Positions 1-64,000 of a stretch of DNA of 64,000 bases are shown piece by piece (positions within the stretch are counted from its first letter, which is position 1; each line of letters starts with the position of its first letter). The notes under the pieces are model-generated. The model saw nothing but the letters and a program-made list of their open reading frames with translations, searched no databases and was not told where the DNA came from. The translations under genes and the position numbers were made by a program. The DNA is taken from the NCBI GenBank assembly GCA_048939765.1, contig JBHLPF010000015.1:13457-77456 (forward strand), read 5' to 3'. Source of the DNA: Promethearchaeota archaeon. GTDB taxonomy: Archaea; Asgardarchaeota; Thorarchaeia; Thorarchaeales; Thorarchaeaceae.

Positions 1-1
1 G

Positions 2-1303
2 GAATTCTCAGTTGGCGTGGATGTGTTCAATATAGGAGATGCTCCGCTCAATGATGTCACGGTGACACTCTCAATTCCAGATAATCTCACCTTGACCTCT
101 GGCCAAGTTTCTACCTATGTTGGGGCACTTGATGGCGGGGAGAACTCCCATTTGACATACCAATTCATCCCCGATAATATTCCAGAGATTCTTCCCCTCA
201 CTTTTCAGATATCATCTTCCAGTCTCAACACTAGCGATTGGGTTACATTTACAATCAACATCTACGTGCGGGAGATCATTCCTCCCTTGATACCTCCGAA
301 TCTCCTGATTTGGGGATCTGCTGGAATAACGGCCATAGCTGTTGTTTCTCTTGGCTATCGTCGAATAATGGGTGGATATGGAGCAAAATGGGAAGTTGAT
401 GAAACAACCAAGGCATATCAGAGCCCGGAGATAGCCATCCAGACTTTTGGCACACCAGGAACTGTTGCAGATCTTGATCCTGTTGAGAGCGCGTTCTTTG
501 TCAACACGAATCGCAAGAAACTGGTGTCAATGATCCTTATGTCCTGCGTGAAGAAGGGTGCAGTAAGGATGCTTTCAACGGATCCATTGCGCCTTTCAGA
601 TACGGGCCTGAGGTTCGAGGACCTCACTTACTATGAAGAGATGTTTGTCGGCTCCATTGACAACAACGAGCTTGACCCCGACAAGATTGATGATATGTTG
701 GAAGAACTCGCTGAGAAGGTCCAGGAGAAATCTTGGGATGCGGACTTCGAGGCCACAAAAACCCATCATGAGGAGATGGTCGATGGTGCTTGGGAGGAAC
801 TTGAAAGCGATCCGACACTTGATGGGCGTGTAGATTACTACTTCAATCGGAGATACCACGACACATGGGCTTGGTACTGGTTCTACATGCATCCTCATCA
901 CAACCAAAGAATCGGACACGTGTTCACTCCCCCAGGTGGGACGATTGCCCCACCAAGGATACCTGACTGGTTTGGTCAGATTGCTGATGCTGCTGGCCAT
1001 TCAATTGGCGAAGTTGGACGTGTGGTTGGAGATGTAGCTTCCACCACGGGCCAAATCATGACTAATGTGACAAATACCATTGGAGATGTCCTTTCGGGAG
1101 TTGGTAACATTATCCGAGAACCGCTGAAACCAATCTTGGAAGAGACCAGTCGTTGCGTGTCTCATGATGCCTGCCACTCTGCATGCGTTTCGCACGATGC
1201 ATGTCATAGTGCCTGTCACAGCGCATGCCATAGTGCCTGTGTATGCCATAGCGCCTGTCATAGTGCATGCCACAGTGCATGTGTTTCTGGAGGATTTAGA
1301 TAA
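2..1303 (+). CDS. Membrane protein (Ig/CARDB-like extracellular part, single TM, DUF2207-like cytoplasmic region) with C-terminal (CHSA)n Cys/His tail; 5' end probably outside the window
   Basis: Frame is open from base 2; beta-rich N-terminus, TM LLIWGSAGITAIAVVSLGY, DLDPVESAFF...LVSMILMS segment, tail CVSHDACHSAC...CHSACVSGGFR. Confidence 0.6.
   Translation, partial: EFSVGVDVFNIGDAPLNDVTVTLSIPDNLTLTSGQVSTYVGALDGGENSHLTYQFIPDNIPEILPLTFQISSSSLNTSDWVTFTINIYVREIIPPLIPPNLLIWGSAGITAIAVVSLGYRRIMGGYGAKWEVDETTKAYQSPEIAIQTFGTPGTVADLDPVESAFFVNTNRKKLVSMILMSCVKKGAVRMLSTDPLRLSDTGLRFEDLTYYEEMFVGSIDNNELDPDKIDDMLEELAEKVQEKSWDADFEATKTHHEEMVDGAWEELESDPTLDGRVDYYFNRRYHDTWAWYWFYMHPHHNQRIGHVFTPPGGTIAPPRIPDWFGQIADAAGHSIGEVGRVVGDVASTTGQIMTNVTNTIGDVLSGVGNIIREPLKPILEETSRCVSHDACHSACVSHDACHSACHSACHSACVCHSACHSACHSACVSGGFR
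1154..1285 (+). repeat. Coding tandem repeat: 7x CHSA plus 2x CVSHDA
   Basis: 12-nt units with synonymous variation (tgccactctgca / tgtcatagtgcc / tgtcacagcgca / tgccatagtgcc). Confidence 0.9.
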
Positions 1304-2070
1304 TGGGAGAAACTATCAAGACAATATTTCATTTGAGCGATATCCACATTGGAGAACAAGGAGTATCTTTAGGGGACTTCCGTGAAGTAATCGAGAGTAT
1401 TGAGAAGCGTGCTCCGCATATGACCTCGCCTCTTATTCTTATCACGGGCGATCTAACAGGGGAGGGACTTAGAGAGGAGTATGAAGCATTCTCTAATGTT
1501 GTATCTAGTATAGAAACTCCTCTCATAATCGTGCCTGGAAACCATGACGAGCGCAACTACGGTGCTGCGCACTTCGAGGAGATGTTTGGAGAGCGTTTCA
1601 AGACTTACGAGGATGAATCAATTGCGTTGTACGCAGCAGACAGTGCAGAACCAGACAACGATGCAGGACATGTTGGGCGGACCAAGTACAATGAGATACA
1701 TGACTTTCTCGGAGGGGCGAAGGAGAAGGTGCGCATATTCGCATTGCATCATCATCTGATACCGGTCCCAAACACTGGGAGGGAACACAACGTTGTGGAG
1801 GACTCTGGTGCTGTCCTAGGCCTATTGGATCGGACGCAATGCTCATTGGTCCTAAATGGTCATCGTCACGTCCCCTGGATGTGGAATCTGAATGATATGA
1901 TTGTATACACAACAGGTACCCTGCTATCCCGTCGCGTTCGTGGAGCCACTACTCAAGTCTATACGCTCATCGAGCTTAGCAAGACCGATGCCACATTTAC
2001 ATTGGTCGAGAAGTCCGGTTCTGCAAGTCTATTCTCGCGCGCTGAGCTTCGTCCAGCTGTCCTTGGATAG
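1303..2070 (+). CDS. Calcineurin-like metallophosphoesterase (Icc/CpdA-like)
   Basis: Motifs LSDIH, ITGDLT, PGNHD, HHH, NGHRH; TAATG overlap with upstream gene. Confidence 0.9.
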   Translation: MGETIKTIFHLSDIHIGEQGVSLGDFREVIESIEKRAPHMTSPLILITGDLTGEGLREEYEAFSNVVSSIETPLIIVPGNHDERNYGAAHFEEMFGERFKTYEDESIALYAADSAEPDNDAGHVGRTKYNEIHDFLGGAKEKVRIFALHHHLIPVPNTGREHNVVEDSGAVLGLLDRTQCSLVLNGHRHVPWMWNLNDMIVYTTGTLLSRRVRGATTQVYTLIELSKTDATFTLVEKSGSASLFSRAELRPAVLG

Positions 2071-2079
2071 TCCCAATCA

Positions 2080-2439
2080 TCATTGGAAAATGATGACTGC
2101 TCGCAGTGAGGTGACATCAGATAATGTAAGTAGAGAGGACACTGTTCCTGTGACTACTACGATTGAATGTTCAGGCGGAATCCAACCGTCCCATGTAAAG
2201 AGTAGGCCTTGGAAGCCTCCCTCGGGAGGAGTGACAATGAAACTGTTCCCCAGCACATAGATCAATTCTCCTTTCACTGTTACTACAGTCCCACTTGATA
2301 CACTCCCACCGTTGATATCCTCAATAGCCGTTGCACCAATCACGCCGTCGTGCCACGCAATAACTGCGACAGCTATTAAAATAATCCCCAGTAGGGCTCC
2401 GAGGATCCTTCCAGTCGAACTTCTCTTTCGTTTTAGCAT
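2080..2439 (-). CDS. Small membrane-anchored protein with OB-fold-like domain
   Basis: Basic N-terminus, TM ILGALLGIILIAVAVIAW, VVTVKG...VVVTGTV beta pattern; ATG at 2439 preferred over TTG at 2466. Confidence 0.55.
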   Translation of the reverse strand: MLKRKRSSTGRILGALLGIILIAVAVIAWHDGVIGATAIEDINGGSVSSGTVVTVKGELIYVLGNSFIVTPPEGGFQGLLFTWDGWIPPEHSIVVVTGTVSSLLTLSDVTSLRAVIIFQ

Positions 2440-2554
2440 GCTTCTACCCTTATCATCTTCAAGCAAGATTGACTAAAAGATGTTGTCACGGAAAAGTGGT
2501 CTAGTTTCGCCGGTAGATTCTATAGCCAGTTAAATTCGTGTTTCATTGATTCTA

Positions 2555-3772
2555 ATGGACGTTAGCAGAGAATTCATACGGCTTTGCGGAGAGGCAGGCA
2601 ATTTTTCAAGAAACGTGACCGGTTTAAGCATTGTTGACGCATATTATGGACCAGATGAACTGGCACCAGACAGGCAGGCAACTAATCGCAAACCAGAGAT
2701 TATTCTGGATGAGTTATCAGTCTTGGCAGATAATGTCAAGGATCAGATTGACCTGCCTCTGCGCTCGAAGTATCTTATTACGGAAATTCATTCATTGCAA
2801 TCTGTAGTCAAATGGATGGCAGGAGAGGAAATGTCCTATGTCGACATAGTGGAGAATGTCTATGGCATCAAACCAACCAGATTCTCCGAGAAAGAGGTAG
2901 AGGCAGCAATGAAGGAAGTAGAGATTGCATTCTCAGACTGTCCTGGCAATGACACGAGAGAGCAGGTGGAACTATTCAGGCTTGACGGACAGGTGCAAGG
3001 AGATGCCGCAAAGAACTACATTGAAGGAGAATTACAGCAAAGCGCGAAGAATGTAGGAATACTGTTTCAGAAAAAGGTCTATGCTCTCATGGATGCTGCG
3101 GTGACAGATAATGGTGTTGAGTACAAAGCAGTGACTGACAAGCCCTGGGGAGCATATAACTACTACCAAGGAAACTACAGGTCAAAAAACGAGTTCAATG
3201 TTGATCGTCCATTTAGTAGGCACGGACTGGCTGCTGTAATCTACCATGAGTATGAGCATCATGTTTCGAATCTGTGGAGAGAGAAGGCATATCGCGAGAA
3301 CGATTGGACTGACCTCTCAATCGTCCCACTGACGGGAAGATGCGTTATTTCAGAGGGAACTGCAGATACTGCCATGGACTTTCTTGAACTTGGCGAAGAA
3401 TCTGATGATTCTCGTAGGAATCGAGCCTTGAGGACCCTTTCTCAAATGTGTAGCATGAATGCGGCACTAATGCTGAATCGTGAGCACGCCTCGGAAGATG
3501 ATGCTGTTGAATATCTGGTTGAGCGGACCTTCGGCAAGGAAGAGCGCATAAGGCCCTCTCTTGAATTCTCTCGGATTAGGACTGAAGAAGGAAAACTGAA
3601 TCTTTGGGCTCCTTACATTTTCAATTATCTCATAGGTAGAAAGGAGTTTGTCCTTCCAACATTTCTCAAAGCCAAGGAAAATGATATGCTTTCAGACTTC
3701 TTCAGAACAGTCTATCTTAACCCTTATTCGGGTTCAAGCAGAACTTGGAACGCAGCTTTCGACTGGCTCTAG
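2555..3772 (+). CDS. DUF885-like putative gluzincin metallopeptidase
   Basis: HEYEH (HExxH) with downstream SEGTA and YIFNYLIG; no signal peptide. Confidence 0.6.
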   Translation: MDVSREFIRLCGEAGNFSRNVTGLSIVDAYYGPDELAPDRQATNRKPEIILDELSVLADNVKDQIDLPLRSKYLITEIHSLQSVVKWMAGEEMSYVDIVENVYGIKPTRFSEKEVEAAMKEVEIAFSDCPGNDTREQVELFRLDGQVQGDAAKNYIEGELQQSAKNVGILFQKKVYALMDAAVTDNGVEYKAVTDKPWGAYNYYQGNYRSKNEFNVDRPFSRHGLAAVIYHEYEHHVSNLWREKAYRENDWTDLSIVPLTGRCVISEGTADTAMDFLELGEESDDSRRNRALRTLSQMCSMNAALMLNREHASEDDAVEYLVERTFGKEERIRPSLEFSRIRTEEGKLNLWAPYIFNYLIGRKEFVLPTFLKAKENDMLSDFFRTVYLNPYSGSSRTWNAAFDWL

Positions 3773-3780
3773 ACTGCATC

Positions 3781-4035
3781 ATGGGGTCATGGGAATTGCG
3801 TAGTGAGAAGAAGAAGCCTAGCGACGCTAAGAGTCGAAGGAACCACCAACTTTTCTTTGTGCTAAACATCACTTTTCTGATTATTCTCTGGCTTCTGACG
3901 CGTTACTATCCTATTCCACCTGTAGAGCTAGTGCTGTTTTGGCTGTTCATCACGATTATTATGATTGTAATCCTTTGGTTCGTCGACCGAAGAGCTGCTC
4001 GAATGGTCCTTGATGATTTTGGCCCCAATCCATGA
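3781..4035 (+). CDS. Small 2-TM membrane protein
   Basis: Two hydrophobic helices; ATG at 3781 follows the upstream stop. Confidence 0.6.
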   Translation: MGSWELRSEKKKPSDAKSRRNHQLFFVLNITFLIILWLLTRYYPIPPVELVLFWLFITIIMIVILWFVDRRAARMVLDDFGPNP

Positions 4036-4065
4036 GATGAAAATGCAGAAGAAAAAGTGAGGGGT

Positions 4066-4091
4066 GTGTGATGATCAAAAGACCATCACAC
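4066..4091 (-). terminator. Stem-loop 3' of the CTL-like gene, between convergent genes
   Basis: Minus strand GUGUGAUGGUC-UUUU-GAUCAUCACAC (11 bp with one G-U), followed by U-rich sequence. Confidence 0.55.
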
Positions 4092-4106
4092 TGAGCTTGA
4101 GTTCCT

Positions 4107-5504
4107 TTATTGGCTAGTTTGCGCTCGTGAGTATGCACCCTCGAGTTCTCTTTCCATTGCCGACGGAATCACAGTCTTGGTGAAGTCGCCATCCTTCTTT
4201 CTGATGAAGACGTAGAGCAAGGTGACATACACTATGTCAAACGTGCGCAATACTAGTGATACTGGAATTCCTGCCAATACTGCGAAGACAACTCCTAGCA
4301 CTATAGCTGCAATCAGATCCCCAGAAAAAGCAACCCAGCCTACGACTGCGCCTCCAAGTGCAAAACCAAGGAAGAATATGACCGCCAGAACAGCAAAACC
4401 CCATCTTACTGCGGTCTCTTTGATCATGACATCTACAAAATTGTTCTTGACGAGACCTGCACTTCTCTTGATGCCATCCTTGGCCCCAAGTTCCTCAGCC
4501 ACCATTGCAGGGATCGTGAAGTAATTCAGGAGCGCCCAAATCCATCCTATTATCCCACCTGCTGCGCGACCAACCGCTGCTCCTCCAGCGCCGCCAACTT
4601 CTCGTCCCAGCCGTTGAAGAATCAATCTTACAATGACGACTAGCACACTCATAATGCTGAGAGCAATGATGCCAGTGATAACACCCAAAGATGACCTGAC
4701 CCCGTCACCTAGGTCGGGGTCTCTGCCCCGCATGTAGAGGTATACCATCGCAGATGAGGTACCATATGCGAAGTTGTAGAAGAATATTGTAGCAAAGAGA
4801 TACAGGACGATACCAATGCCTGCAACCCATCCAGTTTCTATGGTTAGGTCTTGAGCGCCTGAAATTATCTGCAGTGCACTTCCTCCAGATAGGACATCAA
4901 TTGAATAGAAGGCAATTCCTCCAAACATTACTGCTGAAATTAGGGTGAAGATCATCACGAACGTTGGCGGAACGAAGACGCCTTTTTCATCAAGACATAC
5001 TTGCCCGGTCAGTTTAATGATCTCGCCTGCACGGCGGACTCTATCTCGAAACACTGTGAACAGCAGAATCGTGAGAAATAGTGTAAAGAGTCCTGGTATC
5101 AGGACTGGCCAAGAAAATGGACCTCCAACAGCCAGAATCACAATTGGAATGGCTAGTGTCATTAGGTTCATGAAGAAAGCGCCAACGTAGATCAGTGTCC
5201 CTCCCAATCTCTTTGCCAGCCATGAGGCACCGAATGCTACAAAGAGACTCAGTAGGATGATCCCAAACACAATAGCTGCAATTGCTATCGCGGCATCAGT
5301 CGGTGATATCACTAGGCTCACGACTGACAGGATGTCGTTGATGGCATTCATCACTTGGGTTCCATAGGAAGCCCAGATTCCCATCAACGAATAGATGCCT
5401 GCTGCGATGAAAGCTCCAAGAACGATTACAACTCCAAGCACTGCTTTTCCGTGGCTTGGATAATTCTGATTATCATGATACTCTATCACATCAGTACGTG
5501 CCAA
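4107..5504 (-). CDS. Choline transporter-like (CTL/SLC44/Pns1-like; DUF6159-related) multi-pass membrane protein
   Basis: About 10 TM helices; FRDRVRRAGEIIKLTGQV, LLNYFTIPAMVAEELGAKDGIKRSAGLVKNN and FDIVYVTLLYVF match recalled CTL-family blocks. Confidence 0.6.
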   Translation of the reverse strand: MARTDVIEYHDNQNYPSHGKAVLGVVIVLGAFIAAGIYSLMGIWASYGTQVMNAINDILSVVSLVISPTDAAIAIAAIVFGIILLSLFVAFGASWLAKRLGGTLIYVGAFFMNLMTLAIPIVILAVGGPFSWPVLIPGLFTLFLTILLFTVFRDRVRRAGEIIKLTGQVCLDEKGVFVPPTFVMIFTLISAVMFGGIAFYSIDVLSGGSALQIISGAQDLTIETGWVAGIGIVLYLFATIFFYNFAYGTSSAMVYLYMRGRDPDLGDGVRSSLGVITGIIALSIMSVLVVIVRLILQRLGREVGGAGGAAVGRAAGGIIGWIWALLNYFTIPAMVAEELGAKDGIKRSAGLVKNNFVDVMIKETAVRWGFAVLAVIFFLGFALGGAVVGWVAFSGDLIAAIVLGVVFAVLAGIPVSLVLRTFDIVYVTLLYVFIRKKDGDFTKTVIPSAMERELEGAYSRAQTSQ

Positions 5505-5650
5505 CTAATCTCCTCCAATTAGTAGTAAACACTTGACTCAACTTCTCATCTGTTACAGTTAAATCTTAGCAACGGTAGCCACAGAGAAGCATAGTAAGCT
5601 GCAAAACACCTATGCCAATATATTTCAGAGGGATAAAGGAACGTAATGCC

Positions 5651-6124
5651 ATGGAATCTATAACTTACTGTGAACCAGACCACATCTTCTGCAGGGCAAA
5701 TAAAATCCTCTTTGCTGGTGATGGTAGTGAAAATGCCGCCAAAGCAATGAAGGTGGCAATTGAGCTTGCAGAGCTGACGAATTCCAAGCTCTTCATTGTT
5801 CATGTTGTACCCACACCAACAGTCAAGCAGATGGCAGTGATGACTAGTATGAGCCAAGAGGAAGTCATGGACAAGTATGTTAAGAATGGAGAGATTCTCT
5901 TGAAAGGCTACAAAGATTCGGCATTGGAATACAATCTTAATGTCGAAACAATTCTTGAGAGAAGCGCGCCATCAGAGGGAATTCTTGCAGTAGCTAAGGC
6001 TAAGGAAGTGGACCTAATTGTGATTGGTTCAAGAGGTGCATCTGGCGGAAGACGTGCCGGCATGGGCAGCAATACAGAACGAATTGTAATGAACTCCGAA
6101 TGTCCAGTTCTGGTAGTGAAGTAG
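5651..6124 (+). CDS. Universal stress protein (UspA family)
   Basis: KILFAGDGS, DLIVIGSRG, MGSNTERIVMNSECPVLVVK. Confidence 0.92.
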   Translation: MESITYCEPDHIFCRANKILFAGDGSENAAKAMKVAIELAELTNSKLFIVHVVPTPTVKQMAVMTSMSQEEVMDKYVKNGEILLKGYKDSALEYNLNVETILERSAPSEGILAVAKAKEVDLIVIGSRGASGGRRAGMGSNTERIVMNSECPVLVVK

Positions 6125-6236
6125 TGCCTAGGAAATGATGGCAAACAAGGAACTCGAATTACTCTAACTCCCTTATCTGATGGCAAGCGAAATCCGTTTA
6201 ATAGCGATTGCTTCCCAACTCGTATTGTGACTAGAG

Positions 6237-7652
6237 ATGAATAAAGAGGAGAGGCAACATGCTCACGTGAATGTGAAGCCACTCCGCCAGCTATTTCATT
6301 TCTCACACTTCTCGCATTTCTACAGGCTTTATGTTCCTGCATCTCTGCTGATTGGCATCGTCTGCGGATTGTTCATGGCAATCTTTCAGTTTCTCATAGA
6401 CCAGACTACTAATGCGTTCGCCGGACTGCCTGTGTTCCTTGTTCCGCTCCTTGGAGGAGGGTTCTCTGGCTTGATGATATACTTCGGCCGAAGAGAGATT
6501 GAAGGAAGTGGTATCTCAAAGGCCATTGAACTCACGCATGATCCGCAAGAACTCGTGTCTTCTACTGCTGTCACGAAGATGATTGCTACATCGGTTTCAA
6601 TTGGGACCGGAAATCCTGTAGGCCGGGAAGGTCCTGCAGTCCTTATTGGTGCCGCTCTAGGGAATTATATCGGGAGGCAGATTGGATATGACAATCCCGC
6701 CCATCTTCGTGTCTTCATTATGATGGGTTCGGCAGCCTGCACTGCTGGGATTTACAAAGCTCCCCTTGGAGGCGCGTTGTTCGCCTCAGAAGCCCCGTAC
6801 AAACGTGATGCGCGGTTGGGCTATTTTGTACCCACAGTCTTAGCGGCAATAACATCCTACATCATCTTTGCTGTAATCTATGGGATAGATTCGCTCCTCA
6901 GTCTACAGATTGATTTCACTATGACGCTCGAAGTCATTCCACTAGTCCTCCTTTTGGGTATCTTTGCTGGAGTAATATCACTATTCTTCTCAGTCTTTCT
7001 AATGGCCACCCGCAATTTCTTCTCGCTTAGACTGCCCGACTGGGCTGACCCGGTGGCTGGCTCATTATGTGCATGTGCAATATTGTTCCTTGCTGGTCTA
7101 TGGTTGGATCCGCGATACACTATTGCAGGACTTGGCTACGATGTTATCGAGCTTATCGCATCTCCTAGCACCTCACTACCTATCACAGCCTTGCTCTTGT
7201 TGATGATTGGCAAACTCCTAGCTTCTTCGTTTGTAGTGGCTGGAAGAGTGTCAGGTGGCGTACTTGCATCATCGATTTTCGTCGGCGCAATGCTAGGGGC
7301 TGCATTCGGTCATATATTTGCTCCCCATTATCTTGCTGCTTTTGTCGTTCTCGGCATGGGCGCAGTGCTTGCAGCAACAACAAATACACCGGTCGCTACC
7401 ATAGTTCTGATTCTTGAGATCAGTCATTCGTTTGACCTTCTTATTCCAATAGCAATCTGCATCTGTGTATCTTATCTCCTGGCAGGTGGAACATCTCTCT
7501 ATGAAGGGCAGAAAGTCACCAGAGATGACGAAGATCCTGGGTACTATGCCAACATCAATGTACAACCAGAAGAGATGGCTCTGGACCTCTTTCACGACGA
7601 TGCAAATCCTGTCAATCATGAGCCCTCTCGCAATCTAGATGTTGATGATTGA
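6237..7652 (+). CDS. ClC-family chloride channel / H+-Cl- antiporter, no CBS domains
   Basis: GSGIS, GREGP (gating Glu), LFASE (inner Glu), SLYE. Confidence 0.92.
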   Translation: MNKEERQHAHVNVKPLRQLFHFSHFSHFYRLYVPASLLIGIVCGLFMAIFQFLIDQTTNAFAGLPVFLVPLLGGGFSGLMIYFGRREIEGSGISKAIELTHDPQELVSSTAVTKMIATSVSIGTGNPVGREGPAVLIGAALGNYIGRQIGYDNPAHLRVFIMMGSAACTAGIYKAPLGGALFASEAPYKRDARLGYFVPTVLAAITSYIIFAVIYGIDSLLSLQIDFTMTLEVIPLVLLLGIFAGVISLFFSVFLMATRNFFSLRLPDWADPVAGSLCACAILFLAGLWLDPRYTIAGLGYDVIELIASPSTSLPITALLLLMIGKLLASSFVVAGRVSGGVLASSIFVGAMLGAAFGHIFAPHYLAAFVVLGMGAVLAATTNTPVATIVLILEISHSFDLLIPIAICICVSYLLAGGTSLYEGQKVTRDDEDPGYYANINVQPEEMALDLFHDDANPVNHEPSRNLDVDD

Positions 7653-7755
7653 TACCCGCTACTTGAATAAGTTAATAGGCGCATACATCAAGAGCCTATT
7701 TCGGCCCCTTTTCCGGGGATGATTCGCCAGTATTGCGTCCCAGGAGGATTCTGAT

Positions 7756-10425
7756 ATGAGAAAAGGTCTGATTTGCACGCTGCTCCTCACGCTGTTTCTA
7801 ATCCCGCTTATCCCCTCCCTTCCAACCTATTTTGGTGCAGAGGATTCTGACACTCAACTTAACTCACGAATCAAGCCTATTGATTTTCACGCCATGACTG
7901 AAACCTTTGGTTCTGAGATTCCTTTAGTAGTCGAGTTTGCTCAACCATTGACAGAGATTCAGATTTTGAATCTTGAAGCGAATGGTATTAGATTCACTTT
8001 TGGCACTCCATCAATGAGTCAAGTTGGGAACCACTATCTAATCAGAGGCTCTCCTGATGGCTTGACAACAATGTATGAGTCAGGAGTCTTTGATAGTGTA
8101 TCCTTCGAGACTCCTATGAAGCACTTGCATGCACCAAGAGATGTATCGATTCCTGAGATCGGTGCTGATGACGTTTGGGCTACTCTTGATGACCTGAGTC
8201 AAAATGTTACCGGCAAAGGACTCCTCATAGCTGACTTGGATTCTGGAGTTGACTGGACTCATCCTGATCTATGGTTTGCTGATGGTGGTTCATACGACTG
8301 GCTAGATGGTGTCCCTGATTCATTATTCACCAATGGAAGCGACGGAGTAGATCTCAACTTCGACCTAGCTCTACAACCAGATGAAACCCTCTACGCTATT
8401 GATTTAGATCGAGATGGGATTTTTGATACCACTACTGAATGGATTTGGGCTGATAATGTCACCCAAGATGGCCAGATTCAGATAGGAGAGCCATTCTTCG
8501 TTGTAAATGATACCAATGACAATGGACAACTAGATCTTGGTGAGCAACTCGTTATGCTAAAAACACCAAAGACAAAGTACATCGTGGAGGGAGATGGTAC
8601 ACCTGCAAGCAATGAACAAGTCTGGGTACGGGGAGTTAATCTCACAACAAGTACACATGTAGACGATAATGGACACGGAACGGCAGTATCAGGCATTCTC
8701 CTTGGTGGACAACTCGGATTCAGGAAATACATGGGCGTCGCCCCTGATGCAGAATTAATGATGATAAAGGTCCTCAGTGAGAACTATACTAAGTATGACT
8801 GGCTCTATGTTGAGGATGGCCTAACCTATGCGTACACTCATGGAGCAGATGTCATTCTCACAGAGATTGGCTCTTGGACGTACGAATTCTTGGATGGAAG
8901 TTCAGCCGCTGCTACATTAATCGATACAATAGTGGCTGCTGGAATTCCAGTTATATCTCCAAGTGGAAACCTTGGAGGTAGCAACAAACATGCACGTTTT
9001 ACTGCTATTTCAAATACGCCATATTACGTCGATTTCGACCTACCTTCTACAATTGAGATCTATGATGTCTACCTAACGGTATTATCGATTAACGACACTG
9101 ATTTTGCAGCATGCAATTTCAGCCTGATCTTCAATCTTCAATCTTGGAGTGCAGGGACCGGCCATGTTGTGTTCCTTCACCCTGGCATTGGATATCCAAG
9201 TATATTCACTCAGAAAGTGATTACTGTAGGTGTCAAGGATCTATGGGTTGAGTCCTTCATAGACACTTCATCTCGTGGCACGAGAATGATTGGTATCCAT
9301 ATCTGGGCCACCGATCCTGGATCTCCACTCCCCGGCTCCATCATTCCCTTGCCGGTCATCACCGGGCCTCCATTTGATCAACTGAATATCACTGCACCTT
9401 TTGACACCACCTTCCACGCATATATCTCCGACTCAGCTACATCCTGGTCTGGAGGAGCCACCTGGATCACAGATGCAACTGACGACTATCATATTACTTG
9501 GCCGTCGACTGCTGACTCCGCCTTGAGTGTCGCAAGCTATCGTACTCGTAATCTCGTTTCTCCTGAGGTCATAGGTGACATAGCGAGCTTCTCATCACGT
9601 GGCCCTAGGATTGATGAAACTGAGAAGCAGGGCATTGCAGCCCCTGGCGGATTTGACATTGTCACTGACTACACAAACGATTCAGCGTGGACTTCGTGGT
9701 ATAATGATGGGGGCAGTCTTCCTTTTGATGAGAGATTTGGAAGCTATCGTCTATTCAGCGGTACAAGCGCATCAGGCCCACACGTTGCAGGTACAGCTGC
9801 TTTGATGCTTCAGGTTGACTCCTCTGTAGGCAGTATGGTTGCTGACATCATCAAGGGCACAGCACGCAGAGATGCATACACAGGTGCAGTACATAATCCA
9901 ATTTGGGGATATGGGAAGCTGAATGCATCTGCAGCGGTTGAATTCACATCTCAAGATCTGGTGGGACCAGCTATAGGAGTTCCCGATTATGAGCCTCCGC
10001 ATCCTACTGATGCAGATGATGTGAACGTCAGTGTAACTGTGACGGACTTTAGTGGAGTCGATTCAGTTATACTCGCATACCACAATGGAACTCATTGGAA
10101 CAACGTGACTATGGTATGGAATGGAACCCATTATGTCGCGACCATCCCCGCTCTATCGATAGGTACTACTGTAACATATCGGATATACTCGAATGACACG
10201 TTAGACAATTGGTCCACTTCATCTGATTACCAGTATATAGTTGGGTCACCAATCACAACCCCAACAACCCCAACAACCCCGACAACCACAACGACAAGTG
10301 CGCCTACAACAACGCCGCCTCCGATTCCAGAGATCCCTAATTACTTGAGAATAGCCATCATGCTTGGATTCATCCTGTTACTGATTGTCTTCTCAATAGT
10401 ACTCTCCAGAAGACGGGCAAAATAG
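7756..10425 (+). CDS. Membrane-anchored S8 subtilisin-like serine protease with Asp-rich insertion
   Basis: Signal peptide; triad DLDSG / HGTAVSG / GTSASGPHV; oxyanion SGN; Thr/Pro linker, C-terminal TM + RRRAK. Confidence 0.9.
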   Translation: MRKGLICTLLLTLFLIPLIPSLPTYFGAEDSDTQLNSRIKPIDFHAMTETFGSEIPLVVEFAQPLTEIQILNLEANGIRFTFGTPSMSQVGNHYLIRGSPDGLTTMYESGVFDSVSFETPMKHLHAPRDVSIPEIGADDVWATLDDLSQNVTGKGLLIADLDSGVDWTHPDLWFADGGSYDWLDGVPDSLFTNGSDGVDLNFDLALQPDETLYAIDLDRDGIFDTTTEWIWADNVTQDGQIQIGEPFFVVNDTNDNGQLDLGEQLVMLKTPKTKYIVEGDGTPASNEQVWVRGVNLTTSTHVDDNGHGTAVSGILLGGQLGFRKYMGVAPDAELMMIKVLSENYTKYDWLYVEDGLTYAYTHGADVILTEIGSWTYEFLDGSSAAATLIDTIVAAGIPVISPSGNLGGSNKHARFTAISNTPYYVDFDLPSTIEIYDVYLTVLSINDTDFAACNFSLIFNLQSWSAGTGHVVFLHPGIGYPSIFTQKVITVGVKDLWVESFIDTSSRGTRMIGIHIWATDPGSPLPGSIIPLPVITGPPFDQLNITAPFDTTFHAYISDSATSWSGGATWITDATDDYHITWPSTADSALSVASYRTRNLVSPEVIGDIASFSSRGPRIDETEKQGIAAPGGFDIVTDYTNDSAWTSWYNDGGSLPFDERFGSYRLFSGTSASGPHVAGTAALMLQVDSSVGSMVADIIKGTARRDAYTGAVHNPIWGYGKLNASAAVEFTSQDLVGPAIGVPDYEPPHPTDADDVNVSVTVTDFSGVDSVILAYHNGTHWNNVTMVWNGTHYVATIPALSIGTTVTYRIYSNDTLDNWSTSSDYQYIVGSPITTPTTPTTPTTTTTSAPTTTPPPIPEIPNYLRIAIMLGFILLLIVFSIVLSRRRAK
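10255..10296 (+). repeat. 9-bp coding repeat encoding a TTP linker
   Basis: acaacccca acaacccca acaaccccg acaacc; protein TTPTTPTTPTTTTTS. Confidence 0.8.
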
Positions 10426-10515
10426 TCGGAATGACTAGTCCATGCTACATACTACACCGATGGAATGTGTTATATGACTAGCATTCCTCGTGAGCCTGAA
10501 CTCTAACATGAAGGA

Positions 10516-10881
10516 ATGGGATTCAAATTGAAGCGCCTCGGCGGATTTAACCTTCGCTTGGAATGGTCTTTGAGGTCCCCGCGGAAATCCATCCCAGTTG
10601 AGGTGCTGGTGGATACTGAGAATACAATCATAGTCTTGGACTGTAGTTGTTGCGAGGAACTCCTAGCGAGTCGGCTACCAGGGGGAGTACTGATTCCAAT
10701 TGCTTCAAGCCTCAAGTCCTTCTTTGGCACCAAAGACATGCGAAACATCGAAGTTCAGGTGACTGGTACTCTAATGAGGCGGACCTATAAGGGAATATGC
10801 ATGGAAGATACAGTTCCGGAGATTAGGAGTGTATTAGAAGGTGCTGTTTCCAAGTATAACAAGAAGCGGAAGAAACGATAA
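10516..10881 (+). CDS. Hypothetical basic protein with CSCC motif
   Basis: 121-aa ORF with upstream aagga; C-terminal KKRKKR. Confidence 0.65.
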   Translation: MGFKLKRLGGFNLRLEWSLRSPRKSIPVEVLVDTENTIIVLDCSCCEELLASRLPGGVLIPIASSLKSFFGTKDMRNIEVQVTGTLMRRTYKGICMEDTVPEIRSVLEGAVSKYNKKRKKR

Positions 10882-10897
10882 GGAATCTGCAGAGAAA

Positions 10898-10922
10898 AGA
10901 GAAGGATTTCGAGCCCTTCTCT
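10898..10922 (-). terminator. Stem-loop + U-tract 3' of serC, between convergent genes
   Basis: Minus strand AGAGAAGGG-CUCGAAA-UCCUUCUCU followed by UUUCUCU. Confidence 0.55.
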
Positions 10923-10930
10923 CTGCATTC

Positions 10931-12016
10931 TTATTCGTGCTTCTCTTTGAACTCCACTAAAAAGGCCGCTAAAGCTTCAACACCTGCCTTAGGCATCGCG
11001 TTGTAAATTGATGCTCTCATTCCGCCAACTGATCTGTGGCCTTTGAGTCCAACGAGCCCTCTAGCTGTGCTTTCTTCTGCGAATTCCTTCTCGAGGTCCT
11101 CTGATGGCAATCTGAATGTTACATTCATGAGTGACCTCGAATCCTTTCTAGCATGACCACTGTAGAAGCCATCAGAAGAGTCGATTGCATCATATAGAAT
11201 CTTGGCCTTCGCCCTATTCCTCTTCTCAATCTCCACGATTCCGCCCTCACCTTTCCAATAGTCAAGTGCAAGTTTGCAAACATATATCGCGAAGCAGGGA
11301 GGGGTATGAAACAGTGAGTTCTTTTCAGCCTCAGTCTTCCACTTGAGTAGAGTTGGTGTGTCTGCTGGTACTCTATCTAAAAGATCTTCTCTGACAATAA
11401 CGAGTGTGACACCTGCAGGTCCGAGGTTCTTCTGTGCACCTGCGAATATCACGCCGAAATCGTTCACATCTATTTCTCTCGCCATCATGTCTGATGAGAA
11501 ATCACACACCAATGGGACGTCATCCGGTACATCGGGCCATTCATGCCATTCCGTGCCGTAGATTGTATTGTTACTGGCAATATGCCCGTATGATGCATTT
11601 TCACTGAATCTTACACCACGCGGGATGTAGCTGTATTTCTCATCTGCAGAAGATGCTATTATTTCAACGTCTTCATAGAGCTTCGCCTCCTTGATCGCCT
11701 TTGAGGTCCATGCTCCGGTGTCAGCAAATTGGATTGGTTTTCCAGGGATGTGCAGATTCACAGGAACCATATAGAATTGAGTTGATGCGCCACCTTGAAG
11801 CCAGAGAATCTTGTAGTTTTCAGGGACTCCCATGAGTTCCCGAACCAAATCACTCGCTTCATCATGCACCTTATCATACTCCTTCGACCTGTGGGAAATC
11901 TCAAGAATCGACATACCTGTACCAGCGAAATCCAATAGCTCCTCCTGCGCTTTCTCCAATGCGGGCAGTGGGAGAGTTGCAGGTCCTGCATAGAAATTGT
12001 ATACACGTTTAACCAT
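10931..12016 (-). CDS. serC: Phosphoserine aminotransferase
   Basis: YNFYAGPA, EISHRS, GGAS, AGAQKNLGPAG (PLP Lys), GHRSVGGMRASIYNA. Confidence 0.96.
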   Translation of the reverse strand: MVKRVYNFYAGPATLPLPALEKAQEELLDFAGTGMSILEISHRSKEYDKVHDEASDLVRELMGVPENYKILWLQGGASTQFYMVPVNLHIPGKPIQFADTGAWTSKAIKEAKLYEDVEIIASSADEKYSYIPRGVRFSENASYGHIASNNTIYGTEWHEWPDVPDDVPLVCDFSSDMMAREIDVNDFGVIFAGAQKNLGPAGVTLVIVREDLLDRVPADTPTLLKWKTEAEKNSLFHTPPCFAIYVCKLALDYWKGEGGIVEIEKRNRAKAKILYDAIDSSDGFYSGHARKDSRSLMNVTFRLPSEDLEKEFAEESTARGLVGLKGHRSVGGMRASIYNAMPKAGVEALAAFLVEFKEKHE

Positions 12017-12025
12017 TCAAATCAC

Positions 12026-13357
12026 CTAAAGCAGCTTGTTTATCGTGAACCCTGTCCAGACTTTGGGATGGAAGAATGTGCTCTTTTGAGGCATGACTTC
12101 GATGTTACGCGATACTGCTTCAACTTCTTCAATCCGGGTCGGGTTCATGAAGAACACGGCTTGAGCTTCTCCTTTCACAGAATTAATTGCTTCATCCACA
12201 GCATCTCCAATTCCTTTGACATAAACGACGTATCCACCGCCCTTCATAGTTCCTTGAGCGAGTTTCTCTTTATCGATTCCAAGCATCGTGTCCAGAATCA
12301 GAGTGTGAAGTATTGCTACATCCAGTCTTTTATGTTCAATGGATTTGTCTGGCAAGACACCATCCATTACCCTAGAATCCTTCATTGTCAGGCCATAGAA
12401 TTTGCCGTCATCAATGAATAATCCAAAGGCATGTTCTCCACTGATGAACTTCTTGTTCATCAAAGAGAACATCTCGTTCTTATTATCGAACTCTGATATC
12501 TCGAAATGTTCCTCGATTGAATCTAGGAGCGTCTTCTTGGAAAACTCCTCCAAGTTTTGTACAATGCGATGAGTCGGAAGAACAACAAGTCCTGGATTCG
12601 AGATATTCACGAAGGTAAGCATCCTGTGTTTTGCTGATTCCAATTCAGGATTTTCCTTTGAGAGAGCGAGCGCGGTTTTGTAGCGATGATGTCCGTCAGC
12701 AATGATCACATACTTGTCCTCCATATATTTCGTCACCAGACTTGTGTCCTCTGGATTGTCAATAATCCAAAGCCTATGACGCACATCATTATTGTCCACC
12801 ATATCAACGGCAGGCTTCTCGTTCATAGCCTTCTCCAGCACGCTATCCACCTGACCTTCATGATCTGGATATATAACGAATATTTGGCCAAATTGAGCCA
12901 TACATGCCCTGCATAGACTGAGTCTGTCTTGGATGTCCTTTGGGAGTGTTTCTTCATGTTGAAGCACTCCAGAGAATACATCCTTTCTGGGCGCCTCAGT
13001 GGCGAATTCTTCCAGCCGGATGAGACCTATGAATCCGAATCTGAACAACTCTTGATCATTCACTTTGAAGTTCTGGCCGTATACATAGAACGACTCCTTG
13101 TCGTCTTGCTTCAGAATTCCACTATCCACCCAATTCTTTAGAAGATCACGTGCTCTTGTATATTGGTTGACTCTATCTGTATCGCCTTCCTCCGGCTTGT
13201 TCTTAATAATCCAAGAGATGTTATACTCTGAAAGAGCCTGAAGTTCATCCACCATCTTTCCTTTGATAATGTCATAGGGTGGAGTAACTACCCTACTGAT
13301 TTCTCTCACTTTCGACTCATTATATCTGAATGCTTTGAATGGAACAACCCGGACCAA
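12026..13357 (-). CDS. DUF1015 family protein (ParB/Srx-like core)
   Basis: PFKAFRY, TPPYDII, HEET, IADGHHRY, LPTHR, MPQKSTFFHPK; TTG start at 13357 preceded by aggagg, so the ORF-track extension to 13630 is likely spurious. Confidence 0.88.
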   Translation of the reverse strand: MVRVVPFKAFRYNESKVREISRVVTPPYDIIKGKMVDELQALSEYNISWIIKNKPEEGDTDRVNQYTRARDLLKNWVDSGILKQDDKESFYVYGQNFKVNDQELFRFGFIGLIRLEEFATEAPRKDVFSGVLQHEETLPKDIQDRLSLCRACMAQFGQIFVIYPDHEGQVDSVLEKAMNEKPAVDMVDNNDVRHRLWIIDNPEDTSLVTKYMEDKYVIIADGHHRYKTALALSKENPELESAKHRMLTFVNISNPGLVVLPTHRIVQNLEEFSKKTLLDSIEEHFEISEFDNKNEMFSLMNKKFISGEHAFGLFIDDGKFYGLTMKDSRVMDGVLPDKSIEHKRLDVAILHTLILDTMLGIDKEKLAQGTMKGGGYVVYVKGIGDAVDEAINSVKGEAQAVFFMNPTRIEEVEAVSRNIEVMPQKSTFFHPKVWTGFTINKLL

Positions 13358-13543
13358 TAATACGCTCCTCCTTAGGAAGATGTCCACAGATGTGAATGAA
13401 ACGCCCGCCGCGTCATCTTCGACATAAGTGTTTCTTTTCCAACCATGTTTGATTCGGGAAAAGGGAATTCCGGTACAACAGGCAAACTTAAATGAAAAAC
13501 GTGAACGAGCACGAGAGCTAAAACCATTAACGAGGAGAGCACT

Positions 13544-13804
13544 GTGGAGTTCTGCGAGAAGTGCGGTGCAATGATGATCCCCAAGAAGAAGGATGGCAAG
13601 CCTATTCTGCAATGTAGAGAATGTGGGCATGAAAGATCAGTAAAAGCCCCACCTCAATACAAGGTCGAATATCGAATAAAGCATAGTCCTAGAGAGAAGA
13701 TTGTCGTCTTTGAAGAGAACGAAACTCGTCGGGAAGAAATGACCGAAGACGAAAGAAGAGAGCGAAGAAAAGAGATTCTAGAGCATTATGAGTCGGAGGA
13801 TTAA
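13544..13804 (+). CDS. RpoM/TFS (RPB9/RPC11-like) N-terminal zinc ribbon protein lacking the C-terminal TFIIS ribbon
   Basis: MEFCEKCGAMMIPK...LQCRECG; GTG start with aggag RBS; ends in a charged helix. Confidence 0.8.
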   Translation: MEFCEKCGAMMIPKKKDGKPILQCRECGHERSVKAPPQYKVEYRIKHSPREKIVVFEENETRREEMTEDERRERRKEILEHYESED

Positions 13805-13937
13805 ATCATTCTAGATAATGCTTTAAGCTTGGACAACCATATTGTACCATCTAAGTAGAAGGGCTGTTGAACTATTGCTGGTTAATCTAGGAGGTGCTCT
13901 TCTCATACTGGTCTTCTAGTTTCCAGGAGGTATTCTA

Positions 13938-14816
13938 ATGAGTGAACATAGTGCTAACCATTTCTATGACTTAGAGAGTTACATCATTGAGCAAGGCAAC
14001 GTAGCAGATATCCTGCGGCTCATAGCAGCAGGATACAATATTGATGATGAAATTGTGAATTCTGTGCTGAACGAAGTTGAAAGTATGCTGAACAGAGATG
14101 GAGGAGTTCCTTTTGGTCTGGAAGAAGGCAATCCCAGCTCAGTCAAAGAAACATCAGAGTTATTGCCGCTTCTTTTGAAGTTTAGGAAAACTCATGAACA
14201 TCTCATTCAGAGGATGGCAGATTTCTTGGTGTCGCGTCAGAAGAAAGATGGTGGATTTGCGGAAACAATGAATCTTGACTATTTGATTGAAGATCGTTAT
14301 GGAGCAAAATGGGGGAGTGAGTTCTATCCAGTAGGCAAGAGCGTCACATGGCTTACTGGAAAGGCCTTGGAAGCGTTATCATTAGCGAAGCACAACGACG
14401 AGCTCCGCTTGCGAAGGGCCCGCGATTTCCTGTTGAATTCCCAAAATGAGGATGGAAATTGGCCTGATTTCATAAACATGGGCCAATCCGATCCCTTGGC
14501 AACGGGCAACATTCTTACGGGATTGCGAGCGGCTGGAGTTGATTCTAAAGAAAGAGCCTACAGGGATGCTAGAGCGGCTCTATACCAACATCTCAAGGAG
14601 GCTCTCGAGTCCAAGTCAACTGACGATATGATTGACCTGACGGCAGTGTGCCCTGCCGAAACTGACAAAGAACGCGATGTCATTAGAGGAGCGCTAGAAC
14701 TCATTATAGAAACTCAGAATCATGATGGTGGTTGGCAGCCTCTGGGTTCAAAAAAGAGTGATTCTGAATTGAGTTCCATTCTCGGTTTCGTTTTAAAGGA
14801 ATGCGAGAAGTACTGA
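13938..14816 (+). CDS. Prenyltransferase/squalene cyclase repeat (alpha/alpha toroid) protein
   Basis: QW-like repeats NRDGGV, QKKDGGF, QNEDGNW, QNHDGGW; aggagg RBS. Confidence 0.8.
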   Translation: MSEHSANHFYDLESYIIEQGNVADILRLIAAGYNIDDEIVNSVLNEVESMLNRDGGVPFGLEEGNPSSVKETSELLPLLLKFRKTHEHLIQRMADFLVSRQKKDGGFAETMNLDYLIEDRYGAKWGSEFYPVGKSVTWLTGKALEALSLAKHNDELRLRRARDFLLNSQNEDGNWPDFINMGQSDPLATGNILTGLRAAGVDSKERAYRDARAALYQHLKEALESKSTDDMIDLTAVCPAETDKERDVIRGALELIIETQNHDGGWQPLGSKKSDSELSSILGFVLKECEKY

Positions 14817-14826
14817 AGGTCTAGTC

Positions 14827-15333
14827 ATGCAAGAGAAGAGATCTGCAATTCTGCAAAGAGATGGAAAATGCATAGCTGGTGTCTTTACATCTTCAGGCCT
14901 TTTTGCCACGACAATACCCAGGAAGAGCTGCAAAGAAGCTTTGCTAGCTGTCAAGGGGAATGACTTGAAACGTAGCGAATCGAGAGAAGACCTTGAGGTA
15001 CTAAATACAGTCTTTGATATTGCAGAAGGGCTCGAAGTCCCTGATGTCGACAAGATCAAGCTAGACCTTTCTGAGATGACAGAGAAACAGCGTCAAGTAG
15101 TCATAGCGACCCTTTCAATCCCTCGTGGGGAAACCGCTACATACGGCGAAGTTGCTAGAAAGGCTGGACTCCCTGGGGCCGCACGTTTTGTCGGAAATGT
15201 TATGGCAACCAACCGATTATACCCTCTTGTCCCGTGTCACAGAGTGATTTCGTCTTCAGGCCTTGGTGGATATGGCTTGGGCATAAAGAAAAAGATAGAA
15301 CTCCTAAGGCGCGAAGGAGCATTCGCGGATTAG
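14827..15333 (+). CDS. ogt: Methylated-DNA--protein-cysteine methyltransferase
   Basis: IPRGETATYGEVA, ARFVGN, active site PCHRV, GGYG. Confidence 0.93.
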   Translation: MQEKRSAILQRDGKCIAGVFTSSGLFATTIPRKSCKEALLAVKGNDLKRSESREDLEVLNTVFDIAEGLEVPDVDKIKLDLSEMTEKQRQVVIATLSIPRGETATYGEVARKAGLPGAARFVGNVMATNRLYPLVPCHRVISSSGLGGYGLGIKKKIELLRREGAFAD

Positions 15334-15346
15334 TTTCTCATAACGT

Positions 15347-15354
15347 TTTAAATA
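15347..15354 (+). promoter_or_regulatory. Putative archaeal TATA box
   Basis: TTTAAATA in the short intergenic gap ahead of the next + strand gene. Confidence 0.35.
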
Positions 15355-15373
15355 GCTTCTAATAGTTCACAAT

Positions 15374-15877
15374 GTGGGACCTATCTCTACGGAGTGTGTG
15401 TGGTTGAACCTAAAAGTACGCAGAGAAGATGAAACTGTAGAATTGCGCAAGGTTGAGCTTGAATCTCTAAGTCCACCACTATTTCGAACTTTTATCGGCT
15501 ATAACTCTTTGAAGCGATTAGGATATTCCATATCCTTCATACGCCCCAAGAAGAGCTCCAGCGGCGATTTCGAGAGAATACGCTACAATTTCATGGAGCG
15601 AGGCGTTATGACTCGTCAACTTGAAGATGAGCTTGAGCCAGACATGAAACGAGGGATTTTAAATCAGCTCCCACGCGGAAATTTCAGCATTGTATTGCTG
15701 CTCACTCAAGTACCTCGTCGAGGTGTAAACATCAGGCTTGACAAGTTCATGTACAACTTCCTCGGCTGCATTCTAATGCGCAACGATGAGGTGCTTGATG
15801 TTGTTATGAATACGACCCCCACAAGAGACATTCTGATGCCAATGTACGAGCAACAGGTGGAATCAGTAGAGGCCTAG
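15374..15877 (+). CDS. Hypothetical protein (start may be TTG at 15404)
   Basis: ORF fills the gap with protein-like composition; no motif recognised. Confidence 0.6.
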   Translation: MGPISTECVWLNLKVRREDETVELRKVELESLSPPLFRTFIGYNSLKRLGYSISFIRPKKSSSGDFERIRYNFMERGVMTRQLEDELEPDMKRGILNQLPRGNFSIVLLLTQVPRRGVNIRLDKFMYNFLGCILMRNDEVLDVVMNTTPTRDILMPMYEQQVESVEA

Positions 15878-15945
15878 TTCGCGTAGTCTGCAATCAATCT
15901 TATCAGGCACCAGAGCAAGCGTGTACACGCTGTGGTGTTCAAGTC

Positions 15946-17640
15946 ATGTCACGTAGTGCCAGGGATGTGCCGAAAGAAATCGCGGCGTTTGGGCAGAGAC
16001 AATTTCGAGAAACTGGGGCTTCTGCTGTCGAGGTTCTTCGCGTTAAAGCTTCAACAATGAGGAAGCATTTCTCAAAGCTAAAGGGGATTACATTTCTTGT
16101 TGCTGTCGTCAGCAAAGATCGAGTGCGTGTTTATTTCTTTAATTCCGCAGGGATTATGCTTCTTGGTGAGAACATCGAAATCGAGAAGTATGGAGGAATC
16201 CGCAAGACTTCAAAGCTTGTCGCTAGGTTTGAGAAGCCTAGGCCTCTCACCAAAGAGGAACTCAGAATCGAAGCAACAGAAGAACTTAGGCAGGATCTGT
16301 CTAGAACTCTGAAACGTGTCGTAAGATTTCTTGGAAGGAAAGAGCCTGAATTCCCGGTGATCTTTGTTACAAGAGAGGCATCCATTGGCACTAATCAAGG
16401 ATTTGGGCTTTTGGCAGAAGACGACGGCACTTTGGTCTTTGAGCAGGGCATTCTTGAGTCGAAATGGCGTGATGGGCTTATAGCTCGTGCCTGTGTTCTC
16501 CAGCTTCTTGATGAAAACAAACGGAGTTTGGATTTCAGCTCGACCATTGGAAATGCTATCGCCTTCGCTTCTCTAGATGAGCAGAAGAGAGTTGATTGGC
16601 TAGAGAAATGGAACAAGAGAGCCAATGAAACCTCGTTCGCGCCTATTGTCAACCATTTATCTAAACATTCAGCCTCCTATTCGTGGGCTGGATTTGCGAG
16701 AATTCTAGATTTGATCGAAGGAGTTCCGGAACTGACAGAAGACAAATGGAAACTGGCGTTGAATGAGATCCATGAATCTGTCGAAGTACCGCTTGGAACG
16801 GAGGAACAACTCTCGATACAGAGTTTCTGTAAGAGTCTGTCCAAACACAGAAAGCTAGCAGCCAAGCGTCATACTCTGGAATCAATCCATCTCGCCCCAA
16901 GAGCTTTGTGCGATCCCACCTCATTGGGCTTGATCTTATCAGTTGGTGAGGAGAGGTCGAAAGATGAGCCTTGGCTGTGGATAGAGTATATTGATGGAGC
17001 GGAACAGAAATTCCTTGCGATAACCGAAGGAGAAGAGAATCCGCTTTCGCAAATTGTGTATACACTGAATATGGAAGACATTTTTCCAAAGACAGGAGGA
17101 GTGCTAGGCAAGGGCAAAGATGTCCTCAGCTGGATTCTCAAGACACTCGGTGTGGAAAAAGAGAGGAACTACACATTCCAAGCCACCATCGAATTCTCGA
17201 AGAAGCAAGTGTCCGGAGCTGAGAATGCAGTTCTTGAGCGACTGATAGGCGGGAGTCTAAGGGTTCTGTCAGATTCCCTTGTTGGATCTCCCCAAAGAAT
17301 GGATGCATTGGTGAAGAGTGGTGCAGTTGCCCTTTTGCCTGATTTCAATCACATTGGCTTTGGTCCGAATCTATTGCTTCAGGGAGAATATACCCAGCTT
17401 GTTGACGTTGTTTCACACAGCATTGAATCCACTATCTTTCGAGCTGCCACACACAGCTTTGCTTTAGCTAGCGCTCCATCATCATGGAGGCGCCTAGTAA
17501 TAGCCAGTGCCTCTGAAAATGAGATTGCTGTCTGGCCAGTTATCCTAGCAAGATCAATGAGAAGAATGATCCGTTCCGAGGACGTGTTCCCCAAGAGTTC
17601 TGAGATGCTATTTTGGAGTGAGGGAAGGTTCAAGAAATAA
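15946..17640 (+). CDS. Hypothetical protein, possibly with a degenerate Lrp/AsnC-like C-terminus
   Basis: 564-aa ORF; RMDALVKSGAVALLPDFNHIGF resembles the wHTH-to-RAM junction. Confidence 0.6.
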   Translation: MSRSARDVPKEIAAFGQRQFRETGASAVEVLRVKASTMRKHFSKLKGITFLVAVVSKDRVRVYFFNSAGIMLLGENIEIEKYGGIRKTSKLVARFEKPRPLTKEELRIEATEELRQDLSRTLKRVVRFLGRKEPEFPVIFVTREASIGTNQGFGLLAEDDGTLVFEQGILESKWRDGLIARACVLQLLDENKRSLDFSSTIGNAIAFASLDEQKRVDWLEKWNKRANETSFAPIVNHLSKHSASYSWAGFARILDLIEGVPELTEDKWKLALNEIHESVEVPLGTEEQLSIQSFCKSLSKHRKLAAKRHTLESIHLAPRALCDPTSLGLILSVGEERSKDEPWLWIEYIDGAEQKFLAITEGEENPLSQIVYTLNMEDIFPKTGGVLGKGKDVLSWILKTLGVEKERNYTFQATIEFSKKQVSGAENAVLERLIGGSLRVLSDSLVGSPQRMDALVKSGAVALLPDFNHIGFGPNLLLQGEYTQLVDVVSHSIESTIFRAATHSFALASAPSSWRRLVIASASENEIAVWPVILARSMRRMIRSEDVFPKSSEMLFWSEGRFKK

Positions 17641-19294
17641 CCTCTACAACTGTTCCAATCGCTCTTGTGTTTGCTTCTCGTAGCACAATCTTGTCGCCTA
17701 GCTCTATCGGTTCTGGGAATGACATGAATTCTAACCTCACTCTGGCGAAGTCGCCCACACTAAGATATTCCGCATCATAGATGTGTTTCAAGACAACTGT
17801 GTGTTGAATCGTATGGCATTGAAGGACAGGTGAATATCCCACTGAGATCCTGGTTGGATGTCTTGTGACAACGATGTTGGCTTCGAATATTCGGCAGCTC
17901 TTAATGGTGTCATCAGGGTCAGCTACGACTTGCCCTCTTCTCACGCCATGTTTGTCTACGTCTTTGATATCAAACCCGAAGAGGTCTCCAGCACGGACAG
18001 AGCCAATTCTCTGCTTGAACATCTCAATACTGAATAGCCTTCCTTCCTGCATATCCCCATTCTCATCTGGACCGAGGATGACGCTCTGTCCCTTCTTGAA
18101 CACACCTGTTCTGACTGTGCCGGTGATTACTGCATTTGTGCCTCGAATCCCGAGATAGACCTTGTCTATATATGCACGAGCAGGTCTCGTCAGGTCTACA
18201 TTCTTGGAGTTTGAGGGCAACCTCCGCAACAGCTCCGTAAGAAGGGCGAGGGACTCTTTTTTAGTGGAAGCAATTTCAATCATAGGCACAACAACCCTGT
18301 GCTCTATCTCGCTCACCAAGGTGTCTATCTCATCATTACTCTTTAGAGTAACAGGTATCTTCCCAATCTCCCTGAGTGTGTTCCGGACAACTTTGTTGAC
18401 GAGTACGATGTCGTTCGGATTCGTCTTATCTACTTTCGATAAGATGACGATGAATGGGGCCTCTTGGTTTGCCATCAATATGAGGTGCTCGCGCGTGATA
18501 TCATCTAGCCTTCTGAGGCCAGTCTTCCCTTCTTCACTACGAATCAGGTTGGCTTCTTCTGGACCGGGAACCAGCACTAATCCATACTGCGCATCTGCCC
18601 CCAAGATGCTCCTTATCATTGTCTTACTATACTCCTGATGTCCAGGTGCATCAAAAAAGGTAAGGATTCTAGCTGACGCGTCTAGCACCCTGGCAGCCTC
18701 TTCCTTGTTTCTTGGATTATCTAGATGTATGGTCTTCCCATCTGTAGTGAACCCCATGAATGCTAGATGAATGTCCGCAGTCTGCCCACGTGTAATCTCC
18801 TGTGGATGAGTAAGGAGAAATGATCGTGATTTCCCTGAACCATTATCTGGGGAACCAGTGACCAAAGAGCCAATGAGTGTCGATTTGCCCGAGTTCACTC
18901 GACCTGCCACATTGAAAGAGCAGGTTTCCTTCACTTCAAGTGCTGCTATTCTTTTGAGAAGATACTTGCCCACCATTCCTTGTTCTGTTTCAATTCGCTC
19001 CTCTTCTATTATCTCGACCTCGGCTTCTTTGCATAATTCAATGAGCACTGTTTCAGCCGTCTTAATCCTGTCTTCGGATAATCCGTATATCTCCCATGTC
19101 TTTCCAGCTAAGTCTTCAATACCGATGAGAAATATGCCTTCAAAGGGATTTTCGCATGTCATATATCTTATTCGAGTAACTAGCTTCTGACGCCGATCAG
19201 ATTTGAGGTCTGCCTTCGTGAGACTCCGCTTGAATTCCATATTGCGGGCTTCTCCCTTACGAAGTATCTCTGCGATTTCCTCAACCGATGTCAT
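17630..19294 (-). CDS. Translational GTPase of the GTPBP1/aGPBP family with N-terminal AlbA_2/Schlafen-like domain
   Basis: GEARNMEFK...FLIGIED; G1 AGRVNSGKST, HPQEITRGQT, G3 DAPGH, G4 SKVD; EF-Tu-like domains II/III (HPTRISVGYSPVLQCHTI). Confidence 0.88.
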   Translation of the reverse strand: MTSVEEIAEILRKGEARNMEFKRSLTKADLKSDRRQKLVTRIRYMTCENPFEGIFLIGIEDLAGKTWEIYGLSEDRIKTAETVLIELCKEAEVEIIEEERIETEQGMVGKYLLKRIAALEVKETCSFNVAGRVNSGKSTLIGSLVTGSPDNGSGKSRSFLLTHPQEITRGQTADIHLAFMGFTTDGKTIHLDNPRNKEEAARVLDASARILTFFDAPGHQEYSKTMIRSILGADAQYGLVLVPGPEEANLIRSEEGKTGLRRLDDITREHLILMANQEAPFIVILSKVDKTNPNDIVLVNKVVRNTLREIGKIPVTLKSNDEIDTLVSEIEHRVVVPMIEIASTKKESLALLTELLRRLPSNSKNVDLTRPARAYIDKVYLGIRGTNAVITGTVRTGVFKKGQSVILGPDENGDMQEGRLFSIEMFKQRIGSVRAGDLFGFDIKDVDKHGVRRGQVVADPDDTIKSCRIFEANIVVTRHPTRISVGYSPVLQCHTIQHTVVLKHIYDAEYLSVGDFARVRLEFMSFPEPIELGDKIVLREANTRAIGTVVEVIS

Positions 19295-19558
19295 TTGGGC
19301 TACATCCGAGTATCTCCTCTGTATATAGATGCGGTTATAAGCGCTAGCAAAAGATTCGTCGTTAGACTAGGGTCCGCCTTAAAGCATAATCACAGGCACC
19401 TACATCGCAGTCGCTATGTCGGATCTTGGGGCTATTTTACGGCTACTATCGTAAGATGTGCCTAGCAATATGTGTGCTAGATATACCGAGTTCGTTAGGC
19501 AAAAGCATATCAGAGTCATAATCTGAACGACCAAAGAGTCCATCCAGAGGGTACACCA

Positions 19559-22500
19559 ATGCTCAGACACTATCTAATCCTTGGATTGTTCATTGTTTCT
19601 CTATTAGTCCCAGCGACTCCCACTGCTTCTGCTGCTGACATCAAGCCGTATTCAACTGGGCCCTCTATAGGATCTCAACTCAAGATGGAGCTTTCAAAAG
19701 GCACTGTCATCCAGGAGAGCCGTCGCACGATCCTCCAGTTCGAGCATCAATTGTCTGATCAAGAGATTGATTTTGCTGAGTCAATGGGCGTTGAGTTCGA
19801 AAGAAATAGTGGCTCCATTGTAAATGTGGGGCGAGTCTACTCAGCTCGAGCCAGCACTCTAGAATCTCTTCAAGCACTTGCTGAAATTGGACTCCTACGT
19901 GCCTCTTCCGGAGAGAAACAGTATGTTCCCTCTTTGATCTCATCCGTTCCTGCCACAAAGGCTCCCGATGTCTGGGCATATCTAAAGGAGAATGGCAACA
20001 GTATCAATGGAACAGGAATGACTGTTGCTGTAATCGATACAGGCGTCAATATGAATCATCCTAGCTTCTGGCGGCAGTCTGGAGGGCCATACCATGTCCT
20101 TGATGAATTCGATGGATATTATGTTGATGTCGATGGCGATTCATCACCTGATGCCGATGAAGGTCCAATCAGTCATATAGACCTCCAGAGTCCCTCTACT
20201 ATAGAGTGGACGAATGAGTACATGTTCATTGACATTGATGGCAACAATGTCTTCGAGTACGATGAAGGTGATCGCTGGCTTGGTGGAATAGATGATAATA
20301 CCAATGGTCGAATTGACCTACCTTCTGAGGACGTGGTCATATTCGGCGAGTCGAAAATCGCCCTTCTCTATGACCAGGAAGATGGCAATATCTATGTGAG
20401 GGGTAGCAATCTCACTACAATGGGCATTTTTGTGACCGACACTGACGGACACGGTACACATGTGGCATCAACGATTCTTGGTGGCCAGCCTGGGTACACA
20501 AGCTACGTTGGAGTTGCTCCTGGTGCCGATCTGATTGCAATTAAGAGTCCACTGAAATCAAGTGATATATTGAACGCGATCCACTTCGCTATAGAGAATG
20601 GTGCAGATATTATCAACATGTCCTTCTCAAGTTACCTTGGCTTTCTGGATGGAACAGATATCGAAGACCTTGCAGTCACTGAGGCGTTCCTACGATATGG
20701 TGTTCTAAGCGCTATTGCGGCGGGAAACCTAGGAAATCCAATGACAACTCCGAAGCATGCACACTTCACAGTTCCAGCTGGAGGCAACGCAAGTGCAGGT
20801 CTCACAGTTGGAACACCTCCTGATGCCTCCTTTATCAGCTTCCTATGGAGAAGCACCGACCGAGATGAGCATGTCTTCCTCAAGACCCCAAGTGGTGCGA
20901 CGATAGATACCGGAAAATTCTCAGATATAGATGGTAGCTCCTTTGTGATTGAAGAACCAGAGCTCTATGCATATGCTTTCGCAGAAACTAGTCTTCGTGG
21001 TCTGCACAACCTTCTGATTCAGGTGTCTGAGGATAATCATAACTGGACCTCAGGCACGTGGTCAGTTGGACTTGTGAATCCGACGGGAAACATGATTACC
21101 GTCGATGCCTATGCATGGGACAATAAGTGGGCTGGTCCTAATCTGAAATTCACAACCAACATCGACAACACCAGGACAATCAGTTCTCCAGGAACTGCAG
21201 ACCTCGCGGTGACTGTGGGTTGTTATGATGATGGAACGAGTGGGATTTATGGCTCATCGAGTAGAGGCCCGCGAATTGATGAAGCCAAGACTATCACGGT
21301 TGCCGCACCTGGAGTAAGCATTGAAGCAGCATTTCCAGACCTGTCCGACCTCTGGGATACACGTAGCGGCACAAGTATGGCAAGTCCTCATGTTGCTGGA
21401 ATTCTAGCATTAATCAGGCAAGCCTCTCCTGAACAGAGTGCTTGGTCTGACCTCACTGCTCTTACTGCTGGTGCAGGCGGACAAGGGCTTCATTATAGCC
21501 CGGCTGATGATTCATGGGGATATGGCCCTGTAGACTCTGTTTGGTCTGTTAGACATGTCCTTAGTTCACCAATATCTTATGGGATGAGTCTTGCAGAATG
21601 GACAGGCTACAATGATATCCTGCTATCTAACACTGACCTCTCGCTTGGTGGCGACCTTGATATTATAAGCATAAAGGCACATCAAAGCACTGAGCGTTTG
21701 GTCATAGCAGCTACAATGAGATCAACTGCTGACTTCGAGGGCGACAATGTCCTGACCCTACACTGGGACACAGATTCAGAGCTTGCGACAGGTCTCCAAG
21801 GTGCTGACATTCAAGTGAACCTTACGGGCGGAATTGCCACAGTCTACGAGTGGAATGGATCCTCTTATTCACCTGCGCCGCTGTCTGTAGACAGATGGAC
21901 TGACTCACAAACAGCTTTCCTCAGCATAGAGAAGAGCAGCGGTGATATCCGAGGTAGAATCTTTCTTTCAACCAGCAATCTTACCATGTCACCAGCGGAC
22001 CAGACTGGTTTGGCTGTACTGACGAACCAATGGAGGCCATTGGTGTCATCCCTCGAAGTCGAATCGATGGATGGCATGTTCGACGTATCGATCAGAATGT
22101 CGGATAGAGATGATCCGGTCGAGTCGTTCACAATCCAATGGAGTGTCCTAAATGAGGATTATGAAGTTGTCAGCACGGATTTGGAGACTGGGCATGAGAA
22201 TGCAACAGTTGAAGTCCAAGTGGATATGCCAAACTACTCTCGTCCATACTCTGTTGTCTTCAATGTGAGTGACTCGCATTACATTGGCTATTTACCGCCC
22301 GTAATGTTGGGTGTAGAGTTTACTACTCTTCGAATCTCTAGTGCATCAATTGACCAAGAGGAAGTCCATATTGGTCCATTTCTAATCGCCCGCGTTACAG
22401 GGGAAATTGTAATAGAAGGCTACATCTTAGCTGATAGAGTCTGGGTAAGCTTCCAGCGCAGTGCTAGTGAAGGTCTCAATTTCACATTGAACGGAGCTGG

Positions 22501-22735
22501 AGGAATTTATCCCATTGACATAGTACCTTCATCATTCGTCGCAGGCGAATACGACGTTTATGCTGCCGCTTCTAGTATCACGGGGCAATCAGTAGAGTTA
22601 CATATCGGCACGCTACTCATTATAGAAGACAATTCGATGATTGTCCTGCTTGCAGGAGTAGCAATTGGAGCCATTGTAATTTTGTATTATGTCCCTCGAG
22701 CAATCTCTAGAAGAAGAGGTGAGGCATCAAAATGA
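19559..22735 (+). CDS. Membrane-anchored S8 subtilisin-like protease with Asp-rich insertion (paralogue of 7756..10425)
   Basis: Signal peptide; VIDTG / HGTHVAS / GTSMASPHVAG; AAGNLG; C-terminal TM + RRR. Confidence 0.9.
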   Translation: MLRHYLILGLFIVSLLVPATPTASAADIKPYSTGPSIGSQLKMELSKGTVIQESRRTILQFEHQLSDQEIDFAESMGVEFERNSGSIVNVGRVYSARASTLESLQALAEIGLLRASSGEKQYVPSLISSVPATKAPDVWAYLKENGNSINGTGMTVAVIDTGVNMNHPSFWRQSGGPYHVLDEFDGYYVDVDGDSSPDADEGPISHIDLQSPSTIEWTNEYMFIDIDGNNVFEYDEGDRWLGGIDDNTNGRIDLPSEDVVIFGESKIALLYDQEDGNIYVRGSNLTTMGIFVTDTDGHGTHVASTILGGQPGYTSYVGVAPGADLIAIKSPLKSSDILNAIHFAIENGADIINMSFSSYLGFLDGTDIEDLAVTEAFLRYGVLSAIAAGNLGNPMTTPKHAHFTVPAGGNASAGLTVGTPPDASFISFLWRSTDRDEHVFLKTPSGATIDTGKFSDIDGSSFVIEEPELYAYAFAETSLRGLHNLLIQVSEDNHNWTSGTWSVGLVNPTGNMITVDAYAWDNKWAGPNLKFTTNIDNTRTISSPGTADLAVTVGCYDDGTSGIYGSSSRGPRIDEAKTITVAAPGVSIEAAFPDLSDLWDTRSGTSMASPHVAGILALIRQASPEQSAWSDLTALTAGAGGQGLHYSPADDSWGYGPVDSVWSVRHVLSSPISYGMSLAEWTGYNDILLSNTDLSLGGDLDIISIKAHQSTERLVIAATMRSTADFEGDNVLTLHWDTDSELATGLQGADIQVNLTGGIATVYEWNGSSYSPAPLSVDRWTDSQTAFLSIEKSSGDIRGRIFLSTSNLTMSPADQTGLAVLTNQWRPLVSSLEVESMDGMFDVSIRMSDRDDPVESFTIQWSVLNEDYEVVSTDLETGHENATVEVQVDMPNYSRPYSVVFNVSDSHYIGYLPPVMLGVEFTTLRISSASIDQEEVHIGPFLIARVTGEIVIEGYILADRVWVSFQRSASEGLNFTLNGAGGIYPIDIVPSSFVAGEYDVYAAASSITGQSVELHIGTLLIIEDNSMIVLLAGVAIGAIVILYYVPRAISRRRGEASK

Positions 22736-24015
22736 AAATCGTGATCATTGGATACGGTCCTGGAGGTGTTGCGGCAGCTACAGCGGCTAAGACATTCGAT
22801 CCAAGCTCGGAGATTATGATAATCACAGAGGAAACGATTCCCGCTCATAAGAAACCCGGCGCTACGTTGGCGCTTGAGCATCCTGAAACCCGTGAGCTAG
22901 AAATTCGCGATTGGTCCTACGATTCTCTCAAGAAGAGAGGGATTGAGATCAAAACGGGTGTGAAAGTTGTCGGTGGTGACTTGGATAGAAAGAGCTTGGA
23001 CCTTATTTCAAGTGATGGTAAATCCTCAGTCATTCAATTCGACCGTCTGATTATCGCGACAGGTGGAGTTCCGTCTGTTCCTGATTTGCCCGGTAAAGGC
23101 CTCCTAGGAGTCTACACAATCCAGTCGATGGCCGAAACCTCTGTCATAGGCAAGGAGTTGGAGAAGGCAGACACAGTCGTTATTGTAGGTGCTGGATTCA
23201 GTGGTCTTGAAACGGCAGAACGCCTTCACAAAATGGGAAAGGAAGTCCATCTTATTATCAGGTCCCGACTAATGCGAAAACAGCTAGAAGAGGACATGAG
23301 TGAAGCCCTTTTATCGCGTATTCCTCATGGAATTGAACTACATATTGGCTCCGCTCCCAAATCCATTATTGGTAAAGAGCGTGTAACTGGGATAGAAGTT
23401 GGAGGGGAAACAATAGACACAAGCATTGTCCTATTCATGACAGGTGTCCGTCCGAATTCCGTATTGGCGGAGAAATTTGGTCTCAAGGTGGGTGCTCTTG
23501 GTGGCATTGCCATAAACAGTCTGACTGAGACGGGCAAGGATGGAGTCTATGCAGTTGGCGACTGTGTTGAGATGATAGATTCGCTGACCGGTACTCCTCG
23601 ACTAATGCCAATAGGCAGTACTGCTGCTAGGGCAGGAAGACAAGCTGGTGTAGCAGCAGTGGGAAGGGACAAAATTTACAGTGACACATCAATAATGCTG
23701 CAATATGATCGAATCTTCGGTACTGACATTGTGTGTGTCGGTCATTCCACCACAACTGCAAAGGATGCAGGTCTTGAAACTGATGTCACGTATCTGGAAG
23801 ACTCCAATGAAGCGATGAAGGTCGCCTTGGTGACTAACAAGGAAGGTCGCTTAATTGGTGGGCAAGTCCTCTCTGCAAGGATGGGTGCTCGAGTAGGCTA
23901 TGAGATTCTCAATAGAGTGGAAGCTGGGTCTACTTTAGAAGAAAGACCTTTGCTCCAAAGCCGACATGAGCAAATTCTGTCTCTGATGGAGCGAACCTTT
24001 GGACCTATGAAATAG
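22732..24015 (+). CDS. FAD-dependent pyridine nucleotide-disulfide oxidoreductase (NADH oxidase/CoADR-like) lacking the redox Cys
   Basis: IIGYGPGG, IATGG, VGAGFSGLE, YAVGDC; ATGA overlap with the protease gene. Confidence 0.85.
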   Translation: MKIVIIGYGPGGVAAATAAKTFDPSSEIMIITEETIPAHKKPGATLALEHPETRELEIRDWSYDSLKKRGIEIKTGVKVVGGDLDRKSLDLISSDGKSSVIQFDRLIIATGGVPSVPDLPGKGLLGVYTIQSMAETSVIGKELEKADTVVIVGAGFSGLETAERLHKMGKEVHLIIRSRLMRKQLEEDMSEALLSRIPHGIELHIGSAPKSIIGKERVTGIEVGGETIDTSIVLFMTGVRPNSVLAEKFGLKVGALGGIAINSLTETGKDGVYAVGDCVEMIDSLTGTPRLMPIGSTAARAGRQAGVAAVGRDKIYSDTSIMLQYDRIFGTDIVCVGHSTTTAKDAGLETDVTYLEDSNEAMKVALVTNKEGRLIGGQVLSARMGARVGYEILNRVEAGSTLEERPLLQSRHEQILSLMERTFGPMK

Positions 24016-26902
24016 ACGGCGGAGGAGTACGACTATCGGGCTGTGGCTCCGGCTGAAACTCAATAACTGTCCGTCGTTTCGGTTTCCTTCTAATTATTAC
24101 GACATAAAGCAGTGATACGCCTACCACGCCTAGCAGGCCAAAAGTCACCACATTGATGAACAGATCATCTGCTGGGTCAAGTGGAACAAGGAATAGCTTG
24201 TTGAAGGTCTTAACATTGTCATTTGCATCAGTAGCAACAATGGTGACTTCAAAGAAACCACCGCTTGAAAGTATGAAATCTGTTGAGTATTTGTACCCTA
24301 GTGACTCTGCTACATCCCCCGTGATATCCTCGCCATTGGGGCCAAGAATGGTGATTGTGACATCCACTAGGTCGTCGTCGAACACATATGTTGTTAAATT
24401 GGCTTGATCTCCTATTCGATCCGTTTCAAGGTCGACATTATAGATTCTCGGAGCTTCGGATTGAATAGCATGAGCCAGATTCCTGAGCAGGTTAAGATTG
24501 TCTGCTCCACCGCGAATAGCATCATACAAGATGTCATCATATAGCGTGGAACCATCAGAGATCACGATAACTCGTCCCTCACCTGATTCAGCGACTGCTA
24601 CGATGGCCCTTGTCTTTGCAGCATCCAGCCAGAATAGTCCCCTGGCACCCGCTACAGAGGCATCGACTTTTAGAGTGCTCCCCCAGAGAATATAGAGGTT
24701 TGAAACCCCCTCCATTAGAGGGTCTGCCTCTACCGTTCCTCCGAAATCCTCACCGTAGAAGGCTCCTATTAATGTGGTGGGACCTTCTCCAATACCTTCT
24801 CTCAGGCATTCGATTCCATATGGCTCTAGAATTCTATTGTAGTCGACAAGTCCAAATGAAGCCTGCCCAGTGGTTTCGTTGTAGTATTCAGAGAGTACAA
24901 TGAGCGTCCCGCCCTGGTCCACAAAATCATGCAAGGCTTGAATCTCACTAGAGCTATACGATGTTTCTGTGTCCATAATCATGAAGGCTTCAGTTGTTGC
25001 TAGGTCGCTGAGCGCTATACTTGGCTGAGTAAAGAAAGATTCTCCGCCAAACTGGTCTAGAACTACTCCCTGCTCTCGAAGGTAGTCCTGAAAGTATCTG
25101 TATGCTGAGGGGTCATCATAGTCTTCATCATGATGCGCCATGTCAACGAGAAGCCGACCACCGTATGTCGTGATTGAGAACTCGATTTCAAGACTCGTAT
25201 AGTTCTGTCCACCGGAAGTAAGCTTCAGTTCTCCTGAATAGAATCCTATGGAGCTCAAAGGAAGACCTGTGTGAACGTCCAATCCAATCGAAAGATAGCT
25301 GTAGCCTATCCCAACCTGTATCTGGTTCTGCTCCACTCGAACAAACTGACTGGCATTTCCCTCAACGACCACATCCACCAATCCTAGTGAGTGTGTTGAG
25401 ATGATAGTAATATTCTGGTCTGGCCGATCCTCTCCAATAATCTGAACAGATGCTGTCCCGGGCAATGTTGGATACTTTCGAGGTGTCATTATTGTAAGTT
25501 CACCTGAACCTGCGGCGATTATCTCAGAAGAGCGTGTGACATTCGGCAATCCCCAGCCCTGCGCCATTGAGTCCGCCCCGAGATCAGTCGCTCCAGCCAT
25601 CAACGCAATCTTGACCTCAGTTGGAGTAAGACCGGAATGTTTCTGTATCAACATGGCGACGAGTCCAGCAACTTGTGGTGCTGATGCTGAGGTGCCAGAC
25701 CACTGTGTATATAGCTCCCCATAATCAGCCAGGTCATAGACTGGATACTCCAACGGATCAGAGTCAATCCATCGTGCTGATACAACCGATAACCCGGGCG
25801 CTACCACGTCTGGCTTGGCATAAAGCCCCAAGGGATCATTAATATTCCTCTCAACTGGACCTCTGCTGCTGAATGCTACTACCCCCGCTGAACCAGCTGA
25901 AGCCCCCACCGTTATTGCTTCTTGAGTAATGCCAGGCGAATTTATCGAGAACGAAGCTGGACCCGAATTCCCTGCCGCTACAACTACAGGAACTCCCTGG
26001 TTCACTGCTGCAGCAATAGCTAGGACAGAGGGCTCGACAATGAATTGGCTCTCCGTCCAAGGGCCGCCTAAACTAATACTGATGACATCAACCCCTTGGT
26101 CCACTGCAAACTCGATGCCTTGTGCAATGACAGAGTCCACTCCTGAACCATCACTTTCCAGCACCTTGATTACCAGAAGATTCGCTCCAGGTGCAGTTCC
26201 TGTGAAATTGCCCCCACTCGCCGCACCTGTTCCCGCAGCGTTTGAGGCCACTGCAGTCCCATGTCCATTGTCATCATAAGCATCGATTCCATCGCCTGGA
26301 TTCATATCAGTGCCGAGTCCAATGAAATCTTTGAAACCTATTAGTTGTCCCTGAAGATCGGGATGGTCTCCCTGGGCGCCACTATCAAGTATAGCTATCG
26401 TTGTTCCATTGCCATAGTACCCCTCTGCCCACATCCCATCCGCTGCTAGGGTTGTGGTGAAGTGCTCATAGTCCAGATCTTGGCTCATTGCATGGTACTC
26501 GATGGGCTCTCCTGTCAACACTTGCTTCTTGACATCAAGAGCGATCCCTTGGACGAAAGAGAGGCTAGATAGGGTATCAATCTCACTTGCAGATGCATAG
26601 AGTGACACAGCAGGTATCAAATGGAAGACATGACGCATATTGTCGCCATTTACCCCTAGACCATTGATTGCGGCAAAGATACTGGCCGCGGAGGTTCCAT
26701 CTGGGAAATATGCCACAATCGGCAGCTTCTCTCCTGCTGGTAGGTCGTTGATAGCTGCCGCAAGCAAAGGATCAACTATCGGGCTTGCAGAAGGAATCTC
26801 TGATTTGGCTTCCACGAGAATTAGAGATGTTGGTGCCAACAATGTGAAGATGAGAAGAACTGCAAGGAGTCTTGTTTTGAAAATGCGATAGTAGCTCACC
26901 AT
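24005..26902 (-). CDS. Membrane-anchored S8 protease with Site-1 protease (MBTPS1)-like architecture
   Basis: Signal peptide, prodomain, ILDSG / HGTAVAS / GTSASAPQVAG, Ig-like region, GATase-like/GldG-type domain (RLLVDMAH...DTETSYSSSEIQALHDFVDQGGTLIVLSEYYN...GRVIVISD), TM, RRKPKRR tail; start taken at ATG 26902. Confidence 0.85.
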   Translation of the reverse strand: MVSYYRIFKTRLLAVLLIFTLLAPTSLILVEAKSEIPSASPIVDPLLAAAINDLPAGEKLPIVAYFPDGTSAASIFAAINGLGVNGDNMRHVFHLIPAVSLYASASEIDTLSSLSFVQGIALDVKKQVLTGEPIEYHAMSQDLDYEHFTTTLAADGMWAEGYYGNGTTIAILDSGAQGDHPDLQGQLIGFKDFIGLGTDMNPGDGIDAYDDNGHGTAVASNAAGTGAASGGNFTGTAPGANLLVIKVLESDGSGVDSVIAQGIEFAVDQGVDVISISLGGPWTESQFIVEPSVLAIAAAVNQGVPVVVAAGNSGPASFSINSPGITQEAITVGASAGSAGVVAFSSRGPVERNINDPLGLYAKPDVVAPGLSVVSARWIDSDPLEYPVYDLADYGELYTQWSGTSASAPQVAGLVAMLIQKHSGLTPTEVKIALMAGATDLGADSMAQGWGLPNVTRSSEIIAAGSGELTIMTPRKYPTLPGTASVQIIGEDRPDQNITIISTHSLGLVDVVVEGNASQFVRVEQNQIQVGIGYSYLSIGLDVHTGLPLSSIGFYSGELKLTSGGQNYTSLEIEFSITTYGGRLLVDMAHHDEDYDDPSAYRYFQDYLREQGVVLDQFGGESFFTQPSIALSDLATTEAFMIMDTETSYSSSEIQALHDFVDQGGTLIVLSEYYNETTGQASFGLVDYNRILEPYGIECLREGIGEGPTTLIGAFYGEDFGGTVEADPLMEGVSNLYILWGSTLKVDASVAGARGLFWLDAAKTRAIVAVAESGEGRVIVISDGSTLYDDILYDAIRGGADNLNLLRNLAHAIQSEAPRIYNVDLETDRIGDQANLTTYVFDDDLVDVTITILGPNGEDITGDVAESLGYKYSTDFILSSGGFFEVTIVATDANDNVKTFNKLFLVPLDPADDLFINVVTFGLLGVVGVSLLYVVIIRRKPKRRTVIEFQPEPQPDSRTPPPSIS

Positions 26903-27077
26903 GTGTCTGTCCGTCCACGCGGGGTGTTTCGACAAATCAGATAAGGGTTTTCTTGGGTGCCAGCTTGTACGAATGGCTACAGCTCGGTGGCGCCGAGAAA
27001 TGGAAGTATATCCATTTTTGCATACCATTATGTGAGGATAGTCAGGAGGACTTGTCCTGTTAGAGGTGCTGAGTAAA

Positions 27078-27368
27078 ATGAGTACAAAACCGCGGATATA
27101 CGAACGCCGACTTCAGATCAAGCATTTCTTTGATGATCGGGACACCGGTGCTAAGAGAAGGACTTGGCTTGAGGTTCAGCTTCAACCCCCGGAGAAGACC
27201 GAAGAGGGTTGGGTAAATGATGGCAAGATCCGCATTTCATTGGGCGAGGATCGCGATGTCAAGGGTGCTTTTCTTCTGAATATTGACGAGGCCAGCAGGC
27301 TGTTCAAAACCCTTGAAACAGTAGTTGAGGACCATGAAAGAATGAAGGGTGAGCTCTGGAAGAGATAG
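27078..27368 (+). CDS. Small protein, possible PC4/PUR/Whirly-like nucleic-acid-binding fold
   Basis: Predicted four beta strands then a helix (FLLNIDEASRLFKTLE); gaggtg RBS. Confidence 0.55.
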   Translation: MSTKPRIYERRLQIKHFFDDRDTGAKRRTWLEVQLQPPEKTEEGWVNDGKIRISLGEDRDVKGAFLLNIDEASRLFKTLETVVEDHERMKGELWKR

Positions 27369-27380
27369 ACGCTCAACCAG

Positions 27381-27410
27381 TTCTGTCCCTCAGTTCTCTG
27401 TGGGGCAGGA
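27381..27410 (+). terminator. Stem-loop 3' of the PC4-like gene
   Basis: UUCUGUCCC-U-CAG-UUCU-CUG-U-GGGGCAGGA with G-U pairs on the + strand, then U-rich sequence. Confidence 0.45.
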
Positions 27411-27500
27411 CGCCATAATTTTCTATTTGTATCTAGATACCCAGAATATACTTATTCAGCGATTTTCATCATACTCTCTAGCGTAACAGGAGGATATGCA

Positions 27501-28559
27501 ATGGCGAATCCCAATATCGTTGCTGGCTTCCAAGCATTAATCGACATCGAGTTTCCTGAAGTGGACGTTCTAGCAGTGACTCCCTATGTCCTGCCACTTA
27601 TCTTCATTGGTGCCATGATATTGCTGTATCAGAGGCATCTGCCTCAGGACTCAACAAGACGTAACCTACTTGTAGCTGGCGGTGGGGGATGTCTTCTTGT
27701 TGCCATAGTAGTCCTAGTTTACGCAGCATTTGGAGGGACTCCATGGATTGATTTCCAGGACTTTGGTTCTTGGGCACAAGTAATGGGAATTGTTCAGCTT
27801 CTCACTGATACACTGTATGGCTCCATTTGGATGGGAGTAATCTATCTAATTCTCATTTCAAGCGTCTTTGTAGGAGTTGCCTATCGCACCATAGCTCCTC
27901 CGGATCCGGACTTCGTTGCACTCAGAGATGTGCTAAAAGAGGCACAGAACAAAATGAAGTCCATGAAAGACAATGTACAGAAAATTGAGGGCGAGAACAA
28001 GGAGCTGAACGAGTTTCTCTCCGAGAAGGAGAACTCACTCACTGCACTGCAGGGACAGTTGGATGCTATTAAGGAGGAAGTCGCTGAGAGAGAAGCAGCT
28101 ATGAAGGCAATGGAGGCTAGTCTAAGCTCTGCAGGCATGAGCGCTGATCAAGAACAGGAGCTTCTGCAGACTATTTCAGTTAAGGACCAGACCATCAGCA
28201 ATCTTCAGGCGGAGATCGAGATGTTGAAGGAGTCGGGAGCTGCAACTGGTGCTGTAGACGCTGATATCATGGCAAAGCTGCAGGACTATATTCGCAGGGC
28301 AGAAACGGCCTCAGAAGTATCGGACAGTGTAATCTCAGACCTTGCTGAACTGATCTCTCAGGTCGAGAGCAGTCCATTGGACGTGTCTGCGCAAATTGCT
28401 CTGACTAGTCTAATCAAGACAATGGGAAGGGCAATGGGCAGAGTGTCTGCGCCACCTAGTGGACTAGTAAAGGCAGACCCCAAAATCGAGTTGATTGGCG
28501 CTGTAATGATAGCTCATGAGATTGTTGATGGAATAAAGAAGATGACACGGGGAACCTAA
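27501..28559 (+). CDS. Membrane protein (about 3 TM) with long coiled coil
   Basis: N-terminal hydrophobic helices; heptad-rich E/K/Q/L region at about aa 140-245; aggagg RBS. Confidence 0.75.
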   Translation: MANPNIVAGFQALIDIEFPEVDVLAVTPYVLPLIFIGAMILLYQRHLPQDSTRRNLLVAGGGGCLLVAIVVLVYAAFGGTPWIDFQDFGSWAQVMGIVQLLTDTLYGSIWMGVIYLILISSVFVGVAYRTIAPPDPDFVALRDVLKEAQNKMKSMKDNVQKIEGENKELNEFLSEKENSLTALQGQLDAIKEEVAEREAAMKAMEASLSSAGMSADQEQELLQTISVKDQTISNLQAEIEMLKESGAATGAVDADIMAKLQDYIRRAETASEVSDSVISDLAELISQVESSPLDVSAQIALTSLIKTMGRAMGRVSAPPSGLVKADPKIELIGAVMIAHEIVDGIKKMTRGT

Positions 28560-28635
28560 TTCTATATTCTCTCGCTTCTTCTCCTGTTAGGCACACACAG
28601 ATTCCAACCCTCACGTCGATTGAATGAGTCGATGA

Positions 28636-29166
28636 CTAGAATTTCTCTGATACCACCACTTGTGTCATAGGTCTACGTGGTCTTTTCTCTGGCATAGCCC
28701 CAGCTATATGGCCAATCGGAATTATGGCAACAGGCCGCATCTCATCGGGAACTGACACTGCTTTTGCCGCCAGGTCTTCATCAAATGCTCCTATCCAACA
28801 TGCGCCATATCCTTTCATATGAGCTGCTAGGAGCAAGTTCAGTGTCAAGGCGGCGGTGTCTTGGAGAACGTATAGTGTTTCACCCCTCTTTCCATATCTC
28901 TCGGCTGATTCCTTCGGAACAGCGCATACAACCAAGACGACAGGTGCCTGGGCAAGAAATTTCTGGTTAAGCGCAGCCTCGACAAGAGAGGCCTTGGTTT
29001 TCTTGTTCCTGACAACAACTACACGCCATGGTTGTCTATTGCCAGCAGATGGGGCACTGAATCCCACCTCAAGTATTTCATTCACATTCTCTTCACTGAT
29101 ATCTATGCTATCGAACTTTCTAATCGAGCGTCTCCTCTTTATTGTGTCCAAACAGCTTTCATTCAT
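28636..29166 (-). CDS. Nitroreductase family protein
   Basis: RRSIRKF, APSAGNRQPW, GYGACWIG. Confidence 0.93.
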   Translation of the reverse strand: MNESCLDTIKRRRSIRKFDSIDISEENVNEILEVGFSAPSAGNRQPWRVVVVRNKKTKASLVEAALNQKFLAQAPVVLVVCAVPKESAERYGKRGETLYVLQDTAALTLNLLLAAHMKGYGACWIGAFDEDLAAKAVSVPDEMRPVAIIPIGHIAGAMPEKRPRRPMTQVVVSEKF

Positions 29167-30142
29167 TCTTGTACGCCTCCGGATTCACAATGTTTGGCGG
29201 AGTTTCACCTTGAAGGGCAGCTATCAAATTCGCAGCGCTCATCTTTGCCATCTTTGCTCGTGTGTCTATGCTTGCACTCCCAATGTGCGGCAAAATAACG
29301 ACATTATCAAGCTTAAGTAATCTGCTTTTCATTGGGATGGGCTCCTCTGTGAATACATCAAGACCCGCACCCGCAATCAATCCTGTTTCCAGCGCTTGAG
29401 TCAAAGCGTCCTCATCAATCACCGGACCCCTTGAGGTATTCACTAGCACTGCAGACGGCTTCATCATCTGCAACTCGTCGATTCCAATCATCCCTCGGGT
29501 ATCATCTGTCAAGGGAACGTGAACGGAAACAACGTCTGACTCGCGAAGAAGTGTTTCTAGATCTGTTCTCAAAGCGTCCAATTCAGACTCAATCTCCTTC
29601 TTCCTGGACCTGGAGTGATAGAGTATCTTCATCGAGAATCCAGATGCCCGTCGGGCTACAGCAGTGCCTATTCGACCCATTCCTATGATTCCAAGTGTCG
29701 ATCCGAAGATATCCCTTCCAAGAAGCATCATAGGATCCCATGCAACTCTCCAATGGCCATTCCTCACGTATCGATCGGCCTCGGGAACCCTTCGACATGC
29801 AGCTAGGATTAGAGCCCAGGTTAGGTCTGCAGTTGTTTCTGTGAGAATCCCTGGTGTGTTCGTGACAGCAATATTTCTTTCAGTCGCGTTTCGAACGTCG
29901 ATGTTGTCATAGCCCACGGCGCATTGTGCAACAACTCTCAGGCTAGGAAGGGAATCCATCAGCTCAGCATCAATTGGGTCTGAGAGGAGTGTGACAAGTC
30001 CCTTACACCCTTGAGCACCCTTGATTATTTCAGCCTTTGATGGTGGTTGATTCTCGGTCCAGACAATAGCATCAAAATTCGCCTTTATCTGTTCTAGACC
30101 ATCCTCCGGTATTCTTCTAGTTACAAATACACGATCTCTCAT
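29159..30142 (-). CDS. gyaR: Glyoxylate reductase / D-2-hydroxyacid dehydrogenase
   Basis: AVGYDNID, TNTPG, GIIGMGRIG, NTSRG, LDVFTEEP, PHIGSA. Confidence 0.88.
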   Translation of the reverse strand: MRDRVFVTRRIPEDGLEQIKANFDAIVWTENQPPSKAEIIKGAQGCKGLVTLLSDPIDAELMDSLPSLRVVAQCAVGYDNIDVRNATERNIAVTNTPGILTETTADLTWALILAACRRVPEADRYVRNGHWRVAWDPMMLLGRDIFGSTLGIIGMGRIGTAVARRASGFSMKILYHSRSRKKEIESELDALRTDLETLLRESDVVSVHVPLTDDTRGMIGIDELQMMKPSAVLVNTSRGPVIDEDALTQALETGLIAGAGLDVFTEEPIPMKSRLLKLDNVVILPHIGSASIDTRAKMAKMSAANLIAALQGETPPNIVNPEAYKNE

Positions 30143-30376
30143 TTTGGATTACTCGGATTCTCTTTGTCTTGATGATAATTCGACTTCGACTATCCTCCAC
30201 TTGAATACTCCCTTGTTACCACACTTTCTCCATTATTGTCACGTAAGATCCGCCGGATTTGTAGTAGAGTAACTACTCAAAGATGGAGCATTCTGCTTTG
30301 AACTATTGTCTTATATTGCGTAGAGAGAATATATGTCGTGGAAGGTTATAGCCCGAAAGAGGGCGAGTGGTGAACA

Positions 30377-30643
30377 ATGTCCTTAGAGCTACCAAGAAGT
30401 GCAATTATAATCCTCGACAAGCTGACGCATGATGGTCCTCTGACCCCTAAAGACATATCCACCCGAGTGGATCTTGCTCCGCGAACAGTTTCATTTGCGC
30501 TACGCAAGTTGATGGGGCAGAGACTCTGCAGAAAAATCCCAAACCTCCAAGATATGAGGCAGCCCCTCTATCTGGCCGATGTAGAGAGAGCCAGAGAGCT
30601 TCGAATGAGGTTCGAGCATGTATTCCGTCAGGTTCTCAGGTAA
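30377..30643 (+). CDS. Small winged-helix (MarR-like) transcriptional regulator
   Basis: GPLTPKDI...LAPRTVSFALRKL...DMRQPLY. Confidence 0.85.
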   Translation: MSLELPRSAIIILDKLTHDGPLTPKDISTRVDLAPRTVSFALRKLMGQRLCRKIPNLQDMRQPLYLADVERARELRMRFEHVFRQVLR

Positions 30644-30758
30644 TAGTAGGACCCTGCCCGTTTTTTCTGCCTTTTGTTGAGTTTGAGATTCTCGGTCATC
30701 GAAAACATTCAAGTAGAGTTAATAGTGAGGACTGAATTTCCGCCCTGGATGCATTGAC

Positions 30759-30944
30759 ATGGCGCACGAAGGAATTGTTTCTCTGCTGGTCGTTTTGGGA
30801 ATTATCCTCATTGTATCGTATCAACTCGGCCCAAGTAAAGAAGTTCGTGAGGTAAAACGGCTCGAAGCGAAGGCAATGACTTTGCCATCTGCAATCCTGC
30901 TATTTATTCTTGCAGCGATTTTGTTTAGTGGAATTCTAGGCTAG
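30759..30944 (+). CDS. Small 2-TM membrane protein
   Basis: 61 aa with two hydrophobic helices; abuts the convergent gene. Confidence 0.55.
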   Translation: MAHEGIVSLLVVLGIILIVSYQLGPSKEVREVKRLEAKAMTLPSAILLFILAAILFSGILG

Positions 30945-31915
30945 GTCTTTCCAAACTCCATTGCAACAAGCTTGCAGAAAATCGCTGCTGACACAAAATC
31001 CGCTGTTGTGCCGGGGTTTAGAAGATTTCCTTCCTTTCTCAACTCATCATCTAGATGCGCGAGTAAGTCTTCACTCTCTATGCCATTCATGCCATTTCCA
31101 ACAATTCTCTCAGCGAGAGATCTGACTTGTTCAGCTCTCTTAATCCCCGCTTTCTTCAGGATAAGCCCATCATGTTCCCGTGATAATTGCCAGATGAATG
31201 TTCTAACGATGCCTTCTTCTAAGTCCTCAAGACATTTGGCCACTTCATCCAAGTAAGGAAAGACCTGACCGAGAATGCCCTGATAATATTCTGACCATTC
31301 TCGAGAAATGGGATCAACATTGGCTGACATTTTGAAGAGATCTCGCAGAGTCATGTTGTCTTCTCTAATATTGTCAAACACCTCAGGATTCTCGACATCA
31401 AATCTGTCGTGAAGCTCAGTCCAAGTAGCATCTGCCCTGCTCAATTGCCCTCCTGGTAGGATTAGATGGAATGCTCTATAGAGATCAATTGTATCTTCAC
31501 ATGTTGTACTGTCAATAATTCGTCTGATCCAGGAGCTCATCTCGCTTGAAACGAATTTCTTTGAGGCGGCAATGGTTGCTCCAGCCGCGATGACGAGTGG
31601 CACATGTAGAAGAATGGATCCAAAGATCGTATTCCGCTGATTCAAACCAGAAAATACATCCTTGGAAAACTCGTGGATGATGCTGCCGATTTTCACATCT
31701 TCCGGACTGATAATCTCCTCGGCTAGTTCTTGCCCTCTTGATGCTGCTAAATACAAGCCCCTGGAGGCGAGAGATGCACTGGCTAGAAAATGTCGGTATC
31801 CAGTGTCAGAGAATCTTCTAAGCCTGCTCACATTTCCTGGCTTGGGGGAACTAACCTCCATTAGAATGGAAAGCTGTCCTAGACTTGCAATTTTCCATGG
31901 TATATTCGTTTTCAA
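30941..31915 (-). CDS. citG: CitG-family triphosphoribosyl-dephospho-CoA synthase-like protein
   Basis: MEVSSPKPGNV, NTIFG, NPGTTAD. Confidence 0.85.
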   Translation of the reverse strand: MKTNIPWKIASLGQLSILMEVSSPKPGNVSRLRRFSDTGYRHFLASASLASRGLYLAASRGQELAEEIISPEDVKIGSIIHEFSKDVFSGLNQRNTIFGSILLHVPLVIAAGATIAASKKFVSSEMSSWIRRIIDSTTCEDTIDLYRAFHLILPGGQLSRADATWTELHDRFDVENPEVFDNIREDNMTLRDLFKMSANVDPISREWSEYYQGILGQVFPYLDEVAKCLEDLEEGIVRTFIWQLSREHDGLILKKAGIKRAEQVRSLAERIVGNGMNGIESEDLLAHLDDELRKEGNLLNPGTTADFVSAAIFCKLVAMEFGKT

Positions 31916-32008
31916 AGCGAGAAGTTGGGATATGCACCTTCGTTTAAGGGATTCGCATCCGGGAGAAAAGGCTATTTGCCCAGCATTTTTCCAAGAATGT
32001 GAATCGCA

Positions 32009-32347
32009 ATGAATGCACCAATCCTCTCCGCGCGCTTGACTTTCTCACAGATTGGCCTGTTCATAGCAATAATCATCTATCTGGCGGTCAGAGGCTTCTT
32101 TGTGATACTCAACATCGGTATCCTATGGACCACAGTGGGTGGCTTTCTTGCAATAGCGATCCCTCCAATCTCAACCATTGTGATGGGATTCACAGCATGT
32201 GTTATTGCCTATGGATATTCGTACTTGGGTCTCTGGCTAATGGACAAGAACAAACATCTCTTAGGATTGATAACAATATTTATGGCAGTGATATTTCTAC
32301 CAGGCTTGCTTGGGGCTTACTCATATCTTGCATTCCCACCAGTCTAG
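32009..32347 (+). CDS. Small multi-TM membrane protein
   Basis: Highly hydrophobic 112-aa ORF. Confidence 0.55.
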   Translation: MNAPILSARLTFSQIGLFIAIIIYLAVRGFFVILNIGILWTTVGGFLAIAIPPISTIVMGFTACVIAYGYSYLGLWLMDKNKHLLGLITIFMAVIFLPGLLGAYSYLAFPPV

Positions 32348-33090
32348 ATGTTGGTGATTGCAGGTACAATATCGGATGCCCTACCTCGAAGTACCAAGTC
32401 GGCCATGTGATCTTTATTCGTACCTGTCAGATTGACAATTATGATTTTGGCTCCTTCATTCTTGGCTAGTTGTGGAAGAAAAGCAACAGGAAACACTGTC
32501 AGGCTTGCGCCAATTACTAGCATCAGGTCCGCAGAGCGGCACATTTCTATGGCCTCTTGCATGGGCGTTTCAGGAAGAGGCTCGCCAAACAAGATTGCTT
32601 CAGACTTCAGGACCCCGCCACATTGGTCGCATATTGGTGGAATCTCGCCCTCTGCCACACGTCGATGAATTTCCTCTCCTATATATTGCATTCCGCAGTT
32701 CATGCAATAGGCTCGTAGATAATTACCATGCAGCTCTATGACTTTCTTGCTTCCTGCCAACTGGTGCAAGTTGTCGATGTTCGATGTAATGATTCCGCTA
32801 AGCTTACCAGTCTCTTCTAGTCTTGCAAGTCCAATATGGGCGGCATTAGGCTCTGCCTTTAGAATTACTTCAGCTAGTTCTTGTCCCATCTGCCAGAATT
32901 TCTCGGGATTCCTTAGGAATGAATCGTAGGTGGCATATTCATGAGGGTCGTATCTTTCCCAGAGACCGCCCTCTGAGCGAAAATCCGGGATTCCTGAATC
33001 GACACTGATTCCAGCGCCGGTTAGTGCAACAATGCGTTCAGCCTTTTTGATGTGATCAATTGCTTGCTGGAGGTCTTCTTTGCTTGCCAT
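32344..33090 (-). CDS. cobB: Sir2-family NAD-dependent protein deacylase
   Basis: GAGISVDSGIPDFR, SNIDNLH, ELHG, CxxC...CxxC, LFGE. Confidence 0.93.
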   Translation of the reverse strand: MASKEDLQQAIDHIKKAERIVALTGAGISVDSGIPDFRSEGGLWERYDPHEYATYDSFLRNPEKFWQMGQELAEVILKAEPNAAHIGLARLEETGKLSGIITSNIDNLHQLAGSKKVIELHGNYLRAYCMNCGMQYIGEEIHRRVAEGEIPPICDQCGGVLKSEAILFGEPLPETPMQEAIEMCRSADLMLVIGASLTVFPVAFLPQLAKNEGAKIIIVNLTGTNKDHMADLVLRGRASDIVPAITNI

Positions 33091-33264
33091 GGCACTTCAT
33101 CAAACGCTTGGCCTAAAAGGCGTTTTCGGTCAGTTCGAAAAGTTTTTCTTCGAAAATGGAAAGACGGCCGACAGCCGGGGTGAGGTATAGACATTTCTCT
33201 CTATCACCTTATGGATTCCAGCCCCAGAAGCACCTGTTTGAGTTTGAGAACAAGTAGTTGATAG

Positions 33265-33888
33265 GTGGAACTGCGAAGAATGCAGGGCGAGCGTGAAAAT
33301 GAGCCAAGAGAAGTCGATTTGACCGCTGAGGACGAAGAGGAGGACTTCGAGCTCATTCCTACATCGAAGGATGATGAGATTGAGCAAGCGGATTTGAAAT
33401 CTGAGGAGCTTTTCGATAAACTTCAGCGTTTGCAGGCTGAATTTGATAATTACCGCAAGCGGATGGAAAACCGCTTCAGTGAGGCTGCGAAATTCGCTTC
33501 TGAAGGAATCCTACTGAGAGTTCTTGAGGTCTATGATAACCTTGAACGAGCGCTCGAAGTTGACTTCTCTAAGAATCCCAAAGCCGCAAGGGAAGGTGTT
33601 GGCGCAATAGAGAAGCAAGTCAGGAACCTGCTAGAACGGGAAGGTGTCAAACCCAAGGAATCTATGGGAATGCCCTTTGATCCTTACTACCAACATGCTG
33701 TGGGGACCGCGAACGATGCTGACAAGCCTGATGGCTCAGTGGTAGATGTATTCCAGAAGGGATACATGTTGAAGGAGAAAGTACTGAGACCAGCGCTTGT
33801 TGTCGTGAACCGGCATGAACTCCCTCCAGATTCGGAGGGTCAAGACGATACAGTTGATGAAGAATCGAAGAATAACGGTGATGAATGA
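33265..33888 (+). CDS. grpE: Nucleotide exchange factor GrpE
   Basis: [31 protein letters not shown]...LRPALVVV. Confidence 0.95.
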
Positions 33889-35750
33889 TGGCCAAAGTTG
33901 TTGGAATTGATCTTGGGACCACGAATAGCGGTATTGCATATATGGAAGGCGGAAAGCCGACCATTATTCCAAATGCAGAGGGAGGTCGATTGACTCCTTC
34001 AGTTGTGGGAATCACCCCGAAAGGTGAGATTGTAGTGGGCGAGCTTGCGAAGCGCCAGGCGGTTTCAATGCCAGAACGTACGGTGCGATCCATCAAGCGC
34101 AAAATGGGACAAGACTACAAGGTTAAGATTGGCGACAAGGAGTATTCCCCCCAAGAAATCTCAGCTATGATTCTCACAAAGATGAAGAAGGATGCTGAAG
34201 CGTTCCTTGGCGAGTCTGTTCAGCAAGCAGTGATTACAGTCCCAGCCTATTTCAATGACAGTCAGAGACAAGCCACAAAGGACGCTGGTAGAATAGCAGG
34301 ACTTGATGTACTTCGCATTGTCAATGAACCAACTGCATCCGCATTGGCCTATAATCTTGATAAAGGTGAAGAAATCAACGTTCTTGTGTATGACTTAGGG
34401 GGTGGCACTTTTGATGTGTCCATTCTTGACATCGGAGAAGATGTTTACAAGGTGCTTTCAACCAGCGGAAACACCCACCTGGGCGGGGATGACTGGGACC
34501 AGCGCATCATTGACTGGGTCGTTGAAGACTTCAACAAGAAAACTGGTATGGATATTACAAAGGACCTCTCTGCTATGCAGAGGATAAGAGACGCTGCTGA
34601 GCAAGCGAAGATTGAGCTGTCAACTGTCACAAAGACAACGATTAACTTGCCCTATATAACAGCAGATCAAAGTGGCCCAAAGCATATTGACGTAGAAATA
34701 AATCGGTCGCAACTTGAGAAGATGACTGATGATCTAGTGCAGGCTACCATTGGTCCTATTCGTCAAGCCCTATCAGATGCAAAGATGGAAGCTGAGCAGG
34801 TTAACAAGATTCTGCTTGTTGGCGGGGCGACTCGAATGCCGATGATTCAGGAAGCTGTTCGCGCAATCTTTGGGAAGGCAGGCGATAAAAGCATTAATCC
34901 TGATGAAGTCGTAGCATTGGGAGCTGGAGCACAGGCAGGTGTAATTACTGGCGAAACTGACATCCTTCTTCTTGATGTGACACCCCTTACACTGAGTATT
35001 GAAACTCTCGGAGGTGTAGCTACTCCTCTTATCGAAAGAAACACAACCATACCCACGCGTAAGAGCAAGAAGTTCTCCACAGCAGCCGACAATCAGCCTG
35101 CCGTTGATATCCATGTCACACAAGGTGAGAGACCCATGTCGAAGGACAATATGACACTGGGTCGGTTTCAGCTCGTTGGGATTCCTCCCGCACCACGTGG
35201 CATTCCGCAGATAGAGGTGACGTTTGACATCAATGCTGACGGCATTGTGCAAGTCACCGCAAAGGACTTGGCGACCGGCAACGAGCAGTCTATTGAAATC
35301 ACAGCGACAACAAATCTATCTGATGGCGACGTAGAACGCATGGTAAAAGAGGCTGAAGAATATGCTGAGGATGATGCAAAGCGGAAGGCGCAGGCAGACA
35401 CCTTGAATGCAGCCGACCAGATTATATGGCAGGGAGAGAAGCTAGTCAAGGACCTCGGTGACAAAGTCCCTGATGATTTAAAGAAGGAACTCGAATCGAA
35501 ATCGGCCGAGCTTAGAAAAGCTATTGAATCTGAGGACTATGAAAAGATGAAGTCTGGGACTGAGGAAGTGCAGCAGGTACTATACAAGATTTCAGAGAAA
35601 GCCTATGGGCAACAGGGACCTGGTGGAGCGGGATTCGATCCAAGCCAGATGGGAGCGGCCTTCGGTCAGCAGGCGGCTGGCGGAACTACTGAAAAGACTG
35701 AAGAGGACTCTGAAGATGTCGTCGATGTAGACTTCGAGGACCTCGATTAA
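33885..35750 (+). CDS. dnaK: Hsp70 chaperone DnaK
   Basis: [35 protein letters not shown]; lacks the Gram-negative ATPase-domain insert. Confidence 0.98.
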
Positions 35751-35771
35751 CCTCAATAATGGTGGTACTAT

Positions 35772-36812
35772 TTGGCTTCGGATGACCTATACGAACGTCT
35801 TGGTGTGAGCAGGAGCGCGACACAGGACGAAATCAAGAAAGCATATCGCAGTCTTGCCAAGAAGTATCACCCGGATCGAAATCCTGGCAATGCCAAAGCT
35901 GAGGATATCTTCAAAGGCATTAATGAGGCATACGAGGTCCTAAGCGACCCTGAGAAGCGAGCGAATTATGACAGATATGGCACTGCTGACTTTCAAGGTA
36001 TTGACATGGGTGGCTTTGGTGATATCTTTGGTGACATATTCAGAGGATTTGGCTTCGGCGACTTTGGTATGGGTAGACGAGGGCGAGCAGGCCCTCCTCC
36101 TGGTCAGACACTCAGACTCACAATCCCTCTCACTTTCGAAGAGGCTTTCTTTGGGGTTGAGAAAGAGATAGCATTCAATAGACAGATCCACTGTGAAACC
36201 TGTAAAGGTAGCGGTGCCAGTCCTGGTTCCTCACCCAGGACATGTTCTTCTTGCAGAGGACGAGGGCAGGTGATGCGTTCCATGGGTGGGTTCATGACGG
36301 TTTCCCAGACCTGCCCCACCTGTGGTGGCCAAGGTGAAGTGATAGACTCACCATGCTCTGAATGTCGCGGTTCTGGGCTTCAGAAGGACAGACGTGAGAT
36401 CAAGATTCCCATTCCTCCCGGAGTAGAGGACGGGCAAGGTATTAGAATTCAGGGAGGAGGTAGTGCCGGACAAAGAGGCGGGCCCTATGGCGACCTAATT
36501 CTAATGTTCACAGTTGAGCCTCACGAGATTTTTGTTAGGCGGGGTCTCCATGTCTACATGGAAACTGAGGTTCCATTCTCGCTTGCTGTTATGGGCGGAG
36601 AAATGGATGTACCGACCATGCGCGGCTTGAGTAAGATGAAGATAAACAAAGGGACAAGGGGTGGCACTGTCCTTAGGATGAAGGGTAAGGGTGTTCAAAC
36701 TGAGGACGGTCGCTTAGGTGACCAACTGGTGAGGATTTCGATAAAAATACCAAAGAAGCTATCGAAAGAACAGAAAGAGTACCTGAAGAAGTTTGAGGAC
36801 ATATTTGACTAG
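35772..36812 (+). CDS. dnaJ: Chaperone DnaJ
   Basis: J domain HPD, G/F region, four CxxCxGxG repeats. Confidence 0.97.
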
Positions 36813-37378
36813 AACGTCAAAGGCTTGCATATGCATGCCTTCATCTTCAATTCTGGGAATCTATTTGTATTTGCAGGATTGACAAGCCATGCAGTGTCCG
36901 CTCCAAAACTAGTACCAGCAATACAGACTACATCCTCATCAACTCTAACAAGACCTGCATCTGCTGCCATCATCGCTATCTCTGCGCAGACCTTCGTACC
37001 TTCACAGAAGGTTCTGTACGCCAACGCTATCATCTCGGTCGGTGTCCACGTTCCAACATGCTTTCTGATTCCTCTAGCAACTCCTGCAAACGCATGAGTT
37101 GCGGTGAGAAGTTGGGCCCCGCTTTTCTCAATTTCCATTCTTTCAGCATCGCCAATCTCATTCTCATTGAGAGCTGAGAACCCAGTATGATGAGAAACAA
37201 CGATGACTTCACGCTCAGAGAATCTTTTTGCTGCGGCCGCCCCAGTGGCACCAGTTGTTGTTGCTACAACTATTCTCCTAATCTCCTCGTGTTCCCTAAG
37301 AAATGCTTCAACAGCTTCGAATACCATTTCTGTGTGTTCTGATGAAGCCTCATCAAAGTAAATAGTCTTGATGGTCAT
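36809..37378 (-). CDS. Pyruvate kinase C-terminal-like (alpha/beta) domain protein, MTH1675/COG1751 type
   Basis: [36 protein letters not shown]. Confidence 0.82.
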
Positions 37379-37415
37379 ATTTCGGTCTATGGCTTTACGG
37401 ACTCTTTAGGATTGC

Positions 37416-37640
37416 CTATTCAGTTTCAATGATTCCAAAATGAAATGATTCTCCGGCTTGCCATGCTCTGACATCCCATTCAAGAAGTCCATCGATACGC
37501 TCTTCAAGCTCACGTAGGATCCCATATCCATGGATGCCTTCTTGATGGCGCTTGACGATGGCTAGGACCGCGTATTGGAGAAGACCTCTTCTGATCTACA
37601 CCTTCAAAGTATCCTCAAAACTGAGGTTCCTCTTCGACAA
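37416..37640 (-). pseudogene. PadR-family regulator remnant with in-frame TAG and lost C-terminus
   Basis: Manual translation: MSKRNLSFEDTLKV*IRRGLLQYAVLAIVKRHQEGIHGYGILRELEERIDGLLEW then divergent; TAG at 37598-37596; no GxLYPxL helix. Confidence 0.7.
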
Positions 37641-37701
37641 ACGCAAGCCCCACTGGCAGTGTCAAGCAACTTCTGCCTTAACGTCCTTAGGTATGTCTGT
37701 T

Positions 37702-39081
37702 TCAATCAATGTCTCTATCGAATCTTCGGCGCAGAATCCATGACCTTATTTCCATCCTCATATTGGAAGAATACTCTCTGGGCTCACGCAAAAAGACATA
37801 GAGAGAAGATGAAAAGAGCCGCATCACTCCACTTAACAGAAGCATGGTGAAAACAGCAAAATATCGGCTTGTTCCTATTGATATCCAATCACCCACAATT
37901 CCGCTGAAAAGGGAACCACAGAAATACACTATTCCAGCTAGTGTGTTGAAAACTGCTAGATGGGAACTTCTCTCTTCCTCAGGAGCCACATCATAGATGT
38001 ATGCAGTGATTGAGTTGAAACTAGACGCAACCGAAAAACCAGCCAACGCGTTTGCAATATAAATGATGTACACATTCGATGCAAAAGCATAGAGAATCGG
38101 GACCAAGAAGAGCAGACTCCTTCCTATCACAATGAGAGGCTTTCTTCCTATTCTGTCACTCAGCTGCCCCATAGGCATTGTGAAAATAACCGTTGTAGCA
38201 GTCATAACCACTGAGGCTATCGCCACCTCTAGATTCGTATTTCCAAGCCATTCTCTTTGTACAACCATGAAGTAAGGCCATGCTATTGACATGGAGAACG
38301 AGAATAGGATTGAGATTACCCAGAGTCTTCTGAAGTCTCCTGGTTGAGTCGCAATATTCAGTAGATTCGGAAATCTAGCTTCTCCTTCTTTCTCACGCTC
38401 TCCTTCTTGAATCGTTAATGCGGCAATTGATGCCAGAATACCAACTATTGCGGTAAGATAGAAGGGTATATAGTATGCTTCTCTCCAAGATTCAACAGCA
38501 GGGAATAGGATTAGGCCAAGATCTCCAAAGAATCCCCGGATTAATGATATGAGAAAGGGAAATCCGGCGATGAATCCTGAAAGAAGCGTTGCACAGAGCG
38601 CCGCAACATTTACTGCCACGCCAAGTCTACCTAATTCAGTGCCTCGATTCTCCTCCTCCATAAGTCCCCCGAGAAGAGATTGCCACGTGGGGATTTGCAT
38701 GCTGAAAAGAATTGATTGAATTGCATAGAGCACAATCATCTCACTGGGTGAGCCAGCCCACAGAAACATCAGCACCATTATCATGCCTGTGAATGTGCCA
38801 AATACCACAAACGCCTTTGCTCTTCGAATTCTATCGCATAGTGCTCCCCAAGCTGGTTGAAGTGCATTTGGCGCAGCACTCCCAACGCTCCGGAAGAGTC
38901 CAAGCTGTCCTAGAGTTGCACCCATATCAATTACGTACACTTGCAGAAATGGCTGATACAATCCAACTGCAAACTGTGTCATTGCTCCAACAGCATAGAC
39001 CTTTGGTGGAAGCTTCTTCTTTGATAAGCTCGCATCCACCACATCCTCCATTGTTTCACACCTTGGAGGGTCTGAAGCCAC
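37702..39081 (-). CDS. MFS transporter
   Basis: About 12 TM; motif A copies WGALCDRIRR and GQLSDRIGRKP. Confidence 0.92.
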   Translation of the reverse strand: MASDPPRCETMEDVVDASLSKKKLPPKVYAVGAMTQFAVGLYQPFLQVYVIDMGATLGQLGLFRSVGSAAPNALQPAWGALCDRIRRAKAFVVFGTFTGMIMVLMFLWAGSPSEMIVLYAIQSILFSMQIPTWQSLLGGLMEEENRGTELGRLGVAVNVAALCATLLSGFIAGFPFLISLIRGFFGDLGLILFPAVESWREAYYIPFYLTAIVGILASIAALTIQEGEREKEGEARFPNLLNIATQPGDFRRLWVISILFSFSMSIAWPYFMVVQREWLGNTNLEVAIASVVMTATTVIFTMPMGQLSDRIGRKPLIVIGRSLLFLVPILYAFASNVYIIYIANALAGFSVASSFNSITAYIYDVAPEEERSSHLAVFNTLAGIVYFCGSLFSGIVGDWISIGTSRYFAVFTMLLLSGVMRLFSSSLYVFLREPREYSSNMRMEIRSWILRRRFDRDID

Positions 39082-39173
39082 GCGACCTGCATTTAACTCT
39101 AGTTCTCATGACCAAGACCGTCATCGTTAATACCAGTCGTGGATGTTCACTTCTCAGTTGTGGGCGTCAAAAA

Positions 39174-40283
39174 ATGCTCGATAGCAAAGTGTACATAGAA
39201 CGTATGAAGCGAGTCACTGCATTCCTTGAAGAACAGAACATGGACTTCGGAATTATGGCTCCCTCTGCTGCTTTCCTTTATCTTACAGGGATTCGTCGGG
39301 AATTGTCTGAGCGGCTTATTGCGCTTGTTGTGGCTCCCGATAGAGATCCCCAGATTATAGCACCCGCATTTGAGGTTTCTACACTTGCTGAACAGACATG
39401 GATCAAGGAAATTCTGCCCTGGGCTGAGGATGAAGACCCATACAGAGTTGTCGCAAATACAATTGGTCCCATTGAGGGCAAGAAATCAGTCGCTTTCGAG
39501 GAAACCCTACCACTTGGCATCTATTGGTCTCTTGAGAATGCCGTTGGCGGAATAAAAGGACAAACATCCTTGACACCACTTATTGATGAGATGCGGCTCT
39601 CTAAGAAAGAAAATGAGCTTGTACCAATGAGGAAAGCTGGAAGGATCATCAGTGATGCCGTGCTAAAAGCGTTCAACAAAGCAGAGTTGGGAATGACAGA
39701 ACTAGAGGTGCAGCAAATGGTACGAGCTGAAATAACCAAGCTAGGAGCCATTTCTACCTTTTCTGCAATTCAATTTGGCGAGAATAGCGCATTGCCTCAC
39801 GCATCAGCCGGGTCTCGCGAGCTCAAGAAAGGCGATATGGTCCTGATGGACTGCGGATGCATCGTGGAGGGCTATAATACAGATATGACTCGAGTTGGAG
39901 TTGTGGGCTCTCCATCTGCTGAGCAGGGAAAGATTTACTCCATTGTTCTGAAGGCTCAGCAGGAGGCTATTGAGAGAATAAGCGAAGGGCTGGCTTGCGG
40001 TGCTGCTGACGGAATTGCTAGAAGAGTAATTGAAGAAGCTGGTTATGGGGAATACTTCACCCACAGACTCGGGCATGGCATTGGACTAGAAGTCCATGAG
40101 CCGCCCTATCTTGTGAGAGGAAACTCGACCGAACTCAAGCGTGGAATGACACACAGTGTTGAGCCAGGAATCTACCTCGAGGGGAAATTTGGAGTGAGAA
40201 TCGAAGACTTGGTCTGTGTGACAGAAAAAGATCCAGAGCTTCTGACCTATATGCCTAGAGATTTAGCAACTATTGAAGGCTAA
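39174..40283 (+). CDS. Xaa-Pro peptidase (M24B, PepQ-like)
   Basis: ALPH, DCGC...YNTDMTR, HRLGHGIGLEVHE, EPGIY, GVRIED; start at ATG 39174. Confidence 0.93.
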   Translation: MLDSKVYIERMKRVTAFLEEQNMDFGIMAPSAAFLYLTGIRRELSERLIALVVAPDRDPQIIAPAFEVSTLAEQTWIKEILPWAEDEDPYRVVANTIGPIEGKKSVAFEETLPLGIYWSLENAVGGIKGQTSLTPLIDEMRLSKKENELVPMRKAGRIISDAVLKAFNKAELGMTELEVQQMVRAEITKLGAISTFSAIQFGENSALPHASAGSRELKKGDMVLMDCGCIVEGYNTDMTRVGVVGSPSAEQGKIYSIVLKAQQEAIERISEGLACGAADGIARRVIEEAGYGEYFTHRLGHGIGLEVHEPPYLVRGNSTELKRGMTHSVEPGIYLEGKFGVRIEDLVCVTEKDPELLTYMPRDLATIEG

Positions 40284-40936
40284 TCGGAGTCTTTATCGTC
40301 TGCAGGCGATTCTCTAGTTCTTGAGAGGAGTTCTTCCATCTGCTTTCTGTCATCTTCAGACATTCTTTCCATGGCTTCGGCGGATTGTCTAATCATGGGC
40401 TCCATGACAAGCGAGTATGCAGCAGGAAGTGTCGTTATTGTTTCCACTCTTTCCTCGTAGTCCTGTTCTGCAAGCTCCTTGGCCTCTTTGAGTGCGTCCT
40501 TTGTTACATCACCTTGGCCGATTCCGGGGCAGTTTTTGCTGCTGAGGTAGTACTTGGTTCCATTATACTCCAGAGGAAATGTTCTGCAGGAAATGGGACG
40601 AGAGTATCTAATGATGCAGCCATTTGCTTCATCATCGAAGAAGATACATGCGGTTCCTTCTGATTCGTCCTTCAACGATTTTCTCTTGGTTTCAATTGTC
40701 ATCGGATCGGTTTCTTTCTCTGGAGGGATTATTGATAGTCCGCCGATGATATTGGCAATATAGCCCTGTATTGTCCATCTACTAAGATCTCCAAATGTCA
40801 CGTTGACATGTGGTCGAATATGGCAATCACGTGTTGTGCATTTCTGCTCCATGCACTTGAAACGGTATTTTGGGGTAGCCTTTTCTCCTGCCGTTTCCTC
40901 AACCTTCTCCTCAGTCGGTTCCTTCTCATCAGGCAC
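40280..40936 (-). CDS. YkgJ-family cysteine-cluster (Zn/Fe-S) protein
   Basis: FKC...C...C, ACIFF...GCII...RPISCRTFP, CPGIG. Confidence 0.82.
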   Translation of the reverse strand: MPDEKEPTEEKVEETAGEKATPKYRFKCMEQKCTTRDCHIRPHVNVTFGDLSRWTIQGYIANIIGGLSIIPPEKETDPMTIETKRKSLKDESEGTACIFFDDEANGCIIRYSRPISCRTFPLEYNGTKYYLSSKNCPGIGQGDVTKDALKEAKELAEQDYEERVETITTLPAAYSLVMEPMIRQSAEAMERMSEDDRKQMEELLSRTRESPADDKDSD

Positions 40937-41110
40937 AGCTCTTCACCTTTCGTCTGAACGGCTGCTGCTGGAATCGTCAATCTCTTAATGTTTTCGAATA
41001 AGACTACATGTAGTTTTGTGACATGCCGAAAGGTATTTTTCCCTACATGGAGGGCGCTAGTCAGCCACGAGGGAGAATGCTAACTCGGCGGGTGCTGTGG
41101 AGTCCACAAA

Positions 41111-43903
41111 ATGGTTGAAGGTCAATGGTACAATAACGACCTCGAGCACATAGTGAAAGCGCTCGAAACGACAACAGACGGGCTGACCGAGGAAGAGGCT
41201 GTTCAGCGCATCGAGGAATTCGGGTATAATGAGCTCATTGAAACCGGTACTGTAAATCCCATTGTCATGTTTCTAAGGCAGTTCACCGATCCAATGGTAT
41301 TGATACTCATCGTCGCTATTGCGATTTCTATCATAACTGGTTTATTCTCCCACGAAGGCGAATCGGGCTTTATTGATGCAATTGTAATTGGAGCTATTGT
41401 AGTCTTCAATGCTGTGTTTGGGTTCGTACAAGAATATAGATCAGAAAAAGCGCTAGACGCCCTCAAGGAAATGGCCGCACCCCGGGCAAGAGTAAAACGC
41501 GATGGACTATGGAAGGAGATTGACTCACGATATGTCGTTCCAGGTGATTTGCTTGGCTTTGAAACTGGAGACAAGGTTGCTACTGATGCCAGAGTTTCCT
41601 ATGCAGTGGGTCTCTCCGCTGATGAGGCTGTCCTCACGGGCGAGTCACTGGCTGTTAGAAAAGTGACTGATCCTCTAAGTCTGATTTCGCCAGCTGTTGG
41701 CGACTTGAAGAACATGGTCTTCCAAGGCACCACGATTGTATCGGGCAAGGGTCAGGCAATTGCTATTGCCACGGGGATGCAAACAAGATTCGGCAAAATC
41801 GCAGAGATGGTTCAAGAGAGTGAGAAGGGCATGACCCCACTCCAGCAAGACCTGGCGGATCTGGGAAAGAAACTGGGGCTACTGGTCATTGCACTCTGCA
41901 TCATTGTATTCGCAGCTGAGTTGTTATCAAGTGTTGCCTCAAATCCGATAGAGGCACTGTTGGCAGCAATTGCGCTTGCAGTTTCTGCTATACCTGAAGG
42001 GCTTCCCGCAGTGGTAACTATCACTCTGGCAATAGGCGTGCAAATGATGGTTGACCGCAATGCTATAGTCAGACGACTGCCTTCTGTCGAAACGCTTGGA
42101 TCAACAACTGTTATAGCTTCGGACAAGACTGGTACAATCACGAAGAATGAGATGACTGTTAAGAGACTCTTCACGAATGGCATAACAATCAATGTCACCG
42201 GAGTCGGTTACAATCGCGTTGGTGGCTTTTACAGAGCTAGCACTGTGTTCGACGCAAAGGCAGATCCACACACGTCGCGACTTCTTGAAATCGGTCAGTT
42301 GTGTACGAACTCTCTTCTACAACCTGGCCCATTAGGTTCTGATGATTGGTCCATCGTGGGCGATCCTACAGAGGGGGCTCTTCTGGTGGTCGCTGAAAAA
42401 GCGGGAATCTCCTTTGAAGACACTCGCTCAAAGTATCAAGAGATTTCAGAGATATCATTCGACTCCACGCGCAAACGGATGACTACTATATGCAGAGACC
42501 AGGAGGGGGCTATCTGGGCTTTCTCCAAGGGTGCACCAGAGATTCTTCTCCCACTCTGTGACAAGGGGTATGAGCATGATGCCTTTTGCGACTTGACTGA
42601 GAGAAACCGTGAGACCATCCTCGCCATAAGTGCGGGATTTGCAGCTAATGCTCTTAGGGTACTTGCATTCGCTTATCGTCGCCTCGATGAAGAGCTCGAA
42701 GAGTGGGATCCAGAGGAAGTCGAACGAAATCTGATCTTCGTAGGTCTTGTGGGAATGATAGATCCTGCTCGAGGCGAGGTGTCTGAAGCAATCCGGACCT
42801 GTCTGCATGCGGGCATACGACCAATCATGATTACCGGCGACCATGAGCTGACCGCCAGAGCGATAGCCATTGAGGTGGGCTTGATCGAGCGAGATGCTAC
42901 TGTCGTAACTGGCGCAATGATGGAGCAGATGTCTAATGAAGAAATCAGGAATGTAGTTCGTGATATAGATGTCTATGCTAGGGTTTCGCCTGATCATAAG
43001 CTCAAGATTGTGAGTGCGCTTAAGTCTCATAATGAAGTAGTCGCAATGACAGGTGATGGTGTCAATGACGCTCCCGCAGTGAAGACAGCTGACGTTGGCG
43101 TGTCCATGGGAGTCCGCGGAGCGGATGTCACAAAGGAGGCATCCGATGTCATCCTCACAGATGATAACTTCGCGACCATTGTAAAAGCTGTAGAGAAAGG
43201 GCGAGAGATATACTCCAACATCCGCAAATTTGTCCGATTCCTCTTGGCGGCGAACTTTGATGAGATATTTCTCATATTTACCATCGTGCTAATAGGGTTG
43301 CCTTTGCCAATAACGCCTATCCAGATACTCTGGCTCAATCTCGCCACTGACGGTTTCCCGGCCTTAGCTCTAGGCGTTGACCCTCCTGAAGAGGGTGTTA
43401 TGGATCGGCCACCGCGAAAGCCTGGAAAGAAAATGATGGACCGGGGGATGATCATGTTCGTGGTCATTGCAGGCTTTGTCGCTTTCCTCGCTTCAGCTTC
43501 CGTCTTTCTTTTGGCTCTAACAGTCGATGGTGGTTGGATCCCTGGTGTAACGGGACCCCTTGTCAACTGGGAAATCGCACCTTGGAACAATATTCTGACT
43601 CATGCTCGTACGACAGTATTTGTGAGTGTGGTGACATTTGAGCTACTATTCGTGTGGAACTGCAGGGATGAATATCGTCCTGTTTGGAAGACTCACATTA
43701 CCGGCTCGAAAGCGCTCTTGGGTGCAGTGGCACTCTCAGTCCTCCTGACTCTAGCCACTGTCTATGTCCCCTTCATGTGGCCGCTCTTCGGGACTATGCC
43801 TCTCAACGTAGTCGACTGGGGAATCATCCTTTTGACTTGTCTCCCAGCTTTGTTGATACCGCCCCATATTATCTTCGGACACAGGAGAGAGAATGCGGAC
43901 TAG
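41111..43903 (+). CDS. P-type ATPase, type IIA (Ca2+-transporting, SERCA-like)
   Basis: TGES, AIPEGL, DKTGT, KGAPE, MITGD, TGDGVNDAPA, WLNLATDG. Confidence 0.95.
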   Translation: MVEGQWYNNDLEHIVKALETTTDGLTEEEAVQRIEEFGYNELIETGTVNPIVMFLRQFTDPMVLILIVAIAISIITGLFSHEGESGFIDAIVIGAIVVFNAVFGFVQEYRSEKALDALKEMAAPRARVKRDGLWKEIDSRYVVPGDLLGFETGDKVATDARVSYAVGLSADEAVLTGESLAVRKVTDPLSLISPAVGDLKNMVFQGTTIVSGKGQAIAIATGMQTRFGKIAEMVQESEKGMTPLQQDLADLGKKLGLLVIALCIIVFAAELLSSVASNPIEALLAAIALAVSAIPEGLPAVVTITLAIGVQMMVDRNAIVRRLPSVETLGSTTVIASDKTGTITKNEMTVKRLFTNGITINVTGVGYNRVGGFYRASTVFDAKADPHTSRLLEIGQLCTNSLLQPGPLGSDDWSIVGDPTEGALLVVAEKAGISFEDTRSKYQEISEISFDSTRKRMTTICRDQEGAIWAFSKGAPEILLPLCDKGYEHDAFCDLTERNRETILAISAGFAANALRVLAFAYRRLDEELEEWDPEEVERNLIFVGLVGMIDPARGEVSEAIRTCLHAGIRPIMITGDHELTARAIAIEVGLIERDATVVTGAMMEQMSNEEIRNVVRDIDVYARVSPDHKLKIVSALKSHNEVVAMTGDGVNDAPAVKTADVGVSMGVRGADVTKEASDVILTDDNFATIVKAVEKGREIYSNIRKFVRFLLAANFDEIFLIFTIVLIGLPLPITPIQILWLNLATDGFPALALGVDPPEEGVMDRPPRKPGKKMMDRGMIMFVVIAGFVAFLASASVFLLALTVDGGWIPGVTGPLVNWEIAPWNNILTHARTTVFVSVVTFELLFVWNCRDEYRPVWKTHITGSKALLGAVALSVLLTLATVYVPFMWPLFGTMPLNVVDWGIILLTCLPALLIPPHIIFGHRRENAD

Positions 43904-44742
43904 GAAGGCAGACGCTTTTGTAACCATCCATACATATCGGCCAGGACCATGTCCTTCTCAGGTTCCTCATGAAGCTCATGATAGAGCCCGTCATACATCC
44001 TGAGCGTCTTGTCCTTGGATGCAATCGATTCAAAGAACTCCTTGCTTCTCTCAGGAGAAATCAGCTTATCTTCTCCCGCTTGCTGATAGAAGACAGGAAG
44101 AGTGATCCTCTCTCCTTCCTTGAAGGTCTGTTCAGAAGCCTTCAGCGCCTCTATCCCCAACCTTGGTGTAACGCCATATACTCTTAGGGGATCTGTCTCA
44201 TGCCGCCTGATGACCTCTGGACTGCGAGAGCCATCAGCCAAATCGACATCGCCCTCAAAATACCTTTTCACATTCAGAAGAGAGAGGATATTCGCAAAGA
44301 ACCTCCTCACAGGGCTTATGTCCAGAGTCTGTGCCACTGCTGGACACTGCAACAGGATTCCATCAACGGTCCTGGGGTATGCCATGACATATCGAAGAAC
44401 CATGAGTCCGCCCAGCGATGCTCCGAACAGAAAGGTGATCCTGTTCAGAAACCTGTCCTTGACCTGCATCACAAGATTCTGAATGTCCTCTATGTATTCA
44501 CTGAAACGCATCACATGCGCCTTTTGCCCTTCGAAATGGCCAAAGCCTCTCATATCAGGCGCAAAAACTGCGATCCCTTTCTCGGCCATGAACTCCCCAA
44601 TTGTAGCCAAATCCACTCCATGGCTGCCCAGTCCATGAATCGCAATCATCAATGCACGAGGCTTTTCGTTATCAGGTATCCAAGATGCCATAAACATCCG
44701 CATGCCGTCGAAGCCAACATACTTTGTTTCCTTGAATTTCAT
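43900..44742 (-). CDS. Alpha/beta hydrolase, lysophospholipase/monoglyceride lipase type
   Basis: HGLGSH, DMRGFG, GASLGG nucleophile, YHELH. Confidence 0.9.
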   Translation of the reverse strand: MKFKETKYVGFDGMRMFMASWIPDNEKPRALMIAIHGLGSHGVDLATIGEFMAEKGIAVFAPDMRGFGHFEGQKAHVMRFSEYIEDIQNLVMQVKDRFLNRITFLFGASLGGLMVLRYVMAYPRTVDGILLQCPAVAQTLDISPVRRFFANILSLLNVKRYFEGDVDLADGSRSPEVIRRHETDPLRVYGVTPRLGIEALKASEQTFKEGERITLPVFYQQAGEDKLISPERSKEFFESIASKDKTLRMYDGLYHELHEEPEKDMVLADMYGWLQKRLPS

Positions 44743-44803
44743 AGAGATTCACAATTAATGACGAAGTCTTGGCACTATTAATGTTGCCACATAGATAGAG
44801 GCA

Positions 44804-44828
44804 GGAGTGACCTTGTGAAGGCCACTCC
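44804..44828 (-). terminator. Stem-loop 3' of hbd
   Basis: Minus strand GGAGUGGCCUU-CAC-AAGGUCACUCC (11 bp with one G-U), 10 nt after the stop. Confidence 0.5.
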
Positions 44829-44838
44829 GAATCGGGGG

Positions 44839-45720
44839 CTAGAATCTATTGGGAACTGGCTTTTCGCCAGAATAGTCGTAGAACCCCCTGCCAGATTTTC
44901 TACCCAACCAACCTGCACGAACCATTTTTCTTAGCAATGCAGGTGCTCTGTACTTGCTGTCTTTGAACTCATCCACAAAGTAGTCAGATATGTAGAGCAT
45001 CGTGTCAAGGCCAACAAAATCAGCAAGAGTAAGAGGTCCCATAGGCCAGTTGAGTCCAAGATGAATTGCCTTATCCATGTCCTCGACAGTCGCAATACCT
45101 TCTTGGATTGCAAATACTGCCTCATTCAGCGCCGGAACCAGCAAGCGATTGACCGCGAATCCTGGTGCTTCATTGACCAATACGGTTTCCTTCCCAATCT
45201 TGGCAGAAACTTCCTCAATGACCTTAACAGTCGATTCATCGGTTGCTTGGCCGTTAATGATCTCCACTAGCCCCATCACGGGGACTGGATTGAAGAAGTG
45301 CATGCCGATGAATAGATTTGGCCGCTCGGTGACGGCAGCCATTTGAGTAATGCTGATACTAGAAGTGTTGGAGGCCAAGATCGCATGCTTTGGAGCAGCC
45401 TCGTCGACTTCTTTCCATGTATCAAGTTTGAGCTTCACAATCTCAGGAATTGCTTCGATAACAAGATCTGCATCTTTGACAGCGTCTTTCAGGTCAAGAA
45501 CACCCTCAATCCTTCCTATGGTTGCATCAATCTCCTCCTGAGTAATCTTGCCCTTCTTGAGCCCCCGCTCAAGATTCTTCTTTATGATTGCCATCCCCTT
45601 GTCAATGAACTTCTGGTCGATGTCTCTCATCTTCACCTCGTATCCAGCCTGAGCACAAACCTGAGCAATACCATTCCCCATTTGTCCTGCACCCAGAACT
45701 GCAATCTTCTTAATCTCCAT
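44839..45720 (-). CDS. hbd: 3-hydroxybutyryl-CoA / 3-hydroxyacyl-CoA dehydrogenase
   Basis: GAGQMGNGIA, SNTSS, GMHFFNPV, PMGPL, GRKSGRGFY. Confidence 0.93.
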   Translation of the reverse strand: MEIKKIAVLGAGQMGNGIAQVCAQAGYEVKMRDIDQKFIDKGMAIIKKNLERGLKKGKITQEEIDATIGRIEGVLDLKDAVKDADLVIEAIPEIVKLKLDTWKEVDEAAPKHAILASNTSSISITQMAAVTERPNLFIGMHFFNPVPVMGLVEIINGQATDESTVKVIEEVSAKIGKETVLVNEAPGFAVNRLLVPALNEAVFAIQEGIATVEDMDKAIHLGLNWPMGPLTLADFVGLDTMLYISDYFVDEFKDSKYRAPALLRKMVRAGWLGRKSGRGFYDYSGEKPVPNRF

Positions 45721-45894
45721 AATTTCAACCTCTTACTGATGGTTAGTCTGTTTTTGGCTCGGCAATAGGTGGGTAATATGTCTGTTGCTGAGTCGAGTTG
45801 GAGGTTGATTCTCGTCCTCCATCGTTAGTCTTATTTCAGACAAGAATCGACCATCAGTTAACAGGGTACGCGCAAATAGCTTAGAGGTGATAAG

Positions 45895-46839
45895 ATGGCG
45901 ACACTTATGTCATTATTCCCAGTAATCACCACAATTGTAGCAACAATCTTCACCTATTTGGTATTTCAACAATGGAGAAGAAGAAGGAGAATTTACCAGC
46001 TACTGTGGTTCATCTCTTTAGTCATGTTCGCTGTCACTGCAGCCTTCGAAGCAATCTCAGAGTTTCTGGGCTGGAGTGTTCCAGTCTATCGGGTATATCT
46101 TGTCCTATCTGCCTCACAAGTCGCAATAATGGGGGCCGGGGCGCTTTACCTTATTCTAGCGAAGAACGTATTCTCCACCAAGGGCTTATTGGCAATTGAT
46201 GCCATCCTCATTGGAATCATAGCCTTATTCTCATGGATGATGACGTTGAGTTCCATAACCGACTATTCGGCACTGGTCTTTGGATCTATGGAGTATCCCA
46301 TTGCAGGAATTGGTACATATTTCGTTTTGGTTGTGCTGGCGTTTATATTTGGCAGGAACATGCAGCCAAACAGGAAGAAGATGCTTCATGGTCACATCTA
46401 CATCATATTTGCAATTATATTGACATTGTGGATGGGAGCATATGCAGCTGTTGCTGTGGTTGATACAGATGCGTTTGTTGCTGGAATCGCAGTGGCAGGT
46501 CATGCTATGGCCCAACATGTCAGGAATTTCTCTCCAATGCTTTCTGTGACTGGCGGATTCCTATTAATCGGCGGAGCATTCTTTTCATTCCTAAAGACGA
46601 GATTCACATTCAACCTTTGGATTGCTCTGGGTGGCCTCGCGATTTCAGTCGCGGGTGCTATTGCTAGAGGAGGTATAGAGTTTGGTAATGTTCTGTATAT
46701 TGGCGAAGTGATCGGCGTCTTTCTATTGACAAAAGGATTCGTGGATTCTGATAAGGTGATTCGAGAGAGAGCTGAACGCTCAAGGCCTGGAAACTCGGAT
46801 GATCGCTCCCTTTCTAGCGATGAGAGCGCAGATGAATGA
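45895..46839 (+). CDS. Multi-pass membrane protein of unknown function
   Basis: About 9 TM helices; gaggtga RBS. Confidence 0.75.
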   Translation: MATLMSLFPVITTIVATIFTYLVFQQWRRRRRIYQLLWFISLVMFAVTAAFEAISEFLGWSVPVYRVYLVLSASQVAIMGAGALYLILAKNVFSTKGLLAIDAILIGIIALFSWMMTLSSITDYSALVFGSMEYPIAGIGTYFVLVVLAFIFGRNMQPNRKKMLHGHIYIIFAIILTLWMGAYAAVAVVDTDAFVAGIAVAGHAMAQHVRNFSPMLSVTGGFLLIGGAFFSFLKTRFTFNLWIALGGLAISVAGAIARGGIEFGNVLYIGEVIGVFLLTKGFVDSDKVIRERAERSRPGNSDDRSLSSDESADE

Positions 46840-47004
46840 TGAGAAGAAGAGATGATTAGAGCGGTCAATGATGGCTAGGCAAACGGCAACGTTGTTCGAA
46901 TCCCCTGATTAGTATAGGGAAATGCCATCTGGACAAGATTAATACCGCCAAATGTGGATATTGCATAAAGGCCTACAGCCAGAATATAAGAACACGCCAG
47001 AGGA

Positions 47005-47757
47005 TTGAATATGTCAGATCGTCCACAGTTTCTTACAGTCACTTATTCGGACCGTGGTCTAGACGCAATGGGCTATGAGCGGAAGATGGTCCGAGAGAAG
47101 GATGTCAAGTTTGATGGAGAGGACGGCTCGATTGAGCTCACAGATATCAGACTTGTCTGGATAAAGAAGCCGTCAAAATGGGGTGCCGCAAAGAAGTTTG
47201 GTGCCCTTGCAGGAGCCGTGGCAGGTGCGGCCTTATTGGAGGGAATAGGCAGAGAAATGGGAGGAGTTGGAGGTAGAGCAGTGAGAAGCCTTGGTCGAGG
47301 CATAGGCTTTGCTGCAGTGGGTGCAGCAATTTCCACATGGACCTCAGATTCATTTTATAATAAAGACGCAAACGGTAATACCGAGAGCCTAGCGATACCC
47401 ATCCTTGCCATAAGCCAAGCCGCTCAGAGCGGAAACGAACTTATTATTGATCTAACATCCGGGGGAAATCTCCGTTTCAAATTCAAGCAGAAGAGAGTCA
47501 TTCCTTCAATCATGGCTAATATCTCATCTGCTCAAGATGCAGGGAAGTGTCCCTATTGTGGAGCTGGGAATGCATCCGGAGCCAACGCCTGCTCAAAATG
47601 TGGTGCACCCCTTGCAGGCGGCGGTGGTGGTCAGGCAGGAGCACACACCGAGAGCGTCACCATATCTACCGGCGGTGGCGGAGGCTTCTGTACAAACTGT
47701 GGTCAACCATATCCTGCAGGCGCGAAGTTCTGCGGAAGTTGCGGCCAGAAAGTCTGA
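47005..47757 (+). CDS. Zinc-ribbon protein with possible N-terminal PH/GRAM-like domain
   Basis: GSIELTDIRLVW...IPILAIS; CPYCG...CSKCG and CTNCG...FCGSCG; Gly-rich linkers. Confidence 0.7.
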   Translation: MNMSDRPQFLTVTYSDRGLDAMGYERKMVREKDVKFDGEDGSIELTDIRLVWIKKPSKWGAAKKFGALAGAVAGAALLEGIGREMGGVGGRAVRSLGRGIGFAAVGAAISTWTSDSFYNKDANGNTESLAIPILAISQAAQSGNELIIDLTSGGNLRFKFKQKRVIPSIMANISSAQDAGKCPYCGAGNASGANACSKCGAPLAGGGGGQAGAHTESVTISTGGGGGFCTNCGQPYPAGAKFCGSCGQKV

Positions 47758-47773
47758 TTTCTGAAGATCTAGC

Positions 47774-47799
47774 AAGGTCTGGCGATTCAGCCAGACCTT
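47774..47799. terminator. Perfect 10-bp inverted repeat between convergent genes
   Basis: aaggtctggc-gattca-gccagacctt. Confidence 0.55.
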
Positions 47800-47802
47800 C
47801 TC

Positions 47803-48558
47803 TCATCTGAAGAGGTCTTCCTCTTTTGCTCGTGGTATGTCCTTAGCTGTTTCATGTCCGCTTCTGTATTTGTAGCCCCTAACCACGACGACTGGCATTC
47901 CCTCATCTGCTTGTCCCATCAAGGGTTCTGTTGCTGAAGCTATTTCGTCAATCTGACAGACCATCGACCTTTGCAGCGGCTTCCCATAGAGGTCCAGCTT
48001 TCCTCTGTTATGCTTGAACGCATTGATGCCAGCACATCCAATAGCAATATTGATTGAGCCCTCTCTCCAAGGTCTCCCCTGCGTATCAGTTATGATGACC
48101 GCTAGTTCGAGACCTGTTTGATCCTTGAGATTCGTTAGAATAGAAGCAGCACTTGCATCGGGGTCTTTTGGAAGCAAGATGAAGCTGTCTGGAGGCGCAT
48201 TTGATTTGTCGACTCCGCTAAAGTTGCAAATGAGACCTGAATCGGTTTCAGTGATCAACACACCTCGGTTCCTTAGCACGAGTCGGCTTTCCCTCAATGC
48301 CAGCTCGACCTGAACTGGATCAAATCCATTGGATTCTGCAATCTCCTTTGCTCTGCCGGAAATCTGCACGGAATCGCGGTGTACGACTCTGCCTTCTGCC
48401 TTCGAAACAATGGAATGAGCTATGACAAGGATGTCTCCCGCGTTCAATGCAAGTTTGGATTTGCTAAGGCACTTTAGAATTGCAGATGCTAGATCCATTC
48501 CTTTCTCAATCTCAGGGATATTCGGAATGCTGAATAGCTGGATTCCCACTTGCGGCAA
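47803..48558 (-). CDS. cofE: Coenzyme F420-0:L-glutamate ligase
   Basis: IVSKAEGR, SGVDKSN, LLPKDPDASA, TDTQGRPWREG, DEIASA, DLFR. Confidence 0.93.
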   Translation of the reverse strand: MPQVGIQLFSIPNIPEIEKGMDLASAILKCLSKSKLALNAGDILVIAHSIVSKAEGRVVHRDSVQISGRAKEIAESNGFDPVQVELALRESRLVLRNRGVLITETDSGLICNFSGVDKSNAPPDSFILLPKDPDASAASILTNLKDQTGLELAVIITDTQGRPWREGSINIAIGCAGINAFKHNRGKLDLYGKPLQRSMVCQIDEIASATEPLMGQADEGMPVVVVRGYKYRSGHETAKDIPRAKEEDLFR

Positions 48559-48793
48559 CCTCTCGTGTTTCAGATGTCAAATGTGCACGGTAGGCGAAAA
48601 ACCTACCCTTAGCCAATATATTCTGCCCTAGACTCCTCCCAGATGGGTATTATGACGGGAAAACAATAAATGCGATATAGAGGAACTCCTGAGAGTCAAG
48701 AAACACCGTATTGTGCCTTATCTGGGGTTATAAGTCGGTAAGGGAATGTTAAACCAATATGCTTGAGCACAGCTTTCAACGGAGTGAATAGCC

Positions 48794-50839
48794 ATGAGTT
48801 CAAAGAAGAAGAAATCCAACCAGGCGAGGAAGAAATCAGCCCCTCGTAAGCAGTCGGCCTCGGATCCAGTCGCGACAGGAGCAGGGGATATTCGCCAAGG
48901 TACAATTGCCAAGTTCATGCGGAAAAGAACTCAGCTAGTGGGCTTTGAAACTGGCTTAAACAAACATACCCAATTTGCCATCGAGTTCCTAGATAATGCG
49001 ATTGACGCAGTGGAGAGCTGGTGGTGGAAGGCCAGCCGACACCCACGGCTAGATGACCAATTGGATCCAAAATATATCGAGGAAATCCGTACAAAGCTTG
49101 ATGGAACTCTTCATGATTCAATTGCTCTAAGCAAGCAGCTAGAGAAGGATGTGAGGGAAGGCAAGGAAGTCGAGATCCCCCCTCGGAGAAGGGAAACTCT
49201 GCAGGACCGCCTTACAACCTTCAGGAAGTTTCTGATTCCTTTCAGGGGATTGATTAGCAGACGAGAGCCCTTCTGCGTCATTCAACTCACTGAGGTTCAG
49301 ATGCCTGACCTTGTCCCGCTTGACGATGAAGAGGGATTCAAGGTCTACGAGTTCGCATGCTTCGATAATGGAGTGGGCATGGTTCCGGCCGATTTGGAGA
49401 AGTATGGCATATATCTCGCCTCAAGCAAATCTGAGAAGCTAAGGCAGACTCGAGGGAGTCAGGGATTCGGCGCTCCATCTGCCTTTAGCGATGCCCAGAA
49501 TACAACTGGGAAGCCCATCTTCACAATTTCAAAGCGTTTCAATGTAGCAGAGGCTACAGTTACAGACTTCTACACGACAACTGCAAACACAAAGGAGTAC
49601 GTAAGCGGACCAATCAACATGGAACTACCTTTTGAGCATGGGACCTATATCAAACTCAACTATCTGAATATCCAATATCGGCGTGGATATGCTGATACCT
49701 ACGTTGAGATGGCATCGCTGCTCAACTCTCATGTGACACTCGTCTTCATTGACCCCTATGGGGACGTCCGTATTTATCCGAGAAGGGTGAAGGAATTTCC
49801 TGATGAGCCAAAGTACGCACAGCCTCATCCAGCAAGCATTCGTATCGGTGAGTTCCAGGACCTACTCCGTGAATCCCCAGAGCCAGATTTGCGAAGCTTC
49901 CTGACAAAAGCCTTTGTGAGGTTGAGTGGAAACAAGGCAAAGACCATCATCGGCAATGCAAACAAAGAGTTGCGGAAGCGGCATCAGGATACACTAAGCG
50001 CTAAAACACCCACCGATTCCCTGTCAAAGATGGAAATAGAACTGCTCTACAAGTCATTCTCCGGAGAGGACTACATTGCACCACCAACTGATACAGTAGT
50101 CCCAGTTGGAGAAGAGGTCTTTGAGCAGACCATACACATGGCTTATGAGCCAGATTTCGCTACAGCAGTTACAAGAAAGCCTACTTCTGGGAAAGGCCTA
50201 TCTTTTGCGGTAGAGGTGTGTATTGCCTATGGAGGGAGTATCAGACCAGCAACTTCTGCCCCAATGGTCCTGTGGCGGTTTGTGAACCGTGTTCCAAAGC
50301 TCAGAGACAACAGTGACTGTGCAACTTGGAAGGCAACAGCATCGGTGAATTGGAAGAACTACAAGGTCCAGACCTTTGACAATGGCATTCCGCGAGGGCC
50401 CATTATGGTGTTTATCCATGTGGCAGGAGCATACGTTCACGTGATGTTCAAGGGGCAGAGTAAGCAAGCGCTTGCAGAGGATGAAGTGCTGCTACGTGAG
50501 ATTAAGTTGGCCCTCGAAGATGCAGGTAGAAGATTCAGACGCTTCATTACAAGACGAGAAACGGCAAAGCGAAAGGCGAAGCGTGCGGGCATTCTTGCCA
50601 TGTATGCGGATCAATTCTCACAGAGTCTCGCTGCAATCGCAAATGACGGAAAGAAGAAACCAGTGTTCGATGCAGAAATTGTGGCGAGAAAGATACGTGA
50701 CTCCATCACAGGAATTGAAACCACCGATGACCAAGAGGAAACAGAAACCGATGCGCGAGGTACCGACCTCATTGCTGATGTCCCTCTTGGAGATGGAGAT
50801 GACGATATACTTGAAGTTTCAGCGGAGGGCGGTGATTAA
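48794..50839 (+). CDS. top6B: DNA topoisomerase VI subunit B with large insertion
   Basis: GHKL motifs EFLDNAIDA, DNGVG, QTRGSQGFG; RFVNRVP; FKGQSKQA. Confidence 0.92.
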   Translation: MSSKKKKSNQARKKSAPRKQSASDPVATGAGDIRQGTIAKFMRKRTQLVGFETGLNKHTQFAIEFLDNAIDAVESWWWKASRHPRLDDQLDPKYIEEIRTKLDGTLHDSIALSKQLEKDVREGKEVEIPPRRRETLQDRLTTFRKFLIPFRGLISRREPFCVIQLTEVQMPDLVPLDDEEGFKVYEFACFDNGVGMVPADLEKYGIYLASSKSEKLRQTRGSQGFGAPSAFSDAQNTTGKPIFTISKRFNVAEATVTDFYTTTANTKEYVSGPINMELPFEHGTYIKLNYLNIQYRRGYADTYVEMASLLNSHVTLVFIDPYGDVRIYPRRVKEFPDEPKYAQPHPASIRIGEFQDLLRESPEPDLRSFLTKAFVRLSGNKAKTIIGNANKELRKRHQDTLSAKTPTDSLSKMEIELLYKSFSGEDYIAPPTDTVVPVGEEVFEQTIHMAYEPDFATAVTRKPTSGKGLSFAVEVCIAYGGSIRPATSAPMVLWRFVNRVPKLRDNSDCATWKATASVNWKNYKVQTFDNGIPRGPIMVFIHVAGAYVHVMFKGQSKQALAEDEVLLREIKLALEDAGRRFRRFITRRETAKRKAKRAGILAMYADQFSQSLAAIANDGKKKPVFDAEIVARKIRDSITGIETTDDQEETETDARGTDLIADVPLGDGDDDILEVSAEGGD

Positions 50840-53001
50840 TGGCCCGAAAGAAGAAATCAGAGCAAACTGAAACAGTTCAAGAAACTCTGGGAGATTTTGT
50901 CGAGCCCAAGAAGAAGCCAGCGAAGAAGTCTTCAAAGAAACCCACCACGAAGGAATCCACAAAGAAGTCTGCCAAAGAAGCCGTCAAACCCCAGGCGAAG
51001 AAAACCGCCGCTAAGAAGAAACCGGCTAAGAAGCCCGCTGAAAAGCCTGCAGAGAAGTCAGCTCCTGAAACTGTAGATACGGATACAGGACCATCACTGA
51101 AGGTACTGCCCGGTGTTGGCCAGAAGCTTGAAGAGAAACTTATCGTTGCCAATTATGATACCGTAGACAAGATTTCGCGGGCTCGGTCTACAACCATGGC
51201 GAAGAAGGTAGATGGACTCAGTCTTCCAGGTGCCAAGAAGCTTATCGCTGCCGCAAAGGAAGTAGTCAAGGGTGGGCCACCTCCTGCTCCTGATTTGGAG
51301 CCTCCAACTGATGCTGGAGAAACTGATGCTGAAGATATTGATGCAAGCCCTGAGGCAAGAATCAAATTGACAGATCTGCCTGGCGTCGGGGAGAAGCTCG
51401 CCAAGGAATTGGAGCGGTCTGGCTACAACACAGTCGCAAGATTATCGCGCTCCAGGCCAAGCTCTGTGGCCAAGGTGGTTGATGGTCTCAGCCTAAAGAA
51501 AGCGACCATTTTGGTGGATGCGTCAATAGAGCTTGTTCGTGAGGCCGAGATGATGGCCATATCCGAAACGATTGCTCCAAAGCCTAAGCCCAAGGAGGAA
51601 GCTGAGCCTAAGGAAACAACGCCCGAAAAAGAGCCTGAGCCTAAGAAAGCCCCAACGCCCAAGAAGGAGAAACCTCCAGAGAAGCCTTCTATAAAGCCCG
51701 ACACGCCAATGAAGTCCAAGAAGCCGAAGAAGTTGGTCCAGGAGCCAGCTGTTGAAGCACCCAGGAAGAGTACGGCAAAGAAGAAGAAGTCCGGTCTTCC
51801 TGTCCCTGAAGCGGTTAAGTCTCTTGAAAAGGAGATGAAGAGGAAGTGGAAGGCAGCAGCCAAACGAAAGGCTGCGATTGAAGCAGGAGAGCTTCCCGAG
51901 GAAGAGATTGCACCTCTCAAGGAAACAGTAGAAGTCATAGGTTTAACTTCTGACCAAACCCAGAATGAGCTCGTAGAGGTAGCGATGGAAGTTCTTAATG
52001 AAGCAATGATGACTGGACGACCTGAGTTTGAGATTCCCAGCCGATCAGGTGACAATATTGTCTGGGATGAGATAAGAGACCTGCTACTACTTGGTATGAA
52101 GACAGTCGCCCGGCCTTACCATTCTCTAGCCTCCGTGGTTGATGCCACGCGTACTGCTAGAGTCATGGAAATAGTCTACGATCTCCTGAAGTCGAATTTG
52201 CATGCAACCAAACGAGAGGTATTCTATAGTGATGTCAACCTATTCAGAGAACAAAAGCGAAGTGACAAGATTATTGAAGATGTTGCTTCAATGATACACA
52301 CGACTCGAGACAGTATACATGTGGTGGCCTCTGCTAGAGGTTCCGCGATGGGCAGAGTTGTAATACGTGACAGCGGCGACACTATTGACCTGACTAGGAT
52401 GGGGACAGGTGGTTGGGCTATCACTCCTTTCTTGGACCAAGTCGAGATTCTGGAAAGCGATGCTGAGTTCATCCTCCTCTCTGAGAAAGACGCAGCAGTT
52501 ATGCGACTGGCAGAGGCGAAATATTGGAATAGGCAGCCTTGCATTGTCTTGACGGGAAAAGGTTCAGGTGACATTGCGACTCGTGCCTTCCTCCGAATGC
52601 TTGTGAAAGAGCTAGAGATACCCGCATTCGCCTTGGTGGACTCAGATCCTTATGGTCATTACATATACTCTGTCTTTCTGCGAGGTAGCAAGCGACTCAG
52701 CTATGAGTCCCCCTTCATTGCTACTCCTGAGTTGAAGCTTCTAGGGGTCTTGAGCCGTGATCTTGAGGAATATAACATTCCAAAATCAGTTCGGATACCA
52801 ATGGAGCCGACAGACATCAAGCGTGTGAGAGACATGCTCAACGAACCTTTCGTGCAGGCCAACAAGGCATGGGTGAAGGATCTAAAGTTGATGTTGAAGC
52901 TCAAGGAGAAGGCAGAGATTCAGGCATTCGCAAGCCATAGCTTTGAATACCTCACTGATGACTATCTACCTCGCAAGCTTGAAACCGGCGATTGGATTTA
53001 A
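50839..53001 (+). CDS. top6A: DNA topoisomerase VI subunit A (Spo11 family) with long N-terminal extension containing two HhH domains
   Basis: TKREVFY (catalytic Tyr), SEKDA, TGKG, DSDPYG, KAEIQA; TAATG coupling to top6B. Confidence 0.93.
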   Translation: MARKKKSEQTETVQETLGDFVEPKKKPAKKSSKKPTTKESTKKSAKEAVKPQAKKTAAKKKPAKKPAEKPAEKSAPETVDTDTGPSLKVLPGVGQKLEEKLIVANYDTVDKISRARSTTMAKKVDGLSLPGAKKLIAAAKEVVKGGPPPAPDLEPPTDAGETDAEDIDASPEARIKLTDLPGVGEKLAKELERSGYNTVARLSRSRPSSVAKVVDGLSLKKATILVDASIELVREAEMMAISETIAPKPKPKEEAEPKETTPEKEPEPKKAPTPKKEKPPEKPSIKPDTPMKSKKPKKLVQEPAVEAPRKSTAKKKKSGLPVPEAVKSLEKEMKRKWKAAAKRKAAIEAGELPEEEIAPLKETVEVIGLTSDQTQNELVEVAMEVLNEAMMTGRPEFEIPSRSGDNIVWDEIRDLLLLGMKTVARPYHSLASVVDATRTARVMEIVYDLLKSNLHATKREVFYSDVNLFREQKRSDKIIEDVASMIHTTRDSIHVVASARGSAMGRVVIRDSGDTIDLTRMGTGGWAITPFLDQVEILESDAEFILLSEKDAAVMRLAEAKYWNRQPCIVLTGKGSGDIATRAFLRMLVKELEIPAFALVDSDPYGHYIYSVFLRGSKRLSYESPFIATPELKLLGVLSRDLEEYNIPKSVRIPMEPTDIKRVRDMLNEPFVQANKAWVKDLKLMLKLKEKAEIQAFASHSFEYLTDDYLPRKLETGDWI

Positions 53002-53094
53002 TCTCCAGCTCTGTCATCAGTTCCCATTTGACAAAAGGCATAAGGGACTATAACTTGGTCAAGCCACATTACTATAGTGAATTGTGGAGGAATA

Positions 53095-54009
53095 ATGTTG
53101 GTTGTGTCAGACCTTGGCATAGAAGTCATAGATGGCCATGCTCATTTCATCACTTACAATACAGTCAAGGAGTGGTTCTCAGATCCGGAGGTTCTGGAGA
53201 GGGCTAGGCAACGAGTCAGCTTTCAGACCGATATGCGAGAGTTCACCCTGCCCGACGAACCCTGGGACACTGGAGAGATGTGGATTAAGGAGCTTGATAA
53301 ATACGGAATATCCGCTATAGGAATGATGATTGGCCCGGAGAGCTGGGATGAATTTCTTACCACACGGAAGAAGTATCCTGGTCGATTCATGGGATACGCA
53401 AACGTCAATCCAGCTTTAGAGGACGCGGTTGAAACCGTGAAGCGTGCGGGTAGAGATGGTTTCCAAGGAATCAAGCTATACCCCAGTTCATGGGACTTCC
53501 ATGTTTATGATGATCGTGTCTATCCAATTTACGAGGAAGCACTTCGCCAAAAACTCCTAGTGATACTTCACTTTGGCATCACGATAGGCAACCAAGCAAA
53601 TCTTCGATACGGGAATCCGCTTGATATTCAGAAACCTGCACAAGACTTTCCTGACCTCAACTTCATGATTGCTCATTTTGGAGCTGGTTTCTTTCGAGAG
53701 GTTTTGATGTTATTCTACCAGACGCATAATGTAGTTGTGGACTCAAGTGGCAGTAACATGTGGATGACCTATCTTCCGTATGACTTGACTATAACAAAGA
53801 TTTATGAAAAGGCGATGAAGGCCGGAGGGTCATGCAGAATTGTCTTTGGAACTGACTCCTCGTTCTTCCCTAGAGGGTTCCGATACAACATCCTGGAGGA
53901 GCAATATAATGCAGTCAAAACCCTTTGTCCGCAGCTATGTTACACAGAAGAAGATGTGGATTTGATATTTCGCGGAAACATATTGCGACTGACGGGTTTC
54001 AAACAATAG
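53095..54009 (+). CDS. Amidohydrolase_2 family metal-dependent hydrolase
   Basis: IDGHAH, GIKLYP, LHFG, IAHFG, FGTDS; ggagg RBS before ATG 53095. Confidence 0.9.
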   Translation: MLVVSDLGIEVIDGHAHFITYNTVKEWFSDPEVLERARQRVSFQTDMREFTLPDEPWDTGEMWIKELDKYGISAIGMMIGPESWDEFLTTRKKYPGRFMGYANVNPALEDAVETVKRAGRDGFQGIKLYPSSWDFHVYDDRVYPIYEEALRQKLLVILHFGITIGNQANLRYGNPLDIQKPAQDFPDLNFMIAHFGAGFFREVLMLFYQTHNVVVDSSGSNMWMTYLPYDLTITKIYEKAMKAGGSCRIVFGTDSSFFPRGFRYNILEEQYNAVKTLCPQLCYTEEDVDLIFRGNILRLTGFKQ

Positions 54010-55242
54010 CTAGGCTTTTCTGATCTTCTTGTCTAGGCTCTTGAGCTTCTTGTCGTCCTCGCCTTCTCTATATCTTTGCGCAGCTTCTTGATACTTGGTG
54101 AGTGCCTTTCGTGTCTGGCCAGCCTTTGCTAATGCATCTCCTTCGTCTTCAAGGACTTTCCCCCATTCGACATAGCAGTCACGAACCTTTTCCGAACACT
54201 TCGCCCTTTTCTTGGCATCTGTTGAAAACATGTATAATTCTCTGGCCTTTCGGAATTGAACAATCGCCCATTCGTACTCGTTTGCCTTTCTGTGATTCTC
54301 AGCCTGTTCAAAGTGATCGTTGGCCATTGCGTCATAGCCCTCGTCTATCATCTTGGTGGCATCAGCAATAGATTTCTCATTGGCAGCTCTCTCAAAGAGC
54401 TTCTTAGCCATCTCAAATGTTTCAATTGCCGGTTCGAATTGTTTGGCTTCCAGTTTCCCAAATCCGTCTTCCATTCTTGCCTTACCCATCGCCTCATAGA
54501 CATAGCCAGGGTATTCGAAACCATCACCAGATATGGAGAAGCCGCAGTTGGGGCAGTCTGGTGTATCAAGCTCAGGCATTGGCGTCGTTACTGCAATCCT
54601 CTTGGGTGTTCCAACAACCGTGTCAATGAAGTCCTTTGAGGTTACACCCCTCCCGCCAGGGAACAGGTGAGTCACCGCATCTCTCGTGGGGTCATCCTTG
54701 CCTTCTGGAAACAGATGGTCAAAGACCTCTACTGGATGGACTTCTATCTCTTCAGCCATTACTCGAGGTGGCGCAACTTCTTTGAACGGCATCCCTACCT
54801 TTATCTCAGGATCCACGCCCTCAACTTCCCAACTTAAATCCGAGCTGCTTCCTGCAGGTGCTTCAGGTGGGCTCACAGGAATTGGTTCAGGTGCAGCCAC
54901 TTCTTCAGTGGTTGATTCAACAAGCCTCTCATCAACCTCCCATGACAGACCTTCTTCGGGCGATGTAGGTGTCGCTGAAGGTGGTTCTTCTTCTATTACA
55001 GGTTCATCAACATCCGGGAGCTCAGTATCCGGTAAGATTTCTAGCTCTGCGGGAGGTTCGCCGAGGTCTGGAACATCATCGAGTTCAGAAGCCTCTGGTA
55101 GAACATCCTCACTAGCTTCTGAGGTCGTAGGTACATGTCCATTTGGTAATCTGTTCCCACAACCCATGCAGAAGGTGGAGCCCCTACGACTGCGTTTTCC
55201 ACATTCCGGACATTCGACACTTCCTTCCATGATTCTACCCAC
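54010..55242 (-). CDS. Zinc-ribbon, acidic disordered linker and TPR/alpha-SNAP-like helical repeat protein
   Basis: CPECG...FCMGCG; E/P-rich linker; CPNCG; helical repeats AIETFEMAKKLF, AIVQFRKARELY, ALTKYQEAAQRY. Confidence 0.7.
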   Translation of the reverse strand: MGRIMEGSVECPECGKRSRRGSTFCMGCGNRLPNGHVPTTSEASEDVLPEASELDDVPDLGEPPAELEILPDTELPDVDEPVIEEEPPSATPTSPEEGLSWEVDERLVESTTEEVAAPEPIPVSPPEAPAGSSSDLSWEVEGVDPEIKVGMPFKEVAPPRVMAEEIEVHPVEVFDHLFPEGKDDPTRDAVTHLFPGGRGVTSKDFIDTVVGTPKRIAVTTPMPELDTPDCPNCGFSISGDGFEYPGYVYEAMGKARMEDGFGKLEAKQFEPAIETFEMAKKLFERAANEKSIADATKMIDEGYDAMANDHFEQAENHRKANEYEWAIVQFRKARELYMFSTDAKKRAKCSEKVRDCYVEWGKVLEDEGDALAKAGQTRKALTKYQEAAQRYREGEDDKKLKSLDKKIRKA

Positions 55243-55330
55243 TGAGTCTTTATCCCACAGATTTGCGTGGTCAAGTCTGTTTTGACACTGTTGGGGTATC
55301 GCCAGTCCATATGAACAATCCTTGTACGGT

Positions 55331-55993
55331 TCAGGGCCAAATGTACAAGAGCCAATATGTCGGCACTGTTATCACTATTCCAAGTAGGACGCCTGCGATG
55401 GACTGAGCCCAGCTGTGTTGTTTGAGGGTCGTCCGAGACCAGATGACCGCACTCCACAGAATGATTACAGGCCAAGCAATCCATCCATACACAATAAGAA
55501 GAGCGGCCCCTGGGCCTCCAACTCCAGCCCCATGCACAGACACCTTTGTTTTGAAAGTAGCAATCATGACTCCTAAAGTAACGGTGAAATACGCAGCTGA
55601 TAGCACTGCGAGGACGAGACACTCCGCAAGCGAGAAGATACTATAGACTATCGCGTAGCACAGCAGTGAGAATGCGAAAAACTTAGCTCTACTTTCTCGT
55701 AAGGAAACATCAAGATCAATATGTCCACGCCATGCAGAGTGAATGATCGGAATAATTGGAAAGATTACCATTCCAAGGATAAGAGTAAGAAGCGCACTTG
55801 CTTGAGTGAGTATCGGTCCAAGACCGATTGGAGACGCATACACCATGATCAACCCGACGTACAGATTGATGAGAGGTGCAGGTGTCAGTCTCGAAATTAG
55901 CCTCGCAATCTGAATACCAGCCCCAGTACTAACAAGGCGTTCATCGTTGTATTTCAACGTGCTCATCGATGAGCTTTGGCTCAGTAATCGCAA
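55331..55993 (-). CDS. PAP2-like integral membrane phosphatase
   Basis: KVSVHGAG and SRTTLKQHSWAQSIAG (PAP2 C2/C3-like); about 6 TM. Confidence 0.72.
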   Translation of the reverse strand: MRLLSQSSSMSTLKYNDERLVSTGAGIQIARLISRLTPAPLINLYVGLIMVYASPIGLGPILTQASALLTLILGMVIFPIIPIIHSAWRGHIDLDVSLRESRAKFFAFSLLCYAIVYSIFSLAECLVLAVLSAAYFTVTLGVMIATFKTKVSVHGAGVGGPGAALLIVYGWIAWPVIILWSAVIWSRTTLKQHSWAQSIAGVLLGIVITVPTYWLLYIWP

Positions 55994-56111
55994 TCTTCAA
56001 TGTTTTCATTCATTGATTACCATATTACAGGTGGTAGGGGGCGTCACGACAACCCTTATTTTCTCCTAGCAACAGGATTTGACATTAAGGGATTCTGAGA
56101 AACTCCTTTGG

Positions 56112-56432
56112 ATGGTAAGAACAATGACAGCAGTTCCAAAACGCGAAGTCTTCGAACGCATTATCCAAAATATCACAAGCAAATTCCCAGATGTCTATGC
56201 GGCTCTGTTTATCAGTCCTGAGGGATTTCCAATCAACTCGTGGGGAGTTTCTCTAGAGAGAGCTGAAGAGATATCCGCATTATTGAGTGCACTCATTGGC
56301 AAGACCAAGGAGATTATCCGTCAAGTGAAGCAAGGCGGCGAAATGCAGTTCATTCAGATCCAATCAACTTTGGGCGGAATTCGCATAGCCCCAATGGAAG
56401 AGTTCATTCTTGTCACTATGACTAGGTCATAA
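56112..56432 (+). CDS. Roadblock/LC7 domain protein
   Basis: AALFISPEGFPINS...ISALLSAL...QFIQIQSTLG pattern. Confidence 0.82.
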   Translation: MVRTMTAVPKREVFERIIQNITSKFPDVYAALFISPEGFPINSWGVSLERAEEISALLSALIGKTKEIIRQVKQGGEMQFIQIQSTLGGIRIAPMEEFILVTMTRS

Positions 56433-56502
56433 TCACAGTGCAATGTTACTCTAATAAAGAAATTAATTAGCAAGCATATGTTCTGACAATCTGTGCACGC
56501 CT

Positions 56503-57429
56503 ATGTCATCAGAAGCTTTCAAGATATCGGATTTGTCCAAATATTATGGTCAAACTCTCGCTTTGGATAAGGTCACTATTGCAGCTCCTAAGAAGGCCGT
56601 AGGCTTGCTTGGGCCAAATGGCGCAGGGAAGACCACACTTATTCGCATACTAATGGGAATAATCAGGCATTCTTCTGGCTCAGGAACCGTCCTTGGATAT
56701 GACTTCTGTGATTCAATCCAGGATATCAGGGACCATGTTGGATATTCCCCTGAGTTCACACCGATGATTCCTGATGTCAGCGCTATGAAGTATGTTACCT
56801 TCATGGGGAAGTTATCAGGTCTTGCCGCAGTGGAAGCTGCTCAGCGGGCCCACGATACTTTGCATTATGTTGGCTTGGCTGAGGAACGCTATCGTCCGCT
56901 ACGCGAATTTAGTACTGGCATGATGCAAAAGTGCAAGCTGGCAGCGGCTTTGGTCCATGATCCTGATCTGGTCATTCTGGACGAACCTACGGATGGGCTT
57001 GACCCAACTGGTCGGCAGCAAATGCTGGACCTGATTGAACGATTGTATGAAGATGAAGGCAAGAGCCTAATGGTTTCATCTCATCTGCTGTTTGATGTTG
57101 AGAAAGTATGCGATTGGGTTATGGTCCTAGGAAGAGGACAACTCATAACGAGTGGAGGCATGAGTGAACTTCTCGCAGACACATCCGGGATGCTTCGCGT
57201 GAAGATCACGGGCGATGCTACAGCCTTTTCACGTAAGCTCACTTCCAGAGGGCTAGAGGTCGAAGTTGATGGTCCGTTCTTGGATGTCAAAAGGGATAAT
57301 GGTACAGAAATGGCCATTCTCGAAGAAGTCAACAGAGATCCCGAAGTAAGCCTACGATATATGGGAAGTAGGACAAGAACGCTTGAAGATGTATTCATCT
57401 CGATTGTAGAGGGGAGGGAGCTTGGATGA
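56503..57429 (+). CDS. ABC-2 type transporter ATP-binding protein
   Basis: GPNGAGKTT, FSTGM, ILDEP, SSH. Confidence 0.95.
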   Translation: MSSEAFKISDLSKYYGQTLALDKVTIAAPKKAVGLLGPNGAGKTTLIRILMGIIRHSSGSGTVLGYDFCDSIQDIRDHVGYSPEFTPMIPDVSAMKYVTFMGKLSGLAAVEAAQRAHDTLHYVGLAEERYRPLREFSTGMMQKCKLAAALVHDPDLVILDEPTDGLDPTGRQQMLDLIERLYEDEGKSLMVSSHLLFDVEKVCDWVMVLGRGQLITSGGMSELLADTSGMLRVKITGDATAFSRKLTSRGLEVEVDGPFLDVKRDNGTEMAILEEVNRDPEVSLRYMGSRTRTLEDVFISIVEGRELG

Positions 57430-58403
57430 GTGAAGAACCATCAACCGAAGACACCTATATCCGGAGATTTGGCTTCAGGCGATTCACGGGCGTACGCCAG
57501 AATCGTTTGTATCGAATAATCTCCGTGGCATGGTTCAATCTCATTGAAGCAATAAGACGCTCAGGATTCACCAAGATGCTCCTTGTATTCATGTTCTTCT
57601 CGATATTGATTCAGGATGTCCTCATCATTGTCATTTCGTGGTTCCTTCCCTTCATTGGTGACCCCATGACAATCAATGAGCTGTTTAGAGATGCATATGC
57701 AGACTCAGTTCTTGGCATGGTTTCACTTGTCAACCGAATCACCGTTCTCGATGTCGGATTCATGCCATTCAACATTTCATCTGTTGGAATCAGCTTCATC
57801 TGGTTGCTGCTGATGGCCATTGTTGGAGGGGGTCTTATTGCAGATGATAGACTCCATCAAACAACTGAAGTATACTTCTCAAGAATATCAAGACTTGAGT
57901 ATACGATTGGGAAGCTCATGAGTCTAATTCTCTTCTCAACAATTGTGGTTGTGCTTCCATCCATCATTCAGTACTTCCTTCTCTCCTATGGTCTTGAAAC
58001 AGACCTTCTCGTCAATATTGACTTAATGTTCTGGGGCATTGGATTCACTCTTCTGGCTGCATTTTTGCTTAGTCTAATCATTCTGGCAATGTCTAGTTTT
58101 ACAAAGCGACGAGCTGTTGCAACACTCACCTTCTTCATTGCTGCTATTGTTATGTCAAGCTTCTACAGTGCGGTTGGTTTTACTCAAAGCGAATCCTTGA
58201 TTTTGCTGCTAGACTTTGTTGGCGATATTGCGCTTCTGGGTGCAATGGCCCTTGGATACGAGTCGTTCGATATCAATGGCCGGGACATTTTCCTTAGCAA
58301 CGGGATTGGGGTTGAAGGGTCAATGGTGCTCGGTGTGGTTCTGTTGATTCTTATACTAGGAATCCTATCTCTAGCTCTTACATTGTTTCGGAGGGATAGC
58401 TAA
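57426..58403 (+). CDS. ABC-2 type transporter permease
   Basis: About 6 TM; GLIADDR...YFSRISRLEYTIGK. Confidence 0.85.
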   Translation: MSEEPSTEDTYIRRFGFRRFTGVRQNRLYRIISVAWFNLIEAIRRSGFTKMLLVFMFFSILIQDVLIIVISWFLPFIGDPMTINELFRDAYADSVLGMVSLVNRITVLDVGFMPFNISSVGISFIWLLLMAIVGGGLIADDRLHQTTEVYFSRISRLEYTIGKLMSLILFSTIVVVLPSIIQYFLLSYGLETDLLVNIDLMFWGIGFTLLAAFLLSLIILAMSSFTKRRAVATLTFFIAAIVMSSFYSAVGFTQSESLILLLDFVGDIALLGAMALGYESFDINGRDIFLSNGIGVEGSMVLGVVLLILILGILSLALTLFRRDS

Positions 58404-59347
58404 TGTTCATCATAGATATCGATGAGGCGTCCAAGCAATATGGCGAGGTAGTGGCTATCAGTCGATTCAACATGTCGGTCAAGAGTGGTTCAATCACAGG
58501 ATTCGTTGGACCCAATGGTGCAGGCAAAACGACAACAATTCGTGTTATCACTGGACTAACAAAGCCCGACAGCGGCAAAGTTAGTGTTTTTGGCGAGGAT
58601 CCCTTCAACAATGTTGGAATTAAGGAACGGATAGGGTACGTATCCGAATATGATGATCTGTATTCGTGGGCCACTGTACGAGATTCAGTCAAGATGCTAG
58701 CCAGCATTAGCACACCACGAAAACCCGGTATTGATGATGCTGTTGACAAGGCTATTTCAGATGTTGGAATGACGAAGTTTGCTGATAGGGAGGTTTCGGC
58801 TCTTTCTAAGGGAATGAAGCAGAGAACCAAGATTGCAGCTGCCCTCACTCACGAACCTTCTCTACTAGTATTGGATGAGCCTCTCAGCGGACTTGATCCA
58901 CTAGGTCGCAGGAGAATCATGGACCTCCTCAGACGACTCAATAGTGAGGAAGATGTCACTATTCTGATTTCAAGTCACGTGCTTGAAGAGCTCGAGCATC
59001 TAGCGAACAGGATTACTCTTATCCACAGAGGTCAGACAGTCGCAGAAGGAGACCCTGATCGAATCAGAAGTCTCCTGTACCAATACCCCCACGAGATTCA
59101 GTTCAAGTCGCTGACAGAAGATATGAAGAGAATTGCCAGTGGCCTTGTGAAGATTGAGGGGTTGGTCAAGTCGCTTGCATTCATTGAGCAGACTGAAAAT
59201 CTGCTTGAATGTAGAGTAGTAACACCTCAGCCTGAGCAGTTCTATGATGAGCTCGTTCGATTGGCTGTCGAGCAAAAGGCACCCATTATCCAACTGGACA
59301 GCCTCTCCGAGAATGTGGAAAGTCTGTTCGAATACCTAGTATCATGA
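58403..59347 (+). CDS. ABC-2 type transporter ATP-binding protein
   Basis: GPNGAGKTT, LSKGM, VLDEP, SSH. Confidence 0.95.
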   Translation: MFIIDIDEASKQYGEVVAISRFNMSVKSGSITGFVGPNGAGKTTTIRVITGLTKPDSGKVSVFGEDPFNNVGIKERIGYVSEYDDLYSWATVRDSVKMLASISTPRKPGIDDAVDKAISDVGMTKFADREVSALSKGMKQRTKIAAALTHEPSLLVLDEPLSGLDPLGRRRIMDLLRRLNSEEDVTILISSHVLEELEHLANRITLIHRGQTVAEGDPDRIRSLLYQYPHEIQFKSLTEDMKRIASGLVKIEGLVKSLAFIEQTENLLECRVVTPQPEQFYDELVRLAVEQKAPIIQLDSLSENVESLFEYLVS

Positions 59348-59348
59348 G

Positions 59349-60146
59349 GTGATAGAGATGTCAACGGAAACAACACAAACCACGATTCAGAAGAATGGTG
59401 AACTCTCTGCCCCTCTGAAGACGATATTTCGAGGTATATACCTTGTAAAACTGTTCTTGATATCCTTCGTAAAGAGCAGAAAAAGCCAGGTCTTGACAAT
59501 ACTGGGTTTATTGCCAGTGGTTGTAATGGTTGCATGGGGCGTACCTCCCCCTGCTCGATTCTTCTTCCGTGACTTTGTGCAGACACTGTATATCTCACTG
59601 CTCATTCCATTATCCGGACTGCTTCTTGGAACTGCAGCTTTGTCTGACGAAATCGAGTCTCATACAATCGTACAGCTGGTGACTCGACCTGTACGAAGAA
59701 TTGAGATACTTATTTGGCGCTACATTGCCACAGTTATAGCAGGTACGATCATCTCCATAATAGTCACTTCTGGATTCTATATCTCAGTAGTGTTCTCAGA
59801 AGAGATTCCTCTGGAGATGTTGACCGGTTTCTGGGTTGTATGCGCTGTCTGCAATGCCGTCTACTGCGCGATATTCATGCTGCTAGGCATTGCTCTGAAG
59901 AGGCCTCTTGTCTGGGGAGTAGTAATAACGCTCTACGAGCAGCTCCTAGGTGTTGTGGCGATTTTCTTTGAAGGTGCTGTATTTTCTCTCTCAGGACACA
60001 TCCTGAATTATGGTCAGCTCTTTGTGGATTATAGCTACAGTATTCCAAACTGGCCTCCATCTTTGTCAGGTTCGGTTCTGGCTATTTTGGTGATCCTTTG
60101 CATCATATTGTCTGCAGTTCTATTCAGGAGAAAAGACCTCGCGTAG
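59349..60146 (+). CDS. ABC-2 type transporter permease
   Basis: About 6 TM; LSDEIESHTI...RPVRR; C-terminal FRRKDL. Confidence 0.88.
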   Translation: MIEMSTETTQTTIQKNGELSAPLKTIFRGIYLVKLFLISFVKSRKSQVLTILGLLPVVVMVAWGVPPPARFFFRDFVQTLYISLLIPLSGLLLGTAALSDEIESHTIVQLVTRPVRRIEILIWRYIATVIAGTIISIIVTSGFYISVVFSEEIPLEMLTGFWVVCAVCNAVYCAIFMLLGIALKRPLVWGVVITLYEQLLGVVAIFFEGAVFSLSGHILNYGQLFVDYSYSIPNWPPSLSGSVLAILVILCIILSAVLFRRKDLA

Positions 60147-60284
60147 CCTTTTGCACGTTTAATATCTCATCACTCGGCTGTCCAACTAGTGCCATTTTTA
60201 TATCTAGTAATGCGACTAGTGGATGACCATGTGCTTGGCATTGTATGCGCGGATGGACGCCAGGCATTGAGGGAGGTCCTCAGG

Positions 60285-61325
60285 ATGTCACCAAAGAAGG
60301 CAGATGAAGAAGAAACCGTAGATTATGAGGATTTCGAGGAAAGCGAAATCGATGAAGAATTTGTCGAGCTCGGCACCGAGGGAGAGTCAGGATTAGATGT
60401 AACTGATCTCCCAGGCGTAGGGCCAGCAATCGCAAAACGCCTGTCTGAGGCCGGCTACAGGAGTGTTGAGGCAATTGCAGTGGCATCTCCATCTGAGCTT
60501 GCGGCAGCAGGATCAATCGGTGAAACCACATCGACCAAGATCATAAAGGCAGCACGCGAAATGCTCGATATCGGCTTTGAAACAGCAGACCTTCTTCTTG
60601 AAAGGCGAAAGAGTGCGGGCCGAATAAGCACCGGCTCAAGCGCACTTGACGAACTCTTCGGCGGAGGACTTGAAACCCAAAGCATCACAGAGATGTATGG
60701 TTCATTCAGGTCCGGGAAGACACAGATGGCACATCAACTGTGTGTTATGGTTCAGAGATCCGAAAGCGATGGCGGATTGGATGCCACAGCCATCTATGTA
60801 GATACAGAGGGCACATTCAGACCTGAGCGTCTTGTAGACATGGCTGAAGCTTATGGCATGGATAAGAAGAAGGTCCTGAAGAATGTTGTTTGGGCTCGCG
60901 CCTACAACTCTGACCATCAAATCCTTCTATGCGACCAAGCGATGGAGATGGCGCCTGAGAAGAAAGCCAGGCTCCTGGTTGTTGACTCTGTTACAAGCCA
61001 TTTCAGAGCCGAGTACACAGGAAGAGGAACACTTGCCGCAAGGCAGCAGAAGCTGAACAAACATCTGCATCATCTTCAGAGAGGAGCTGAAATCAACAAT
61101 ATGGCAGTTTATATCACTAATCAAGTGATGTCGCGACCTGATGCCTTCTTCGGAGATCCAACTGCTCCTGTTGGAGGCCATGTGCTTGCTCATGTTCCCC
61201 AGACGCGGTGCTATCTAAGAAAGTCAAAGGGCGAAAGAAGAATCTGCAGACTTGTTGACTCCCCCAATCTTCCAGAGGGCGAAGCAGTCTTCACTGTCAC
61301 AAAGGATGGAATACGTGACGCATAG
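60285..61325 (+). CDS. radA: DNA repair and recombination protein RadA
   Basis: HhH NTD DLPGVG, GFETA, Walker [35 protein letters not shown]; ATG 60285 preceded by ggaggt. Confidence 0.97.
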
Positions 61326-61345
61326 TTATTCTGCTTACCGTTTCT

Positions 61346-61369
61346 GATGAGGTGGAGTCCCACCTCATC
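61346..61369. terminator. Perfect 10-bp inverted repeat between convergent radA and GGR genes
   Basis: gatgaggtgg-agtc-ccacctcatc. Confidence 0.55.
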
Positions 61370-62711
61370 CAAACTCCGCGGACTCAATGATTGCTAAGAC
61401 TGAATCATTCCAACTCTCAAGCCCTGATGGACTTGAAGGATAGGCGTCATAGACCTTTGATATCTTCTTCATTAGGCCGGCTGCTTTCTGGAGGTCTCTG
61501 AGAAGACTGATTCTGCTTATGCCTCTCCCGAATCTGCGAATCTTGTCCACGATCCCGAGGGAGATACCATCTCCTCTGTTTGCAGTCATGAGATCCCCAG
61601 CTTCAAGGATTCTCTTTTGGAACCCAAAATCCATATCTTCATCCGAGACTGACTGCAGAAGTCGACGAAAGATCTCCAGCGATGCCAGCCTCTTGCCAAA
61701 ATCGGTCAAGTATCGCATGTTGTAATGCCAAAGCCCCCTTGCACTGAGGTCATTTCTAGCTATTGCCCTCTTTGCCACTTCCCCCACTATGATGCCAGCA
61801 CGCATCCCTGCTCCAATGCCTCCACCGTGTATGGGATTGACTTGGGCTGCGGCATCACCAACAAACGCAACTCCATTCGCAACTAGACTCTTTAGTGGTC
61901 TTCTGACAGGCACTGCTCCTCCTGCAGACTCAATGACTTGGCTCCCAATCAATAAAGGGTATTTCTTCCTGAATTGCAGGAAATGAGATTTCGGCGAACC
62001 TCGACCCGAGCCGCCCGTAATCCCTGCGCCTGCATTGACCTCTTGTGGCCCTTTTGGGAAGATCCACGCATAACCTCTCGGAGCTACTTTTCCTCCCAAT
62101 AGTACACGAGCAACCTCTGGCTCTGCAAGCGGCATCTTGAGCTTCAATATCTCTCTGTAGCAGAGTGCTACATCTTCCTTGGCAATCGTCTTCTCTACAA
62201 GGGGGTGGTCGATTTTATTCCGAATAGCTCCCGCAAAACCACTCGCATCAATTACAAGCTTGGCATTGACCTGTTTCTCCTCACCCTTGCTCCTATACTC
62301 AACACCAACAACAGCGTCTTTGACGACTATTGGCCCGCCAACACGGCTTTCAGGCTGAAAAGCTATGCCTGCATCAATAGCTTCACGAAGAAGCCGCTGT
62401 CCGAAATTCAATCTATTAACAGTCCACCCATCAAAGTCGGTCCAGCCTCTGACCTTGAGTTCATTGTTCATGCTTGGCGGATATACATCTGCTCCCGAAA
62501 TAGCGCTTGAGATCTCATCATCACTGGGAAATTCAATTCCTGTATCCTCGAAATGTGATTTACTAATCTCATCGCCACAGACTTTCTGACCAACTTCGGA
62601 GTGTGGCTTCTTGTCCAGGAGAAGTGTCTTCAGTCCCATCTCTGCGCATCGTCTCGCAGCAACACATCCTGCTGAACCTGCACCAACTACAACAACATCG
62701 GGTCTTCTCAA
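61365..62711 (-). CDS. Geranylgeranyl reductase family (DGGGPL reductase-like)
   Basis: VVGAGSAG, KVCGD, APRGYAWIFPK, VGDAAAQVNPIHGGG. Confidence 0.9.
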   Translation of the reverse strand: MRRPDVVVVGAGSAGCVAARRCAEMGLKTLLLDKKPHSEVGQKVCGDEISKSHFEDTGIEFPSDDEISSAISGADVYPPSMNNELKVRGWTDFDGWTVNRLNFGQRLLREAIDAGIAFQPESRVGGPIVVKDAVVGVEYRSKGEEKQVNAKLVIDASGFAGAIRNKIDHPLVEKTIAKEDVALCYREILKLKMPLAEPEVARVLLGGKVAPRGYAWIFPKGPQEVNAGAGITGGSGRGSPKSHFLQFRKKYPLLIGSQVIESAGGAVPVRRPLKSLVANGVAFVGDAAAQVNPIHGGGIGAGMRAGIIVGEVAKRAIARNDLSARGLWHYNMRYLTDFGKRLASLEIFRRLLQSVSDEDMDFGFQKRILEAGDLMTANRGDGISLGIVDKIRRFGRGISRISLLRDLQKAAGLMKKISKVYDAYPSSPSGLESWNDSVLAIIESAEFG

Positions 62712-62778
62712 GGTATCTCGAAATTTGAGGACCGTTTTCGAATATAAAGACGCCGTCGTTTTGGAGATGTTTCGGAGG

Positions 62779-63315
62779 TCAAACGTGTTTGAACTCGATT
62801 ATAACAATGGACACTATTACAACACCCACAATCAGAACGAGCAATGGCGGCATCCAGTTGATGAATTCAATGAAATAGCCTATGAGAACAGGTAATGTCA
62901 ATGGACTCTGCGCAAGTATTGCGAGGATAAAGAGAAGTCCCGATGCAGCAAAGATTGGATAGAAAACCGGCCCTCCACTTATAACAAGTAGGAGTGCGAT
63001 TACTCCTAGTCGACTCCTCACTGGGTCAAGCAATGGAAGTGGTATTGCTTCGTCATCATCGAACAGGAAATAGTAGCTGATGAGCAGTGTTGGCATTCTG
63101 ATTCTTACGAGTTCCAAGACCTGTATTCCCAGCTGTACGGACAGAAGGACTGTGGTGTGAATCACCATGTATCCTAGCACAAGTGCTGTGAGTAGTGGGA
63201 GTTCGATGGCAAGAATCTGATAGCTTTCCACCAACCCAACAAAGACGAGGAAATTAATGATGAGCAGAACGATGTGACCGATAGCTCCTGTCAAAACCTT
63301 CCTGCTTGTCACCAT
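62779..63315 (-). CDS. Membrane protein of unknown function (about 4-5 TM)
   Basis: Hydrophobic ORF 25 bp downstream of the GTPase gene. Confidence 0.7.
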   Translation of the reverse strand: MVTSRKVLTGAIGHIVLLIINFLVFVGLVESYQILAIELPLLTALVLGYMVIHTTVLLSVQLGIQVLELVRIRMPTLLISYYFLFDDDEAIPLPLLDPVRSRLGVIALLLVISGGPVFYPIFAASGLLFILAILAQSPLTLPVLIGYFIEFINWMPPLLVLIVGVVIVSIVIIEFKHV

Positions 63316-63340
63316 TCCCGTTCAGTCCAGGTGATTCGAA

Positions 63341-63961
63341 CTAAACTCCCAGTTTAAATGGTTTGCTTGGCCCATCGGATGCAATGGGCCCTAATTGACG
63401 TTGCTTTTCGATAGCGCGTGTGACAAGCTCGGTGAATAGCTCATTGATGTTCTCACCAGTCTTTGCACTCGTTTCATAGTGCAGAACATCGAGCCACTGC
63501 TGAATCATTTGACCCGCGGCTGGAGGTACTAGTCTATCCTGTCTGTCAATCTTGTTGGCCACTACAGAAACAACTGCATTGGGACAGACTGTTATGAACT
63601 TAGTGAACCACTCGCCCACATCAAGGAATGTCTGCGGCCTCGTAACATCGTAGACAATTATTGCCATCGTTGCACCGGCCATATACCTGCGTCTGAGTTC
63701 GTTATATGTTGGCTGGCCTGCAAGATCCCAGAGGACCACTCTGGCGGTGACTCTGTTGCCATCAGGCATAGTCACTTCTACAGTCTTGAGCGCAAAAGTA
63801 GTGCCAATAGTAGCGATGTATCTCTCACTGAAGGAGCCCTCGGTGTACTGCTTGATGCAGGAGGTCTTTCCAACTGCACCGTCGCCAAGAGCAACTAGCT
63901 TGAACATGTGAGAGATTTGCTCGGTGGACACGGTTCTTACGTCCTGAAATACACTACCCAA
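63341..63961 (-). CDS. Rab-like Ras-superfamily small GTPase
   Basis: G1 GDGAVGKT, G2 YIATIG, G3 WDLAGQ, G4 NKID, G5 ETSAK; no C-terminal Cys. Confidence 0.93.
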   Translation of the reverse strand: MGSVFQDVRTVSTEQISHMFKLVALGDGAVGKTSCIKQYTEGSFSERYIATIGTTFALKTVEVTMPDGNRVTARVVLWDLAGQPTYNELRRRYMAGATMAIIVYDVTRPQTFLDVGEWFTKFITVCPNAVVSVVANKIDRQDRLVPPAAGQMIQQWLDVLHYETSAKTGENINELFTELVTRAIEKQRQLGPIASDGPSKPFKLGV

Positions 63962-64000
63962 TCAATCTGACTCGAAATGGTATTTAATAGTTCTCGGAAT

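Follow-up and report, generated by a model that had tools for sequence, protein, structure and literature searches.

The gene at positions 50839-53001 (+) of the window, the whole 64,000-nucleotide stretch of Thorarchaeaceae DNA that was analyzed, encodes the A subunit of topoisomerase VI (Top6A), as judged from the presence of the catalytic Tyr, Glu, and DxD together with an adjacent top6B gene. This protein carried a long N-terminal arm confined to the family, and our overall reading, to which sequence and structural models incline us slightly, is that of a housekeeping topoisomerase VI equipped with a hook for the sliding clamp and a basic tether to DNA. The assigned features are as follows.

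48794-50839 (+): top6B, 681 aa, GHKL and transducer domains (Pfam/NCBIfam), translationally coupled to top6A (stop/start overlap)
50693-50836 (+): acidic C-terminal tail of Top6B, conserved across Thorarchaeaceae (80-100% conservation at many positions among 40 distinct tails)
50839-53001 (+): top6A, encoding a 720-aa topoisomerase VI A subunit of the conserved Asgard type, with the arm at its N-terminus
50878-50901 (+): PIP-box-like motif Q-x-T-L-x-x-F-V (residues 14-21), probable PCNA hook (51/51 orthologues; complex model)
50902-51090 (+): disordered tract rich in Lys, Ala, Pro, and Thr (24 Lys and a net charge of +13 over residues 1-84)
51091-51276 (+): (HhH)2 module 1 (HHH_5), residues 85-146, net charge +6 (Pfam, AlphaFold2)
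51277-51357 (+): disordered linker, acidic and Pro-rich, net charge -9
51358-51552 (+): (HhH)2 module 2 (HHH_5), residues 174-238
51553-51786 (+): disordered linker, Pro/Lys/Glu-rich (pN/pS 0.35-0.55)
51787-51882 (+): conserved motif and helix 324-348, by position probably an extra N-terminal TopoVIA helix of Asgard archaea and eukaryotes
51934-53001 (+): catalytic core of Top6A, WHD (Tyr463 at 52225) and Toprim (Glu549, Asp601, and Asp603)
60210-61325 (+): radA, ~7 kb downstream of top6A, a comparator outside the topoisomerase VI operon

Top6A protein and its operon

Top6A was encoded by a single ORF, whose ATG was preceded by a Shine-Dalgarno-like GGAGG/GGTGA stretch and overlapped the top6B stop codon by 1 base. 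Pfam matches were found to TP6A_N (residues 437-495) and to the TOP6A-Spo11 Toprim (residues 544-714), with E-values of 1.5e-19 for the WHD (PF04406) and 6e-54 for the Toprim (PF21180). Tyr463, Glu549, Asp601, and Asp603 were invariant across 59 orthologues, which bears out the intact core noted in a preliminary description of this DNA and indicates an intact active site; the adjacent Top6B scored above the cut-off for NF003218. The same description had called the 720-aa protein about twice the usual size, correctly, since solved Top6As have 369-389 aa. The proteins from S. shibatae (2zbk_A, 389 aa), M. mazei (2q2e_A, 369 aa), and M. jannaschii (1d3y_A) share with it the WHD and Toprim, the Tyr, the acidic triad, and the operon with top6B, whereas the arm is an addition in Thorarchaeaceae, for which the solved proteins are too short. 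In a PDB search, the top match was 2zbk (E = 6e-59), while yeast Spo11 reached just 8e-7; the corresponding scores were 203 bits against S. shibatae Top6A and 32 bits against yeast Spo11 and, with a canonical-type Top6B adjacent, the protein is not a meiotic Spo11.

In a tree of the core, from which eukaryotic sequences were left out, Top6A fell within the group of conserved orthologues that are single in Asgard genomes, apart from divergent copies. The same genome carried a further divergent Top6A paralogue on a very long branch, in line with the extra copies reported for Thorarchaeia. The conserved Asgard Top6A, described in PMC12680538 (Feng et al. 2025) and 10.1101/2022.05.08.491100 as the sister group of eukaryotic TOP6A/SPO11, shares with the present protein the orthologue group and probably an extra N-terminal helix. 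The arm-bearing enzyme is topoisomerase VI of the conserved Asgard type and presumably serves as the housekeeping copy.

Architecture of the N-terminal arm

Two stretches of the arm matched HHH_5 in Pfam (38.8 bits against a curated cut-off of 27); the Lys-rich tail and the two HhH repeats (starting at 51094 and 51361) of the preliminary description were confirmed. In AlphaFold2, each repeat folded as a five-helix (HhH)2 domain independent of the other (block pLDDT ~88-97), and the linker between them was disordered. In a model of full-length Top6A, the arm was disordered outside the modules, and the core was poor (mean pLDDT of 55), making this model uninformative on arm-core contacts. The extension had originally been put at ~370 aa: a long extension was indeed present, but residues 317-365 include the conserved helix 324-348, which is probably not family-specific, and the family-specific addition is therefore ~315 aa. 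Judged by its position, this helix probably corresponds to an additional N-terminal helix that Brinkmeier et al. (10.1101/2022.05.08.491100) described for TopoVIA of Asgard archaea and eukaryotes. The disordered tails had also been likened to plant RHL1/BIN4; a Pfam search of Top6A gave no match suggesting either.

Phosphate binding by (HhH)2 domains calls for two G-h-G hairpins. The first hairpin of the modules was G-V-G, and the second was mostly G-L-S instead of G-x-G, with G-x-G in some genera, a point against DNA tethering. The net charge of the arm ranged from +23 to +67 across orthologues, and the Top6A module copies (mean charge of +4 to +5) were more basic than those of Rpo6 (-3), RadA (-2), L32e, and S25e. 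Arg116, Arg201, and Arg204 (the latter two in module 2) were invariant. The basic charge and the invariant arginines suggest that the arm is likely to bind nucleic acid.

Distribution and conservation of the arm

The arm was present at all 63 5'-complete top6A loci of Thorarchaeaceae (51 distinct), in frame and stop-free, with 2-5 modules, or seven in one genus. Top6A frames measured 658-954 aa in this family. In 107 Asgard genomes from outside it they did not exceed 483 aa, too short to hold the arm, and none was found among their orthologues; Top6As of other Asgard families had short N-termini or a ubiquitin-like domain in place of the arm. Purifying selection was evident in pN/pS values of 0.13-0.24 for module 1, 0.04-0.13 for module 2, and 0.03-0.05 for the core; the PIP-like tip was under selection as well. 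Module 2, 89-96% identical within the genus, was conserved nearly as strongly as the catalytic core.

The preliminary description had itself raised two sources of artefact, an assembly chimera and internal translation. A start at Met333 would yield a normal 388-aa Top6A of standard size; however, 24 of the 59 orthologues had Leu or Ile there, whereas the first Met, whose codon is coupled to the stop of top6B, was conserved. A product starting only internally is also unlikely in view of the selection on the arm, and a chimera is ruled out by the recurrence of the arm at the 63 loci, so that either artefact is scarcely credible.

In the core tree, the arm-bearing Top6As came out as one clade (99/100), whose neighbor was an orthologue of 420 aa from the same order. 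The pattern of sequences points to a late gain of the arm in the Thorarchaeaceae ancestor; it is not ancestral to Spo11. Because it is confined to one family outside the Heimdall group, the arm has no direct bearing on the origin of Spo11, which weakens the ancestry angle taken previously. It had also been asked whether the fusion was already widespread and described: it is widespread within Thorarchaeaceae, and NCBI automatically annotates arm-bearing Top6A as a helix-hairpin-helix protein, but a literature search, covering few subscription papers and no supplements of PMC12680538, found no paper describing the arm. A term search of the main texts of PMC12680538 and 10.1101/2022.05.08.491100 found no mention of it.

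Origin and relatives of the HhH modules

Module 1 was 51% identical to the L32e module of its own genome (50.8 bits) versus 32% to its own RadA NTD (26.2 bits), and the same HHH_5 module was fused to L32e, S25e, Rpo6, HEAT-repeat, and membrane proteins in Thorarchaeia. The hairpin spacing was 34 in all fused modules and 33 in RadA. In the phylogeny of the repeats against the RadA NTD, for which the preliminary description had called, a 95/88 branch separated every fused module from RadA. These results suggest that the Top6A modules are of a promiscuous HHH_5 type found in Thorarchaeia and are closest to those of L32e; a remote origin from RadA is still compatible with the data. An HHH_5 domain on an unrelated host is also found in the haloarchaeal-type L32e add-on (NF009401) and NusA AR1/AR2; the closest sequence relatives of the Top6A modules were the Thorarchaeia L32e modules. 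The Top6A copies differ in their host, a topoisomerase, and in being basic with invariant Arg. One genome gave only a hint that its Top6A and L32e had exchanged modules.

The likeness to the RadA NTD noted at the outset is real (NCBIfam RadA, E = 1e-9), although RadA is not the nearest relative. The RadA/Rad51 NTD has the same five-helix (HhH)2 fold with 32-33% identity, and RadA NTDs were the top structural matches (Z = 11.9, rmsd of 2.3 Å over 63 residues), but its hairpins lie one residue closer together, its charge is slightly negative, and the FxxA polymerization motif follows it, while the Top6A modules group with those of L32e, S25e, and Rpo6. RadA-NTD duplicates coupling topoisomerase VI cleavage to the RadA recombinase, as a pre-meiotic link, would agree with these structural matches and with the proximity of radA to top6A (~10 kb or less in 14 genomes of the family), and a clade of Top6A and RadA modules was not rejected by the AU test (p = 0.365; 63 columns). 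However, radA also lay 2 kb from the short arm-less orthologue, FxxA occurred in 5 of 45 Top6A arms (mostly inside module helices) against 30 of 30 RadA proteins, and the arm clade is a late, family-level gain. Such a coupling is thus very unlikely, and the earlier idea of a link to the recombination machinery is not supported, the modules being of the promiscuous HHH_5 kind in an arm without a conserved FxxA. RadA as a functional partner found no support. As to the donor, sequence, spacing, and tree favor the shared L32e-type module, although RadA was not rejected by the AU test.

The variety of hosts would also fit a lineage-wide decoration of abundant proteins with this module and with Lys/Pro/Glu tracts (for solubility, salt, or nucleoid partitioning) without a topoisomerase-specific job. 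Module numbers on Top6A and L32e (0-4 copies in Thorarchaeaceae) rose together over 12 genera (Spearman 0.85), a nominally strong co-variation that was dropped as a real linkage because the tree offered just a single independent pair with support. On the other hand, modules were lost from L32e in two genera but never from a complete Top6A of the family, and the near-core conservation of module 2 and a tip motif specific to Top6A (see below) also speak against mere decoration, which we consider improbable.

PIP-like tip and PCNA

An N-terminal Q-x-[TS]-L motif, overlooked in the preliminary description, occurred in all 51 distinct Top6A orthologues (2% by shuffling). It lined up with the PIP-like boxes found in the Fen1-, PolB-, and DinB-like proteins (named from their sequence) of the same genome, and was absent from the N-termini of L32e and RadA, being specific to Top6A among these. 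A complex model placed the tip in the PIP pocket of PCNA, scoring 0.73 against 0.01 for the best control, with a mark passed by 58 of 80 solved pairs and 2 of 110 mismatched pairs; since PCNA-PIP complexes have already been solved, this pass may reflect resemblance to those structures. At least 70% of the contacts recurred between runs (partner pLDDT of 55-56), with Q14 at PCNA residues 245-247 and L17 at 40, 43-47, 227, and 243. A Q-x-T-I-x-x-F-M stretch near the N-terminus of Top6B also fits the PIP pattern, but was not counted because it lies at what we take to be the conserved N-strap.

Archaeal PIP proteins (Fen1, PolB, RFC, NucS, NreA, and TIP) share with Top6A a terminal motif on a disordered linker, and their canonical box is QxxhxxAA with aromatic residues at the last two positions (PMC4929162). 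In Top6A, by contrast, Leu, Val, or Ile mostly occupied positions 7 and 8, and Phe20 was found only in this copy among 59. Owing to aliphatic residues at these two positions, the affinity of the tip for PCNA may be low. The tip probably binds PCNA. The same review lists no PIP on topoisomerase VI, while noting that, in P. abyssi, topoisomerase VI co-purified with both PCNA and NucS. Our literature search yielded no report that PCNA and topoisomerase VI make direct contact via a PIP motif.

Acidic tail of Top6B

The last 50 residues of Top6B had a net charge of -8 to -17 in five Thorarchaeaceae members, and this acidic tail is a possible partner of the basic Top6A arm. The modules might accordingly be protein-binding domains like NusA AR1/AR2, acting on the tail (to form a latch, autoinhibitory or regulatory, that DNA or PCNA would open) or on another shared partner. 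NusA AR1/AR2 matched the fold with Z of ~10, within 2 of RadA, and headed the Foldseek list for the tandem-module model, in which topoisomerase V was a weak match and nothing reached an E-value of 0.001 or better. The conservation of the tail and the occurrence of the module on unrelated hosts, a membrane protein among them, agree with protein binding. However, the Top6A modules are more basic than those of other hosts and set in Lys-rich tracts, and the Top6B tail was mildly acidic also in a short-Top6A genome of the same order; we regard this alternative as unlikely. The same fold in NusA AR1/AR2 has been seen in complexes with proteins. In some orthologues the tail reads G-F-E-T-A-D, which matches the polymerization motif of RadA exactly; this was considered as a BRC-like element and rejected, the Ala being present in just 6 of 40 tails and the tail in this window having Ile in place of the Phe.

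Proposed role of the arm

Under the preferred reading of a clamp hook and DNA tether, Top6A of the Thorarchaeaceae ancestor would have gained an arm consisting of the PIP-like tip, basic low-complexity tracts, and tandem (HhH)2 copies. Docking of the tip in the PCNA pocket would bring A2B2 to forks or freshly replicated catenated DNA, and the basic tracts and Arg/Lys-enriched modules would grip the DNA backbone without sequence specificity, keeping the enzyme near DNA between strand-passage cycles. Topoisomerase VI of M. mazei works distributively and slowly, and it has been proposed that an unknown partner makes the enzyme more processive or localizes it (PMC5922973); tethering would offset such distributive behavior. 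The DNA-tethering or processivity modules of the preliminary description are thus the best reading, although one that we infer from sequence, and whether the arm in fact raises processivity or residence on DNA appears evenly balanced. The module also occurs on ribosomal proteins and a membrane protein, and is not DNA-specific by design.

Topoisomerase V from Methanopyrus kandleri offers a precedent: its 12 tandem (HhH)2 domains are a proposed processivity factor (PMC9489208). Tandem (HhH)2 domains are common to both enzymes, but topoisomerase V is a type IC enzyme with contiguous C-terminal DNA-wrapping domains including AP-lyase sites, whereas Top6A is type IIB with 2-7 N-terminal domains on long disordered linkers. 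A bolder and rather doubtful proposal is that Thorarchaeaceae built the missing processivity or localization factor into the enzyme itself, as a PCNA-docked, (HhH)2-tethered type IIB topoisomerase traveling with the replisome. The fusion of clamp hook and HhH modules makes the processivity-partner idea testable by simple deletions, and illustrates how one archaeal family spread a small HhH module over a topoisomerase, the ribosome, RNA polymerase, and a membrane protein. A search with the module profile gave no match to the repeats in the Heimdall group's giant Top6B. A similar outcome may have been reached independently elsewhere in Asgard, by the PIP-like, Lys-rich tail of Wukongarchaeota Top6A and by this giant Top6B with a ubiquitin-like Top6A in the Heimdall group.

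Architecture of the top6B-top6A pair

The topoisomerase VI genes overlapped by one base, between the start codon of top6A and the stop codon of top6B, with a Shine-Dalgarno-like stretch located upstream of the former:

48794-50839: top6B, the gene paired with top6A
50839-53001: top6A, 720 aa, with top6B as the 5' partner

Solved Top6As consist of 369-389 aa, compared with 720 aa for this protein, which has a long N-terminal addition (the arm). TP6A_N and Toprim domains were assigned to the C-terminal half by Pfam, and Tyr463, the catalytic residue, was invariant among orthologues, as was the acidic triad. The two HhH repeats reported in the preliminary description were found, at the positions stated there (about 51094-51273 and 51361-51545), as HHH_5 stretches in the N-terminal half, both above the Pfam cut-off, and AlphaFold2 modeled residues 85-146 and 174-243 with high confidence, each as a separate (HhH)2 domain of five helices (modules 1 and 2); the flanking tracts were disordered, with an extra helix at 324-348. 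The armed form of this known enzyme is real. Many orthologues are labelled 'helix-hairpin-helix domain-containing protein' in NCBI, and a literature search yielded no description of either the arm or its Q-x-[TS]-L motif (see below).

The NCBIfam match of Top6B began only at residue 180; the N-terminal tail of this protein is basic, and its GHKL domain contains a long insertion (48794-49340 for both). The source genome (G000) contained a second top6B-top6A pair of a plain, divergent type (505 and 349 aa; L095:1213-3772, corresponding to contig C35:35712-38271), which fits the extra topoisomerase VI copies reported for Thorarchaeia (PMC12680538). A third, weaker Top6A-like match was observed in many relatives. 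Elsewhere in the window (54010-55242, minus strand), one protein joins a zinc ribbon at the N-terminus to TPR repeats at the C-terminus through a long linker that is acidic and rich in Pro.

Distribution and conservation of the arm

The relatives are Ca. Thorarchaeota. All 63 Thorarchaeaceae loci closed at the 5' end, of which 51 were distinct, carried the arm with 2-5 modules, while Top6As from one genus (951-954 aa; L236:370-3228, minus strand, and L237:381-3230, minus strand) had 7 modules and retained a Q-S-T-L tip. In a phylum-wide sample, Top6A frames of this family were 658-954 aa, except for three cut by contig ends, and those of the other Asgard genomes with a match were at most 483 aa (107/107); scanning 45 Top6A N-termini from the latter with the module profile gave no match. 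Arm-bearing Top6As formed one clade in the core tree (99/100), the sister of which was a 420-aa orthologue from the same order. Since long frames were confined to the family and their clade stood beside this short orthologue, the arm was acquired once, late, and at the level of the family, by the conserved Asgard Top6A. The Thorarchaeaceae enzyme is no step towards meiotic Spo11.

Within-genus pN/pS values, which are rough because synonymous sites were near saturation in most pairs, were 0.04-0.13 in module 2 (against 0.03-0.05 in the core) and 0.13-0.24 in module 1. In the N-terminal motif and the linkers, they were 0.09-0.31 and 0.3-0.9, respectively. An assembly chimera or an untranslated arm, both raised in the preliminary description, is therefore very unlikely, and an artefact is the least probable of the readings considered.

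Relationship of the modules to RadA and other proteins

The module fold was that of the RadA/Rad51 NTD, NusA AR1/AR2, and the helicase domain of Pol theta/Hel308 (Z 9-12 by structure comparison). The likeness to the RadA NTD noted previously thus held for the fold, but a specific tie between Top6A and RadA was not supported: module 1 showed 51% identity, ungapped, with the L32e module of G000 (50.8 bits) versus 32%, with one gap, with the RadA NTD (26.2 bits), and the hairpin spacing of 34 residues common to fused modules was 33 in RadA. RadA NTDs split from all fused modules at 95/88 in the module tree, while an AU test on 63 columns did not reject a Top6A-RadA grouping (p 0.365). A remote RadA origin of the modules is possible.

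A link with RadA, proposed earlier as a connection to recombination, appears highly improbable. The radA gene (60210-61325; an acidic N-terminal tail precedes the NTD) was ~10 kb or less from top6A in 14 family genomes, and the Top6B tail of some orthologues contained a six-residue match, not conserved, to the RadA polymerisation motif. However, radA was also close in the sister family, 2 kb from the arm-less top6A orthologue, so that this linkage is older than the arm, and scanning of the orthologue arms revealed no conserved FxxA motif. A second RadA-like paralogue was found on contig C1 of G000.

Besides Top6A, G000 carried the module in ribosomal L32e, in Rpo6 of RNA polymerase, and at the C-terminal end of a membrane protein (multi-pass across Thorarchaeaceae), and relatives added S25e (C-terminal) and HEAT-repeat proteins, with 0-4 copies in L32e. 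HHH_5-fused proteins were encoded at:

L092:1598-2431, minus strand (G000 contig C71)
L093:1465-2154, minus strand (G000 contig C55)
L094:1547-3217, minus strand (G000 contig C86)
L217-L232, further loci

L32e and Rpo6 frames outside Thorarchaeaceae were mostly short. The long folded N-terminus of Thorarchaeota Rpo6 was noted in a 2026 paper that made no link to this module family (PMC13257274). Lineage-wide decoration would account for such a range of hosts, and is improbable as an explanation of the Top6A arm; the trait separating Top6A modules from the Rpo6, RadA, L32e, and S25e copies was charge: the Top6A modules averaged +4 to +5 and contained invariant arginines. The net charge of the whole arm was +23 to +67 across orthologues.

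N-terminal motif and potential role of the arm

The preliminary description overlooked a motif near the tip of the arm. Residues 1-84 were poorly conserved except for Q-x-[TS]-L at 14-17, which was found in 51/51 distinct orthologues (2% expected from shuffling), followed by two mostly aliphatic residues, and was absent from the N-termini of L32e and RadA. Its register was that of PIP-like boxes in Fen1-, PolB-, and DinB-like proteins of G000 (named by sequence reading), whereas Top6A mostly had Leu/Val/Ile where the canonical PIP box (PMC4929162) has its two aromatic residues. The box of the PolB-like protein (C60:68440-71244, minus strand) was N-terminal, not C-terminal.

G000 encoded only one PCNA. 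A complex model of PCNA with Top6A residues 1-40 scored 0.73 (best control, 0.01); the mark for such models was reached by 58/80 solved pairs and 2/110 mismatched pairs. At least 70% of contacts agreed between runs, with a partner pLDDT of 55-56; the modeled Gln14 touched PCNA residues 245-247, and Leu17 the pocket of 40, 43-47, 227, and 243. Since PCNA-PIP complexes have already been solved, this model indicates likeness, not binding.

We lean towards a tethering arm, based on its anatomy, the tandem (HhH)2 domains of topoisomerase V, which appear to serve as a processivity factor (PMC9489208), and the distributive nature of Methanosarcina mazei topoisomerase VI, for which a missing factor was proposed (PMC5922973). 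The tip would dock on PCNA, DNA would be gripped non-specifically by the modules together with the basic tracts, and topoisomerase VI may thereby be kept at forks or catenanes between cycles. As the main rival, the modules may bind protein as in NusA, for example as a latch on the acidic C-terminal tail of Top6B (50693-50836), which is conserved in Thorarchaeaceae; we consider this unlikely. With this arm, clamp coupling and processivity can be tested directly in topoisomerase VI.

Topoisomerase VI in other Asgard lineages

Other Asgard lineages remodelled Top6A and Top6B in other ways. Top6As of six sampled families, including Heimdallarchaeum aukensis, Kariarchaeaceae, and Borrarchaeum, had an N-terminal ubiquitin-like domain of ~80 aa and formed one clade (100/99, core tree); L241 matched PF00240 above the cut-off (E 2e-7), the profile of this domain matched ubiquitin in PDB, and a literature search found no paper on such a Top6A. 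The adjoining Top6B was giant, with frames of ~2,300 aa where checked (1,489 aa or more in one cut locus), and its repeats gave no match to the Thorarchaeia module profile.

L240-L251 and L272-L274: ubiquitin-like Top6As (e.g., L241:1439-1753, minus strand; L248:1388-1702, minus strand)
L278:9686-16639, plus strand; L281:9938-16879, plus strand; L279:11938-18816, minus strand; L277:2-4468, minus strand: giant Top6B
L029:1243-2547, plus strand; L030; L280: Wukongarchaeota Top6A/Top6B loci

In two Wukongarchaeota Top6As, the N-terminal tail was rich in Lys and contained a PIP-like Q-K-K-L-x-x-[FY]; the N-terminal tail of Top6B in this lineage was long and Lys/Ser-rich.
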